IMG/VR virus record: IMGVR_UViG_2713896907_000008 | Location: 1 to 33,825 of that record | Length of the DNA: 33,825 bases | Strand: one strand, 5' to 3' | Origin: a virus | Lineage: Duplodnaviria; Heunggongvirae; Uroviricota; Caudoviricetes | Shown here: positions 1 through 33,825 of the stretch, piece by piece | Numbering within the stretch: position 1 is the first letter of the stretch | Layout: each line of letters begins with the position of its first letter | Notes under the pieces: model-generated | Seen by the model: only the letters and a program-made list of their open reading frames with translations | The model's database searches: none | Told to the model about the DNA's origin: nothing | Position numbers and translations under genes: made by a program

Positions 1-10141: not shown

Positions 10142-10708
10142 TCAGGGAGATTCATTGCTCTTATTTGCCGGAAATTTTCGATAAATGGTAGAAACGCCTA
10201 CATCAAAAATCAGTGCAATACGCTGTCTTGATTCTCCGGCCTTGAGTAAACGCCCAATCTGTGCCCACTGTTCGCTGGTCAACTTAGGACGGCGTCCACC
10301 TACTCTGCCTTTGGCACAAGCTGCAGCCAGCCCTGCCCTGGTACGTTCAACTATCAGTTCGCGTTCCATTTCAGCCAGGGCACCCATGACATGAAAAAAG
10401 AAACGGCCCATTGGGGTACTGGTATCAATACTGTCAGTCAGACTTCGGAAATTCACGCCGCGCTGGCGCAACTCTTCTATCAGCGTAACAAGATGCCGCA
10501 TACTGCGTCCCAACCTGTCCAGCTTCCAGACAACCAGCGTGTCTCCTGCCGATAGTGTCCTGAGTAGTTTTTTCAGCCCCGGTCTGTCGGACTTAGTGCC
10601 ACTGATTTTGTCCTCAAAAATCCGCTCACATCCCGCGCAGTTCAGTGCATTACGTTGCAAATCGGTGTTCTGGTCATTTGTTGACACGCGTACATAGCCA
10701 ATAAGCAT
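10142..10708 (-). CDS. serine DNA invertase (Gin/Pin/Cin/Hin family)
   Basis: MLIGYVRVSTNDQNTDLQRNAL ... SLTDSIDTSTPMGRFFFHVMGALAEMERELI is near-identical in its motifs to Mu Gin as I recall it. Start set at the ATG with an AGGGGA ribosome-binding site; the ORF track begins earlier at 10825. Confidence 0.9.
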   Translation of the reverse strand: MLIGYVRVSTNDQNTDLQRNALNCAGCERIFEDKISGTKSDRPGLKKLLRTLSAGDTLVVWKLDRLGRSMRHLVTLIEELRQRGVNFRSLTDSIDTSTPMGRFFFHVMGALAEMERELIVERTRAGLAAACAKGRVGGRRPKLTSEQWAQIGRLLKAGESRQRIALIFDVGVSTIYRKFPANKSNESP

Positions 10709-10735
10709 GATCAATCCCCTGAATAAAAACCGGGG

Positions 10736-11170
10736 ATGATGCCAGTTAGCCATTATCTCTGCATTTTCATAAACGTTGGTTTGGGAGAAGCGGCAAAACG
10801 GAATATCGGTGCTGGAGCCAATCAAGTCCCCGACATGTCCTTTTTTACATCAGCAAAGGGTGATAACGGATACTTTTCCTTACCGGACGGCACTATTGTG
10901 CAATATGGAAAAGCCACAACGATAAGAAATAATGAAATTAGCCTGGTAACTTTGCCATTTTCCTTTCCCACAAAGTTCTCTCAGGTACTGATAACCCATG
11001 ATGATGCCGCAACTACAAATGCAGTTGCTTTTGGCGCCGCCACTCCAAAAACTGTTTCAACATTTCAGGTTGTCGTGCAGAAACTAGATTTTAATACCGC
11101 CACTGGAGCTGTCACATTACGAACCACTGCTTCACCGTGCTACTTCCGTTATATCGCAATCGGGAGCTAA
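10736..11170 (+). CDS. alternative tail-fibre C-terminal segment, silent in this orientation
   Basis: No independent start context; shares GLGEAAK at the crossover site with the expressed fibre gene H, then diverges. Confidence 0.6.
   Translation: MMPVSHYLCIFINVGLGEAAKRNIGAGANQVPDMSFFTSAKGDNGYFSLPDGTIVQYGKATTIRNNEISLVTLPFSFPTKFSQVLITHDDAATTNAVAFGAATPKTVSTFQVVVQKLDFNTATGAVTLRTTASPCYFRYIAIGS
10764..10789. repeat. invertase crossover site, left (hix/gix-like, 12-2-12)
   Basis: TTTTCATAAACG TT GGTTTGGGAGAA; 23 bp (10776-10798) is a perfect inverted copy of 12137-12159. Confidence 0.7.
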
Positions 11171-11174
11171 TTTT

Positions 11175-11399
11175 ATGCAAAACAAATACAGTCCATCTAT
11201 GAATACGTTCTTTATGGCTGAATTTATGCGTCGTTACGAACAAGCTGGTACATTGCCTGATGATGCAATAGAGATACCCGATGAAGTATTTAAAGAATAC
11301 ACAGGGGAACCACCGGACGGAATGATGAGGGTTGCGGGTAGTGATGGTCTACCCGCATGGGCAGAAATTATTTACACTCAGGAACCATCGGCCAGATGA
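11175..11399 (+). CDS. alternative tail-fibre assembly chaperone, short (74 aa)
   Basis: N-terminal similarity to the 151-aa chaperone on the opposite strand (…GSDGLPAWAEI… versus …GDDGLPCWVDL…), but stops after 74 aa. Confidence 0.5.
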   Translation: MQNKYSPSMNTFFMAEFMRRYEQAGTLPDDAIEIPDEVFKEYTGEPPDGMMRVAGSDGLPAWAEIIYTQEPSAR

Positions 11400-11823
11400 T
11401 ATCAGGAGCACTGGAGGTATCAATCAGTTCCAGTGCGTCCAGATAATCCAGCCACAGATTATATTGCGCCAGTTCCTCACCTTTCAGACGCCCGATTGCT
11501 GCTTTGCCGGGCCACTGCTTGCTATTCATATAATCGTTGGCCTGGTCAATTCTCGACTGCTTTTCTGAGTCAGCCACTGCAAGTTGTTCTTCATGCGTAG
11601 GTGGCGGAAGATCTACCCAGCAAGGCAACCCATCATCACCAATGCTCCGCACTTTACCTTCGGGAGCTTCTCCCATGAAAACCAGCGCATCGGCAGCATT
11701 TATATTGATGCCGTCTGACGGCCATGTGCCAGCAGTTAAATAATCATCTTGTAGTGCTACAAGATAAAAAGCATTTTCAGCCGGGCTGAATACATAGTCG
11801 ACCATTAATATCCCACTCCCCAT
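11368..11823 (-). CDS. G: tail-fibre assembly protein G
   Basis: 151-aa ORF immediately after H, inside the invertible segment. Confidence 0.8.
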   Translation of the reverse strand: MGSGILMVDYVFSPAENAFYLVALQDDYLTAGTWPSDGININAADALVFMGEAPEGKVRSIGDDGLPCWVDLPPPTHEEQLAVADSEKQSRIDQANDYMNSKQWPGKAAIGRLKGEELAQYNLWLDYLDALELIDTSSAPDIIWPMVPECK

Positions 11824-13208
11824 ACTGCCACTGTTGAATTAGATTTCGTATATGCGCAAGCGGCTTTGAATTTGACCCGGTCAACAATCGCTGCGCTAAC
11901 AAAAGGAGCTCCATTAGTCGCGTAGATCACAGAATTGACCAGCGAAGGATTGATGGAAAGGCAAGCATTAGGAAAGGCAACCGGCCATGAGTCATCAACA
12001 ACGACCATATTACCGTCGGTAGATTGCGGCACTGATACCATCTTCCACTGAAGCAGTGCTGTTCGTTGTACTCCACCAATTAATACTGGAATAGTGATGT
12101 TACCTGCACTGCTGGCCAATGCTGTTGCAGCAGGCATTTTTGCCGCTTCTCCCAAACCAAGGTATGTGAGAAGACCAGCTACATCCTTTCCACTCAAATT
12201 AGTCAGCGTATTGTCCAGCGGTTGTTTACCTGCCAGTGCATTAAGCATTGTCGTGGCAAAGTTCGGGTCATTCCCCAGCGCCGCCGCCAGTTCGTTCAGT
12301 GTATCCAGTGCCGCAGGTGCAGAACCCACCATTGCCGCAATCGCCGATTTCACAAAAGCCGTAGTGGCAATCTGTGTATTGTTGACCGACTGCGCCGCCG
12401 TGGGGGCTGTTGGCGTTCCGGTGAGTGCCGGACTCGACAGTGGCGCTTTCAGTGCCAGCGCATTGTTAATGGTGGTACTGAATTTCGGATCATTGTTAAT
12501 GGCTACGGCTATTTCTTTCAGCGTGTCCAGCGTGGCTGGAGCACCATTAATAAGAGCCGTCAGTGCCGCCTGAACAAACGCGGTGGTCGCAACCTGCGTG
12601 GTGTTATTCCCCGCCGCTGGCGTTGGCGCTTTGGGGGTTCCGGTAAACGTCGGACTTTCTTTGGGTGCATACTGTGAATGCGGGTCCGGTGCGGCAAGAT
12701 GTTTTGCCATCAGGTCATCCACGTACACCTTCAGCTCCAGTGCCTTGTCATCCACATACTTGCGGGTTGCCAGCACTACGGCAGGGTCGATTTTCAGGGT
12801 GATATTGTCCGTGCTGCTGGTAATCAACACCATACGCACGGTCTGGGTACGCCCGCTGCCTTCAGCCAGTTGCGGCTTATAGCTTTCCGGGCAGTTGCCC
12901 ACGGCAATCAATGCCCCGGACTCATCAAACAGGCCCACTTCACGTATCCACCAACCGCCCTCGTTTTCAGGGATCACCTGTTCAGCAATAATCTGGCTGC
13001 TGTTCTGCGGGTCGATATAGAGCATATTCAGCGCAGCCCGGCGTTTCTCATTTACTAATGCTGTCTGCTTTGCGTTCGGCGTTGGCAATGTTCCGCCGCC
13101 ATCGCCGACCGCCATATGGGTAATTTTTAAAGGCACACCGAGCGCGGCGGCGCTGGCAAGTTTCGCCGCGCCAATATCCGTCAGCAGGGTATAAAATTTT
13201 GTGCTCAT
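11805..13208 (-). CDS. H: tail fibre protein H; the last ~118 codons lie inside the invertible segment
   Basis: 467-aa ORF with two copies of a fibre repeat (TTAFV…AP..LDTL.E.A.A..NDP.F.TT..NALA.K.PL); crossover site at 12147-12172. Confidence 0.85.
   Translation of the reverse strand: MSTKFYTLLTDIGAAKLASAAALGVPLKITHMAVGDGGGTLPTPNAKQTALVNEKRRAALNMLYIDPQNSSQIIAEQVIPENEGGWWIREVGLFDESGALIAVGNCPESYKPQLAEGSGRTQTVRMVLITSSTDNITLKIDPAVVLATRKYVDDKALELKVYVDDLMAKHLAAPDPHSQYAPKESPTFTGTPKAPTPAAGNNTTQVATTAFVQAALTALINGAPATLDTLKEIAVAINNDPKFSTTINNALALKAPLSSPALTGTPTAPTAAQSVNNTQIATTAFVKSAIAAMVGSAPAALDTLNELAAALGNDPNFATTMLNALAGKQPLDNTLTNLSGKDVAGLLTYLGLGEAAKMPAATALASSAGNITIPVLIGGVQRTALLQWKMVSVPQSTDGNMVVVDDSWPVAFPNACLSINPSLVNSVIYATNGAPFVSAAIVDRVKFKAACAYTKSNSTVAVWGVGY
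12147..12172. repeat. invertase crossover site, right (inside H)
   Basis: TTCTCCCAAACC AA GGTATGTGAGAA, inverted relative to the site at 10764-10789. Confidence 0.7.
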
Positions 13209-13810
13209 GGATTCACTCTCATTGTGTCAATAACATGGACCGCCCCGCCTTCATGCGCGGTGCCACCGGAAATAATCGTTTCGTTGATATACGGATAGAT
13301 CGTGATTTCTTCGCCAAGATAGCTGGCGGCTCCCACCCAATGCGGGCCGCTGGTCTGCAGATTGATGGACATGCCGATCATGTGGCGGCTACATGGTTTG
13401 GCATCGCTTATCAGTCGCTCAAGTTCCAGATAGGTATCTTCAGTGATGCCCTGGTCCTGCACGCCGATATCCAGGCGAAACGTGCCCGGTGCCTCTCCGG
13501 TCTGCCACCACTCAATAATGCGGATCAGAAAGCCGAACGGCTCCACCACCCGCCGCACGGCACTGGTGGTCCCTTTATGCTGATGAATATAAAAAGCATC
13601 CTTCACCACCTGGCGCTTGACGCTTTCTGTCCAGCCCTCGTCCCAGCGATCCACAGAGAACGCCCAGGCGAGATAAGGCAGGAAACTGACCGGACAGGTT
13701 GCCGGATTCCACAAGTCACGAAGCGGCACCTGCAGATCAGAAATCCCGCTGCAGGTTTGCGCCAGTCGGCGCTCCAGTGGTGTTGAACCCGGTGGCAGCA
13801 GACTATTCAT
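13205..13810 (-). CDS. I: baseplate assembly protein I
   Basis: 201-aa ORF, P2 order. Confidence 0.8.
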   Translation of the reverse strand: MNSLLPPGSTPLERRLAQTCSGISDLQVPLRDLWNPATCPVSFLPYLAWAFSVDRWDEGWTESVKRQVVKDAFYIHQHKGTTSAVRRVVEPFGFLIRIIEWWQTGEAPGTFRLDIGVQDQGITEDTYLELERLISDAKPCSRHMIGMSINLQTSGPHWVGAASYLGEEITIYPYINETIISGGTAHEGGAVHVIDTMRVNP

Positions 13811-14711
13811 CCGTTCCTCCGTTGGTTACGCTCCACTGCGTACATGATGCCGCCTGTGTTTTGTTCAGGACCACATCCGCCAGAGGAGAAGCCAGCTCCA
13901 CACGCTGCACACCTTCAACATGCAGGGCGGCAAAGATGGCGCTACGGCGAATATCCCGACCAAGACGCGTCTGACTGGCGATGTACTTCTGCAGGCTGGC
14001 TTTTGCCGCTGCCATTACCGGCTCTGCTTCCGGTCCAGGATAGAGAAAAATGGTGGCTTCCACGCGATACGGGATGATTTCTGCGCTGCAAACCGTCAGA
14101 CGGTCAGCCACCGGGCGGACGTTCTCACTGTTCAGAGCTTTTTTCACCACGTCCAGCAGGTCTTTTTCTGCAGTTCCATCGCCTTCGCGGCTAAGGACAG
14201 TCAGCACCACCTCTGCAGGTGCCGGGCTGGTTGCACTGGCATCCGCCACCCGACCGTCGGCGCTTCGGGCATGAAATTCATAAGCTGCAGTTGGCCCCGC
14301 AACTGAAAGCCCTTCAAAGGCTGCAGGCACACGCAGGCGTAACGCTTCATCGCTTTCCATCGCAGCTGCAACGGGCGGCACAGCGTCATTATCAGCAGGC
14401 GTCACCGTCAGGCGTTTCACGTTGTAGTTGGCAGCGAGCTGGTCAAGATCGCTGCCCATCGCGTAAGCCACCATCACAGCCTGCGCGGCTTCGTTAATGC
14501 GCTGGCGCAGAAGCAACTCACGGTAAGCGTTCTCCTGCAGCAATTTGGTGACGGGTTCAGATTCCAGTTCCAGCGTGCGGATCACTGCTTCCTGCTCATC
14601 TTTCGGATGAAGCGCAACAAATTCGGCCTTGCGTTCGGCAAGCAGCGTCTCAAAGTCCGGCACATCCACAATCTGCGGCGCAGGCAACTGCGAAAGGTCA
14701 ATCACTGCCAT
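13803..14711 (-). CDS. J: baseplate wedge protein J
   Basis: Start set at the internal ATG (MAVIDLSQL…) just after the W stop; the ORF track extends to 14750. Confidence 0.8.
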   Translation of the reverse strand: MAVIDLSQLPAPQIVDVPDFETLLAERKAEFVALHPKDEQEAVIRTLELESEPVTKLLQENAYRELLLRQRINEAAQAVMVAYAMGSDLDQLAANYNVKRLTVTPADNDAVPPVAAAMESDEALRLRVPAAFEGLSVAGPTAAYEFHARSADGRVADASATSPAPAEVVLTVLSREGDGTAEKDLLDVVKKALNSENVRPVADRLTVCSAEIIPYRVEATIFLYPGPEAEPVMAAAKASLQKYIASQTRLGRDIRRSAIFAALHVEGVQRVELASPLADVVLNKTQAASCTQWSVTNGGTDE

Positions 14712-15057
14712 TCTCTGCTCCTGTTGATACGGAAAGGGAAACAGGCACACCGTTATTACGCCGCCCGCTCAGCGCCACCACCATTGAACCGTCAAAATTG
14801 CTGTTGATGGTGATGGAATCCAGCGTCATCCGTGGCTCCCAGCGACTCAGCGCCACATACACTGCCGACATGACCTGCAGGCGCAATGCCGGATTTTGTG
14901 GCTGGTCTATCAGCGCCGACAGCAGGGAACCATATTCACGGCGAGCAATGCGGCTACCCTGCGGCGTCAGCAGAATGTCCCGCACCGATTGGCGCAGATG
15001 GTCAATATCAGTAATGGCTTTGCCGCTGGTATTGTTCATCCCGCTATAAAGCGTCAT
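14698..15057 (-). CDS. W: baseplate protein W
   Basis: 119-aa ORF, P2 order. Confidence 0.8.
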   Translation of the reverse strand: MTLYSGMNNTSGKAITDIDHLRQSVRDILLTPQGSRIARREYGSLLSALIDQPQNPALRLQVMSAVYVALSRWEPRMTLDSITINSNFDGSMVVALSGRRNNGVPVSLSVSTGAENGSD

Positions 15058-15632
15058 ACCGGGCCTCCGGTTGTGTCGCCGCCTTTCAGAACGCCAGTAT
15101 GCTGATGCGCATCAACCACGATCCCGTTAGAACTCATCGCTCCGCCGCCCTGGGTAACGCCACCATTGATCACCACTTCGCTGTTAATACGCGTGCAGTC
15201 AGCCTCCAGCACAAACTCACTGGTTTTCAGGGTGATATTGTCGGCGGCCTCAATGACCATTGATTTGATGCCCCTGACATACCAGCGCCCAGTGGCTGGT
15301 TCGTATTCAAACCAGCCGCCGTCCGGGTATTCCGTCACGTTGCCGTCCTCAGAGCCTGAAGGTGGCGGAAACTGGTTTGAGTAGACCGCAGGCAGGGCAA
15401 ACGCGGTTTCCAGATTGCCGCCAAGGCTGAACAGCACAACCTGCTCACCCACAGACGGTTTCCACCAGGTGCGCGATTTGCCCGCGCGCAGTGTCAGCCA
15501 GTTAATCCAGTTGGTTTCGAGGTCGCCAGTTTTCACCCGACACAGCCAGTTTGCCCTGTCCACTTCGGTGACTACACCTGTGCGGATCAGGTTGGTGATA
15601 AGGCGCATGATTTCGGTTAATTGTGCGTTCAT
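15054..15632 (-). CDS. V: baseplate spike/hub protein V
   Basis: 192-aa ORF; N-terminus resembles P2 gpV as I recall it. Confidence 0.8.
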   Translation of the reverse strand: MNAQLTEIMRLITNLIRTGVVTEVDRANWLCRVKTGDLETNWINWLTLRAGKSRTWWKPSVGEQVVLFSLGGNLETAFALPAVYSNQFPPPSGSEDGNVTEYPDGGWFEYEPATGRWYVRGIKSMVIEAADNITLKTSEFVLEADCTRINSEVVINGGVTQGGGAMSSNGIVVDAHQHTGVLKGGDTTGGPV

Positions 15633-15678
15633 AGGGAAAGGTTGCCATCAGGGGAAGAAAGGCGGCAGTGCTGCAACT

Positions 15679-15696
15679 TGTATCAGTGCTGATACA
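15679..15696. promoter_or_regulatory. TGT-N12-ACA dyad, candidate late promoter element for the V-W-J-I-H-G operon
   Basis: TGTATCAGTGCTGATACA, a near-perfect palindrome between S and V, 47 bp upstream of the V start. Confidence 0.5.
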
Positions 15697-15700
15697 AAGA

Positions 15701-16147
15701 TCACCCCGCCAGCCATTGCAGAATCATGTCGCGGGTCATTGCCTCAACATCATCATTTACACCCAGAAGGCGGCGTTCTGCGTAACGGACCTCAGGTCCT
15801 TTGCTACTGACGCGATCGCGCAAGCCGTAATGGTGAACACGGGCAATGCGCTGCACCTTACCTTCAAACTGCACGCTGGCAGAGTCGGCGCTGGCGGCAG
15901 TTTTCAGGTATTTTGTGGTGCGAAGTTTTGTAAACATCTGCCGTTTGATGCGGCCTTTTTTACTGCGTGCTGTTACCCGTCGCGGTTCATAGCTGCTGCC
16001 GTCAGGGTTGCGCTGCATCCTGATGTTCTGCTGCTGTGTCCGGCGCAGTTCCTGCGCCAGCTGGCGCATCATGCGGCTTCTGGCGGCTGGCTCCAGATTC
16101 GCCAGCAAGGCACTCAGCCAGTCGTCCACTTTCTGCAGTTCAGCCAC
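15701..16147 (-). CDS. S: tail completion protein S
   Basis: 148-aa basic ORF, P2 order. Confidence 0.75.
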   Translation of the reverse strand: MAELQKVDDWLSALLANLEPAARSRMMRQLAQELRRTQQQNIRMQRNPDGSSYEPRRVTARSKKGRIKRQMFTKLRTTKYLKTAASADSASVQFEGKVQRIARVHHYGLRDRVSSKGPEVRYAERRLLGVNDDVEAMTRDMILQWLAG

Positions 16148-16601
16148 GTTTCACCGTCCACATTTCTTCAGGTTCATCAGGTTCATCAGGTTCCGCTACA
16201 GCTTCAACGCTCGACACACTGCCGTCAGTGCTGACCAGCACACGCTCCGTCAGTTGCAGGTTCAGGCTGATATCACAGACATCGTTGCGCAGAATATCCA
16301 CCTCAAAGGTGAATAGTTTTTCCCGTAACGCCGGGTTATTGATGGCATCGGGCTGGTTATCCCTCAGCCACAGCAAAACCGGGGCCATCAGCAGATTCTG
16401 GTCGCCGCTGAAATCCTCAATCACCGCGTTCAGGGTGTAACGGTACTCCCACGACATGGAGCTGGCCCCCGTGGCAACCAGCGAACCGTTATCCACAAAC
16501 AGATGCAGTTTGTCCGGGTTATTGCGGACATAAGGCACCGCTTTATTGAGGGCGTGGCGCAGGGATTGTGGTTTGTTCACTGTTTCGCTCCTGACACGCA
16601 A
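16140..16601 (-). CDS. R: tail completion protein R
   Basis: 153-aa ORF; acidic C-terminal EPDEPDEPEE encoded by a 9-bp tandem repeat. Confidence 0.75.
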   Translation of the reverse strand: MRVRSETVNKPQSLRHALNKAVPYVRNNPDKLHLFVDNGSLVATGASSMSWEYRYTLNAVIEDFSGDQNLLMAPVLLWLRDNQPDAINNPALREKLFTFEVDILRNDVCDISLNLQLTERVLVSTDGSVSSVEAVAEPDEPDEPEEMWTVKRG

Positions 16602-16833
16602 TAATCATGTCCACTTTGTCTGCACAGACCGCCCAGGCAGCCTCCGTTTCATCCAGCAACGCATTCAGATCACCATTAGTGCGCGGCGTTGCCTGATCCA
16701 GCCGACACGGCGTCACTCGCGGACAACCACTGACGGTAAGCCGTACCTCCGGTGAGTGCCGGACGTTCCCGCAGCCGGATAATGTCAGCAGGCAAAGGAG
16801 TATCAGCCCAGCGGCGTAAATCCTCGTTCTCAC
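16543..16833 (-). CDS. lysC: LysC, outer-membrane lipoprotein spanin (Rz1-like), embedded in lysB
   Basis: 96-aa ORF with signal peptide and lipobox LTLSGC, in a different frame overlapping the lysB 3' end. Confidence 0.7.
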   Translation of the reverse strand: MRTRIYAAGLILLCLLTLSGCGNVRHSPEVRLTVSGCPRVTPCRLDQATPRTNGDLNALLDETEAAWAVCADKVDMIIACQERNSEQTTIPAPRPQ

Positions 16834-17104
16834 GTTTCAGTTCCTCGATCCGGTGTTGTCGTTGTCTCAGCAGCGCGCTGGTCTGTTCTGCTTCGGCATA
16901 GAGCCGCACCTGCTCCCGGTTATTGGTTTCAGTCAGAATGGACAGGCTGATAAGCTGGCTGTTGCTCTTTGCCAGTGCCTGGCTTTTGCTCTGCAGCTCG
17001 TCTGCCTGCGTGCTGATGGTCTGGCTGGCATCAGCCAGCCGCCACGTCTGCCAGCCCAGCGCCGCCAGTAATAACGCCAGCACAACCAGCAGCAACCGAT
17101 TCAT
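16676..17104 (-). CDS. lysB: LysB, inner-membrane spanin (Rz-like)
   Basis: N-terminal transmembrane helix followed by coiled-coil-like sequence. Confidence 0.75.
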   Translation of the reverse strand: MNRLLLVVLALLLAALGWQTWRLADASQTISTQADELQSKSQALAKSNSQLISLSILTETNNREQVRLYAEAEQTSALLRQRQHRIEELKRENEDLRRWADTPLPADIIRLRERPALTGGTAYRQWLSASDAVSAGSGNAAH

Positions 17105-17478
17105 GCTGATACCTGTTGCGCCATCTGATTACGGGTCATCCAGAAGGCAATAACGGTCAGCAGATAAAAGACCAGGGTAATAGCCCACCCCGTCCAGGCG
17201 AGACTTACGACAATCAGCAATCGCATCACCCAGCTGATAAATACGTTTTCTTTTCGGGTAATTGTCTTCAGCAAAGATGCCCTCAACTCCTGCCAGAGCG
17301 GTCCATTCTTAATTAACGCAGCCAGTGCTACCGGAATTACCGCCCATGTCAGCAAACAGGCTACCCAAACGCCGGACGCTGACAGTACCGGAAAAATCCC
17401 CTGCGGATACACCATTGCTGCGATTAACAGCGCCATCCATAACATCAGAAACAGTCCGCTGATTAATTTCTTTTTCAT
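17101..17478 (-). CDS. lysA: LysA-like membrane protein (lysis timing)
   Basis: Multiple transmembrane segments; start set at MKKK after the endolysin stop (ORF track starts at 17550). Confidence 0.6.
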   Translation of the reverse strand: MKKKLISGLFLMLWMALLIAAMVYPQGIFPVLSASGVWVACLLTWAVIPVALAALIKNGPLWQELRASLLKTITRKENVFISWVMRLLIVVSLAWTGWAITLVFYLLTVIAFWMTRNQMAQQVSA

Positions 17479-17479
17479 T

Positions 17480-17992
17480 TCAGTTTGCTCCCTGTAAGCA
17501 CCAGGCCATCTCCCGCGCACGGCGGTTATCCAGCCCCTGATTAAAAACACCTTTTACATAAACCCAGCGCGGCAACTGTCGGCACGCATCCGCCCAGCGC
17601 CGCTGATTGAGTAATTTCACCAGTGTGGAACTGCAGGCATTTCCCGTTCCCACGTTGAAGGCAAACGACACCGCAGCGTCATACACCTTCTGCGGCGGCT
17701 GTTGCTTCACACACCTTTCCAGCGCCCGCTCCACACGCAGCACGTTGGAGATCAGCCCTTCCGCTGCCTGTCGTTCCGTAATGGTTTTGCCCGGGATGAC
17801 GCCCGATGTATTACCAATGCCGTCGGTCCAGACACCCGCGCTGCACTGATACGGCTGCAGACGACAGCCTTCGTAATCAGCAATCAGTTTCAGCCCCTCC
17901 ACGGAGGTGTGAAGCTGCTGAAAACCCGGCAGCGTGGCAGCAATAGCCAGCACGGTCCCGACAAGGCAGCGTTTAACGATTGATGGATTCAT
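17480..17992 (-). CDS. K: endolysin with N-terminal signal-anchor-release (SAR) domain, phage-lysozyme type
   Basis: Hydrophobic N-terminus LVGTVLAIAATLPGF followed by E-x8-D-x5-T (EGCRLQPYQCSAGVWTDGIGNT); resembles the P21-type SAR endolysin as I recall it. Confidence 0.75.
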   Translation of the reverse strand: MNPSIVKRCLVGTVLAIAATLPGFQQLHTSVEGLKLIADYEGCRLQPYQCSAGVWTDGIGNTSGVIPGKTITERQAAEGLISNVLRVERALERCVKQQPPQKVYDAAVSFAFNVGTGNACSSTLVKLLNQRRWADACRQLPRWVYVKGVFNQGLDNRRAREMAWCLQGAN

Positions 17993-18188
17993 AGTCCTCC
18001 CGCGAGATCTGCCCGTCGCGCAGAAGCTGGTAGGCTTTGTGTTTGTAGTACCAGTTGATAGCCAGCATCAGCACACCAATCATCAGGCCGCCCAGCGTTG
18101 AGGCATCCTTGATGGACAAATCGCCCAGCCAGGCCAGCACAACGGCGATGCAGTACGTGATAAAGGCGCTGATTCGCTCAAGCGTCAT
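17973..18188 (-). CDS. Y: holin (two transmembrane segments, pinholin-like)
   Basis: 71-aa ORF with two hydrophobic helices and a charged C-terminus, immediately upstream of the endolysin. Confidence 0.7.
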   Translation of the reverse strand: MTLERISAFITYCIAVVLAWLGDLSIKDASTLGGLMIGVLMLAINWYYKHKAYQLLRDGQISREDYESINR

Positions 18189-18191
18189 AAT

Positions 18192-18395
18192 TCAGTCCCA
18201 TAGCTGGACGGTCTGCACGGTGGTGGTTGTCGGTATGTCCGGCAGCTCCACCTGCAGCCCGTGAGGTAAAAAGGGGCCGTATTCGGCAAGCCCCGGATTT
18301 GCCTTCAGTACCTGCTCCGTGACACCCTGCGTGCGCCCGTAATGACGCCAGCAAAGCGCGTCCACCGTGTCATACTGATACGCACGCACTTTCAT
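18192..18395 (-). CDS. X: tail protein X
   Basis: 67-aa ORF, P2 position and size. Confidence 0.7.
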   Translation of the reverse strand: MKVRAYQYDTVDALCWRHYGRTQGVTEQVLKANPGLAEYGPFLPHGLQVELPDIPTTTTVQTVQLWD

Positions 18396-18859
18396 CAGAT
18401 AAGCTCCACTGTGCAGTGCGGCGCATCCTGCACCCGGCTGATGGCCCAGCGGGCATCACGCCACAAATCACCGCTTGCTTCCGCCAGTTCCTCGCCCCGC
18501 TTCACACCGGATGCCGTGGCGTCATAGTCCTGATAACGCTCGTTGAGCATGGCGCGTGCCCAGCAGTAAACCGCGTTGAAATAGTGATGAATGCGCTCAC
18601 TTTTGCCGTCCAGCTGTTCAGCCGGAACCTCTGCCAGCGAGGAATATCCCAGCATCTGCTGGCGTCTGCGAAACTCATACAGCTCTGCGTTGACCTCCGA
18701 AATTGCCGACAGCGCAACCTGCTTTAAACGCGGCTGCGTCACCGTGCCGTCAGTGCGCATGACACTGCGAAACTCCGACAGGTCCACATCAGGCCAGAAC
18801 GGCGTGTTTCTGATGATTTCCGCCTGTTCCGGTGCCTGTTCTGGCGCAACAAACTTCAT
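18395..18859 (-). CDS. L: head completion protein L
   Basis: Start set at the ATG (MKFVAPEQ) with an AGGAGA ribosome-binding site; the ORF track start at 18922 is a GTG. Confidence 0.75.
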   Translation of the reverse strand: MKFVAPEQAPEQAEIIRNTPFWPDVDLSEFRSVMRTDGTVTQPRLKQVALSAISEVNAELYEFRRRQQMLGYSSLAEVPAEQLDGKSERIHHYFNAVYCWARAMLNERYQDYDATASGVKRGEELAEASGDLWRDARWAISRVQDAPHCTVELI

Positions 18860-18954
18860 GCTGCTTTCTCCTGAAATAGAGGGCGGTGGACGGGGTTTTG
18901 ATGTGGCAGTGCCTTTCGCCACCCCGTGCCGCCCGTGCGCGGGGGCACGTTCTG

Positions 18955-19605
18955 TCAGCGGCTGTCATTGCGCAGTCTGCGCTCCAGCTGCTGTTTGTCT
19001 TTTTTCACGCCACAGCGGGGATCGAGCTGTAACGCATGGTTGAGATGATTAAGGGCGGAAGCCGGGTTGCTTTCACTCAGGACAGCGCCAATCGCTTTAT
19101 GCAGACGCGCCCGTGACTGGTCCGGCATATCCAGACCGTCTGTCAGCTCCAGCGTCTGCAGCAACAGATCGGCATCAAAGCCGGTGGCGGCAAGCATTGC
19201 GCTCTGCGCCGCGTCTGCCATTTCCTCTGCCAGCACGGTCTGCACATTGCGATTACCCAGCGGCATCACCCAGCCATGACGCAGGGCATGACGCCCGATC
19301 TCCAGCGCCCCGTCATAATCTCCGGCATCAATGCGCCACAGCATCACGTACATCAGCACGTCATCCTGTTGAGCGCCTCCGGCAGCCAGGACACCCTCTG
19401 CCCAAGCGACGTATTTCGGCAGCAGCTCCACCTTGATTTCCGCTTTTTTGACCGTGGACTGAACGCCCTTGAGACGGCGGCGGTCTTCCGCCAGTTGCAG
19501 CAGCATCAGGTCATAGCCCGACGCGTGGCGAACACTGCCGCCCTCGCGGGCGGCCTGTTCAGCCTGAACGCGCAGGCGATGCTGCCGTGCGGGACTCAGG
19601 CTCAT
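18955..19605 (-). CDS. M: terminase small subunit M
   Basis: 216-aa ORF, P2 order between N and L. Confidence 0.75.
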   Translation of the reverse strand: MSLSPARQHRLRVQAEQAAREGGSVRHASGYDLMLLQLAEDRRRLKGVQSTVKKAEIKVELLPKYVAWAEGVLAAGGAQQDDVLMYVMLWRIDAGDYDGALEIGRHALRHGWVMPLGNRNVQTVLAEEMADAAQSAMLAATGFDADLLLQTLELTDGLDMPDQSRARLHKAIGAVLSESNPASALNHLNHALQLDPRCGVKKDKQQLERRLRNDSR

Positions 19606-19608
19606 GGA

Positions 19609-20667
19609 TTACGCTCCGGTTTCTGCTGCGGCGGCGCTGAAGTCGCCAATCTGGATGTTTTCCACCAGTGCGGCGCAGCGGTAGTCCTCAACCACATAGG
19701 CTTCGTTAACGGATTCAAAGTTTTCAATCCGGTCACGTTTCGGGTTGTCGATAACTGAACGGCGGCGAGTGTCTTCCTGCCAGTAGATGGACAGGTTATC
19801 CAGACGGGTGATCAGCAGCGCATTCGGCGGGAAGAACGGCGCACGCACGGCCTGCAGGCCACCCATGCGTTTCTGGCTGATGATCATATCTGCAGCCAGT
19901 TTTTCACTGTTCTCCTGCTCTTTGTTGACCAGCGGGAAATACTTGTCAGACAACAGTTCACGACCGCAAATCACCACCAGATCGTCATCGTCCTGGTAAA
20001 CCACGTCGATAAGCTCATTAACGGCATCCATCACCACGGCGTCCAGGTTGGCATATTCGCCACCTTTACCGACTTTCACCGCGCCCGGTGTGGTTTCACC
20101 GCCCGTGGTGGTGCTGCCCATGACGTGATCCGGTGCATCCTCACGGATTTTCTGTAGCCAGCCTTTATTCACATCCTGCAGCAGCGGGTTTTCGCTGCGG
20201 TTGGAGGTTTTCGCACGCTTCACGCCGTTAAAGCCGATCATGATGCGGTCCAGTGCCTGACGTTTCACGATGGCGTCACGGATACGCACCTGGAAATCCT
20301 GAAACTTCGCCCACAGGTCCAGCTTCGCGTAGGTCAGCACCGTGTCAAAGTTGGTCTGCTCGCATTTATATTCCACATCGACCATCAGCGTCGGATCGAC
20401 AGGCTCACGCTCTTTTGCGGTGGTATCAGTGGTTCCGGCAATGGTGCTGCCAACACCCAGCCCCAGCAACTGACCAGACTGCTCAGTCACTGGCGTGACG
20501 TTAATCAGCGTCAGGAATGCGGCGGATTGCTGGATCTGGTCTTCCAGCGTCTGCTGCACAGACGGCTCTACAGTAAACTTGCTGGACAGTTCTTCAACTG
20601 CCACACCGTTCAGACGCGCCAGCTGCTGCAGGTAAGCGTTAAAAGCAAAGCGGGTATTCTTCTTCAT
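19609..20667 (-). CDS. N: major capsid protein N
   Basis: 352-aa ORF, P2 order and size. Confidence 0.85.
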   Translation of the reverse strand: MKKNTRFAFNAYLQQLARLNGVAVEELSSKFTVEPSVQQTLEDQIQQSAAFLTLINVTPVTEQSGQLLGLGVGSTIAGTTDTTAKEREPVDPTLMVDVEYKCEQTNFDTVLTYAKLDLWAKFQDFQVRIRDAIVKRQALDRIMIGFNGVKRAKTSNRSENPLLQDVNKGWLQKIREDAPDHVMGSTTTGGETTPGAVKVGKGGEYANLDAVVMDAVNELIDVVYQDDDDLVVICGRELLSDKYFPLVNKEQENSEKLAADMIISQKRMGGLQAVRAPFFPPNALLITRLDNLSIYWQEDTRRRSVIDNPKRDRIENFESVNEAYVVEDYRCAALVENIQIGDFSAAAAETGA

Positions 20668-20683
20668 CAGGTTTTGTGCTCCA

Positions 20684-21517
20684 TCAGCAATTGGTCAGAG
20701 TGTCAGCGGGGGCGTTACCGCCTGTTGCACGCTGGCGGTAGTCCTGGCGGCTGTCTTCATGGCTCAGCTTGTCCACCAGTTCGTTAAAGGCGGTCTGCTG
20801 TGCCTGCAGAGCAGTCTCCAGCTCAGACAGGCGTTCTTCCTGCTCAGACAGGGATTTTTCGGTGCGCGCACTCAGGTTCTGCTGCTCAGTGGCAACCAGT
20901 TCCACGGCCTTATGCACATCAGAGAACCGGGCGTCATCGGACTGCTCTTTTTTGGTGAACAGCGCCGTGACGCGGGAAAACAGGGACGATTTGTCATCCT
21001 GGATTTCTTCCAGCTCGATCACCGTTTCCTCTGCAGCAGTAAAAAGATTGGCGGGATTCTGCTTGCGGTTTGCCAGCGGGTTATGGGCTGCACTGGCGCT
21101 GAATGTCAGCATTTCCGTACCCAGACTGGCAGGGTCATCAGTGGCAGCCAAGCCGACCAGGTAGGCTTTGCCCGTATCAGCGAACTTCGGGCTGACTTCC
21201 ATAGAGGTGAATAATTTCTGGCCTTTTTTCACCAGCTCCACCAGGGACTCCGTTGGCTCAACGTCGGCATACAGTGCCATCTTGCCCGCCAGCGGACCCT
21301 CCGTGATTTCTTCAGCAAACAGCGCCGTCACCTTGCCGTAGCGGTTAAAGGTGCTGTCCGGCAGATAAGACTTGATGTGCTCAAGGTTAATCAGCGCGGT
21401 ATACACCGCCGGGTTGTAGCTGGCTGCCATCTGTTCCAGCCATTCACGCTGGATTTCGCGTCCGTCGGTGGTGGCACCTTCCACCCCGATGCGAAAACGC
21501 TTTACTTTCACTGTCAT
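20684..21517 (-). CDS. O: capsid scaffolding protein O
   Basis: 277-aa ORF with a coiled-coil C-terminal half, P2 order. Confidence 0.8.
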   Translation of the reverse strand: MTVKVKRFRIGVEGATTDGREIQREWLEQMAASYNPAVYTALINLEHIKSYLPDSTFNRYGKVTALFAEEITEGPLAGKMALYADVEPTESLVELVKKGQKLFTSMEVSPKFADTGKAYLVGLAATDDPASLGTEMLTFSASAAHNPLANRKQNPANLFTAAEETVIELEEIQDDKSSLFSRVTALFTKKEQSDDARFSDVHKAVELVATEQQNLSARTEKSLSEQEERLSELETALQAQQTAFNELVDKLSHEDSRQDYRQRATGGNAPADTLTNC

Positions 21518-21595
21518 GAGCCGTGCTCCGTTAGAAAAAACTTACTGGAGCCTTATGGTTGCGGTGATGGGGGCAGTGAAACAATGCGCGGTATT

Positions 21596-21613
21596 TGTAT
21601 CGACAACCACACA
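21596..21613. promoter_or_regulatory. TGT-N12-ACA dyad in the divergent P/O intergenic region
   Basis: TGTATCGACAACCACACA, 47 bp upstream of the P start; whether it serves P, O or both is unresolved. Confidence 0.45.
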
Positions 21614-21659
21614 AACCGCAGGCGGGGAAAGCCTTCATTCAAGGCTGTAGGTTTGTGCC

Positions 21660-23426
21660 ATGAACACCACACTGACACCCGCAGATCTCGATCCCCGTCG
21701 GCAGGCCATGCTGCTGTACTTTCAGGGATACCGCGTAGCCCGCATTGCTGAAATGCTGGGCGAGAAAGTTGCAACCGTTCACAGCTGGAAAAAACGCGAC
21801 AAGTGGGGTGACTATGGGCCGCTGGATCAGATGCAGCTCACCACCGCCGCCCGCTACTGCCAGCTCATTATGAAGGAGCACAAAGAAGGGAAAGATTTCA
21901 AAGAAATTGACCTGTTGGCGCGCCAGTCGGAGCGCCACGCGCGGATCGGCAAGTTTAACAATGGCGGCAACGAAGCCGACTTAAACCCTAACGTCGCCAA
22001 CCGCAACAAGGGCCCGCGCCGTCAGCCGGAAAAGAATGTTTTCACCGATGAACAGATTGAGAAACTGGAAGAAATCTTCCATTCCTCCATGTTCAACTAC
22101 CAGCGCCACTGGTGGGAAGCCGGAAAAACCAATCGCATCCGCAACCTGCTGAAGTCTCGCCAGATCGGCGCGACCTTTTACTTTGCCCGTGAAGCCCTGA
22201 TTGACGCCCTGCTGACCGGGCGTAACCAGATTTTCCTTTCTGCCAGCAAGGCTCAGGCCCACGTCTTTAAACAGTACATCATCGACTTTGCCAAAGAAGT
22301 GGAGGTGGAGCTGAAAGGCGATCCGATGGTGCTTCCTAACGGGGCCACGCTTTACTTCCTCGGCACCAATGCCCGCACGGCCCAGAGTTACCACGGCAAC
22401 CTGTATCTGGATGAATATTTCTGGATACCGAAATTCCAGGAGCTGCGCAAAGTGGCTTCCGGTATGGCTATTCACAAAAAATGGCGACAAACCTATTTTT
22501 CCACGCCATCCAGCCTGACACACAGTGCTTATCCGTTCTGGTCCGGTGCACTGTTCAACCGTGGGCGCAACAAAGCTGACAAGGTGGACATCGACCTGTC
22601 CCACAGCAATCTGGCCCCCGGCCTGCTGTGCGCGGACGGGCAATACCGCCAGATAGTCACCGTAGAAGATGCGGTGCGCGGCGGCTGTAACCTGTTCGAC
22701 CTTGACCAGTTGCGCATGGAGTACAGCCCGGACGAATACCAGAACCTGCTGATGTGCGAGTTTGTGGACGATCTCGCGTCCGTGTTTCCGCTCAGCGAGC
22801 TGCAGGCGTGCATGGTGGACAGTTGGGAAGTCTGGACCGACTTTCATGCTCTGGCCCTGCGCCCATTTGGCTGGCGCGAAGTGTGGATCGGTTATGACCC
22901 GGCAAAAGGTACGCAGAACGGCGACAGCGCCGGATGCGTGGTGGTGGCACCGCCAGCCGTGCCAGGCGGTAAGTTTCGCATTCTTGAGCGTCACCAGTGG
23001 CGCGGGATGGACTTCCGTGCCCAGGCGGACGCAATCAAAAAACTGACCGAGCAGTACAACGTGACCTACATCGGCATCGACTCAACCGGCGTTGGTCACG
23101 GGGTTTACGAGAACGTGAAAGCGTTCTTTCCTGCCGTCCGGGAGTTTGTCTACAACCCCAACGTTAAAAACGCCCTGGTACTCAAGGCCTACGACATTAT
23201 CAGCCACCGCCGTCTGGAGTTTGACGCCGGACACACCGACATAGCGCAGTCCTTTATGGCAATCCGTCGCTCCACCACCGCCAGTGGCAACCGCCCGACC
23301 TATGAAGCCAGCCGCAGCGAAGAAGCCAGCCACGCCGATCTGGCATGGGCAACGATGCACGCACTGTTTAACGAACCGCTGCAGGGCGAATCCGCCAATA
23401 CCAGCAATATTGTGGAGATTTTTTGA
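21660..23426 (+). CDS. P: terminase large subunit (ATPase/nuclease) P
   Basis: 588-aa ORF divergent from O, P2 order and size. Confidence 0.85.
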   Translation: MNTTLTPADLDPRRQAMLLYFQGYRVARIAEMLGEKVATVHSWKKRDKWGDYGPLDQMQLTTAARYCQLIMKEHKEGKDFKEIDLLARQSERHARIGKFNNGGNEADLNPNVANRNKGPRRQPEKNVFTDEQIEKLEEIFHSSMFNYQRHWWEAGKTNRIRNLLKSRQIGATFYFAREALIDALLTGRNQIFLSASKAQAHVFKQYIIDFAKEVEVELKGDPMVLPNGATLYFLGTNARTAQSYHGNLYLDEYFWIPKFQELRKVASGMAIHKKWRQTYFSTPSSLTHSAYPFWSGALFNRGRNKADKVDIDLSHSNLAPGLLCADGQYRQIVTVEDAVRGGCNLFDLDQLRMEYSPDEYQNLLMCEFVDDLASVFPLSELQACMVDSWEVWTDFHALALRPFGWREVWIGYDPAKGTQNGDSAGCVVVAPPAVPGGKFRILERHQWRGMDFRAQADAIKKLTEQYNVTYIGIDSTGVGHGVYENVKAFFPAVREFVYNPNVKNALVLKAYDIISHRRLEFDAGHTDIAQSFMAIRRSTTASGNRPTYEASRSEEASHADLAWATMHALFNEPLQGESANTSNIVEIF

Positions 23427-24451
23427 TGGGAAAGAGTAAGAAAAACCGCGCAGCGGCGATGAATCAGATCCAGCATAAAAGCCAGACTTCAGCCGAAGCA
23501 TTCAGCTTCGGCGATCCCGTTCCTGTTCTGGACCGTCGCGAACTGCTGGACTATGTGGAATGCGTACAGATGGACCGCTGGTATGAGCCGCCTGTGAGTT
23601 TCGACGGCCTGGCGCGAACATTCCGCGCCGCCGTACACCACAGCTCACCGATTGCAGTAAAGTGCAACATTCTGACCAGCACCTATATCCCTCACCCGCT
23701 GCTCAGCCAGCAGGCTTTTTCACGTTTTGTGCAGGACTATCTGGTATTTGGTAACGCCTACCTGGAGAAACGCACGAACCGCTTCGGTGAAGTTATCGCC
23801 CTTGAACCTGCGCTGGCAAAATACACCCGACGCGGGTTAGACCTGGATACCTACTGGTTTGTGCAATACGGCATGACTACGCAGCCGTATCAGTTCACGA
23901 AAGGCAGCATCTTTCATCTGATGGAACCGGATATCAACCAAGAGATCTACGGCCTGCCCGGTTATCTTTCTGCCATTCCGTCAGCCCTGCTCAACGAGTC
24001 CGCCACGTTGTTCCGCCGTAAGTATTACATCAACGGCAGCCATGCAGGCTTCATCATGTACATGACCGATGCCGCGCAGAATCAGGAGGATGTGAACAAC
24101 CTCCGCAACGCGATGAAAAGCGCCAAAGGTCCAGGCAACTTCCGCAACCTGTTTATGTACTCACCTAACGGCAAAAAAGACGGGCTTCAGATCATCCCAT
24201 TGTCAGAAGTCGCGGCGAAGGATGAATTTCTTAACATCAAGAACGTGAGTCGGGATGACATGATGGCAGCGCACCGCGTGCCGCCGCAAATGATGGGGAT
24301 TATGCCGAATAATGTTGGGGGGTTTGGGGATGTGGAGAAGGCGAGCTGCGTCTTCGTAAGAAATGAACTATTACCACTTCAAAAAAGATTCATGGAAATA
24401 AACAGATGGCTTGGTCATGAAATTATAAATTTTGAAACATATACATTATAA
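23423..24451 (+). CDS. Q: portal protein Q
   Basis: 342-aa ORF coupled to P, P2 order and size. Confidence 0.85.
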   Translation: MMGKSKKNRAAAMNQIQHKSQTSAEAFSFGDPVPVLDRRELLDYVECVQMDRWYEPPVSFDGLARTFRAAVHHSSPIAVKCNILTSTYIPHPLLSQQAFSRFVQDYLVFGNAYLEKRTNRFGEVIALEPALAKYTRRGLDLDTYWFVQYGMTTQPYQFTKGSIFHLMEPDINQEIYGLPGYLSAIPSALLNESATLFRRKYYINGSHAGFIMYMTDAAQNQEDVNNLRNAMKSAKGPGNFRNLFMYSPNGKKDGLQIIPLSEVAAKDEFLNIKNVSRDDMMAAHRVPPQMMGIMPNNVGGFGDVEKASCVFVRNELLPLQKRFMEINRWLGHEIINFETYTL

Positions 24452-24456
24452 AACCC

Positions 24457-24479
24457 AACGGCATCACAATGATGCCGTT
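24457..24479. terminator. hairpin between convergent Q and the cargo gene
   Basis: Perfect 9-bp stem AACGGCATC / GATGCCGTT with a 5-nt loop; on the minus strand it is followed by GGGTTTTATAAT. Confidence 0.6.
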
Positions 24480-24488
24480 ATGAACGAA

Positions 24489-25550
24489 TTAATATTCAAA
24501 ATTATTTTCTTCAATAGAGAATTCAATCCCTCGGGATAACTTATCAATATTCACATCAAATTCGATATCTGTTAATTCACCATTCTCGATTTCATACATA
24601 ACTTCAATCTCAATATCGAAACTAATCTCTTGAACTTCAGTTCGTGTGGTTGACTCCATTGGAATCATTACTTTATCTTCGCTATCCCAATACCCATTAT
24701 TAAAGTCTGGACCAGAAACAGTAACTTCAAAATCTACAGGAACAGAGAAGGTCGCTAGACAATAATTATTGTTAATCTTAATTATTGATGGTTCAAAGTC
24801 ATCAATATTGACGACTTCAAATGAATCCAATTCAGCGTCTTCCCAAGTTGAAACGTTATATCCATCGGCATCATTGAGTTGGGCAATTACGTCCGCTCTT
24901 ATGTCTTCACGTTTGCTTTCGATAAACTGCATCAATTTATTACTTAATTCGTTTGTATGCGTATTGTATTCACCTAGAAACTTATCAAGTGAATCAACTT
25001 GATGAAGATTGTTTTTACCATCACAATAATTTTTTAAGTCACTATCCTCAGAAATGATATACACATCTTCATCATTAACAAATCGCTCTACCGCAGCTAA
25101 AGTGATTGCATCAGGAAACTCACTCTTTTTCTTATTTTGCCCAAATGGTGGTTCTTTGCCAAAGTATTTATCTAAAATCTCATTAAGATCTATCACTTCT
25201 ATTGGAGCTAATTTGGCGTGACATCCTTTCAAAAAATCATCAAAAACTTTTTGTGCTGCTTCGTGAATTTCATGTTCGTTAAATTGCTGAAAAAAACCAT
25301 GGAGCGGTCCATTATCAATACTATTCAAAAGCCTAGCTTTTCTTTGTACTGTGTTTATAGCCTGCAGAGCATCCTTTATTGATTCCTCTATTTTACCTTT
25401 TACTTCTCTCTCTACAACTGTAGTTGTAATTAAGACTAAATCACCTTTCGCACATAATTCATGGAAAGCTTTAAATGCTACCCCCTCAAAATGAAGACCA
25501 GCCTTTACGTACGTTTGTGTGTCAATAAATACCTTATTTGTTTTAAGCAT
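24489..25550 (-). CDS. cargo protein, 353 aa: PIN-like N-terminal domain plus acidic C-terminal domain of unknown function; candidate defence/abortive-infection nuclease
   Basis: AT-rich relative to flanking phage genes; own AGGA ribosome-binding site and terminator. Candidate PIN acidic residues: D in VFIDTQ, E in REVKGKIEE, D in EFPDAITL, D in IISEDSDL. Confidence 0.6.
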   Translation of the reverse strand: MLKTNKVFIDTQTYVKAGLHFEGVAFKAFHELCAKGDLVLITTTVVEREVKGKIEESIKDALQAINTVQRKARLLNSIDNGPLHGFFQQFNEHEIHEAAQKVFDDFLKGCHAKLAPIEVIDLNEILDKYFGKEPPFGQNKKKSEFPDAITLAAVERFVNDEDVYIISEDSDLKNYCDGKNNLHQVDSLDKFLGEYNTHTNELSNKLMQFIESKREDIRADVIAQLNDADGYNVSTWEDAELDSFEVVNIDDFEPSIIKINNNYCLATFSVPVDFEVTVSGPDFNNGYWDSEDKVMIPMESTTRTEVQEISFDIEIEVMYEIENGELTDIEFDVNIDKLSRGIEFSIEENNFEY

Positions 25551-25676
25551 ACTAATCCTAATAAGTTTTAAGGTCCGCTACAATTGTTTATGTTTATTTT
25601 TTATCAATAATCATACGTAGTTAAGATTATCCATGTCGAAAAATTAAATCAACTTCAATTTATCCTTAAGCGCGCG

Positions 25677-25695
25677 CTCGTATCCCCGCCACGCC
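25677..25695 (-). other. candidate cos cohesive-end site
   Basis: Minus strand reads GGCGTGGCGGGGATACGAG; the first 13 nt match the P2/186 cohesive end as I recall it (GGCG(A/T)GGCGGGGAAAGCA-). Confidence 0.45.
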
Positions 25696-26074
25696 TGCCC
25701 GCTTTATGCAGTGGTTTTCATGCACATGCATGACATGAGCAAAAGCCCGCCAGTTCTGGCGGATCTGAGCAAAGACGATCCTCAATCGATCATGCGATTT
25801 CATGCAGCATAGTCATGCACTGTCAAGGAAGTGAAAATCCGTATCTGAATGGCCACTTGAAAAACGGATCATACGGGTTTACAAAGATGAATGTTCGCTG
25901 TGAACGGGAAGCGGAAGTTAGCTTTCAGATAACATAATCCATATGCACGAGAACCTCTAAAATAGAATGGGACACCTAAGCGGGGTACTTACAACGATTC
26001 TTTCCATATTCACAGTTAACACTCTGTTTGGCGTATTTTTATTCAAATAGCAAACACCAATAAAAGGAGTTTCC

Positions 26075-26410
26075 ATGAACAATATTCCCCCTATACCACA
26101 GTTAGGAATTTATGTCTCAAAAATCGATCCCACCCTACGTATCACTGTAACCGATGTTGATATTGTTGATGGTGAGGATGATTCTCCTGATGATGAATTG
26201 TTTTATTTAGTCCACTGGATCGAGGGGGAAGATGAAAGTGATATGACAGCAATGGGATTTGAGCTAGACCCAGTAGAGTGGCAGGCTTTCGTTGAATCTG
26301 AGCAATTAGTGTTTGAGCGTGATCCGTACATGGATTCAATCCCCGAAAATTCAAATTTGGCAAAGATTCGGGATTTTCTCATGAAGACTAAACAGAATGA
26401 TCATTCGTAA
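26075..26410 (+). CDS. hypothetical acidic protein, 111 aa
   Basis: AAAGGAG ribosome-binding site; very Asp/Glu-rich; occupies the position of P2 old/tin between cos and the SOS genes. Confidence 0.55.
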   Translation: MNNIPPIPQLGIYVSKIDPTLRITVTDVDIVDGEDDSPDDELFYLVHWIEGEDESDMTAMGFELDPVEWQAFVESEQLVFERDPYMDSIPENSNLAKIRDFLMKTKQNDHS

Positions 26411-26602
26411 GTGTAAGCATTCATCAGGAAAATGGTTTTGTAAGTGAATCATCAACTTTTAGAGAGTCTCAGACACTCCCACTTCTGCTTCTGACACAAA
26501 GCGGACGATCACTTATCAAAATAACCGCCCACCTTACGCCTTATTTCACTCATTGCCCAAACTAGCCCCCATCAGAATGAATCCTCCTGGGGGCAACGTT
26601 TC

Positions 26603-26836
26603 TTAATGCAGCCAGCTGTCGTCCTCCCACACCTTCTGCATAATTTTCATCACTTGTTTTCTTTCTTCATCCAGTTGCAGTCCGGTTAGTTCCACACCGT
26701 TAGAGCTACCTTTGCGAATGCGAATTACCGTTTTGGGATACAGGGGGCGCAGATTGCGGTAAAGCTCGGATTCAAGGGCGTCCAGGGTAGACTGGCTAAT
26801 CTTCTGCTCTTTATCGATCATTATTTCAATGCGCAT
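26603..26836 (-). CDS. dinI: DinI-family protein
   Basis: MRIEIMIDKEQ…KIMQKVWEDDSWL matches the DinI pattern; own GAGGTG ribosome-binding site overlapping the upstream stop. Confidence 0.75.
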   Translation of the reverse strand: MRIEIMIDKEQKISQSTLDALESELYRNLRPLYPKTVIRIRKGSSNGVELTGLQLDEERKQVMKIMQKVWEDDSWLH

Positions 26837-26846
26837 AAAAGTCACC

Positions 26847-27035
26847 TCAGCTGATGACATCCATTGAGCGGTTGTATTCGTGGCTTCTGATTTTTGCCAT
26901 AAGTTCATCAGTCAATTCAGAAACCCACTGCAGAGCCAGCCCCTTCTCTTCATCACTACACTCACTAGCCGCTACAAGCTTAAGAAAAAAATCAATGCGC
27001 TGAAGCTTCAAAGACTCCAAAAAATAGTCCTGCAT
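26847..27035 (-). CDS. small protein, possibly the N-terminal part of a Tum-like antirepressor
   Basis: 62-aa ORF with an AGGAGG ribosome-binding site, about 41 bp downstream of a LexA box. Confidence 0.45.
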   Translation of the reverse strand: MQDYFLESLKLQRIDFFLKLVAASECSDEEKGLALQWVSELTDELMAKIRSHEYNRSMDVIS

Positions 27036-27075
27036 CTTTCCTCCTATGACACCAAAACAATACTGTATGCATAAC

Positions 27076-27095
27076 CACTGTTTATATTTACAGTA
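27076..27095. promoter_or_regulatory. LexA (SOS) box
   Basis: CACTGTTTATATTTACAGTA: CTGT-N8-ACAG with an AT-rich spacer, upstream of the minus-strand 62-aa/DinI pair. Confidence 0.7.
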
Positions 27096-27187
27096 TATAA
27101 TAATCTTACTGATGTAAAACGTTTTTTTACGTTCATCGGCCTGATATGCCTGGTATTATTAAGAGCACGAATTGTTAACCCGCGTAA

Positions 27188-29602
27188 TTAATACAGGTTC
27201 CGCCACTTATCATCTTCCTTCAGACGCTGGTTCCGATAGAAGATACGCAGGCCTGCTCCTGACGGAATACTGCCGCCGCGAAGGAGCAAATCGACTTCTT
27301 TCTCGCTGCCATCAAATCCCCTGGACTTCAGTTCATAGACGAGCTGCTGTCGCTGATGGTCTGTAATTCGCTGTTTGTAGTCTTTACGCCGTTTCGGTTT
27401 CACCTGGCGTAACCTTGCAGCCAGTTCCCGGCGCTCTTTTTTGCTCATACTGTGCAGGTAATCGTGCAACTCCTTGTCATTCATACGGGTAATATCCGTT
27501 CTGGAGTCCCCATCAGCTGATTTGTCTTTCCCTTGTTGGTTCAAATTTTCAGCAAGGGGACAGTTATTGCCACGAGTCCAAGGGGCGCAAGCGCCCTGGT
27601 CGGCTGCCGCCTCCTGAACGTCAACGGCCTTACGAACCATTTTCCACTTCACTGCATGAGTGCAGATCTTGCCCTCTGCAATGGGTGACCAGATGCCATA
27701 AATACGAATACCGTGATCGCCATAGGCGGTCGGCTCTTCGTTAATTTCATAAGCGGTTCTGATGAGGTGATATTTACGGGGAACCAGTACACCTCCCTGC
27801 TTCATGATATAGGTGGCAAAACAACCAGCATCAGCAGCAGCCAGAATGGCATCAAGGCGCGGGTTATCCAGTACCGGCACACCTGCTTTTTTGTCACCCT
27901 GCTGCCTTGCCGCCTGACCAGCCAGCAATCGCAGTTCACGGTAAGCCTGACGCCCCGGAATACCAAAGAAGCGGAATTGCTGAACACGATGCAAAGACGC
28001 CCAGGCATTCACGTATTCAGCGTTATCACGAAGAGATTTACCCGTTTCCTTGCTGATCTCGCCAGCCAGACCACGCCCGTCAATGTTCTTACTGATGTAT
28101 TTCGCTATGTAGCTTGTCGGCGTTCCTTTGCGCGGGTTAATCAGCTCAGACTTAAAGCGCGGCCCCGTGTTATTGCCCAGCTCCTCGCGGTCTTCACGGA
28201 TAGCAAACTTACGCAACAATGCAGTAATGGCGCGGCGGTCTTTTTTGCGCATGAAACACAACAGGTGCCAGTGAACTGTGCCGTCGTGATGCGGCTCAGC
28301 CACCCGCACGCCATACCAGCGCAACCCGGCTTTGTGCATCGCCTTACGAAATGCAGCAAACATACCGACCAGATAATCGCTGCTTTGTCTTACCGTCGCG
28401 TTTTTCCAGGTCGGGTTGGGTCTGCCGTTATTGAGCGTGGAATGGAAACGTGACGGACAGGTAATGGTGTAGAAAACGGCGCAGTCACCGCGCATTTCCG
28501 CGATAAGCTCCAGACCTTTAACACAGGCCATCATCTCATTGCGGCGATGCGCCGGGTTGCTGCAGCTGGCGTTTACCACATCTTCCATATCCAGCGCGTC
28601 TCCGTCTTCGTTCACCAGTTCATGAGAACGGAAAAACTCCAGCGACTTACGGCGCTGCTCACGTTTATGCATCACAGCTTCATAGCTGACATAGGGAGAT
28701 GCTTTTTTGCTGACCAGGCAGACAGCACGCAACTGCTCTTCCCGCCATTCGCAACGCATCTTCCACAATTTCCGATACCACCAGTCGGCGCACAGCATAC
28801 GCGCCAGCGAGCCCGGAATGAGTTCATAGGGCACTGGTTTACGGCGGTTTCTTTTCCGACGGAGTTGCTCAAACGCAGGCGGGATGACATCCAAACGTAG
28901 GGTTTCCGCTGCCACCTTTTCCCATGTCTTGCGGATTTCTTCTGGCTTAACATCATCGGTGGCGTACAAATCACCACAAGCGGCATCAAGACACATGCTC
29001 ATATGCGCAGCGACAAGGGTAGACAGGCGTTTCACCTGATCCTGACTCATTTCAGGCAGGATCAGCAGGCCGTCCAGCCCTTCATGGCTTGCCATAAAGC
29101 GAAAAGAAGTGGATAGCTGACTGTCGCGTACATGCTCCAGTCGTTCCAGACATGGCTTAATCGTCTCACGCAAATAGCGGGAATAAGCCTTTGGCCTGCC
29201 CAAGCTGCTGAAGTATTCAATACGTTGCATCAGCGGCTTGCTGATATGGGAAGGCTGGGCGTTGACGTCAGCCAGAATGACCATGTCTGGATTAAAACGC
29301 TGCTGCTCATGCGCCAGCTTTGCCCGGCTAATGAGCTTATCCTGCTCCATTTCGCGCTGGACAGGATCACGGGATTCATTAAAGAAATAACGCTCCCAGA
29401 CCTGCTCACTCAGTGCCTCGCGGCGCAGTTGTTCCTGCTCGTTATCGGCAACATACAGAGTGATCAGGTTTGAAAGTGCAGACTCCGGCGCAACTTCCGC
29501 CGGGTCCAGATAAGGGTTAATGGCCTTTTTCGGGCCGTTCCATGAAAATGATGCAGCGGCCTCGTTAAAGCCGCTAGAGTTGCTCATATCGTCATGACTC
29601 AT
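27188..29602 (-). CDS. A: replication initiation protein A (rolling-circle type)
   Basis: 804-aa ORF at the end of the early operon; size and position as P2 gpA. Confidence 0.8.
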
Positions 29603-30456
29603 ACACGCACCTCGTACACAGCAGAACTATCTACGCCACGCGAAGGATCAAATCCCACCCAGCAGCGCGCCCCGGAAACAGCAATGATTTCTGTTGCAGA
29701 TTTACTATCACCAGCTGCCACACCGATGCTGCGTTTTGCCTTGATGTAGTGGTGAGTAAAATTGCGATACAGCGAACGGATCAGGGATGTGTCACTGTTA
29801 GAAACAATGACGGGATGTCCTTCTGATGACCGATGTTCAAGAACGGATGCCAGGTGATACTGGTCATCTTCAGTGAAGCCGTCAGTGTGATAACCGGAAA
29901 ACGTACCGTCATAAGGCGGATCGCAATACACCACATCCCCCACCTGCAGCATCGCCAGCGTTTCATCAAAGCTGGCGCAGATAAACGTTGCTCGCTGGGC
30001 TTTCTCTGCAAATGCGCGAATTTCTTTTTCAGGGAAATACGGATTTTTATAATTACCGTAGGGAATGTTGAAATACCCGCTCTTGTTATAGCGACATAAC
30101 CCACGGTAACCGTGACGATTGAGATACAGGAAATATACCGCTTTCATGAAATCAGTAATTTCAGTTGAGTAATTAAACTCCTGCCTTATGTTGTAATAAG
30201 CCAGCTCACTGTTTGCTTCCTCAAATAAAGCTCTGGCACGAGATATAAACGCCTCGCAATCAGCAGCAACCTTTTTATAGAGGTTGATTAAATCAGGATT
30301 AATATCCGCAACAAGATAGCTGGGGTAATCCGTCTCTATCATCACAGCACAAGAACCCGCGAAAGGTTCAACCAGTCGCGGGCCAGCAGGAAGGTATTTT
30401 TTCAGTTCGGACATAATGGCGGTTTTATTACCCGCCCATTTCAGAATGGTGCTCAT
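29599..30456 (-). CDS. dam: DNA adenine N6-methyltransferase (Dam family), orphan
   Basis: FAGSCA (AdoMet-binding) near the N-terminus and DPPY catalytic motif; start set at [15 protein letters not shown] overlaps with neighbours on both sides. Confidence 0.8.
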
Positions 30457-30755
30457 ACAGCACCTCCTGCAATAACATATCCTAAAGCTTCCAATGGGGT
30501 TAATGGACGAATTGATAGCATCACCCATTGTTCTGAAACTACCATGACGTCATTAACCGGAAGTATATGAGTGATAACAGCAGCCCATTCTCTACCCGTA
30601 AATACGCCATGCTTCCATTCGCAAAGAGAAAGAACATCACCAACTTTATAGCCACGATCGTCTTTACGAAGTTCAGCCGTCTTTTGACCTGCAACCACAG
30701 CGTTGAAATACTTAGGTGCAATTTTTAATTGATGGATACGCACTGCCCTTGTCAT
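30453..30755 (-). CDS. ASCH/PUA-like domain protein
   Basis: About 100-aa ORF ([33 protein letters not shown]…) with the pattern I associate with ASCH domains; coupled to dam. Confidence 0.5.
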
Positions 30756-30979
30756 ACAGCACCTCCGTTGTAATGTTTGCCTTTCAGCTCTGCGATTTCC
30801 TGGCAGGTAATGCAAAGCTGCACTCCCGGAATGGCGCGGCGGCGTGCTGGCGGAATTGGTGCTTCACATTCAATGCAAAGCACGCGAGACACGCCCGGTG
30901 TTTTGGCACGGGCAGCACGGATATGGCGCTGGCGTTCTTCTTCAACGCGCTGCTGTACAAGATCCATTGCATCAGCCAT
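30752..30979 (-). CDS. DksA/TraR-family C4 zinc-finger protein
   Basis: C-x2-C … C-x2-C (CIECEAP…CITCQE) in a 75-aa ORF. Confidence 0.7.
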
Positions 30980-31218
30980 TAGTGGATCTCCTGCGCTTCG
31001 TTCTGGATTGCTTCAGCAGTCAAACGCAGCAGTTCTGCTGCTTCGACGTGGTTTAGCTGGCGAGATGTGATATGACACGCCAGGCTATCAAGGCGAGCAG
31101 CCATTGCTTCAGCCCTTGCCCGGCGTTCTTCCAGACGAGCCTCTGTCAGTAAAAGATTAAAACCTGCATCATCCGGTCCGGTTTTAGTCGTGAGGGTTTC
31201 AATATTACGCATAATCAA
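30979..31218 (-). CDS. hypothetical protein, 79 aa
   Basis: ORF in the early operon, coupled to the next gene. Confidence 0.5.
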   Translation of the reverse strand: MIMRNIETLTTKTGPDDAGFNLLLTEARLEERRARAEAMAARLDSLACHITSRQLNHVEAAELLRLTAEAIQNEAQEIH

Positions 31219-31279
31219 TTCTCCTGAATTTAGGTAAAGGGATACCCGGCGGGTTTACGCCATGAAATTCATTAGTTGG

Positions 31280-31621
31280 TTAATTCGGCATGGTTAGCCG
31301 TCTGGGAAATAAGCTCACCACTGCACGAAAATGATTCATTGTTTTAATCAACTCCCGCTTTTCGTCAGTGGTCAGCTCATTAATGCTGATGCTGTGACGT
31401 TCAGCTGGAATTTTTGCCATAAAGAATATGGCAGCCAGTGCCCGTTTATTTTGTTCGCTATTAATATCGCGTGGATCACGCATATCTTTAATAAACCGCT
31501 CAAGCTCTGACTCAATATTCAGACCAAAAACTTTCGCCCTTAACTCCGCAATGTGATTAAGTCCATTCAGGCGTTCACCGGGGCTTAATGGAACAGTCGC
31601 CGCAGCGCCATTAATTGCCAT
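31280..31621 (-). CDS. hypothetical protein, 113 aa
   Basis: ORF in the early operon. Confidence 0.5.
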   Translation of the reverse strand: MAINGAAATVPLSPGERLNGLNHIAELRAKVFGLNIESELERFIKDMRDPRDINSEQNKRALAAIFFMAKIPAERHSISINELTTDEKRELIKTMNHFRAVVSLFPRRLTMPN

Positions 31622-31643
31622 AATTCATATCCCCAAAACGCAA

Positions 31644-31868
31644 CTATCGTTCTTTGTTCTTACGGTAACGTTCAAGAGGAGATACATTTTTTCGTATCGT
31701 CTCTTTAACCTGCTCTCCCCGTAAAAACGTCCCATCCTTTAGCGTGAAAAAGTAACTGCCATCGCCCGACAACGACGGATAACAACAGAGCAAATCATCT
31801 TCAGGTACTGAATAACTCTCCCCTCTGTAACGAAACTGATAAACCACTTCACTTTCCGCTGCATACAT
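31644..31868 (-). CDS. hypothetical protein, 74 aa
   Basis: ORF with a GGAGAAAG ribosome-binding site; overlaps the upstream ORF in another frame. Confidence 0.45.
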   Translation of the reverse strand: MYAAESEVVYQFRYRGESYSVPEDDLLCCYPSLSGDGSYFFTLKDGTFLRGEQVKETIRKNVSPLERYRKNKER

Positions 31869-32035
31869 TTTGACTTTCTCCGTTTCCTCGTGGTCAATTC
31901 AGACAGCAATTCATCTTGTGAATGACATGGATGCCAGCGTTTTCCATCCTCACCCGTGATCCAGCCGTGACCGTAGTGCATTGCCGGACTTTGTTTTACC
32001 AGCAGCGATGCAAATGATGGTTCTTTCGTCAGCAT
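31739..32035 (-). CDS. hypothetical small protein downstream of the CII-like gene (overlapping frame)
   Basis: The track lists this ORF as + but its translation is the reverse strand (checked by hand). ATG at 32033-32035 has a GAGGTG ribosome-binding site overlapping the cII stop; the 3' third looks out of frame. Confidence 0.35.
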   Translation of the reverse strand: MLTKEPSFASLLVKQSPAMHYGHGWITGEDGKRWHPCHSQDELLSELTTRKRRKSKCMQRKVKWFISFVTEGRVIQYLKMICSVVIRRCRAMAVTFSR

Positions 32036-32042
32036 AAGCACC

Positions 32043-32561
32043 TCACAGCAAACCGAATGAAGCACCGAGGCCAGTCACGGTATCAACTGCACTCGCCATC
32101 GCAGGATTAGCCTGTAAACGGGCCTGCAATGAAACAGCAGCCAGCGCCATCAGTCGTGTTACAGAGTTAATGCTGCTGATAGCATCACGACGACCGGCAC
32201 TAGTTTTTACATCACCAGATACCGCACCTGCTGCAACACGCCCGATCTCTGCAGTTGCGCTCATGACGTAATGCGGCAGTTTCTCTTTTGCTACCTCATT
32301 AATCGGTACACATGGCAGACAATGAATCTGTGCCAGAAAACCATCTACCAACGTTGAATCTTCAGTCAGATCGGTAAGCAGCCAGATTTCTGGTGCGGTT
32401 AATAAATGAGGTTGAGCTGGGTTCAGCTTGTTCCGCAGAATCTGCACATTCATGCCCGCACGTTCTGCCAGTTGCACCAGGTTGTGGCGCAGTGCGAATG
32501 CACGACAGGCTTCATCAAAATGTGGATGTTTGGAAACTTGGTAATCAAACATAGTCGACAC
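32043..32561 (-). CDS. cII: CII-like regulatory protein (phage 186 CII family)
   Basis: 172-aa ORF starting [23 protein letters not shown]…, matching 186 CII as I recall it. Confidence 0.6.
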
Positions 32562-32584
32562 TCCTCAAGTATCCCAAAATGGAA

Positions 32585-32806
32585 CTAGTTAATACTCAAA
32601 TTGCATTCAGAGAGCGCATCAACGGTCATTGCAGCGATATTGATCATCACCTTTTCTCGCTTTTTATCTTTACGAAGACGATGGCGAATAAGGCGGCCAT
32701 CAGCAAGCATGTCATTGATAGTGTCAATAGATAGCCCAGTCAGTTCGCTGTATTTCTCAATAGAAACAGATGGGACAGCTAAGGTGATTGAAATATGTGG
32801 AGTCAT
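32585..32806 (-). CDS. Apl/Cox-like excisionase and switch regulator
   Basis: First gene of the early operon, divergent from the repressor; small HTH protein; start set at the ATG with a GAGGAA ribosome-binding site. Confidence 0.55.
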   Translation of the reverse strand: MTPHISITLAVPSVSIEKYSELTGLSIDTINDMLADGRLIRHRLRKDKKREKVMINIAAMTVDALSECNLSIN

Positions 32807-32931
32807 GATGCAAGATTCCTCGTTTAACAAGATGTGTGGTAACTGGTGATTAACCTTGTTCAGTTCACTTTTGCACACACTAATTCTTCATTTGAGAAGT
32901 GTCAACAAAAAATCACTCAAAGGCGTAATAG

Positions 32932-33825
32932 ATGAATTTCAAAAGCGGAGGACAAGCAGTCATAACACGTATGCTTGAAGCGTATGGATTCAAGACGCGG
33001 CAAGCTCTATGTGAACAGTTCAATGTATCTGCAAGTACTATGGGAACGCGCTGGATGCGTGACGTATTTCCTGCTGACTGGGTAATTCAGTGTGCAATTG
33101 AAACAGGGGCATCTATCGAATGGCTCTCATTCGGAAAAGGCGTACCATTCCCTCAGAATACAGAGGCACCGGTCATGTCAAAGGCAACTGCACCAAAGAT
33201 TCAGCATGTTCCCCAAATCAATAATCAAGAGAACCCTATTGGGAACTTCCTGAATTTGGATTCAGGCGGGCGTGATGCAATAGACCGGCTAATGAAAGCG
33301 TATGGCTTCAAAACAAGACAAGAACTTGCCGACCATTTGAATGTATCTAAAAGCACCATGGCAAACAGATATTTACGAGACACTTTCCCAGCTGATTGGA
33401 TCATAAAATGCTCGTTGGAAACAGGAAATTCTCTTTTATGGCTAGCCACTGGGCAAGGCAGCAAGCACAGTTCTCTCACAACATTGGTAAAAGAGCTGCC
33501 TAAATTTCATCTCAATGCAGGAAAAATGGTTGAGTGTGGTTCATATATTTTCGATACATCATTTTTACCTGCTAATCTTTCAGCACCAATTGTCATTCAA
33601 GACGGGTTGATGACATACATTTGTGATCAAAACATTACTGATGTATTGGATGGACACTGGCTCATCAATATCGATGAAACCTATTCAATTCGGCATATTA
33701 CAAGACTACCTAAGAAGGTGATAAAAGTATCATCCTCCATAAATAGCTTTGAATGTGGTTTTTCTGATATCAATTTTGTTGCTAGAGTTTATTTATTCAT
33801 TTCCAGCATCAATAAAAGCAATTAA
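32932..33825 (+). CDS. immunity repressor with two tandem CI-type HTH domains and a C-terminal domain of unknown function
   Basis: Residues about 5-70 and 105-170 are about 60% identical repeats (…AYGFKTRQ.L…NVS.STM..R..RD.FPADW.I.C..ETG.S..WL..G.G) resembling the 186 CI N-terminal domain; the stop coincides with the window end. Confidence 0.65.
   Translation: MNFKSGGQAVITRMLEAYGFKTRQALCEQFNVSASTMGTRWMRDVFPADWVIQCAIETGASIEWLSFGKGVPFPQNTEAPVMSKATAPKIQHVPQINNQENPIGNFLNLDSGGRDAIDRLMKAYGFKTRQELADHLNVSKSTMANRYLRDTFPADWIIKCSLETGNSLLWLATGQGSKHSSLTTLVKELPKFHLNAGKMVECGSYIFDTSFLPANLSAPIVIQDGLMTYICDQNITDVLDGHWLINIDETYSIRHITRLPKKVIKVSSSINSFECGFSDINFVARVYLFISSINKSN

Follow-up and report, generated by a model that had tools for sequence, protein, structure and literature searches.

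A probable Pin/Gin-type inversion switch in a P2-like prophage with a conserved 74-residue short Tfa behind its alternative fibre tip

The tail-fibre region of this prophage raises the question of whether its DNA inversion module is a working switch with two usable arms, or whether the arm that is silent as sequenced is truncated, as an earlier note on the locus had suggested. Host-range switches of the Pin/Gin type are textbook material. Our analysis covered the window, by which we mean the whole 33,825-nucleotide virus record IMGVR_UViG_2713896907_000008. Its late genes encode P2-type proteins and follow the P2 order (V W J I H G ... FI FII E T U D), with homologues annotated likewise, which assigns the element to the P2-like phages (Peduoviridae). 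At the identical locus in the source assembly (L021), Pfam recognizes P2 GpR, Tail_S, Baseplate_J, Tail_P2_I, sheath, tube, GpE and tape-measure proteins. P2 itself has the order H, G, terminator, fun(Z), FI and no invertase, in agreement with the earlier note's remark that classical P2 lacks such a module. The suggestion that the module is unusual for P2-like phages did not hold, since it is annotated in the Peduoviridae phage Cartapus and in many P2-like prophages of E. coli and Klebsiella. Invertases are often seen in the G-FI hotspot of P2 (bioRxiv 10.1101/2024.10.15.618418).

Our preferred reading is that the locus is probably an intact, working Pin/Gin-type switch with both arms complete, in which the 74-aa protein is a conserved partner of the alternative fibre tip (tip B). 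In the mechanism that we propose, a Din-family (Pin/Gin/Cin/Hin) inversion system would operate in the G-to-FI hotspot: the 188-aa invertase would bind two 26-bp sites, cut at the central AA/TT dinucleotide and rotate a 1,385-bp segment. As sequenced, the late V operon would express residues 1-350 of fibre protein H joined to tip A (467 aa in all), together with a 145-aa chaperone, G; after a flip it would express H(1-350) joined to tip B (480 aa, Gp53-like_C) and a 74-aa chaperone. Both arms would then be complete, with the short Tfa, consisting of the fibre-binding N-terminal domain, as the natural partner of tip B. Several elements of this mechanism have direct support: the two sites are present, the invertase is intact, the flipped fusion stays in frame, both orientations occur naturally and are exchanged at the core, and tip B and the short Tfa are under purifying selection. 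Tips A and B would be expected to recognize different receptors.

The invertase gene (10142-10708, minus strand) is an intact ORF of 188 codons. Its product matches Pfam Resolvase (2.2e-52) and HTH_7 (1.2e-15), contains the serine motif VRVSTNDQ and has the layout of a small serine recombinase of the Din family, namely an N-terminal catalytic domain with Ser9 followed by a C-terminal HTH. It aligns over its full length with the Mu Gin structures 3UJ3 and 4M6F (7e-92), and is 98% identical to the Cartapus invertase, 86% identical to e14 PinE and 75% identical to Mu Gin. The earlier assignment to the Gin/Pin type is thus borne out by its domains, the structure match and the identity to PinE. By homology, inversion would be expected to require Fis together with an enhancer located towards the 5' end of the invertase gene. 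This region aligns with Mu gin, and the distance from the crossover site to the invertase start (about 67-68 bp) is equal in the window and in Mu. Synonymous divergence from Mu gin is 0.79 in the 5' 60 codons versus 0.81 elsewhere, values that are saturated and so uninformative on enhancer constraint, and Fis sites are too degenerate to be called from sequence. A putative terminator-like hairpin, found by consensus scan only, lies between the crossover site and the invertase start (10728-10747, minus strand).

The segment is bounded by inverted-repeat arms at 10764-10798 and 12138-12172 (35 nt, 89% complementary), which are perfectly identical over the first 23 nt. Within them lie two 26-bp sites of 12-2-12 architecture in inverted relative orientation, which share an AA core. 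The invertase-proximal site (10764-10789, core 10776-10777) reads TTCTCCCAAACC-AA-CGTTTATGAAAA on the minus strand; it is identical at 26 of 26 positions to the e14 site by pinE and aligns with Mu gixR. The H-internal site (12147-12172, core 12159-12160) reads TTCTCCCAAACC-AA-GGTATGTGAGAA on the plus strand; its core lies within codon L350, and the site falls on the H codons from L350-G351 onward (LGLGEAAK). The 14-nt sequence formed by the inner half-site and core has exactly two exact copies in the window. When it was searched with two mismatches allowed, 0.33 chance matches were expected and 4 of 100 shuffled sequences gave two; the full 26-mer consensus with up to three mismatches gave one match in the window versus none in 100 shuffles. 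Neither the 26-mer consensus nor the 14-nt half-site search detected a third crossover site in the window, as would be expected of a system of the shufflon type.

The invertible segment spans 10776-12160 (1,385 bp). Upstream of it on the minus strand is the constant part of H (residues 1-350, 12161-13208), which carries the Pfam Phage_tail_fib N-terminal domain (4.3e-65) and is 94-98% identical to H of relatives. As sequenced, it is fused to tip A (H residues 351-467, 11805-12158, minus strand), which has a faint match to Gp53-like_C (8.8e-4), and tip A is followed by its chaperone, the Tfa protein G (11368-11805, minus strand; Caudo_TAP, 1.9e-29), here in the transcribed orientation. G has 151 aa by longest ORF and 145 aa with the start used in RefSeq homologues. 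On the plus strand, and silent as sequenced, are tip B (10778-11170, 130 codons; Gp53-like_C, 1.9e-11) and the 74-aa mini-Tfa (11175-11399), whose ATG lies 4 nt past the tip B stop and is preceded by a GGGAG ribosome-binding sequence. The segment thus offers two alternative C-termini for the fibre, each with a chaperone gene of its own downstream, in the convergent arrangement of Din-family modules; the 3' ends of the G and mini-Tfa genes overlap by 32 nt on opposite strands. When the segment was flipped in silico, H stayed in frame at 480 aa, with residues 351-467 (117 aa) traded for 130 aa of the other arm, and the same 480-aa H is called in three other loci (L017, L023 and L025) and in GPEC1405. 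A consensus promoter scan of the segment found six candidates versus 3.5 expected, no better than shuffled sequence. Against PDB sequences, tip B gave a single chance-level match (E = 0.064) and G gave none at E up to 1. The site and repeat searches, the ORFs and the flip confirm the earlier description of the module: inverted 12-2-12 sites with an AA core and 23 bp of identity, one of them in H at GLGEAAK codons, and a 1.38-kb segment that swaps the fibre tip and its chaperone, the alternative chaperone having 74 aa against 151 (or 145 from the RefSeq-type start).

The tape-measure gene T has lost 4 bp (one GCCA unit) and is read as two ORFs of 648 and 385 aa, in contrast to the intact 1,025-aa T of relatives; the source assembly has the same split. 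The prophage may be tail-defective, and given this frameshift the switch may have no phenotypic consequence here. It would then be a fossil in which inversion, even if ongoing as in e14, affects no infectious particle. We regard this as possible but rather unlikely: nothing is broken in the invertase, the two crossover sites or the four ORFs of the segment; among close relatives whose T is intact, the same switch is present in both orientations; and, the genome being a draft, the frameshift itself could stem from an assembly error. The state of T bears on the biological consequence of the element and not on its identity.

The completeness of the alternative arm turns on the mini-Tfa. By BLASTP, it is 38% identical to the N-domain of G (residues 6-66; E = 8e-15), and it matches positions 4-60 of the 131-position Caudo_TAP profile (PF02413), although over the whole protein it scores 20.4 in Pfam, short of the gathering cut-off of 22.1. 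Only about 8 residues follow the N-domain. It has the N-terminal fibre-binding domain of the Tfa family, and the C-terminal helical (trimerisation) domain is absent by profile match. Such a gene could be a deletion remnant, in which case the flipped fibre would misfold and the alternative arm would be degenerate, an off or defective state. Consistent with this, a profile search with the mini-Tfa retrieved mostly proteins of 135-150 aa, matched through their N-terminal ~65 residues, which are the N-domain of annotated Tfas. In addition, the model for Mu Tfa makes the C-terminal helical domain responsible for trimerisation, according to a passage in PMC9608196 that summarises North 2019. The tip B arm has also been found in no isolated phage: tip B with the mini-Tfa gave no DNA match in deposited phage genomes, so that no virion with this arm is documented, and the closest phage proteins to the mini-Tfa are 45% identical N-domains of full-length Tfas. 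The cassette was present in only one of 5,426 complete E. coli genomes.

The homologues of the mini-Tfa nevertheless argue against decay, and we consider a degenerate arm improbable. All nine clusters of homologues in the alignment are 66-74 aa long, at 67-99% identity to the window protein. They are distributed over four distinct tail backbones, in each case downstream of a tip B homologue, and the diverged members keep the same tail-to-tail overlap with a convergent Tfa gene. The mini-Tfa has dN/dS values of 0.03-0.16, similar to those of tip B (0.04-0.14), and dS agrees between the two. In a P2-like locus of K. aerogenes (L009), the fibre is fixed and the one Tfa gene found next to it encodes a 72-aa form; no crossover site was present in the 3.5-8 kb scanned there, and no invertase among the called genes. 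Moreover, the flipped orientation is no rarer in assemblies: among 10 further loci listed that encode the exact 74-aa protein, six are flipped and four are window-like, and GPEC1405 is flipped as well. A further 23 of the best 150 profile-search representatives are short (56-87 aa); they are indistinguishable from gene fragments at contig ends and were excluded as evidence. An AlphaFold model of the mini-Tfa, built from a nine-sequence alignment, was of low confidence (pLDDT 63) and too poor for a fold search.

We had first entertained the possibility that the 74-aa ORF is the product of a fresh deletion, because window position 11399 is exactly where homology to the E. coli 4314 prophage breaks off, and both convergent Tfa genes have unusual C-termini there. 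This was rejected on the conserved length, the conserved overlap and the low dN/dS of the diverged homologues. The earlier note's view of a truncated arm therefore stands in so far as the protein has no conserved Tfa C-terminal domain, which makes its question about chaperone function a fair one, and fails in so far as the gene is neither decayed nor one-off, given that its length is conserved, its dN/dS is low and many genomes carry it in the expressed orientation. Judged from these alignments, the short Tfa of 74 aa is conserved and under purifying selection, and its gene is not broken. It may be sufficient to fold tip B. We lean, by a modest margin over even chances, towards tip B and the 74-aa gene forming a self-sufficient receptor-binding cassette, in which a Tfa made of the N-domain alone would fold a Gp53-like_C tip without the C-terminal domain, and which would move between P2-like and Mu-like elements bounded by the crossover cores.

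Evidence for inversion comes from comparisons across genomes. In GPEC1405 the segment is 99.7% identical yet inverted, between flanks that are about 96-98% identical. Related P2-like prophages carry the near-identical segment in either orientation, and it recurs on another P2-like backbone and in prophages of the Mu-like type. Comparison with the flipped relatives shows constant inner half-sites and outer half-sites that are swapped exactly at the core. Because the swaps fall exactly on the core dinucleotide, as in Din-family systems, we infer exchange by a serine invertase. Among the assembled reads, a 1,385-bp Logan contig corresponds to window 10776-12160 and ends at the perfect repeat; in addition, contigs shorter than 2 kb are all that 63 of the 150 collection blocks contain. 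These observations suggest that both orientations can be mixed within the reads of one sample. The invertible loci of P2-like prophages in EPEC flip in culture (PMC4272514). Taken across genomes, the sequences indicate that the segment inverts in nature, and inversion in this particular strain would be expected. That the two orientations arose instead by cassette replacement or homologous recombination between prophages, without flipping by the invertase, is highly improbable: the segment has clearly moved horizontally, being 99.7-99.9% identical on backbones that are 81-97% identical or unrelated (Mu-like), but every exchange point coincides exactly with the 2-bp core of a 26-bp site, as is characteristic of serine invertases; the perfect repeat of 23 bp is a poor RecA substrate; and the homologous EPEC loci flip in clonal culture.

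Known systems share the layout of the module and differ in the short chaperone. The e14 P segment of E. coli K-12 (stfP/tfaP, tfaE/stfE, pinE), related through PinE and the proximal site as described above, likewise has a fibre constant part, a tip with its Tfa, a convergent Tfa' and tip' and then the invertase, with overlapping Tfa 3' ends. However, e14 is a lambdoid remnant, its fibre tips differ, and both its chaperones are full-length (137 and 200 aa). The Mu G segment (S/U, S'/U'), to which the earlier note had likened the locus, indeed has the same gene order, and its gix sites follow the same 12-2-12 pattern; it is about 3 kb long with full-length U and U' (about 175 aa), whereas the window segment is 1.385 kb with one chaperone reduced to the N-domain. 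Closest in backbone are Escherichia phage Cartapus, the E. coli 4314 prophage, Klebsiella phage KP12 and the P2-like prophages of EPEC E2348/69, which share the G-FI position, the invertase and the H site at GLGE codons. Their alternative arms encode full-length Tfas of 131-200 aa, and their homology to the window ends at the boundaries of the tip B/mini-Tfa cassette (10791-11398). Like the Caudo_TAP Tfas Mu U, P2 G and lambda Tfa, the mini-Tfa has a variable N-terminal fibre-binding domain and a gene directly downstream of the fibre; unlike them, it has no part of the conserved helical domain at the C-terminus.

As a switch, the module brings nothing new, such switches having already been reported in P2-like prophages; the sole novelty is a mini-chaperone that may stand alone. 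The occurrence of a 99.9% identical segment in unrelated backbones, with homology ending at the crossover cores, illustrates how phages trade whole invertible cassettes. A conserved short Tfa puts the current two-domain model of Tfa chaperones to a natural test: if the cassette is indeed self-sufficient, at least one class of fibre would do without the C-terminal trimerisation domain. The mini-Tfa and tip B could offer a minimal fibre-chaperone unit for engineering the host range of phages and tailocins.

The minus strand of the window carries P2-like late genes in the P2 order (W, J, I, H, G, then FI, FII, E and T). The fibre gene H (11805-13208, 467 aa) is followed by the chaperone gene G (11368-11805; 145 aa with the start codon of its RefSeq homologues, 151 aa by longest ORF), and a serine recombinase of 188 aa (10142-10708, minus strand) is encoded between G and FI. 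The plus strand contains two promoterless genes, a fibre C-terminus at 10778-11170 (within the ORF 10736-11170), here termed tip B, and a 74-aa ORF at 11175-11399. The recombinase has Resolvase and HTH_7 domains and the VRVSTNDQ serine motif, aligns over its full length with Mu Gin as crystallised (7e-92), and is 86% identical to e14 PinE, 75% to Gin and 98% to the invertase of the Peduoviridae phage Cartapus. In comparison with gin, synonymous sites are saturated and the 5' 60 codons are no more conserved. Four of the five features that define the Din family (Gin, Pin, Cin and Hin) were tested and found; the fifth is the Fis enhancer, a putative step proposed by homology. The switch is a straightforward member of this family. 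A hairpin resembling a terminator, with a T-rich run after it, separates the crossover site from the start codon of the invertase (10728-10747, minus strand); a consensus match, it might insulate the invertase from late-operon read-through.

The segment genes are flanked by a 35-nt inverted repeat (arms 10764-10798 and 12138-12172, 89% complementary) with perfect identity over the first 23 nt. Each arm contains one 26-bp site of 12-2-12 architecture; the two sites read TTCTCCCAAACC|AA|CGTTTATGAAAA and TTCTCCCAAACC|AA|GGTATGTGAGAA. The inner half plus core (14 nt) occurs exactly twice in the 33.8-kb window, and a search allowing two mismatches, with 0.33 chance matches expected, gave no third crossover site in the window. 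The right-hand core falls in codon L350 of H, immediately ahead of GLGEAAK. The invertase-proximal site is identical at 26/26 positions to the site beside pinE in e14 of E. coli K-12 and aligns with Mu gixR, the spacing from site to start codon being ~67-68 bp in both. The sites, the repeat, the core within H and the ORFs described in the earlier note were thus all recovered, correct in every detail. Its likening of the module to the Mu G segment is borne out by a common gene layout, shared also with the e14 P segment: a constant fibre part, a tip with its Tfa (tail-fibre assembly chaperone), a convergent Tfa' and tip', and the invertase. It was also right that classical P2 has no such module, since P2 proper reads H, G, terminator, fun(Z), FI and lacks an invertase. 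Phage Cartapus, Klebsiella phage KP12 and many E. coli prophages have the same module in their annotation.

When the segment was flipped in silico between the cores, H remained in frame (480 aa), with GGGAG behind it and the ATG of the 74-aa gene 4 nt past its stop. Out of 5,426 complete E. coli genomes a single one, GPEC1405, has the cassette of tip B and the 74-aa gene; in it the whole segment is 99.7% identical and inverted relative to flanks that are ~96-98% identical. For the assembly collection, the index lists 150 blocks with the exact 74-aa protein. Among the ten loci shown, four have the window-like orientation (L016, L019, L021, L022) and six are flipped, these being on the window backbone (L017, L023, L025), on another P2-like backbone (L024) and in Mu-like prophages (L018, L020). 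All of them share constant inner half-sites and core, while the point at which the outer half-sites swap partner is exactly the 2-bp core, as is characteristic of a serine invertase. One Logan contig (L026, from ERR6131491; 1,385 bp) corresponds to window 10776-12160, its ends coinciding with the outer ends of the perfect 23-bp repeat, and 63 of the 150 blocks with the exact protein hold only contigs <2 kb. Logan assemblies use k = 31, at which the 23-bp repeat alone would not break a contig. These breaks are as expected if many samples gave reads from both orientations; two backbones sharing the segment within one sample would leave the same breaks. Active flipping of comparable loci is supported by the literature: EPEC E2348/69 has P2-like prophages whose invertible loci flip reproducibly in clonal cultures (PMC4272514), and a survey of P2 hotspots reports a DNA invertase in this locus with adjacent genes inverted (bioRxiv 10.1101/2024.10.15.618418).

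The 74-aa protein is 38% identical to the N-terminal 66 residues of G (E = 8e-15). It lacks the conserved C-terminal helical domain, because its match to the Caudo_TAP profile covers positions 4-60 of 131 and the protein ends about eight residues beyond. An AlphaFold model of it was poor. In the model of Mu Tfa, as PMC9608196 summarises North et al. (2019), fibre binding is assigned to the variable N-domain and trimerisation to the C-domain.

The 74-aa ORF was at first taken for the outcome of a deletion. Similarity to the prophage of E. coli 4314 ends at window 11399, and the convergent chaperone genes, both with atypical C-termini, share 32 nt at their 3' ends. The deletion reading is contradicted by homologue lengths, genomic contexts, dN/dS and orientation frequency. 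When the protein was compared with its homologues, all nine homologous clusters proved equally short (66-74 aa; 67-99% identity to the window protein by alignment). Homologues occur on three further different tail backbones, four including the window's, each directly behind a tip B homologue. Two of these further backbones have an invertase and the same tail-to-tail overlap with a full-length partner Tfa, and one of the two was found in both orientations. In a P2-like locus of Klebsiella aerogenes (L009), the fibre is 340 aa long with tip B at its end, and the 72-aa gene behind it is the sole chaperone gene found beside it; there was no crossover site in the part of the locus scanned (3.5-8 kb) and no invertase among the called genes. 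Pairwise dN/dS of the short chaperone over codons 1-63 is 0.03-0.16, matched by tip B (0.04-0.14) with similar dS values, and in assemblies the expressed orientation of the cassette is at least as frequent as the silent one. The description of the alternative chaperone as truncated therefore stands as regards the missing C-terminal domain, and fails, on lengths and dN/dS, as a fresh deletion.

In the Klebsiella locus (GCA_031067645.1, 3974-10219) the short fibre and chaperone genes come directly before U, T, E, FII and FI, which lie on the opposite strand, a gene order different from that of P2. The convergent chaperone genes always overlap tail to tail on opposite strands, by 23-32 nt (window 11368-11399; L001 3211-3239; L002 2920-2948; L005 5194-5225; L010 5194-5216), and where both proteins of a pair are full-length, a single DNA stretch gives ...APDIEWPTPPAVQAR and a stop on one strand and ...APDVIWPELPEA and a stop on the other. 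The compact arrangement is conserved.

A profile search against 1.84 billion representatives returned one short family representative (75 aa), most other relatives being 135-150 aa. A single loss of the C-domain, with the short form maintained ever after, is therefore its most likely origin, and the 74-aa protein is most likely a natural mini-chaperone dedicated to the Gp53-like_C tip, its sufficiency for folding being putative. Among the 150 best representatives matching the mini-chaperone profile, 23 are short matches of 56-87 aa (for example P0012, P0020, P0029, P0041, P0055, P0058 and P0062). Nearly all have a Met start and many stop soon after the GLPxW motif; these could be additional, independent chaperones with the N-domain only, or else fragments of genes at the ends of contigs.

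The segment is 97.3-99.9% identical in the Mu-like prophages (L018, L020), where the invertase is only 53% identical, and 99.9% identical in the second P2-like backbone (L024, 5597-6986), where the flanks are 81-87% identical. Across backbones with such diverged or unrelated flanks, the invertases are 53-85% identical to that of the window. Homology of the segment (window 10776-12160) stops at the crossover cores, and the cassette therefore appears to have been exchanged between phages at the invertase sites. A self-sufficient mini-chaperone, combined with P2-like and Mu-like phages trading the cassette at the crossover cores, is on balance slightly favoured. The cassette was present in no deposited phage genome searched, and no earlier description of it was found; apart from its N-domain-only chaperone it has no unusual property.

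Over 12.2 kb the window matches contig BBVY01000005.1 of GCA_001514965.1 (L021) at 100% identity. An ORF at 936-2621 (plus strand, 561 aa) agrees in length and position with ybjL of GPEC1405, and the region aligns; the prophage adjoins ybjL, ogr and D lying on that side of it, in the same chromosomal site as in GPEC1405. Between V and S (15634-15750) there are 116 bp of intergenic DNA in the window, where GPEC1405, L017, L019 and L023 carry a DUF6216 gene (268 aa) and L022 and L025 a 429-aa gene without annotation; this spot is a cargo hotspot, empty in the window prophage.

The tape-measure gene T (4745-7818) is split into ORFs of 648 and 385 aa by a 4-bp deletion: near 5971/5972 one GCCA unit is missing from a GCCAGCCAGCCAGG run. 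T is intact (1,025 aa) in GPEC1405 and other relatives, and is split likewise in the identical source contig. The prophage may be tail-defective, or the split may stem from an error in a draft assembly. If real, the deletion would leave the prophage unable to build tails, and the switch would then flip without consequence, as in e14.

Follow-up and report, generated by a model that had tools for sequence, protein, structure and literature searches.

A foreign, mobile and non-core cargo gene encoding a PIN_12 protein resides in the known gpA–gpQ defence hotspot of the 186/P2-type prophage that is contained in the window (the whole 33,825-nt stretch of DNA analysed here), and this gene is self-contained, with no conserved partner located next to it. 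Taken together, the analyses described below suggest that it probably encodes a self-contained PIN_12 anti-phage nuclease, which is carried as lysogenic-conversion cargo of the prophage and belongs to the broad family of Cosus (Brc24), a single-gene PIN_12 defence that was found on an integron cassette and confers complete resistance to T7 (bioRxiv 10.1101/2024.07.02.601719). The gene is a credible candidate defence gene of a kind that is already known and that has already been catalogued at the same spot. What is new is that it represents a divergent Cosus-related subfamily; as the published literature already covers the hotspot, the domain family and the concept of one-gene PIN defence, current thinking remains unchanged.

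The prophage contains terminase and portal genes at positions 21660–24451, a Dam methylase gene and genes for 186-type CII and CI regulators, and the host genes ybjM/ybjL are located at the left end of the window. The cos site was located by aligning the circularised P2 junction to the window: the P2 junction aligns at 44 of 57 positions with the reverse complement of 25669–25725. A search of the window for the exact P2 cos 19-mer, with up to three mismatches, gave no match. The 150–170 nt around cos are conserved in 45 P2-like phage records. The gap between the portal gene and cos is 1225 nt in the window (24452–25676), as compared with 167 nt in P2 itself, in which the Q stop is at base 187 and cosL occupies bases 1–19, and approximately 1.06 kb of extra sequence is thus present between the portal gene and cos. 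Within this gap, the PIN_12 gene is separated by 127 nt from cos on its upstream side and by 37 nt from the portal stop on its downstream side (Table 1). The 3′ end of the portal gene differs in composition from the rest of that gene, and the same low-GC portal tail is found beside the PIN_12 gene in P2-like prophages from Pantoea and from metagenomes. Because this tail travels with the PIN_12 gene, one boundary of the cassette would lie inside the portal gene and the other at cos; judging from the sequence, the 3′ end of the portal gene is likely to be the left recombination boundary of the cassette.

Table 1. Features of the cargo slot and its flanks in the window
Feature	Position	Strand	Remarks
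Portal gene (Q)	23423-24451	+	Converges on the PIN_12 gene
Low-GC 3′ end of the portal gene	24347..24451	+	GC 0.28 vs 0.53 for the rest
GC-rich hairpin between the convergent portal and PIN_12 genes	24456..24480	.	Terminator scan
PIN_12 / DUF4935-type CDS	24489..25550	-	353 aa; ATG start, TAA stop at 24489-24491
Acidic beta-rich C-terminal domain, residues 229-353	24492..24866	-	Net charge -27, pI 4.05
Helical linker, residues 186-228	24867..24995	-	Helices 188-199, 202-212 and 214-227 in both models
PIN nuclease domain (predicted), residues 1-185	24996..25550	-	D10, E49, D147, D169
AGGA ribosome-binding site	25556..25559	-	5 nt before the ATG at 25550-25548; read directly
Second promoter candidate	25639-25610	-	TCGACA-18-TATGAT; putative
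Promoter-like hexamers	25624..25652	-	TTGATT (25652-25647), 17-nt spacer, TAATCT (25629-25624); sequence read directly; putative
19-nt cos equivalent, GGCGTGGCGGGGATACGAG	25677..25695	-	Right-hand boundary of the cargo slot
Replication gene A homologue	27188-29602		

The reading frame of the PIN_12 gene is intact from ATG to TAA, and its ATG start is supported by the homologues, which begin at the same Met-Leu-x-Thr, an N-terminus common to this group of proteins. The GC content of the gene is 0.337 and its GC3 is 0.254, as compared with 0.516 across the whole window and 0.534 in most of the portal gene. The hairpin between the two convergent genes consists of a stem of 11 pairs, 5 of them GC, and a loop of 3 nt in the terminator scan, in which terminator-like sites numbered 4 in the region as compared with 1.1 in shuffled sequences. 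On the minus strand, the hairpin is followed by GGTTTTAT / GGTTTTATAA, and the T-run is located on the strand of the PIN_12 gene. The hairpin is probably a bidirectional terminator, as predicted from these features. Its assignment to the tQ terminator of P2 was rejected, because a weak alignment (E 0.68) maps inside P2 gene Q. These results agree with most of what had been predicted for the locus from the letters alone, namely, an insertion of about 1.2 kb between the portal gene and cos, a GC content much lower than that of the flanks (0.34 vs about 0.53 when measured), a 353-aa product, an AGGA ribosome-binding site, and a terminator hairpin, the latter having been placed at 24457–24479. The promoter fared less well: the TTGATT-17-TAATCT hexamers are present, but promoter-like sites are no more frequent in the AT-rich stretch than expected by chance (8 vs 7.3 in shuffled sequences, not enriched). 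Because such matches occur at chance frequency, a putative promoter of its own for the PIN_12 gene is regarded as no more than plausible.

The encoded protein scores 93.8 bits (E 2.1e-26) with the Pfam model PIN_12 (PF16289, formerly DUF4935), for which the curated gathering threshold is 32, and its residues 7–171 cover profile positions 1–171 of 172. In an AlphaFold2 model of the 353-aa protein (pLDDT 88.8, pTM 0.80), the PIN alpha/beta/alpha fold of the VapC structural group was recognized. The four acidic residues D10, E49, D147 and D169 are invariant in both alignments that were built, A1 (57 sequences) and A2 (17 sequences, including Cosus), and D147 is part of an invariant loop in the PIN domain, K140-K141-K142-x-E-F-P-D147-A. 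By Pfam, fold and catalytic residues, the N-terminal half is a predicted PIN nuclease domain, in which the predicted VapC-type active site is intact. Full-length homologues (164 proteins of about 355 aa, sharing 40–57% identity) are distributed across many genera.

The C-terminal domain contains two invariant motifs, Y-N-x-S-x-W-E-D (residues 231–238) and G-P-D-x-x-N-G-x-x-D-x-E (280–291), and was again modelled confidently when submitted alone. A profile of this domain gave 294 matches among 1.84 billion representative proteins; essentially all of them are proteins of ~350 aa in which the domain spans approximately residues 187–355, at the C-terminus, and PIN_12 precedes the domain in all 10 of the distant matches that were checked. 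The domain thus appears to be an obligate, family-specific companion of the PIN domain that is not shuffled to other effectors. Proteins of the DUF4935 type were previously described as ~350 aa in length, combining a PIN domain at the N-terminus with an alpha/beta C-terminal region that is specific to the family, and as encoded by monocistronic genes (Matelska et al. 2017), and the window protein fits this full-length architecture in its length (353 aa), its C-terminal profile and its lack of a conserved neighbour. The C-terminal domain matched no named family in Pfam or in a set of viral structures; in the latter, Foldseek returned nothing below E 0.01 except another phage protein annotated as a 'PIN like domain' protein. 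For the window protein, NCBIfam and PHROGs gave nothing useful, and its sequence profile gave chance matches to kinases alone when compared with all PDB chains. Literature searches on the accession, DUF4935 and PF16289 returned the 2017 PIN classification alone. The original prediction of a PIN-like N-terminal part, with four acidic residues in PIN spacing, followed by an acidic C-terminal domain that could be assigned to no family, is therefore borne out at each of these points.

The distribution of the gene is that of mobile cargo. Of the complete E. coli genomes that possess the flanking portal/cos sequence (1292 in total), 36 carry the PIN_12 gene, as expected from the earlier description of it as a cargo gene and not a P2 core gene. 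In other genomes, the same portal-to-cos slot is occupied by genes for SieB, a DUF4062 protein, an S1 peptidase, a TIGR02391 protein or a DUF6953 protein, or by a different PIN gene. The gene lies between replication gene A and portal gene Q, adjoining cos, and its presence is variable among related prophages. The cassette shares 98.9% identity with a RefSeq allele, whereas the adjoining portal gene shares just 94%, indicating a more recent origin for the cassette than for the backbone. WP_000920989, the nearest allele in RefSeq, encodes a protein that is 97% identical to the window protein and was entered as 'PIN_12' in Table S5A of the P2 gpA–gpQ hotspot, in the arrangement 'hypothetical + DinI + hypothetical + PIN_12'; it is not among the systems tested in that study according to its text (Rousset et al. 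2022, PMC9122126). In the same work, the whole gpA–gpQ interval was defined as a defence hotspot and reservoir (Rousset et al. 2022, PMC9122126). A homologue with 41% identity was also found in Enterobacter phage ENT4, located between gpS and gpV, which is a different cargo slot of P2.

Relatives of the window protein were identified in 240 species-representative genomes from many phyla; outside phages, they are carried by integron cassettes and plasmids and are present in defence islands. Defence genes are among their neighbours. In Pantoea-type and metagenomic P2-like prophages, RosmerTA is encoded directly upstream on the same strand (RmrA, E 7e-196; RmrT, E 6e-92); AbiTii lies near a relative in Pseudomonas aeruginosa and AbiH near a relative on IncX4 plasmids; and the neighbours of the Vibrio relatives include a Gabija-like pair of OLD-TOPRIM and UvrD genes and an AAA_23/MC2/CTD6 conflict system. 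Among the 113 immediate neighbours at 31 loci, PADLOC detected type I R-M, Iet, AbiO, AbiJ, Nhi, Shedu, DpdF and PDC-S51. No neighbouring gene is conserved across the 31 homologous loci. At 20 homologous loci, the ORFs located downstream show no relationship to one another and include no conserved small ORF; a conserved small downstream partner gene was considered and rejected, because the small ORFs present at many loci are mutually unrelated. A three-component system consisting of HTH, M78 peptidase and PIN genes was likewise rejected, since the two upstream genes concerned are those of RosmerTA, which is absent here. In the window, the intergenic space around the PIN_12 gene is too small for a partner gene, and Rfam and repeat scans of the window for an RNA antitoxin or a ToxI-like array gave nothing.

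Defence is the role that fits this context best, in agreement with the original prediction of a likely defence candidate. If the gene product is indeed a self-contained PIN_12 anti-phage nuclease, the prophage would express it constitutively, from its own promoter, and the PIN domain would stay inactive as long as the cell is uninfected; the simplest way to achieve this would be inhibition by the protein's own C-terminal domain. We conjecture, purely by inference, that this domain may be a built-in inhibitor or sensor that replaces a VapB-like antitoxin, which follows the same logic as the proposal made by the authors for DS-3. Infection by another phage would then release a metal-dependent nuclease, which may cut RNA (tRNA, rRNA or mRNA, as VapC enzymes do), and the infection would be stopped. 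Protection could be brought about either by the destruction of phage transcripts or by the shutdown of the infected cell; abortive infection had been put forward originally, but nothing singles it out from other modes of protection. Our confidence in this detailed mechanism is considerably lower than that in the assignment as a defence nuclease. In an extended version, which we regard as unlikely, the C-terminal beta domain would be both a covalent 'antitoxin' and a sensor, so that a phage protein would pull the domain away and the single polypeptide would operate as a toxin-antitoxin-sensor switch. Under this version, the domain would block the basic K-K-K loop and the PIN active site, by nucleic-acid mimicry or in some other way, and would have a fold not yet seen in immunity; the cos-adjacent position might additionally allow the prophage to target P4-type satellites or related P2 phages.

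Several other explanations were weighed against the defence nuclease. The gene might encode a toxin-like RNase of use to the prophage itself, in lysogen stability, in stress, or in lytic use against host RNA, host defences or P4, and that does not act against unrelated phages. PIN/VapC proteins are classic toxins, the gene lies 127 nt from a cos site that belongs to the one region common to P2 and its parasite P4 (PMC9122126), and the hotspot also holds non-defence cargo such as partition systems and toxins (PMC9122126). Nevertheless, neither an antitoxin gene nor an antitoxin RNA is present or conserved at the homologous loci, the PIN_12 family extends to defence islands, plasmids and integron cassettes outside phages, and two family members protect when cloned, either alone (Cosus) or with a single partner (DS-5). 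The gene is also absent from most P2-like phages and is thus not needed for the phage life cycle. This explanation is considered distinctly unlikely. It is also improbable that protection is mainly non-nucleolytic, being directed, for example, at genome injection or at a virion or tail component, with the PIN domain as a binding module and the acidic domain as a decoy or nucleic-acid mimic. This idea draws on Cosus, in which T12A, D14A and D96A lower protection by >1e5-fold and D153A and D177A cause no strong loss of protection according to the text; the weakened mutants still protect ~100-fold, the sole T7 escape mutation recovered is in the gene for the tail protein gp12, and the authors suggested interference with injection and proposed a dual activity (bioRxiv 10.1101/2024.07.02.601719). 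The residual protection, the gp12 escape and the D153A and D177A results suggest that nuclease catalysis may not be the whole mechanism, and the C-terminal domain of the window protein is extremely acidic (net -27) with invariant acidic motifs of its own. On the other hand, neither the four acidic residues of the PIN domain nor the KKKxEFPDA loop varies even among very divergent sequences, as expected of a working active site, mutations of the PIN_12 catalytic residues abolish defence in DS-5 (PMC13092281), and no signal peptide or membrane segment was found in the AlphaFold2 model.

A further explanation takes the gene as one half of a multi-gene system, the partner of which is encoded elsewhere in the prophage or the host, the PIN_12 protein being inert or toxic alone. 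Its precedent is DS-5, which was found with DefensePredictor and protects E. coli: it consists of DS-5A, WP_021513008 (DUF5830 / AcrIF4-like), and DS-5B, WP_021513009 (PIN_12), and protection requires both the PIN catalytic residues and the partner protein (PMC13092281). The two same-strand genes directly upstream of the PIN_12 gene in Pantoea and metagenomic P2-like prophages might appear to point in the same direction, but RosmerTA is a complete system in itself. Moreover, a DS-5A homologue is missing from the window, the similarity to DS-5B is confined to the PIN domain (20% identity) with a different C-terminal domain, Cosus works alone, and none of the neighbours is conserved across the 31 loci; we thus consider this explanation very improbable. 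The two E. coli alleles show 9 nonsynonymous changes among 12 differences (pN/pS about 0.7, from very few events), which might be expected of a decaying or functionless passenger ORF. However, the frame is intact, all invariant residues are kept, and none of the nine nonsynonymous substitutions falls in an invariant column; full-length homologues with 40–57% identity across many genera and relatives in 240 species-representative genomes also argue against decay, which is hardly credible.

If the gene is protective, Cosus-type single-gene PIN defences would be extended from integron cassettes to temperate phages, and E. coli would offer a natural example, expressed from the chromosome, within a prophage whose biology is well understood. 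A divergent subfamily (28% identity) would also become available for studies of what the conserved C-terminal domain senses and what the nuclease cleaves. The locus itself is a clean case of cassette exchange in P2-like phages, with boundaries in the portal gene and at cos and a cassette younger than the backbone.

Compared with known systems, the window gene resembles old and tin of P2 and other gpA–gpQ cargo (PMC9122126) in being AT-rich, non-essential and adjacent to cos, and those genes exclude other phages. The proteins encoded by old, tin and the other cargo genes are unrelated to the window PIN_12 protein, and the positions relative to cos differ, old and tin being on the gpA side and the window gene on the portal side. 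With respect to VapBC, the window protein is 2.5 times larger than VapC, a long insert of helices and an additional domain at the C-terminus being present; it reaches none of the VapC-type PIN models of Pfam, and the VapB-type antitoxin gene of VapBC has no counterpart adjoining the PIN_12 gene. DS-3 (WP_022645725) is a one-protein PIN defence without an antitoxin, for which its authors propose auto-inhibition until infection (PMC13092281). The window gene likewise encodes a single PIN protein without an antitoxin, but the PIN domain of DS-3 is split by an insert of ~200 residues, whereas that of the window protein is followed by a beta domain. Identity with DS-3 was rejected, as sequence similarity was not detectable (best E 0.35).

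Both DS-5 and the window gene encode PIN_12 nucleases, and the DS-5 gene pair is listed in the same E. coli P2 gpA–gpQ hotspot table (PMC9122126). However, DS-5 comprises two genes and the window gene has no partner: tblastn detected no DS-5A homologue in the window or at related loci. DS-5B shares 20% identity with the window protein over about 147 residues, in the PIN domain alone (E 2e-7), and its C-terminal domain is unrelated. The possibility that the window gene is DS-5 was rejected on these grounds. A representative of the DS-5B lineage, WP_100756028, which is 39% identical to DS-5B, was found in the same slot.

The closest named relative is Cosus. Its sequence was taken from plasmid pKAZ2 (KR827391.1, 89666-90814), where it was found by matching the machine-read supplementary DNA. 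PADLOC-DB 2.0.0 (2023) contains no family that matches the window protein at E up to 1, and none that matches Cosus itself; because Cosus is also missed and this version predates both papers, the negative result reflects the date of the library. In BLASTP, the window protein and Cosus share 28% identity over residues 2–313 (312 residues; E 2e-18). Given this homology, the relationship to the PIN_12 protein of DS-5, and the fact that the closest allele (97% identical) had already been catalogued in 2022, the gene is not uncharacterised in kind, as originally stated; a match to a named defence family, which the original prediction had said would count against it, was found in part, through the homology to Cosus/Brc24 (28%).

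Cosus (382 aa) and the window protein (353 aa) share a Pfam PIN_12 domain, a two-part layout and a single gene without an antitoxin. For Cosus, assembly into a hexamer has been proposed. Residues D14, E52, D153 and D177 of Cosus correspond to D10, E49, D147 and D169, the K-K-x-E-F-P-D-A-I loop is common to both proteins, and the W-E-D and G-x-D-F motifs of the C-terminal regions align. Among the residues of Cosus at which mutation was most damaging, D14 is conserved (D10), whereas T12 and D96 are replaced by F8 and Q89, respectively. The genetic contexts also differ: the Cosus gene is an attC cassette of a class 1 integron on a plasmid, and the window gene occupies a slot in a P2 prophage, where a repeat scan found no attC-like inverted repeat flanking the PIN_12 gene. 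Because Cosus homologues without attC were reported by the authors of that study (bioRxiv 10.1101/2024.07.02.601719), the attC context does not define function. The C-terminal domains of the two proteins are only weakly similar (HMM E about 1e-4 for one sequence; hhalign probability 15%), which suggests that the window protein forms a separate subfamily. By sequence, it is a full-length but distant homologue of Cosus that belongs to a different subfamily.

The gene for the 353-aa PIN_12 (DUF4935) protein, which lies between the portal gene and cos, shares 98.9% identity with the RefSeq allele at locus L001, whereas the adjoining portal genes of the two prophages are just 94% identical. The PIN gene alleles differ at 12 positions, nine of these differences being nonsynonymous; all invariant residues are left unchanged. 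Twelve events are too few for judging selection. This comparison of alleles and backbones suggests that the PIN cassette was transferred recently between diverged backbones. The final ~105 nt of the portal gene have a GC content of 0.28, compared with 0.53 in the remainder of the gene, and a low-GC portal tail is also present in the PIN_12-bearing Pantoea and metagenomic P2-like prophages (L008 and L009). The recombination point of the PIN_12 cassette thus appears to be located inside the portal gene.

Locations of the PIN_12 genes, their neighbours, and other prophage features
Feature	Location	Strand	Description
Host genes ybjM and ybjL	window 290-2621		ybjL, Asp-Al_Ex permease; flanking the left end
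Resolvase/invertase gene	window 10142-10825	-	Pfam Resolvase and HTH_7
Tail-fibre and tail-fibre-assembly genes	window 11368-13208		
Portal gene	window 23423-24451; L001:5127-6152		
Low-GC portal tail	window 24347-24451		
PIN gene	window 24489-25550; L001:6190-7251	-	
DUF8087 ORF	window 26075-26410	+	111 aa, strongly acidic; RefSeq annotation; gpA side of cos
186-type CI repressor ORF	window 32932-33825		extends up to the right window edge
RosmerTA (RmrT and RmrA)	L009:4236-5943; L008:4233-5937		complete; immediately upstream of the PIN_12 gene
WP_100756028	L014:3492-4637 (E. coli EC6563)		DS-5B-like PIN_12 protein; portal-to-cos slot, as the window PIN gene
PIN_12 homologue (41%)	L015:3995-5059 (Enterobacter phage ENT4, PV844615.1)		between gpS and gpV

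The DUF8087 ORF on the other side of cos, with a GC content of 0.40, is a second cargo gene in the same hotspot (the gpA-gpQ interval of P2). It had no match in the Pfam or PADLOC copies searched; a decoy or anti-defence role would fit its small size and acidity. In the Pantoea and metagenomic prophages, RosmerTA and the PIN_12 gene both reside within the interval between cos and the portal gene, which makes this slot a two-system mini defence island. Elsewhere in the window, the resolvase/invertase gene adjoins the tail-fibre and tail-fibre-assembly genes, and this arrangement suggests an invertible host-range switch of the Gin/Cin type. Because the CI repressor ORF is of the 186 type, the regulation of the prophage is 186-like and not P2-like.

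PIN_12 genes were also found in other P2-like contexts. The position of the ENT4 homologue corresponds to the slot occupied by orf30 in P2, and P2-like phages therefore carry the PIN_12 gene family in two or more of their cargo slots. WP_100756028 shares 39% identity with DS-5B, the PIN_12 component of the two-gene defence system DS-5. The DS-5A partner is not among the annotated genes of its locus, where ~395 nt separate the WP_100756028 gene and DinI, and this protein may represent a partner-less variant of DS-5.

Follow-up and report, generated by a model that had tools for sequence, protein, structure and literature searches.

Phages of the P2 family are documented to carry anti-phage genes in a hotspot between gpA and gpQ (PMC9122126; PMC9519451). 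The window analysed here, a stretch of 33,825 nucleotides representing a 186/P2-like prophage, encodes an unusually small and acidic occupant of this interval, a protein of 111 amino acids, on the plus strand at positions 26075-26410. An initial annotation assigned this gene to the position that the superinfection-exclusion genes old and tin hold in P2, and proposed that its product could be a DNA mimic or anti-restriction factor, or the partner of a PIN-like protein encoded across cos. Our analyses place the gene in the family DUF8087 (PF26332 / phrog_17127) and make it very probable that it is a stand-alone accessory ('moron') gene, carried in a cassette of about 550 bp that comprises a leader, the ORF and an integrase stub. 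It would have been cargo of a P2-like lysogeny operon that moved to genomic islands and to the cos-proximal hotspot of 186-like prophages of E. coli, where it is independent of the cargo across cos.

A cargo gene in the old/tin position

The backbone around the gene is that of a 186/P2-like phage. Terminase and portal genes (21660-24451, the portal alone at 23423-24451) are followed on the minus strand by a PIN_12 gene for a protein of 353 amino acids (24489-25550) and by the cos cohesive end GGCGTGGCGGGGATACGAG (25677-25695, minus strand), which is identical to the cos of phage 186 at 15 of 19 positions, the first 13 bases all matching. On the other side of the DUF8087 gene lie a DinI-like gene (26603-26908, minus strand; Pfam DinI, E 1.2e-22), the gene of the replication endonuclease gpA (27188-29602, minus strand) with a Dam gene next to it and, at the end of the window, a 186-type CI. 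The distance from cos to the start of the DUF8087 ORF is 380 bp. The genes old and tin are likewise cos-proximal in the P2 record, where they read inward and converge with gene A, their mRNA starting about 150-170 bp from cosR. The geometry of the DUF8087 gene relative to cos is thus that of old and tin, whose position it had been proposed to share: both occupy the slot between gpA and cos, read inward, converge with the early/replication operon and are replaceable cargo. The likeness does not extend to the products. Old, with 586 amino acids, is an ATPase-TOPRIM nuclease and Tin has 253 amino acids, whereas the DUF8087 protein has 111, is acidic and non-enzymatic, and shares no sequence or domain similarity with either; an exclusion phenotype is known for the P2 genes only.

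The SOS control ascribed to the neighbouring genes is plausible. A perfect match to the LexA-type box, CTGTTTATATTTACAG, stands at 27078-27093 ahead of an operon formed by a 62-aa ORF and the DinI-like (Tum-like) gene, and is consistent with SOS induction of this operon in the style of 186, although one such match may easily arise by chance: 38 of 100 shuffled sequences contained at least one. Between the convergent DUF8087 and DinI-like genes, the backbone also contains a GC-rich hairpin (GCCCCCA...TGGGGGC, 26565-26594), which might serve as a bidirectional terminator. The 56-nt stretch that includes it (26555-26610) folds at -15.8 kcal/mol; the strict scan did not call the hairpin because its loop exceeds 8 nt.

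Comparison with sister prophages of E. coli, in which the slot is empty or differently filled, delimits the whole insertion to 25822-26592, as backbone homology ends at 25821-25910 and restarts at 26494-26593. The same flanks enclose HEPN, DUF2971, HNH or DUF6236 genes, or nothing, in these relatives. The DUF8087 ORF therefore lies between gpQ (portal) and gpA, adjoining cos, in a slot whose occupancy varies among syntenic prophages, as is expected of hotspot cargo.

The ORF is clearly more than a chance reading frame. Its ATG at 26075 is preceded, 5 nt upstream, by the Shine-Dalgarno sequence AAGGAG (26064-26069, plus strand), in agreement with the strong ribosome-binding site noted initially, and this element is kept as AAAGGA or AAGGAG in most copies of the cassette. 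Matches were found to 61 protein clusters (E <= 0.01), the indels in the alignment of these homologues preserve the reading frame, and pairwise dN/dS values among cassette copies range from 0.07 to 0.23. This purifying selection, together with the conserved acidity described below, rules out a non-functional hitchhiking ORF.

The PIN_12 gene on the other side of cos had been a candidate for a functional partner, of which DUF8087 could be, for example, the antitoxin. Its 353-aa product has an N-terminal PIN_12 domain (E 2e-26), a C-terminal half with no assigned domain and no hit in PADLOC. The two genes are close in the window and both are low in GC (34% for the PIN gene and 40% for the DUF8087 ORF, against 51.6% for the whole window), but they are divergent and cos separates them, and the co-occurrence analysis revealed no conserved linkage. 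Among complete E. coli genomes, 36 have the PIN gene, and 137 E. coli records contain the closely related form of the cassette, yet the two adjoin in only 1 of 5426 genomes. Of 35 IMG/VR loci, 26 are arranged as portal, variable cargo, cos, DUF8087, DinI, gpA, and in these 26 viral contigs at least 17 different cargo arrangements face DUF8087 across cos: PIN accounts for 2 of the contigs, DprA for 4 and retron Ec86 for 2, others carry another retron-RT-like protein or one of several large unassigned proteins, and one locus is empty. Conversely, the PIN gene coexists with HEPN, HNH, DUF2971 or DUF6236 genes, or with nothing, in the DinI-side slot, and no PIN gene was found near the DUF8087 homologues of other genera. 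Table S5 of Rousset et al. already lists the DUF8087 protein (WP_001059830/31, 'hypothetical') at the cos-proximal position both with and without PIN_12. A partnership between the two proteins is thus refuted by their distribution. We consider the PIN gene instead as a candidate single-gene defence cargo of a Q-side sub-slot that varies independently of the DUF8087 side. Of the interpretation originally given to this locus, the slot and the acidity have stood, and the PIN link has not.

An acidic family with a predicted SH3-like fold

DUF8087 is a catalogued family, found here in a known kind of locus. The profile phrog_17127, annotated as 'unknown function', matches residues 1-111 of the 111 with an E-value of 2e-70, and in a search of 5.8 billion proteins all 61 homologous clusters carry a precomputed PF26332 hit, one of them being 98% identical to the window protein; the members whose source is named all come from Enterobacterales. 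RefSeq labels as 'DUF8087 domain-containing protein' the orthologue encoded in a 99.1%-identical E. coli locus, the proteins being about 98% identical. A local copy of Pfam that lacks the DUF8087 model and NCBIfam gave no hit, no PADLOC model matches the protein and, beyond the table of Rousset et al., we found no paper on DUF8087, PF26332, phrog_17127, WP_001059830/31 or the presumed BL21 locus tags.

An alignment of 52 sequences, with identities as low as about 30%, shows P8, G11 and W69 to be invariant and Y13, S15, V25, V28, V46, D56, E63, V73 and L78 to be conserved in at least 90%. The window protein has each of these residues and all the core motifs of the family (P8, G11-x-Y-V-S, F/Y-L-V, D56, E63 and W69). 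Distant relatives of 70-106 amino acids (30-45% identity) have only the core residues 5-80 in common with it. Some distant members are decorated: in P0072, P0074, P0075, P0080 and P0084 a basic N-terminal extension, MGxAKxRG(T/S/N)xExR(I/V)xQA, is fused to the acidic core, and at locus L021 an N-terminally extended member is encoded between an integrase gene and an HTH_17 (AlpA-like) gene.

The very high Asp/Glu content reported for the window protein was confirmed by computation. Asp (15 residues) and Glu (11) make up 23.4% of it, whereas Lys+Arg number 7; it has a pI of 4.05 and a net charge of -19.3 at pH 7, and both acidic runs, DGEDDSPDDE and EGEDESD, are present. Full-length relatives, down to about 30% identity, are all acidic as well (median pI 4.09, 22% Asp+Glu), whereas the first acidic loop ranges among relatives from absent to about 11 residues. 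Acidity is thus a property under selection, but the loop as such is not a precise structure.

AlphaFold2, supplied with a diverse alignment, predicts the protein with a pLDDT of 83.5 and a pTM of 0.70, and an earlier model from a shallower alignment has the same topology. The modelled strands (residues 11-15, 22-31, 43-50, 61-64 and 78-82) and helices (66-76 and, at the C-terminus, 94-109) make up a predicted SH3-like beta-barrel, a fold class common among binding modules, and no enzyme-like features were found in the model. The best structural matches are the small beta-barrels of DUF1653, FeoA, DtxR-SH3, Tudor and CarD-N, with which the model has in common the five-stranded SH3-like barrel over 48-66 aligned residues. 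The acidic loop (residues 32-42) is modelled with low confidence (pLDDT of about 60).

These properties bear directly on the proposal of a DNA mimic, in which the protein would inhibit one of the DNA-binding defences of the host (type I restriction-modification, RecBCD or BREX, for example) and thereby shield the phage genome on entry or on induction. Ocr, ArdA, Arn and gp5.9 are precedents for anti-defence by DNA mimicry. Like Ocr (T7 gp0.3) and ArdA, the DUF8087 protein is small, mobile-element-borne and of very high negative charge density, and its family-wide acidity, with a charge of -19 and 23% Asp+Glu, is a necessary property of such a mimic but not a specific one; its gene adjoins cos and has its own ribosome-binding site. 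The comparison with the folds of Ocr and ArdA went against the proposal, as neither is an SH3-like barrel and the predicted DUF8087 barrel resembles neither of them; no sequence or fold similarity links the family to any known mimic. The main acidic loop is, moreover, flexible, variable in length and missing in some relatives, which speaks indirectly against carboxylates held rigidly at the spacing of DNA phosphates. A different precedent comes from Myxococcus xanthus, whose antirepressor CarS is a small acidic protein of SH3 topology that mimics operator DNA and sequesters a DNA-binding protein (PMC2926617). No specific similarity was detected between CarS and DUF8087, but CarS makes a decoy mechanism feasible for this fold class.

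A cassette derived from a lysogeny operon

Comparison of the DUF8087 loci identifies the gene as a mobile single-gene cassette made of a 178-bp leader, the ORF and a 16-codon integrase stub. The conserved non-coding leader (25897-26074, plus strand) is 81-86% identical to the copies in other genera. Its divergence (14-19%) is below that of the synonymous sites of the ORF (dS 0.29-0.44), a hint that the leader may work as a promoter or 5' UTR. The sole promoter candidate within the cassette is weak: TTCACA (26009-26014) and TATTTT (26034-26039), separated by a 19-nt spacer, were retrieved with a relaxed score, and the strict scan for sigma-70 promoters found none on the plus strand. A structured RNA in the leader was rejected, as the 178 bp gave no hit in Rfam and no covariation (0 of 37 pairs).

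At its other end, the ORF overlaps the fossil 5' stub of a P2-type integrase gene (26397-26447, plus strand), whose translation MIIRKCKHSSGKWFCK* compares with the integrase N-terminus MTVRKLPSGKWLCQ. The overlap is the same as that formed with the intact int gene in lysogeny operons. Homology among cassettes stops at 26446, and the segment 25896/25912-26446 of the window is 85-86% identical to a genomic island of Morganella and to contig L009. The cassette also exists in Serratia, Symbiopectobacterium, Lonsdalea and Proteus, and longer decayed integrase stubs are found in other copies (L047-L049, L009, L015 and L016).

P2-like prophages found in Klebsiella aerogenes and in Buttiauxella preserve the likely source of the stub, as do several contigs from IMG/VR and from metagenomes. 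There, an HTH repressor, an Flk_N-type tail-anchored membrane protein (phrog_5825), DUF8087 and an integrase are encoded in this order on a single strand, DUF8087 overlapping the start of int. In total, 13 loci from several lineages have DUF8087 between Flk_N and int on the strand of the repressor. The homologues from lysogeny operons are the most divergent (54-77% identity), for which reason we regard the operon as ancestral and the cassette as taken from it later; the integrase stub proves this direction of transfer, the cassette having been excised from a repressor-Flk_N-DUF8087-int operon. The Flk_N-type protein itself carries an Ant/ORF6C-like segment. At locus L019, a distant homologue (P0068, 6001-6309) stands alone beside pgsA-uvrC-uvrY, the integration site of the K. 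aerogenes P2-like prophage, and might be all that remains of a decayed prophage.

Even in this ancestral setting, DUF8087 is cargo. Of 12 other Flk_N loci, 10 have something else between Flk_N and int; among five of these 10 that we examined, four encode proteins of about 290 amino acids, which look BRCT-like by eye, and one a protein of 137 amino acids. Judged by its contents, the Flk_N-int interval (about 3600-4540 in L063-L074; 7343-8327 in L003) is a second variable cargo slot of P2-like phages with an Flk_N-type protein, of which slot we found no description in the hotspot literature. An obligate pairing of Flk_N and DUF8087 was therefore rejected, and DUF8087 is cargo in both settings.

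The operon nonetheless suggests two further functions. DUF8087 could modulate integration and excision or the lysogenic switch, as an integrase-binding factor or as a decoy of a repressor or antirepressor. The stop-start overlap with int has the geometry of translational coupling and persists even with the fossil stub, a distant homologue has an integrase gene on one side and an AlpA/HTH_17 excisionase-like gene on the other, and the acidic SH3-like CarS sequesters the recognition helix of a repressor (PMC2926617). Against this, the gene is conserved beside a dead int stub, and on unrelated backbones equipped with a 186-type CI of their own and, presumably, with an integrase of their own outside the window; as the Flk_N-int interval holds unrelated genes in sister phages, DUF8087 is dispensable for that integrase. 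We consider such a role very unlikely. Alternatively, a small single-pass membrane protein could have DUF8087 as its soluble partner (antitoxin, immunity protein or regulator), the copy in the window being a leftover or an anti-addiction module. The lambda genes rexB (membrane) and rexA (soluble) are co-transcribed with the repressor, and the ancestral DUF8087 setting resembles them in placing genes for a membrane and a soluble protein in the repressor operon; they are not homologous to Flk_N and DUF8087, whose association is not obligate, and the window copy has no membrane partner.

Membrane proteins do recur near the gene. Besides the Flk_N-type protein directly upstream in the 13 loci, phrog_26730 (127 amino acids, with an N-terminal TM segment) is encoded after the cassette in L009, L015 (10538-10921), L016, L047-49 (6538-6918), L053 and L060 (9698-10081), and a different TM ORF of 87 amino acids lies downstream in L014; L060 is the only locus inspected of the roughly 84%-identical form, for whose 85 E. 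coli records it stands. These neighbours differ in family and in side, however, Flk_N occurs without DUF8087 in the 10 loci mentioned above, and adjacency may be due to chance, given how often mobile elements carry small TM ORFs. The window cassette has no phrog_26730 beside it. Copies that lack any membrane neighbour, in 137 E. coli records as well as in Morganella and Serratia, are still under purifying selection, which also speaks against a membrane partner. A membrane partner is quite unlikely on this balance. The low dN/dS values imply that the protein is maintained even where only a dead int stub accompanies it.

The family is rare. DUF8087 is known from prophages, IMG/VR contigs, genomic islands and one plasmid, and the cassette or gene has spread over at least 10 genera of Enterobacterales. 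It is present in 5 of 185,579 species-representative genomes and in 1 of 72,556 PLSDB plasmids, an exhaustive profile search of 1.84 billion proteins gave 34 clusters at 50% identity, and tblastn against 50,697 INPHARED records of phage isolates found no match. The cassette is carried by 228 of 5426 complete E. coli genomes (about 4%). A form with at least 95% identity occurs in 137 E. coli records, in the cos slot in all those inspected, and the form with about 84% identity in 85. The single locus of the latter that we inspected, in E. coli ST648 (L060), is a genomic island in which the cassette is followed by the 127-aa TM protein and by a 1589-aa SF1 helicase.

Several well-known strains are among the carriers. 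E. coli B REL606 (L023, 889084-889419) and BL21(DE3) have a 99.5%-identical cassette with retron Ec86 across cos, and EPEC E2348/69 (L024, 862646-862981) has it at cos with a DprA gene opposite; the cassettes of REL606 and E2348/69 are 99.5-99.8% identical to the window at the nucleotide level. The location of retron Ec86 in a P2-like prophage has been noted before (bioRxiv 10.1101/2020.06.22.160242). Two of the islands place the cassette in other company: in L006 it adjoins the gene (4242-7751) of a 1169-aa protein with AAA_11/AAA_12 (SF1 helicase) and PLD nuclease domains, and in L060 it is next to that (10634-15403) of the 1589-aa protein, which combines Sacsin and SF1 helicase domains. Both look like defence genes.

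Genomic context also helps to weigh the DNA mimic. The islands of Morganella and Proteus that contain DUF8087 have an Antirestriction (ArdB/KlcA-type) gene as well, which favours it. A repressor-integrase operon, by contrast, would be an unusual ancestral place for an anti-restriction gene, such genes being early ones, and anti-defence genes are reported to be rare among P2-like phages (PMC13586616). The strains that carry the cassette provide a further argument. E. coli B restricts unmodified DNA normally, and it does so with the cassette in its genome, which makes a constitutively active inhibitor of type I restriction unlikely. We thus rank an anti-defence DNA mimic second among the possible roles and regard it as unlikely.

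A possible role in phage-phage conflict

The role that we favour, tentatively, is that of a non-enzymatic acidic decoy or exclusion factor, expressed in the lysogen and acting in conflicts between phages. Transcription in the lysogen would have been ensured ancestrally by the repressor operon and, in the window, by a promoter of its own on the cos side, as for old and tin. The product would be a small cytoplasmic SH3-like beta-barrel devoid of catalytic features, whose conserved and strongly negative surface and floppy acidic loop might sequester a positively charged, probably nucleic-acid-binding, protein. The cargo slots suggest that such a target would belong to a competing phage or mobile element. 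Tin is thought to bind a nucleic-acid-binding protein of a phage, and the logic proposed for DUF8087 would be analogous: a stoichiometric exclusion or decoy that resembles Tin in its logic and not by homology.

Several observations favour the decoy. The protein remains under purifying selection when separated from the neighbours it first had, its acidity is a family trait, the predicted fold is SH3-like, and the gene has the position and orientation of old. Its slot is exchanged with other cargo in a published defence hotspot, and its neighbours in islands are of defence type. Its location on the repressor strand in 13 loci, the cargo nature of the Flk_N-int interval and the integrase stub count in favour of the decoy as well. 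The decoy is weakened by the promoter evidence (the 19-nt spacer and the failure of the strict scan on the plus strand) and by the lack of literature on the family and of a PADLOC model. Defence effectors that are single small soluble proteins are also unusual, and adjacency to defence genes would suit an anti-defence or regulatory role as well. E. coli B strains are the classical permissive hosts of T1-T7; as they carry the cassette, a broad activity against T phages is unlikely, and exclusion by DUF8087 would have to be narrow, silent in these strains, or aimed at temperate phages or satellites.

A bolder and quite unlikely reading would make DUF8087 the founder of a new class of acidic SH3-like decoys of mobile elements, active in either of two roles in BL21(DE3), REL606 and EPEC E2348/69. 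It might be the first DNA mimic with an anti-defence role in the P2 family, or it might counteract a protein of the nucleoid or of gene silencing, H-NS for example, and so lift the silencing of the neighbouring AT-rich defence cargo.

The cos-proximal hotspot of P2-like phages is among the richest known sources of anti-phage genes, and many of its occupants are still annotated as 'hypothetical'. DUF8087 is an unusual one, tiny, non-enzymatic and extremely acidic, and it has been retained while the defence cargo across cos was swapped in at least 17 arrangements. It has moved between two cargo slots, both probably expressed in the lysogen, and into genomic islands across at least 10 genera of Enterobacterales, and the integrase stub that it took along is a clean example of cargo shuttling between hotspots. 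The presence of the cassette in BL21(DE3), REL606 and E2348/69 makes its function directly testable in standard strains. A negative outcome would mean that not all hotspot cargo is immunity, whereas a defence, counter-defence or counter-silencing activity, if true, would add a new mechanism based on a small protein.

Follow-up and report, generated by a model that had tools for sequence, protein, structure and literature searches.

A probable SOS-induction operon with separate tumA-type and tumB-type genes in a Fels-2-like prophage of Escherichia coli with 186-type immunity

The SOS operon of phage 186 is transcribed from p95, a LexA-repressed promoter located downstream of gene A and annotated as TTCACA-18-TACTGT, in which the -10 hexamer is formed by the first six bases of the LexA box. 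The operon encodes Tum, a single fused polypeptide of 146 aa whose target is the 186-type CI repressor. Tum is known to bind CI, to block its attachment to the operators in a reversible manner and to be needed for induction by the SOS response. The 186 record describes Tum as 'repressed by LexA; inhibits CI DNA binding' and places within tum an internal GTG start, from which a separate 77-aa DinI-like product that 'modulates SOS induction' is made.

Phage PSP3 carries the two parts of Tum as separate genes: a LexA box is followed by tumA, which codes for a protein of about 60 aa, a stop codon and tumB, which codes for a DinI-like protein of 77 aa. The GenBank notes read 'similar to 5' end 186 tum; UV induction of prophage' for tumA and 'similar to dinI and 3' end of 186 tum' for tumB. 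In the record of the Salmonella phage Fels-2 (Felsduovirus) the DinI gene is noted as similar to PSP3 TumB. The split Tum arrangement was already described by Lemire et al. 2011 (PMC3121763), who cite Bunny et al. 2002; antirepressor activity of PSP3 TumA is quoted there second-hand, from a personal communication. The title of the paper by Bunny, Liu and Roth 2002 (J Bacteriol 184:6235, PMC151935) attributes the lethality of a lexA null mutation to Fels-2.

[quoted passage not shown] They follow the same logic as the locus described below: a LexA box controls the joint transcription of a small antirepressor and a DinI homologue, and the repressor is bound and not cleaved. The Gifsy phages are, however, lambdoid, their gene order is reversed (dinI first) and their antirepressor and repressor families are unrelated to those found here.

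The DNA analyzed in this work, a stretch of 33,825 nucleotides referred to as the window, is a segment of the E. coli chromosome that contains a Fels-2-like prophage; a 2.8-kb part of it is 99.1% identical to an E. coli genome. Two short adjacent ORFs preceded by a LexA-like box very probably constitute the SOS-induction operon of this P2-family prophage, the immunity of which is of the 186 type. The relevant features are the following:

27188..29602, minus strand: P2 gpA-like replication gene (804 aa), an ORF directly upstream of tumA, named from the annotation of the Fels-2, 186 and PSP3 homologues
27113..27118, minus strand: putative -35 hexamer TTTACA of the SOS promoter (p95 equivalent), read from the sequence, 17 nt upstream of TACTGT
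27090-27095, minus strand: putative -10 hexamer TACTGT, the first six bases of the LexA box, proposed by analogy with 186 p95
27076..27095, minus strand: LexA box TACTGTAAATATAAACAGTG, with an intact CTGT-N8-ACAG core, a 20-mer with 3 mismatches to TACTGTATATATATACAGTA
27061..27080, minus strand: putative, degenerate second LexA-like box CAGTGGTTATGCATACAGTA, sharing 5 nt with the first box and homologous to the box position of 186 and PSP3
27040..27045, minus strand: ribosome-binding site AGGAGG of the 62-aa ORF, four bases before its ATG
26847..27035, minus strand: tumA-type gene for a 62-aa predicted antirepressor (ORF; phrog_698, E=5.9e-38; profile links to Tum)
26603..26836, minus strand: tumB-type gene for a 77-aa DinI-family protein (Pfam PF06183)
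26565..26594, minus strand: GC-rich hairpin (GCCCCCA...TGGGGGC) followed by TAGTTTGGG, 9 nt after the DinI stop codon
32932..33825, plus strand: CI immunity repressor of the 186 type, 297 aa, the predicted target of the antirepressor (match to 186 CI; phrog_4 repressor)

The tumA-type gene closes the early region, just 3' of the gpA-like replication gene and behind a putative promoter of its own. The gpA-like gene ends at 27188 and tumA starts at 27035, which leaves a gap of 150 bp that holds the LexA box. The order gpA-like gene, tum is the same in 186, PSP3 and Fels-2, and the p95 operon of 186 occupies the equivalent place downstream of gene A.

The closest relative is the Fels-2 pair STM2728 and STM2726.1, which also follows the gpA-like gene directly; promoter, LexA box and both ORFs share 96.6% DNA identity with the window. 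At the protein level STM2728 is 96.8% identical to the 62-aa protein and the DinI-family protein is 100% identical. The two phages differ in their hosts, Salmonella for Fels-2 and E. coli for the prophage of the window, and in what comes after the pair: homology ends exactly at the DinI stop codon, where Fels-2 continues with a 243-aa ORF and the window with a DUF8087 ORF and a PIN_12 protein. In 186, but not in the window, tum is followed by orf97, and no similarity between its product and that of Fels-2 STM2726 (both 243 aa) was detected by BLASTP.

A preliminary description of this DNA had placed a LexA box at 27076-27095, upstream of a 62-aa ORF with a strong ribosome-binding site; the coordinates, the distance of 41 bp between box end and ATG and the AGGAGG motif were all found again when checked in the sequence. 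The CTGT-N8-ACAG core occurs only once in the 33.8-kb window. By chance the bare core is expected 0.52 times per window and was present at least once in 38 of 100 shuffled sequences, so that the core alone proves little. A 20-mer with 3 or fewer mismatches to the consensus was reached in none of the 100 shuffles, and at this level the predicted LexA box is beyond chance.

The conservation of the box was surveyed in 33 loci from different Enterobacterales species, fetched for encoding a homologue of the 62-aa protein; a core with at most 1 mismatch was counted as a LexA-like box. Thirty-one of the 33 loci had such a box, at a distance of 38-97 bp upstream of the homologous ORF. Of the other two, one is a truncated copy and one is a contig in which the upstream sequence extends for only 53 bp. 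The box has been retained even though the bases of the spacer vary and synonymous sites of the adjacent ORF are saturated.

In an alignment with Fels-2, PSP3 and 186, the LexA box of the window is identical to that of Fels-2 and is displaced by about 15 bp in the upstream direction from where the LexA site of 186 is annotated. The box of PSP3 is at the 186 position, 38 bp from the start codon as against 58-60 bp in the window. The GGAGG of the ribosome-binding site is kept in all three phages. It is at this 186/PSP3 position that the degenerate second box of the window is located, its centre 15 bp from that of the first. Two of the four core bases of its left half-site are wrong (GTGG for CTGT). 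In the upstream regions of some of the other loci (L007, L021 and L022) the core of the second box has only 1 mismatch, as in CAGTGTATATATATACAGTT of L007. The placement of the second box suggests that the operator has slid or has been duplicated in the course of evolution.

A simple sigma-70 scan called no promoter in this region. Following the layout of p95, we propose the promoter TTTACA-17-TACTGT, whose -10 hexamer is weak, as it is in 186; at the level of the sequence, the LexA operator thus overlaps its promoter. The absence of a canonical promoter call, together with the frequency at which the bare core arises by chance, might suggest that the box is a fortuitous AT-rich palindrome and that expression of the operon is constitutive or driven by the transcript of the A gene upstream. 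We regard this as very improbable in view of the 20-mer match that the shuffled sequences never attained, the constant location of the box in 31 of 33 diverged loci with variable spacers and the LexA site annotated in the equivalent promoter of 186.

According to the preliminary description, 186 Tum is a LexA-controlled protein of about 146 aa with a DinI-like C-terminal half, and its equivalent in the window appears as two ORFs (62 + 77 aa). Both statements hold. The 77-aa protein shares 41% identity (E=3e-24) with a stretch of Tum, residues 71-145, that corresponds to its C-terminal 75 residues. The 62-aa protein gave no BLASTP alignment with either 186 Tum or PSP3 TumA, and its similarity to the Tum N-terminus emerged from profile comparisons. 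It matched phrog_698 (5.9e-38), phrog_8554 (1.1e-8) and phrog_1993 (0.002), and the same three families were matched by Tum residues 1-70, in the order phrog_1993 (1.5e-23), phrog_8554 (3.4e-12) and phrog_698 (5.9e-6), with Tum residues 6-44 aligned to positions 6-44 of the phrog_698 profile. With hhalign, 32 aligned members of the 62-aa family, taken from the phmmer relatives described below, were compared with 22 aligned Tum sequences; residues 2-44 were paired with residues 2-44, in register, at 95.4% probability and E=2e-8. PSP3 TumA belongs to a different family, phrog_1993, the one that the protein of the window reaches only at E=0.002; PSP3 TumB, on the other hand, is 78% identical to the 77-aa protein.

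A phmmer search of the 62-aa protein against 1.84 billion representative sequences gave 67 matches, nearly all of them short (about 35-130 aa). Judged from the matched positions, no protein with the layout of Tum, that is an N-terminal match with a long C-terminal extension, was listed, and the link to Tum therefore rests on the PHROG profiles and hhalign. By these profile comparisons, the 62-aa protein is a remote homologue of the N-terminus of 186 Tum over 43 residues.

AlphaFold2 predicted the 62-aa protein to be a two-helix hairpin with helices at residues 2-23 and 28-61 (pLDDT 89). A PDB sequence search with the TumA profile found no match, and Foldseek of the predicted hairpin against BFVD returned nothing below E=0.2, as expected for a two-helix hairpin. 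The family has no Pfam or NCBIfam model, is of 'unknown function' in PHROGs and is called 'hypothetical protein' in RefSeq. The role of a CI-binding antirepressor that we assign to it is derived from 186.

The ORFs of the window are only 10 nt apart and in 186 both parts belong to one 146-aa protein, which raises the question whether a single 186-like tum gene was recently interrupted by a nonsense or frameshift mutation and is now a decaying pseudogene. The preliminary description had proposed to look for a frameshift relative to intact homologues. The survey argues otherwise: a full-length DinI-like ORF starts 9-12 nt after the tumA stop codon, with a start codon of its own, in 17 of the 33 species-level loci, and the same layout is seen in Fels-2 and PSP3. 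With the window copy as reference, dN/dS of tumA against the homologues of 29 other species-level genomes and Fels-2 was 0.03-0.13, in comparisons where dS was mostly above 0.8, near or beyond 1, as found under strong purifying selection. Moreover, residues 45-62, which form the tail of the 62-aa protein, bear no relation to the linker of Tum (aa 45-70), so that neither could arise from the other by a simple frameshift, and the phmmer matches listed included no protein of the Tum layout. The conserved layout, the purifying selection and the unrelated tail and linker lead us to reject the frameshift, which we consider hardly credible; from the sequence comparisons, the two-gene form is a stable, selected arrangement.

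In the remaining loci the DinI part was variable. Three of the 33 had a partial, shifted or frameshifted DinI match, L020 and L037 being truncated or frameshifted. In 13 loci the LexA box and tumA were present with no DinI-like gene within 2.5 kb downstream, which points to tumA as the core of the module and to the DinI-like gene as an optional accessory. The loci lacking DinI (L010, L012, L021, L024, L029-L036 and L038, with the match at about 2501-2686 in each) come from Pantoea, Erwinia, Tatumella and some Citrobacter, Klebsiella and Lelliottia.

The 77-aa protein matches the Pfam DinI family PF06183 over the whole model (positions 1-63 of 63; E=6.6e-23; 81.3 bits against a cut-off of 24.2) and the solved structure of E. 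coli DinI, 1GHH (E=2.7e-6); the DinI-family assignment made in the preliminary description is thereby borne out. It shares with chromosomal DinI the fold family, the length class and the MRIE N-terminus, and differs from it in being phage-borne and coupled to a predicted antirepressor. Against the NCBIfam DinI equivalog NF007893 it scored 42.7 bits, far under the cut-off of 111, and it is for this reason considered a phage paralogue of the DinI family (TumB type) and not DinI proper. As a member of this family it probably modulates RecA filaments in the way DinI does.

The start of the 77-aa ORF fits the DinI N-terminus (MRIE..., here MRIEIM) and is the first available start in most of the homologous loci; an alternative start at 26908, giving an ORF of 101 aa, was rejected. 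As the preliminary description had also stated, the ORF has its own ribosome-binding site overlapping the upstream stop: the motif GAGG at 26848-26845 overlaps the TGA of tumA at 26849-26847.

A small hairpin, GTCATCAGCTGAGGTGAC (26841-26858, minus strand), covers both the stop codon of tumA and the ribosome-binding site of dinI; it was the only match of the terminator scan. It was not taken as a terminator and is treated as a chance match or a coupling element. In the latter case the hairpin could occlude the dinI ribosome-binding site, so that translation of TumB would be coupled to termination at tumA. The GC-rich hairpin at 26565..26594 was not called by the terminator scan. Its predicted RNA fold has a free energy of -24.1 kcal/mol (z=-1.7), it lies outside the region common to Fels-2, and it is possibly a weak or partial terminator.

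The immunity region is organized as in 186. The early region encodes a DNA methylase and Fil-like, CII-like and Cox/Apl-like proteins (PHROGs), with CI divergent. The prophage carries a cognate CI of the 186 type, neither of the P2 C type nor of the self-cleaving lambda type. No similarity between the Cox/Apl-like protein and 186 Apl was detected by BLASTP; PHROG 575 still classes it as Cox-like. Over aa 115-294 the repressor shares 32% identity with 186 CI (E=1e-33); a second match, to the CI N-domain, covers aa 10-79. Its identity to Fels-2 CI is 41%. The preliminary description had predicted SOS-inducible derepression, unlike classical P2, and this prediction follows from a switch that is of the 186 type and not of the P2 C type.

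The repressor of the window is an unusual variant. Whereas 186 CI (192 aa) and Fels-2 CI (210 aa) have one HTH N-domain each, it has two tandem HTH N-terminal domains of the 186-CI type (aa 5-79 and 110-175) ahead of a single CI C-terminal domain. The repressor starts about 125 bp away from the divergent Cox/Apl gene, a spacing that is also seen in 186 and makes the long form look real. A CI-like coding stretch of some 282 aa in the Klebsiella phages 4LV2017 and Kp4860-7 aligns to residues 6-286 of this repressor at 44%. The response of a tandem-HTH repressor only 32% identical to 186 CI to TumA is a prediction.

From the work on 186, PSP3 and Fels-2 we infer how the module would operate. In an undamaged lysogen LexA would occupy the box at 27095-27076, overlapping the putative -10 hexamer and start region of the p95-like promoter, and would keep the operon off. 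Upon DNA damage, active RecA would promote LexA self-cleavage and the promoter would fire, yielding one transcript from which the helical-hairpin protein of the TumA type and, by its own ribosome-binding site, TumB would be translated. TumA would then bind CI non-covalently and, without cleaving it, keep it from its operators; the early lytic promoter would be derepressed, allowing expression of Apl/Cox and CII, replication and excision. TumB would be an accessory, dispensable for the switch, that tunes the SOS signal by DinI-like modulation of RecA filaments.

For the last point there is a parallel in the Gifsy prophages, in which non-polar deletions of the dinI homologues had no significant effect on induction (Lemire 2011, PMC3121763). 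Together with the many tumA loci that have no DinI, this suggests that TumB only tunes the response. The same observations bear on the possibility that the 62-aa protein is no antirepressor, the LexA-controlled unit being a phage dinI accompanied by a short leader or an unrelated co-transcribed ORF, and any induction being achieved in another way. The family's lack of a Pfam or NCBIfam model and of a PHROGs function, the remoteness of its similarity to Tum and the direct evidence for TumA activity, a personal communication quoted by Lemire 2011 (PMC3121763), would agree with such a view. It would nevertheless predict the opposite of what was found in the 13 loci that keep tumA and the LexA box and have lost, or never had, DinI; neither does it account for the in-register profile homology to the Tum N-terminus, the strong purifying selection on tumA, the 186 record, in which the DinI-like part of Tum only modulates induction, or the Gifsy deletions. 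We consider this possibility improbable and retain the reading of the 62-aa protein as a predicted TumA-type antirepressor.

The segment comprising box, tumA and dinI was present at a coverage of at least 80% in 1,082 of 5,426 complete E. coli genomes, where it is annotated as 'hypothetical protein' and 'DinI-like family protein'. The CI immunity type of the window was found in only 18-31 of the same 5,426 genomes. Across Fels-2-like phages whose CI is only 41-68% identical to that of the window, TumA is 96-98% identical; within these CI proteins, conservation is highest in the HTH N-domain. The near-invariance of TumA next to divergent CI proteins, and a module present in about 1,080 genomes as compared with 18-31 for the CI type, indicate that TumA may recognize a conserved CI surface, which, given the conservation within CI, would most plausibly be the HTH N-domain.

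Trans-acting crosstalk between antirepressors and the repressors of other prophages is, as a principle, already published for Gifsy phages. A speculative extension, which we hold to be rather unlikely on the sequence comparisons just described, is that TumA is an antirepressor of broad specificity that recognizes the HTH N-domain and could induce in trans heteroimmune P2-like prophages resident in the same cell. The tandem-HTH CI could in that case have an altered stoichiometry with, or sensitivity to, TumA, for instance through a decoy domain that raises the threshold of induction.

Beyond the operon, positions 24489-26602, between the DinI stop codon and the portal gene, form a variable cargo slot. 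It holds a gene for a 353-aa PIN_12-domain protein (24489-25550, minus strand) and, convergent to it, one for a 111-aa DUF8087/phrog_17127 protein (26075-26410, plus strand). The two gene starts are separated by about 520 bp that contain no ORF. At the same position other E. coli carry HEPN(LA2681) and PIN or DUF2971 and PIN. PADLOC gave no match for the PIN_12 and DUF8087 cargo. These may be uncharacterized defence or toxin genes at a known hotspot of P2-like phages.

The left end of the window contains a gene of the ybjL-type aspartate:alanine antiporter family (936-2621, plus strand) and the RybB sRNA gene (2701-2779, plus strand; Rfam RF00110, 106.5 bits). The first phage ORF starts near 3166, and the integrase and the other junction are outside the window. 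The prophage apparently adjoins rybB at its 3' end, possibly the attachment site.

The module is already known: it is the ordinary SOS-induction switch of P2-like prophages of the Fels-2/PSP3 type, made of TumA and TumB, which are fused in 186. Its description for Fels-2 and PSP3 dates back more than two decades, and the arrangement has been re-derived here from raw sequence. What remains is a gap in annotation, as the 62-aa family is still labelled 'hypothetical' although it occurs in about one fifth of complete E. coli genomes. The 62-aa gene together with its LexA box would mark a P2-like prophage as SOS-inducible, in contrast to the non-inducible P2.

Follow-up and report, generated by a model that had tools for sequence, protein, structure and literature searches.

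A variable cargo slot of overlapping genes ahead of replication gene A in a P2-family prophage

The interval between the TraR-like gene and replication gene A of the P2-family prophage described here is a variable cargo slot, and its cargo in this case consists of a DUF3850/ASCH gene and a Dam-like methylase gene. A TraR-like gene, an optional ASCH-fold gene and a Dam-like methylase ahead of A are usual accessory genes of P2/186-like prophages and are already known as such. We interpret the module as the distal section of an early lytic operon belonging to a P2-family prophage of the 186/Fels-2-like kind; taken as a whole, with the functions proposed below, this reading has a probability of roughly 60%. 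The prophage extends from the host genes ybjL/rybB to the window's end, the window being the whole 33,825-nucleotide stretch of DNA analysed. The TraR-Dam-A arrangement is present in about 1,230 of 5,426 complete E. coli genomes (about a fifth), a 2-kb region is matched by 1,245 of them, and PGAP/RefSeq annotation already names all four genes in E. coli genomes.

All genes of the module are encoded on the minus strand. The DUF2732 gene (30979..31218; PF10809, E = 2e-28), equivalent to P2 orf80 and 186 CP80, is followed by the TraR-like gene (30752..30979), encoding a 75-aa protein with a TraR/DksA-type C4 zinc finger (PF01258, E = 3e-11). Next come the DUF3850/ASCH gene (30453..30755), whose PUA-like product has 100 aa from the ATG at 30755 (PF12961, E = 9e-24; PF04266 (ASCH), E = 2e-5), and the gene of a Dam-like D12-class N6-adenine DNA methyltransferase (29599..30456) of 285 aa from the ATG at 30456 (PF02086, E = 1e-75). 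Replication gene A (27188..29602) encodes the 804-aa rolling-circle initiator endonuclease gpA (PF05840, E = 6e-127). The span singled out in the preliminary description, 29599-30979, runs exactly from the stop of Dam to the start of the TraR-like gene, and its assignment of the three genes to TraR-like, ASCH-like and Dam families is upheld by profile and structure-database matches.

The ATGA overlaps reported in the same description are readily found in the sequence. The TraR stop and the DUF3850 start share the ATGA at 30752-30755, the DUF3850 stop and the Dam start the ATGA at 30453-30456, and the Dam stop and the A start the ATGA at 29599-29602, so that Dam does overlap the start of the replication gene, as had been claimed; the DUF2732 stop and the TraR start overlap by 1 nt in TAATG at 30979. 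Ahead of each start codon, the upstream gene contains a Shine-Dalgarno sequence, with GGAGGTGCTGTATGA occurring twice and GAGGTGCGTGTATGA ahead of A. The former is a 15-nt direct repeat on the minus strand: its left copy (30752..30766) combines a Shine-Dalgarno sequence with the DUF3850 start and the TraR stop, and its right copy (30453..30467) combines one with the Dam start and the DUF3850 stop. The Dam-A junction (29599..29613, minus strand) likewise contains, besides a Shine-Dalgarno sequence in the 3' end of Dam, the codons at which A starts and Dam stops.

Gene overlaps of this kind are genuine yet not unusual for P2-family prophages. A nearly identical prophage in E. coli AMSHJX01 has eight four-nt and four one-nt overlaps along its length. 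Among 80 P2-family loci from different species, the 1-nt overlap of DUF2732 and TraR is found in 39 of 44 cases, the 4-nt overlap of TraR and Dam in 10 of 14, and an overlap of Dam and A in 17 of 28. The order of genes is also that of a P2-family early operon (CI / Cox/Apl, CII ... DUF2732, TraR-like ... A, where A starts in an overlap with the stop before it), and both P2 and 186 have DUF2732 followed by the TraR-like gene, as here. The operon of phage 186 (CP80/DUF2732, TraR-like, exonuclease, DUF5405, orf84, A) shares the gene order at both ends, the succession of 1-nt and then 4-nt overlaps, and a TraR-like protein 68% identical to the present one; it differs in its cargo, a DnaQ-like exonuclease, DUF5405 and the PAPS-reductase-like orf84 in place of DUF3850 and Dam, and in a gpA of only 33% identity. 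Identity of gpA is 31-36% to the A proteins of P2, 186 and Escherichia phage ESSI2_ev015, and 85% to that of Yersinia phage MLG42.

The maps of 186 and P2 suggest how such an operon would work. The genes, in the order CI / Apl-like, CII, (Fil-like), DUF5347, DUF2732, TraR-like, cargo and A, would be off in the lysogen and, once the prophage is induced or a cell infected, would be transcribed from the early promoter. Ribosomes would be passed from gene to gene through the 1-nt and 4-nt overlaps, with the Shine-Dalgarno sequences inside the upstream genes, and translation of Dam, as the last cargo gene, would deliver them to A. In 186 A depends translationally on the preceding gene: the annotation of the 186 record states that 'translation to end of orf84 appears necessary for translation of A protein', and marks the slot genes all as 'not essential'. 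Only for this pair is such a dependence on record, and by analogy it would extend to the present prophage. Because the Shine-Dalgarno sequences are strong, each gene may also initiate independently, and the coupling may therefore be partial. A pattern scan also found a weak terminator-like hairpin at 29554..29576 (minus strand), 26-48 nt inside A, which was considered as a counterpart of 186 tM1; its folding energy is no better than that of shuffled sequence (z = -0.31), and it was rejected.

Across relatives, the slot contains nothing, Dam, a PAPS-reductase-like gene, DUF5405, a DnaQ-like exonuclease or DUF3850, and its left border, the TraR 3' end ...GGAGGTGCTGTATGA, is constant whatever follows. 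In the 80 loci from different species, the gene directly upstream of A is Dam in 17, TraR in 16, a PAPS-reductase-like gene in 8, DUF3850 in 7, DUF5405 in 3 and unidentified in 21. Dam itself is dispensable, as three close relatives with gpA 82-83% identical run from TraR straight to A. The DUF3850 gene behaves as a discrete cassette: a repeat search places the two 15-nt copies that bound it 299 bp apart, and relatives that have no such cassette carry a single 15-nt copy and are missing exactly 299 bp. The insert is present in only 77 of the 1,227 E. coli genomes that carry the junctions, and about 1,150 of the 1,227 E. coli prophages of the TraR-Dam-A type (about 94%) have Dam without DUF3850. 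Klebsiella Kapieceevirus prophages (e.g. ST11-VIM1phi8.4) and Salmonella phage RE2010 have 95-96% DNA identity to the present prophage over TraR, Dam and the start of A, and share with it the ATGA overlaps and the junction 15-mer, but lack the 299-bp cassette and have the 15-nt junction sequence once. Genes with and without the cassette are interspersed on the Dam tree, which points to its repeated gain and loss. The DUF3850 gene would be an optional 299-bp cassette whose product, an ASCH-fold protein standing alone, is needed neither for Dam nor for A.

The TraR-like protein is predicted from its sequence to bind RNA polymerase in its secondary channel. It matches the structures of TraR (5W1S/6N57, 3e-9) and YbiI (5e-11), and has the length and the C4 zinc finger of the TraR subfamily and, like it, no long coiled coil, with C35, C38, C56 and C59 invariant between it, TraR, P2 Orf82 and the 186 homologue. 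Identity is 47% to P2 Orf82 and 68% to the 186 homologue. P2 Orf82, F-plasmid TraR and lambda Orf73 resemble it in having about 73-75 aa, the C4 zinc finger and the N-terminal D3 and D6, and the P2 gene also has the same operon position. The N-terminus, MADAMDLV, retains D3 and D6; position 8 of the DxxDxA motif, the one that in this subfamily reaches the RNAP active site, is Val, as against Ile in P2 Orf82 and Ala in TraR. P2 Orf82 binds RNA polymerase and inhibits rrnB P1 (IC50 250 nM), and does so, at lower potency, with a like deviation from DxxDxA (PMC9239242). The proposal in the preliminary description that host RNA polymerase is modulated is backed through this homologue, and the N-terminal helix with D3 and D6 would enter the secondary channel and lower rRNA-type promoters, as shown for P2 Orf82.

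The methylase is close to E. coli Dam (2G1P; E = 7e-73, about 55% identity over 257 residues). PF02086 spans the full model, and the catalytic DPPY motif, which E. coli Dam, T4 Dam and P1 Dmt share as members of the D12 class, aligns with that of E. coli Dam; AdoMet motif I reads FAGSC in the phage enzyme and FVGAG in E. coli Dam. Six of the seven GATC-contact residues of E. coli Dam, taken from PMC4417163, are identical (K9 to K6, Y119 to Y117, L122 to L120, R124 to R122, P134 to P132 and Y138 to Y136), the seventh, N120, is R118, and the loop that follows DPPY has 5 residues fewer. On the strength of the overall identity and of the contact residues kept, the phage Dam is predicted to recognise GATC, the site of the host Dam. 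Redundancy with host Dam, which the preliminary description had set against its own proposal jointly with a failure of the ASCH assignment, is predicted, and the ASCH assignment holds. The phage enzyme differs from E. coli Dam in being encoded by a phage-borne early-operon gene, in its specificity being predicted, in the change of N120 to Arg and in the shorter loop. A 2015 methylome paper had no determined site for close homologues of a prophage Dam homologue, which may be of another family. M.EcoMIV, a transcriptionally silent prophage 'Dam homolog' of ST131 strain EC958, was considered and set aside: a P2-like prophage located in EC958 (950-988 kb) has no Dam, and M.EcoMIV, which could not be tied to the present family, serves as a parallel only.

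Like other phage Dams, the enzyme is an orphan. No nuclease of restriction-modification type is found among the ORFs of the whole window, as the preliminary description had noted, and the neighbours of the methylase are DUF3850 and gpA, with no cognate endonuclease that would make it part of a Type II system. The remaining ORFs are P2-type structural, lysis or regulatory genes, plus a PIN_12 cargo gene 4 kb off. The top PADLOC model for the methylase is 'orphan methyltransferase' (oMTase, 5e-110), and the PADLOC defence models gave no meaningful matches for the DUF3850, TraR-like and PIN_12 proteins. Orphan methylases that lie silent in the lysogen and give protection on export are well established for phages (PMC12707154), and by analogy with them we infer a protective role for Dam. 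It would fully methylate fast-replicating phage DNA where host Dam is limiting or absent, and GATC methylation would shield progeny DNA from nucleases that cut GATC when unmethylated and withhold it from host pathways that depend on hemimethylation. As E. coli already has Dam, such a role requires the host enzyme to be limiting. The ratio of observed to expected GATC in the early operon is higher in Dam-carrying than in Dam-less loci (median 0.86 vs 0.62; Mann-Whitney p = 0.0008, kinship ignored), which fits GATC as the protected site; it is also near 1 in Dam-less close relatives of the Dam lineage. Depletion of GATC in the window was considered and dropped, the observed/expected ratio of 0.69 being unremarkable among palindromic tetramers (GGCC 0.50, CTAG 0.65).

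The phage Dam might instead serve chiefly to time or control replication or packaging of the phage itself, comparable to Dam methylation at the pac site of P1, and not be protective. Its gene is placed directly ahead of A and translationally linked to it, three GATC sites fall within 30 bp at about 75-105 nt from a cos-like site (25677-25695), the Dam-less P2 and 186 have no GATC within 260 nt of cos, and P1 offers a precedent (PMC12707154). The GATC pair near cos, however, is kept in the cos lineage with or without phage Dam (Mann-Whitney p = 0.48); being independent of the enzyme, the cos-proximal sites were rejected as its target and as evidence of packaging control. Dam-less close relatives moreover retain the same A and cos types, and the slot genes of 186 are all annotated as non-essential. 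We regard a control device as very unlikely.

The DUF3850 protein has a PUA-like beta-barrel fold. Its octapeptide, GQKTAELR, conforms to the GxKxxExR motif, with G23, K25, E28 and R30 invariant or nearly so among 22-28 homologues, and the conserved residues are charged (H8, K11, K25, E28, R30, D33, R34) and form no aromatic cage. P2 Orf91, E. faecalis 3IUW and E. coli YqfB, all of the ASCH family, share the fold and the position of the octapeptide. P2 Orf91 is a DUF3850 homologue of 41-44% identity (46% for L-413C orf91) and also adjoins gene A; it differs in lying downstream of A, in a phage without Dam. Outside the P2 family, DUF3850 has ParA-like ATPases, VRR-NUC, DnaB, replication protein O and SSB among its neighbours, and fusions of DUF3850 with a ParB-CTPase domain are found in phages. 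The protein most likely serves the replication module as an accessory that binds nucleic acid; this is the weakest part of our reading, being based on fold and gene context. Alternatively, an enzyme or RNA-directed factor independent of Dam, such as an RNase or modified-nucleoside hydrolase of the sort known among characterised ASCH proteins, with host or phage RNA as its target early in infection, would account for the octapeptide and the other invariant charged residues, which look catalytic or phosphate-binding, and for the name 'RNA-binding protein' given to homologues in RefSeq phage records. YqfB N4-acetylcytidine amidohydrolases employ Lys21, Thr24, (Arg26) and Glu74 in catalysis, with Thr as the nucleophile; Glu28 occupies the Thr24 position here, so the protein is not an amidohydrolase of the YqfB type. 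The steady position in replication modules (A, ParA-like ATPases, DnaB, SSB, VRR-NUC) favours DNA over RNA, as do the ParB-CTPase fusions, and we regard an enzyme or RNA-directed factor of this kind as unlikely.

DUF3850 and Dam had been proposed to form a writer-reader pair, in which the former reads the m6A written by the latter on GATC and both serve anti-restriction or the control of replication or packaging. The idea is not new: from fusions and operon links with N6A-methylases, Iyer, Zhang and Aravind (2016) predicted that ASCH reads m6A (PMC4738411), and this role remained unconfirmed by experiment in a 2024 paper (PMC11037411). Its ASCH assignment and the adjacency to Dam hold in the present prophage. 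Members of the present gene's DUF3850 subfamily (at least 58% identity) stand immediately 5' of Dam in 63 of the 63 viral contigs that extend far enough, including backbones with gpA only 33-38% identical, and the DNA identities between lineages are alike for the two genes (73-75% for DUF3850, 66-73% for Dam), as if they travelled together. In Escherichia phage ESSI2_ev015 (Quadragintavirus; exonuclease, DUF3850, Dam, A), DUF3850 (71% identical), Dam and A directly adjoin as they do here; the backbone differs (gpA about 36% identical), an exonuclease and not TraR precedes the cassette, and the DUF3850 protein has 109 aa and an 11-nt overlap with Dam. We found no near-identical DNA segment that would indicate recent transfer of both genes between lineages, the identities being 66-75%. 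An obligate partnership, on the other hand, does not stand: across the 80 P2-family loci, one genome per species, the two genes occur independently, with Dam in 4 of the 11 loci with DUF3850 in the slot as compared with 34 of the full 80 (odds ratio 0.74, Fisher p = 0.75; 4 loci with both genes, 7 with DUF3850 only, 30 with Dam only and 39 with neither). Seven loci have DUF3850 directly upstream of A and no Dam, as P2 has Orf91 downstream of A and no Dam, and most E. coli prophages with this Dam have no cassette, which has come and gone repeatedly on the Dam tree. Outside the P2 family, no enrichment of methylases near DUF3850 was found, 1 of 87 neighbouring ORFs being a DNA methylase, and the charged residues offer no aromatic cage to a reader. 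The pair as proposed is quite unlikely. Since the subfamily is always beside Dam in the 63 loci, a functional link between the two may still exist; that the subfamily is a dedicated partner of the phage Dam, able to recognise G6mATC on phage DNA (or GATC in hemimethylated or unmethylated form) and moving with Dam as a unit between P2-family backbones, seems equally doubtful.

As it stands, the finding of accessory cargo ahead of A is routine prophage annotation, as the genes, their order and their names are already in RefSeq. It does present the TraR-to-A interval as a tidy coupled plug-in slot with a constant left border of Shine-Dalgarno sequence and ATGA, where a 299-bp cassette can come or go and leave the reading of its neighbours undisturbed. 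DUF3850 recurs beside a replication initiator or beside Dam, and natural pairs with and without the cassette at 95-99% identity provide a ready-made genetic test of the ten-year-old prediction that ASCH reads adenine methylation. If the partnership with Dam were true, the subfamily would be the first experimentally tractable ASCH reader of DNA m6A. In a broader version, the slot between TraR and A would be a hotspot where early-expressed cargo for DNA modification and counter-defence gathers (Dam, the PAPS-reductase-like gene, the exonuclease and DUF3850), and a lytic-cycle counterpart of the known P2 defence hotspots.

Four minus-strand genes, each far exceeding the Pfam gathering threshold of its family, follow one another: a TraR/DksA-type zinc-finger protein of 75 aa (30752..30979; PF01258, 3e-11), a DUF3850/ASCH protein of 100 aa from the ATG at 30755 (30453..30755; PF12961, 9e-24, and PF04266, 2e-5), a D12-class adenine methylase, Dam, of 285 aa from the ATG at 30456 (29599..30456; PF02086, 1e-75) and the 804-aa product of replication gene A (27188..29602; PF05840, 6e-127). 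The first three occupy 29599-30979, exactly from the start codon of the TraR-like gene to the stop codon of Dam. ATGA overlaps were read from the sequence at 30752-30755, 30453-30456 and 29599-29602, and the upstream DUF2732 gene ends in TAATG, sharing one base with the TraR-like start. Every start codon has a Shine-Dalgarno sequence embedded in the preceding gene, GGAGGTGCTGTATGA twice and GAGGTGCGTGTATGA ahead of A. The coordinates, Pfam assignments, junctions and embedded Shine-Dalgarno sequences thus bear out the preliminary description of ATGA-linked TraR-like, ASCH-like and Dam genes, the last overlapping A, and its three family assignments.

The genes lie in a complete P2-type prophage. 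Host DNA at the window start (grxA, ybjM, ybjL and the RybB sRNA at 2701-2779) is followed by ogr, then tail, lysis and head genes, a cos-like site (25677-25695) and the early region; the window closes on the stop codon of CI, the repressor gene, leaving its adjoining genes and the integrase outside. CII (PF06892), a DUF5347 gene and DUF2732 lie upstream of the TraR-like gene, matching the gene order of the early lytic operon in phages 186 and P2. The 2-kb region matched 1,245 of 5,426 complete E. coli genomes, the best two at 99.2% identity, and RefSeq names its products 'TraR/DksA family transcriptional regulator', 'DUF3850 domain-containing protein', 'DNA adenine methylase' and 'replication endonuclease'. 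The module is a common element of P2-family prophage architecture that has been annotated before. The best phage-collection matches, Klebsiella Kapieceevirus prophages and Salmonella phage RE2010 (95-96% identity), also carry TraR, Dam and A, joined by identical overlaps, yet lack 299 bp present in the window.

Several features of the wider prophage were also observed. The rybB gene (plus strand; Rfam, 106.5 bits) directly adjoins the ogr end, and its 3' end, or the sequence next to it, is the probable attachment site. The CI repressor (32932-33825, plus strand) has 297 aa, with a C-terminal domain and two tandem Phage_CI_repr helix-turn-helix domains clearly similar to each other in sequence, whereas the 186 CI gene has only 579 nt (about 192 aa). 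Relative to a nearly identical prophage in the E. coli genome AMSHJX01, the tail-fibre and tail-fibre-assembly region at 10798-12146, which adjoins a serine recombinase (invertase) gene, lacks collinearity, the remaining match being only 82% over 213 bp, a pattern typical of segments that switch host range. An AT-rich minus-strand gene (24489-25550), placed between the cos-like site and the portal gene, encodes a 353-aa PIN_12-domain protein (PF16289, 2e-26). The AMSHJX01 prophage, elsewhere 94-99% identical, instead has DprA and a hypothetical gene at this position. The PIN_12 gene, which matched no PADLOC model, resembles the cargo that P2-like phages carry in their known variable region near cos and may be a defence gene.

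The additional 299 bp form a cassette holding the DUF3850 gene. The 15-nt sequence TCATACAGCACCTCC is present twice, at 30453-30467 and 30752-30766, spaced 299 bp apart; its minus-strand form, GGAGGTGCTGTATGA, contains the Shine-Dalgarno sequence together with the codons that start the downstream gene and stop the upstream one. Because of this repeat, the TraR-like and DUF3850 proteins both end in GGAV. Cassette-free relatives, otherwise collinear, have the 15-nt sequence just once, where TraR meets Dam, and natural pairs of prophages with and without the cassette are known at 95-99% identity. A probe covering the two junctions found the insert in only 77 of the 1,227 E. coli genomes it matched, the remainder showing an exact 299-bp gap. 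In one viral contig (L072, 5001-6077) the DUF3850 gene is interrupted by roughly 770 bp of inserted sequence, with TraR, Dam and A left intact, which is consistent with its dispensability.

To survey the stretch between the TraR-like gene and A, genes upstream of A were scored in 80 loci picked by similarity to gpA, the A product, from a one-genome-per-species collection. The gene immediately before A was Dam in 17 loci, TraR-like in 16, PAPS-reductase-like, as in 186 orf84, in eight, DUF3850 in seven, DUF5405 in three and unidentified in 21. The left border of this slot is constant: the TraR 3' end carries the same Shine-Dalgarno-ATGA sequence irrespective of the next gene. Overlapping junctions are the rule across these loci, with 1 nt shared between DUF2732 and TraR in 39/44, 4 nt between TraR and Dam in 10/14, and an overlap of Dam with A in 17/28. 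The 186 GenBank record labels every slot gene 'not essential' and states of the gene before A that 'translation to end of orf84 appears necessary for translation of A protein', a direct precedent for translational coupling into A. From the identical anatomy, we infer that Dam would be coupled to A in the same manner. A terminator-like hairpin 26-48 nt into A, considered as a counterpart of 186 tM1, was discarded, its folding energy being no better than that of shuffled sequences. The PAPS-reductase-like gene has Dam directly upstream in 5/8 species-level loci (L097, L104, L108, L143 and L151), and a further locus, L042, has the order DUF3850-Dam-PAPS-A; this gene may be a second cargo of DNA-modification type that stacks with Dam.

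The TraR-like protein matches solved structures of TraR (3e-9) and YbiI (5e-11), retains D3, D6 and each of the four cysteines, and is 68% identical to its 186 homologue and 47% to P2 Orf82. Orf82 and DksA compete for RNA polymerase, and Orf82 inhibits rrnB P1 (IC50 250 nM; Gopalkrishnan et al., PMC9239242); like the window's protein Orf82 lacks the Ala of DxxDxA, yet is still active (PMC9239242). Given this activity and the 47% identity, the proposed modulation of host RNA polymerase is well grounded by homology.

The closest solved relatives of the phage Dam are the E. coli Dam structures (2G1P and others; E = 7e-73, residues 4-260, roughly 55% identity). Of the GATC-reading residues of EcoDam, R124, Y119, L122, P134, K9, Y138 and N120 (PMC4417163), all are identical except N120, replaced by Arg, and DPPY is intact. 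On these grounds its site is predicted to be GATC, most probably duplicating the specificity of host Dam. Among PADLOC models it scores best against 'orphan methyltransferase', in agreement with the preliminary description. Dam is missing from close relatives whose gpA is 82-83% identical, so the gene is dispensable cargo. Phage orphan methylases are silent in the lysogen, switched on after induction and fully methylate DNA for export (PMC12707154), and by analogy this is the most likely role of the phage Dam. The early-operon GATC observed/expected ratio fits such a role: with the dam gene itself excluded, its median is 0.86 in 34 Dam-carrying against 0.62 in 46 Dam-less loci (L087-L166; Mann-Whitney p = 0.0008, shared ancestry uncorrected), reaching 0.16-0.37 in Dam-less loci of 186/P2 type.

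Near the cos-like sequence GGCGTGGCGGGGATACGAG (minus strand, 25677-25695), three GATC sites fall within 30 bp (25762-25791), about 75-105 nt away. A pair 11 bp apart, 85 and 96 nt from cos, keeps its distance in all loci of the same cos type; in P2 and 186, GATC is absent to a distance of 260 nt from cos. The data do not support control of packaging as at P1 pac, the pair being kept with or without Dam (p = 0.48).

The ASCH assignment of the DUF3850 protein holds by its Pfam matches and the octapeptide GxKxxExR (G23, K25, E28, R30), invariant or nearly so in 22-28 homologues; Glu replaces the nucleophilic Thr, so the protein is not a YqfB-type enzyme. The literature mentions DUF3850 only in passing, with no function assigned to any member, notably as a domain that phages join to ParB-CTPase folds and encode together with ParA. 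In five non-P2 viral contigs (L078, L083, L086, L079 and L084) distant DUF3850 domains are C-terminal in proteins of 265-454 aa, matching the ParB-CTPase-DUF3850 fusions of a 2025 preprint, and their genes adjoin ParA/MinD-like ATPases.

The preliminary description suggested that the ASCH-like protein may read the methylation written by Dam, and named as refutation GATC recognition redundant with host Dam together with a failed ASCH assignment; the former is predicted from the contact residues, while the assignment stands. The idea itself is not new, Iyer, Zhang and Aravind (2016) having predicted an m6A-reading role for ASCH from its fusions and operon links to N6A-methylases (PMC4738411), and ASCH as an m6A reader was still unconfirmed in a 2024 paper (PMC11037411). 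The window's DUF3850 subfamily (at least 58% identity) forms one clade and lies immediately upstream of Dam in 63/63 viral contigs extending far enough, also on backbones with gpA only 33-38% identical, and between lineages the DNA divergence of the two genes is similar. This constant adjacency could reflect a functional link, or shared descent in lineages with Dam fixed. Against an obligate pair, the 80 species-level loci divide into 4 with both, 7 with DUF3850 only, 30 with Dam only and 39 with neither (odds ratio 0.74, p = 0.75), DUF3850 directly precedes A without Dam in seven loci, and about 94% of E. coli prophages of the window's type have Dam alone. Dam genes with and without the cassette are interspersed in the Dam tree; P2, which lacks Dam, encodes the DUF3850 protein Orf91 after A; and outside the P2 family a DNA methylase is only 1/87 neighbouring genes of DUF3850. 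These comparative data weaken the prediction, and a writer-reader pair appears unlikely. What is modestly new is descriptive only: a clean 299-bp cassette with duplicated Shine-Dalgarno-ATGA borders, and the steady placement of DUF3850 beside the replication initiator.

Follow-up and report, generated by a model that had tools for sequence, protein, structure and literature searches.

The CI repressor of phage 186, which assembles into a 14-mer wheel (a heptamer of dimers) that wraps DNA, counts among the most thoroughly studied alternatives to the switch of lambda. It has one HTH domain per chain and acts at three pR operators about two turns apart, the central one in the promoter spacer, and at the distal sites FL and FR about 300 base pairs off, and it also controls pB. 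The protein has no self-cleavage domain, and induction proceeds through the LexA-controlled antirepressor Tum. To our knowledge, all models of 186 CI assume one DNA-binding head per subunit. Here we describe a CI of the 186 type with two heads, known from its sequence and from monomer predictions, and encoded in 33,825 nucleotides of Caudoviricetes DNA that were analysed as a whole (IMG/VR record IMGVR_UViG_2713896907_000008; hereafter the window).

The cI gene (32932..33825, plus strand) runs from ATG to TAA and encodes 297 amino acids; because the final three bases of the window are its stop codon, the gene is complete. An NCBI protein 98% identical to the product bears the name 'phage repressor protein CI'. 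A Pfam search of the product matched PF07022 (Phage_CI_repr) in two stretches, with a total of 197.5 bits and an E value of 3.4e-59, and PF16452 (Phage_CI_C) at residues 189–287, with an E value of 1.2e-24. These matches confirm the preliminary description, made from the sequence, of two CI-type HTH domains preceding a C-terminal domain. Head 1 (N1) is a five-helix HTH domain of residues 6–72 (32947..33147, plus strand), matched at residues 5–72 by a domain HMM built in this analysis. It is followed by a disordered, poorly conserved linker of residues 73–110 (33148..33261, plus strand), by the five-helix HTH domain of head 2 (N2; residues 111–177, which is also the extent of the HMM match; 33262..33462, plus strand) and by the C-terminal domain of residues 189–287 (33496..33792, plus strand). 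AlphaFold2 predicts two five-helix bundles, with helices spanning residues 7–67 and 113–173, and a beta-rich C-terminal domain of residues 186–291, while residues 75–105 of the linker have a pLDDT below 50. The predicted recognition helices are formed by residues 34–42 of head 1 (ASTMGTRWM) and 140–148 of head 2 (KSTMANRYL). When the first 99 residues were compared with the rest of the protein by BLASTP, 39 of 70 positions were identical (56%) in a gap-free alignment with an E value of 3e-32, close to the earlier estimate of about 60%.

The window CI and 186 CI (2FJR, 2FKD) combine domains of the same Pfam families, share about 33% sequence identity and differ in their operator sequences. Residues 114–294 of the window CI correspond collinearly to all of 186 CI (2FJR residues 8–189), and 186 CI has a single such domain, as the preliminary description stated. 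Head 2 superposes on the N-terminal domain of 186 CI (2FJR) with an rmsd of 1.7 Å over 72 columns, and the C-terminal domain has the 186 CI oligomerisation fold, with a TM score of 0.94 and an rmsd of 1.4 Å to 2FKD_A in Foldseek. The window CI differs from 186 CI in the addition of a complete HTH domain and a 38-residue disordered linker at its N terminus. The C-terminal domain has no match to the S24 peptidase family (PF00717 is absent in Pfam at E values up to 1), and its likeness to LexA is a remote fold resemblance with 6–16% identity. The LexA-like Ser/Lys dyad is indeed missing, which is normal for CI proteins of the 186 type.

The two-head design is genuine and conserved, and it occurs widely among enterobacterial P2/186-like prophages. 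The cI gene is present in 31 of 5,426 complete Escherichia coli genomes, which were independently assembled, at 87–99.9% DNA identity, with at least 80% of the query covered in 18 of the 31. The domain HMM found two copies of the domain in 46 of the best 120 homologue clusters, well above what chance would give, and two heads are present in 32 of the 149 clusters at 50% identity that carry this head, roughly a fifth. The architecture also occurs in phage PsP3, in a prophage of strain CFT073, in Klebsiella phages, some of which come from carbapenemase-producing clones, and in hundreds of viral contigs. In a GTDB scan of species-representative genomes, nearly all of the 80 loci were single-headed and two were double-headed, which made them of little use for the operator analysis. 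The design is unusual relative to 186, as had been noted, but it is not rare, and its homologues are not all ordinary single-domain repressors.

Head 1 shares 85% identity with the lone head of 206-residue CI proteins (P0108–P0119; for example, that of Escherichia phage ESSI2_ev129), no more than 63% with its counterparts in other double-head lineages and 56% with head 2 of the same protein. By contrast, head 2 is 81% identical to 197-residue single heads, and together with the C-terminal domain it is about 68% identical to complete 198-residue CI proteins, the type found in Klebsiella phage KP12. In the alignment, the match to the 206-residue type runs to 'WLSFGKG' and is followed by a complete CI of the 198-residue type. 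The latter comprises residues ~100–297, is collinear with 186 CI and includes the N-terminal arm, which corresponds to the last ~10 residues of the linker (NPIGNFLNLD). The 206-residue type thus resembles a parental module consisting of head 1 and the pR DNA, and the 197/198-residue type one consisting of the arm, head 2 and the C-terminal domain. Both types are single-head repressors found in P2-like prophages of enterobacteria. The pR DNA also fits this pattern: the corresponding position of the promoter spacer holds ATTCTTCATTTGAGAAGT in the window and ACTTTCCATTTGGAAAGT in a phage of the 206-residue type. Because head 1 matches the 206-residue lineage better than it matches head 2 (85% versus 56%), and because head 2 with the C-terminal domain makes up a complete CI of the 197/198-residue type, the cI gene is, judged by these alignments, a fusion or module swap and not a local tandem duplication. 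The earlier wording 'internally duplicated' is therefore misleading. The idea that the linker is a former promoter region that is now read through was abandoned, as blastn of positions 33100–33300 against the upstream regions of relatives gave nothing meaningful.

The cI gene lies in a 186-type switch, in keeping with its initial reading as an immunity repressor. Upstream of it, on the minus strand, are an apl/cox-like first lytic gene encoding 73 residues (32585..32806), a cII-like gene (Phage_CP76, PF06892; 32043..32561; Pfam E value 3.4e-42) and a fil gene (PF10893). The apl/cox-like product has no Pfam match, and its 73-residue counterpart in relatives has a weak match to Phage_Cox. The gene int follows cI in a 99.9% identical prophage of E. 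coli AMSHJX01, and the neighbourhood is the same as that of 186, with apl, cII and fil in the window and int in close relatives. Further away, on the minus strand, a tumA-like ORF (26847–27035) and a DinI/tumB-like ORF (26603–26908; DinI Pfam E value 1.2e-22) are preceded by a LexA box, CTGT-N8-ACAG (27078–27093), and together they span 26603..27093. The annotation of PsP3 has the same split into tumA and tumB. This putative Tum-type locus is likely to be the SOS induction route.

The putative lytic promoter pR (32877..32905, minus strand) was read from the sequence as a −35 element TTGACA (32900–32905), a 17-nucleotide spacer and a −10 element TAGTGT (32877–32882). Its layout is the same as that of the annotated pR of 186, and the −35 element is conserved in relatives. 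A consensus promoter scanner found nothing at its threshold in positions 32300–33825. It had been suggested that operator repeats be sought in 32807–32931; a generic repeat scan of 32300–33825 showed no clear operators, but comparison with annotated 186 and relatives by position, symmetry and conservation yielded three candidates, to which no strand was assigned. The candidate central operator Ob, ATTCTTCATTTGAGAAGT (32883..32900), lies in the pR spacer, as does the central operator of 186; it is homologous to ACTTTCCATTTGGAAAGT and identical in the relative L001. The putative operator Oa (AGTTCAC...; 32862..32879) is 20 base pairs from Ob, and a block conserved between the window and L001 begins at it. 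The putative operator Oc, ATCACTCAAAGGCG (32912..32928), is 29 base pairs from Ob, shortly before the cI start codon and at the position of the third site of relatives. This hand-counted spacing of 20 and 29 base pairs is common to other double- and single-head relatives. The central operators of the single-head 206-residue and 197/198-residue types are near-perfect palindromes (ACTTTCCATTTGGAAAGT and GTACCCAAATGGGTAC), whereas Ob of the window is weakly symmetric, with five of eight arm pairs for ATTCTTCA..TGAGAAGT. Seven loci of the 310-residue type and CFT073 as the eighth keep the arms of xTCAy-N5-GGAGAwT, while the 5-base-pair centre varies, which marks the sequence as an operator signature. 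Throughout this type, the main candidate operator has hybrid arms (TTCAC / TTCTC).

Strong purifying selection acts on both heads, which suggests that both are functional. The dN/dS ratio is 0.02–0.06 for head 1 and 0.00–0.16 for head 2 (dS 0.2–0.5 for both), compared with 0.27–0.43 for the linker and C-terminal domain and 0.31–0.43 for the linker alone. In two enterobacterial clades head 2 is more conserved than head 1: the identity of the recognition helices is 0.41 for head 1 versus 0.73 for head 2 among members of the PsP3 clade, and 0.69 versus 0.81 among members of the clade of the window. In 80 viral contigs of the PsP3 clade the helix of head 2 hardly varies (SSGTISTWVRRDFF in 55 of 79, with variants differing at 1–3 positions) and the DNA to the left of the pR −10 element is nearly constant, whereas the helices of head 1 form at least six types. 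Of the ten head 1 types examined through representatives, seven each have an inverted repeat of their own, nearly perfect, located at the pR −35 element or next to it; examples are TTAATTTTGC..GCAAAAATTAA, AATTTTG-N8-CAAAATT and AATCGCA-AA-TGCGATT. In type A, that of PsP3 itself, the only repeat runs into the cI start, type D has a direct repeat, and for types B2 and D2 no such repeat was found. No palindromes inside the cI genes are shared within the clade. The operator-like repeats at pR, most of them palindromic, thus vary along with head 1 across lineages.

We infer, with a probability of about one half, a modular 186-type CI in which head 1 reads the pR operators as cross-subunit pairs, head 2 has been kept from an ancestral repressor and induction is of the Tum type. 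The C-terminal domain would oligomerise as in 186 CI, and head 2 would occupy the place of the single 186 head. Head 1 would be an extra head on a flexible 38-residue tether, acquired together with its cognate pR operators. The roughly palindromic operators would be read by two copies of head 1 contributed by separate subunits, so that head 1 sets the immunity specificity, and this binding would shut off lytic transcription from pR. Head 2 would still be functional, most likely binding DNA at conserved or secondary sites, of which the candidates are an operator-like sequence inside cI (33230–33247) and a D-ogr palindrome (3149–3165). Binding at such sites would contribute avidity, looping or wrapping. 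A LexA-controlled antirepressor of the Tum type, and not self-cleavage, would bring about induction. Against assigning specificity to head 1, it adjoins the pR DNA, and the two may co-vary in part because they are inherited as a single block; the weakly symmetric operator of the window, the hybrid operators of the 310-residue type and types A, B2, D and D2 of the PsP3 clade also fit this assignment less well.

We tentatively extend this reading to a general device for immunity swapping, in which a new head 1 and new pR operators are recombined as a cassette while the old head 2, with the C-terminal domain, serves everything outside it. If this were true, the targets of head 2 outside the cassette could be conserved distal operators, such as that of the late-activator promoter, or the antirepressor. 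A prophage lineage could then change its immunity type, or hold two specificities, with the rest of the circuit unbroken.

The preliminary description had proposed that a single chain could read both half-sites. Head 1 would then pack on head 2 of the same chain, each subunit would be a whole operator-binding unit, and the C-terminal dimer or wheel would carry twice the units of 186 CI. The engineered single-chain 434 repressor shows that the principle works, and the linkers of 25–50 residues are long enough. The AlphaFold2 model of residues 1–180 has a pTM of 0.78 and pLDDT values of 92–97 in both heads, with 29 residues disordered; by our arithmetic on the definition of pTM, this value needs a confident packing of head 1 on head 2, and an intramolecular pseudo-dimer accounts for it no less well than separate pairs do. 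The pTM of 0.53 for the full-length protein is compatible with packed heads. However, the predicted contact may be the homodimer interface of single heads projected onto paralogous domains from an alignment of 45 sequences, and Foldseek searches of PDB and BFVD returned nothing beyond matches to single heads and tandem proteins that superposed badly, with no packed pair in one solved chain. Asymmetric hybrid candidates in the clade of the window, namely xTCAy-N5-GGAGAwT at the eight loci of the 310-residue type, ATTCAC-N6-GAGAAT in L099 and ATTCTTCA / ACTTCTCA in the window, would suit two unlike heads, but single-headed 186 CI binds two operator types and a hybrid, so that hybrid sites do not require two heads. 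Heads 1 and 2 of the PsP3 clade are about 41% identical, and two different heads are not expected to read identical arms; the near-perfect inverted repeats of seven of the ten types, which follow head 1 while head 2 stays constant, therefore argue against the single-chain arrangement. The pTM keeps the idea alive, but we consider it doubtful and do not favour it.

The operator-like sequence inside cI, AGAACCCTATTGGGAACT (33230..33247, no strand assigned), lies about 340 base pairs from pR, where the gene encodes the arm that precedes head 2. This distance may correspond to that of the distal sites of 186, as the 20- and 29-base-pair spacings may to its two turns. It is the best match in the 33.8-kb window to a matrix derived from the operators of 197/198-residue-type phages (17.6 bits; the next match has 11.3). 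The same position is the top match in L001, L099, L015 and L097, but the matrix scan found no such site in L093–L096, four loci of the 310-residue type. The sequence may be conserved merely through the peptide arm. The prediction of a target of head 2 from its recognition helix was abandoned, because phage Kp4845-2 has the identical helix SKSTMANRYLRD and different operators, so that the sequence of the helix is no guide to the site.

It is also conceivable, although unlikely, that head 2 lacks specific DNA binding and is a conserved module for protein interaction, as a docking site for Tum or as a spacer or dimer contact, so that head 1 cassettes could be swapped without loss of inducibility. 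Head 2 stays the same across changes in head 1 and the operators, tum-like genes are present both here and in PsP3, and no operator of head 2 could be defined. A search of the literature found no statement of which domain of CI is contacted by Tum. However, the HTH domain of head 2 and its predicted recognition helix are as conserved as those of single-head relatives, in which the domain certainly binds DNA.

Less probable still is a bi-specific immunity, in which head 1 runs the switch of the prophage itself and head 2 keeps the specificity of the 197/198-residue type to repress superinfecting phages of a second immunity type. The identity of about 68% to 198-residue CI proteins, a recognition helix that differs by one residue (KSTMANRYL versus KSTLANRYL), the very strong purifying selection on head 2 and the lack of a strong 198-type operator at the window's own pR are consistent with such a role. 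The case of Kp4845-2 means that retained specificity is not assured, and the exclusion of one foreign type would not obviously hold head 2 constant over many lineages and genera.

Finally, the caveat raised earlier, an artefact in which assembly duplicated the sequence or two neighbouring genes were wrongly called as one, is so improbable that we reject it: no support for it was found, even though an in-frame ATG (M82) with AGAGG 8 nucleotides upstream (33162–33177) might conceivably serve as the start of a distinct product with one head, whereas the protein identity between the copies is only 56%, the ORF is single and unbroken in the 31 complete E. coli genomes, PsP3, CFT073 and many genera, and dN/dS shows selection along the entire reading frame.

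A two-headed relative from an isolated and sequenced phage is the 286-residue CI of Salmonella phage PsP3, which has two heads and a C-terminal domain as in the window but falls in another clade, in which the linker is shorter and the heads differ. The CI of prophage PhiECO3 of CFT073, a reference uropathogenic strain, has the same architecture and 45% identity to the window CI, and the prophage is at the same chromosomal site beside rcdA. The only published remark that we found on these proteins calls CI of the PsP3 and CFT073 type 'longer in the C-terminal domain' and does not mention the second head (PMC3448106); our literature search found no description or test of a tandem HTH arrangement in a 186-type CI. 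Should head 1 prove to be an interchangeable module for specificity, with head 2 as a conserved anchor, the diversification of immunity types in P2/186-like phages would be accounted for, and repressors with two specificities could be engineered on a natural scaffold. Two lambda-like HTH domains per polypeptide also occur in natural tandem-XRE proteins, Wmk of a Wolbachia prophage and phiCDKH01_17 of Clostridioides difficile (PMC11172241). Like the single-chain 434 repressor, these are unrelated in sequence to the window CI and lack a 186-type oligomerisation domain. Unlike tandem designs in which one chain serves one operator, the evidence for the window CI favours pairing of head 1 across subunits.

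The 297-residue immunity repressor CI (gene cI, 32932–33825, plus strand) contains two Phage_CI_repr helix-turn-helix (HTH) domains and one Phage_CI_C domain, as assigned by Pfam. The two HTH heads, residues 6–72 (head 1) and 111–177 (head 2), share 56% identity in an ungapped alignment of 70 residues (E 3e-32), in agreement with the two tandem CI-type copies, about 60% identical, of the preliminary description. In an AlphaFold2 model based on 45 homologues, five-helix bundles span residues 7–67 and 113–173, a β-domain spans residues 186–291, and linker residues 75–105 are predicted to be disordered (pLDDT <50). The β-domain superimposes on the C-terminal domain of 186 CI (2FKD) with a TM-score of 0.94 and an rmsd of 1.4 Å, and residues 114–294 align with 186 CI over its full length (2FJR residues 8–189). 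Therefore, CI is a complete 186-type repressor with an additional head and tether in front. The previously noted lack of a Ser/Lys dyad is typical of the family. There is no S24 match, and the resemblance to LexA is restricted to the fold. The linker contains an in-frame ATG (Met82) with AGAGG 8 nt upstream (33162–33177), which could start a 216-residue single-head isoform composed of head 2 and the C-terminal domain. Met82 is present in two relatives (P0001 and P0002, 98% and 86% identical) and absent from a third (P0003).

Comparison with the annotated record of 186 suggests that the lytic promoter pR reads leftwards, with a putative −35 element TTGACA at 32900–32905 and −10 element TAGTGT at 32877–32882, both on the minus strand. 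The spacer of pR holds a candidate 18-bp operator, ATTCTTCATTTGAGAAGT (32883–32900), and in a phage with a single-head CI of the 206-residue type this position is occupied by the near-perfect palindrome ACTTTCCATTTGGAAAGT. Flanking candidate sites lie 20 and 29 bp from the central one, a spacing, counted by hand, that is common to single- and double-head relatives. In seven loci encoding two-headed CIs of the 310-residue type, and in an eighth from strain CFT073, the arms of xTCAy-N5-GGAGAwT are conserved and the 5-bp center is variable. The pattern of the candidate central operator, TTCTNC-N4-GAGAA, recurs just once elsewhere in the window (chance expectation, about 0.06 matches), as TTCTTCAATAGAGAA at 24507–24521, in the 3′ end of a PIN_12-domain gene (24489–25550, minus strand); this sequence is possibly an additional CI site. 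Phages with single-head CIs of the 197/198-residue type have a second strong, palindromic putative operator over cI codons 5–10 (L006 1297–1373, KYPIGD; L008 1422–1498, KYPSEI), so that the arm peptide and the operator DNA would constrain one another.

Evidence on which head reads pR is clearest in the two-headed PsP3 clade, sampled as 80 viral contigs with ten representatives of head 1 types. The recognition helix of head 2 is near-invariant (SSGTISTWVRRDFF in 55 of 79; the others deviate from it at one to three positions), as is the DNA on the left side of the pR −10 element, whereas the head 1 helices are of six or more types. An individual near-perfect inverted repeat, located at the −35 element or next to it, is present in seven of the ten representatives, for example TTAATTTTGC..GCAAAAATTAA, AATTTTG-N8-CAAAATT, TTTTCATAT-N6-ATATGAAAA, and AATCGCA-AA-TGCGATT. 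The only repeat of type A, the type to which PsP3 itself belongs, runs into the cI start; type D has a 21-bp direct repeat with a perfect 10-bp palindrome within its second copy; and types B2 and D2 yielded no repeat. Within the PsP3 clade, recognition helices have a mean identity of 0.41 in head 1 and 0.73 in head 2; the corresponding values in the window clade are 0.69 and 0.81, and in three Shewanella proteins the heads do not differ in this way. Because symmetric, type-specific candidate operators travel with head 1, we argue from these comparisons that it would be the specificity head, acting as a symmetric pair like the head of 186, and infer a division of labor between the heads.

The preliminary description proposed instead that the two covalently linked heads could read two adjacent operator half-sites as one chain. 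An AlphaFold2 prediction of residues 1–180 favors an intramolecular pseudo-dimer, since its pTM of 0.78, reached despite 29 disordered residues, requires confident placement of the heads relative to each other (our arithmetic from the definition of pTM); the value may also reflect the homodimer interface of the family projected onto paralogous domains. A structure search found no solved chain with a packed head pair. The palindromic candidate operators of the PsP3 clade, whose two heads are only ~41% identical, argue against the reading of both arms by one chain. We consider this mechanism unlikely and prefer the symmetric pairing of head 1.

A matrix derived from operators of 197/198-residue-type phages (GTACCCAAATGGGTAC and relatives) has its top window match at 33230–33247 (17.6 bits; runner-up 11.3), inside cI, in the DNA encoding the arm before head 2 and ~340 bp from pR. 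The equivalent position also gives the top match in four further two-headed loci, whereas in four loci of the 310-residue type it does not. Phage 186 has its distal FL operator in the linker-coding part of cI, ~300 bp from pR; by this analogy, 33230–33247 could be an FL-like target of head 2, but an equally plausible reason for its conservation is the encoded peptide alone. The sequence TTCTCC-GCAAT-GGAGAA (3149–3165), a perfect palindrome, lies between the D stop codon and the ogr promoter and could be a CI operator or a terminator of D. In 186, CI sites are located here, at pB. Phages of different CI architectures, whose only or second head has an SKST[LM]ANRYLRD-type helix, share ~97% of the D–ogr region. 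Kp4845-2 has exactly the head 2 helix of the window and quite different pR operators; therefore, the site cannot be predicted from the helix sequence, and we assign head 2 no target.

Head 1 shares 85% identity with the sole head of the 206-residue CI group and no more than 63% with its counterparts in other two-headed lineages, whereas head 2 shares 81% identity with the head of 197-residue CIs. CI aligns with the 206-residue type from Met1 through 'WLSFGKG' and, from about residue 100, with the complete 197/198-residue CI, including its N-terminal arm; the DNA upstream of cI resembles that of the 206-residue-type phage. This split resemblance indicates, at the level of sequence, that cI is an in-frame join of the pR operators and head of one immunity type with the whole CI of another. 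A simple local duplication, implied by the earlier term "internally duplicated", is rejected since the heads match different single-head lineages. In a neighbor-joining tree (68 columns, without bootstrap), head 2 domains fall among single heads and head 1 domains in at least four separate places.

The two-headed gene is not an assembly duplication or fusion artefact, since it is present in 31 of 5,426 complete E. coli genomes (identity 99.9% in one, 95–99% in five, and 87–89% in the others). Two-headed CIs are also encoded by isolated phage PsP3 (286 residues, identical Pfam architecture), a prophage of reference strain CFT073 at the matching chromosomal site (45% identical to the window protein), and Klebsiella phages such as 4LV2017. 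Among the best 120 clusters of homologues, 46 are two-headed; these derive from Escherichia, Salmonella, Klebsiella, Citrobacter, Enterobacter, Kosakonia, and Edwardsiella. A library of 50%-identity clusters contains 149 matches to the head, of which 32 are two-headed (14 with the full-length head-head-C-terminal domain order), some from Pantoea, Hafnia, Citrobacter, and Shewanella. Scanning IMG/VR with PsP3-clade proteins yielded 439 matching stretches, and all of the best 80 span both heads. Four cluster representatives of 340–997 residues (P0195, P0226, P0231, and P0251) have 4–7 stretches matching the HTH domain by phmmer; a domain HMM does not confirm these copy numbers, as it recovers only a pair of weak, partial matches in P0195 and no match in the other three. 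In pairwise comparisons of the window with two relatives, dN/dS is 0.02–0.06 for head 1 and 0.00–0.16 for head 2 (dS of the heads 0.2–0.5), 0.31–0.43 for the linker, and 0.27–0.32 for the C-terminal domain. Therefore, selection maintains both heads. Both the architecture of CI and the pattern of its evolution are firmly supported.

The window forms the right-hand end of a segment of the E. coli chromosome that contains a P2/186-like prophage. Positions 1 to about 2800 hold host genes (glutaredoxin-like, 1–234; ybjC-like membrane protein, 290–667, minus strand; ybjL-like transporter, 936–2621), and the first prophage gene is ogr (2857–3108, minus strand; Pfam Ogr_Delta). The minus strand holds the structural and early genes, the last being fil (PF10893), cII (PF06892), and a 73-residue apl/cox-like gene (32585–32806); the TAA of cI is the final codon of the window. 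In the 99.9% identical AMSHJX01 prophage of E. coli, which shares its rcdA-side junction with the CFT073 P2-like prophage, cI is followed by genes for an AAA ATPase and a DUF4276 protein (L012 5535–7282) and then the integrase; we take this pair to resemble the PARIS anti-phage system. Relatives carry GmrSD_N and HEPN (L096) or unknown proteins (L001, L095) at this spot, and the cI–int interval acts as a slot for variable cargo that is co-transcribed with cI. The 353-residue PIN_12 protein, which has a weak DUF7339 match and adjoins the portal gene, and a 111-residue ORF without a Pfam match (26075–26410, plus strand) are likely accessory cargo.

The two-headed CI is a genuine variant, both conserved and widespread, of a well-known repressor, with an undescribed function: our literature search found no description of a second HTH domain in a 186-type CI, and the database name of the protein is plain 'phage repressor protein CI'. 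The CIs of PsP3 and PhiECO3, the CFT073 prophage, were described as having 'a longer C-terminal domain' (Nilsson and Haggard-Ljungquist 2011, PMC3448106), a remark that misattributes the extra length. Phage 186 is induced via the LexA-controlled antirepressor Tum (PMC7708051). The window has a putative split tum locus (26603–27093, minus strand), in which a 62-residue tumA-like ORF overlaps a DinI-domain, tumB-like ORF in another frame and is preceded by a canonical LexA box, CTGT-N8-ACAG (27078–27093); the tum locus of PsP3 is annotated in the same arrangement.
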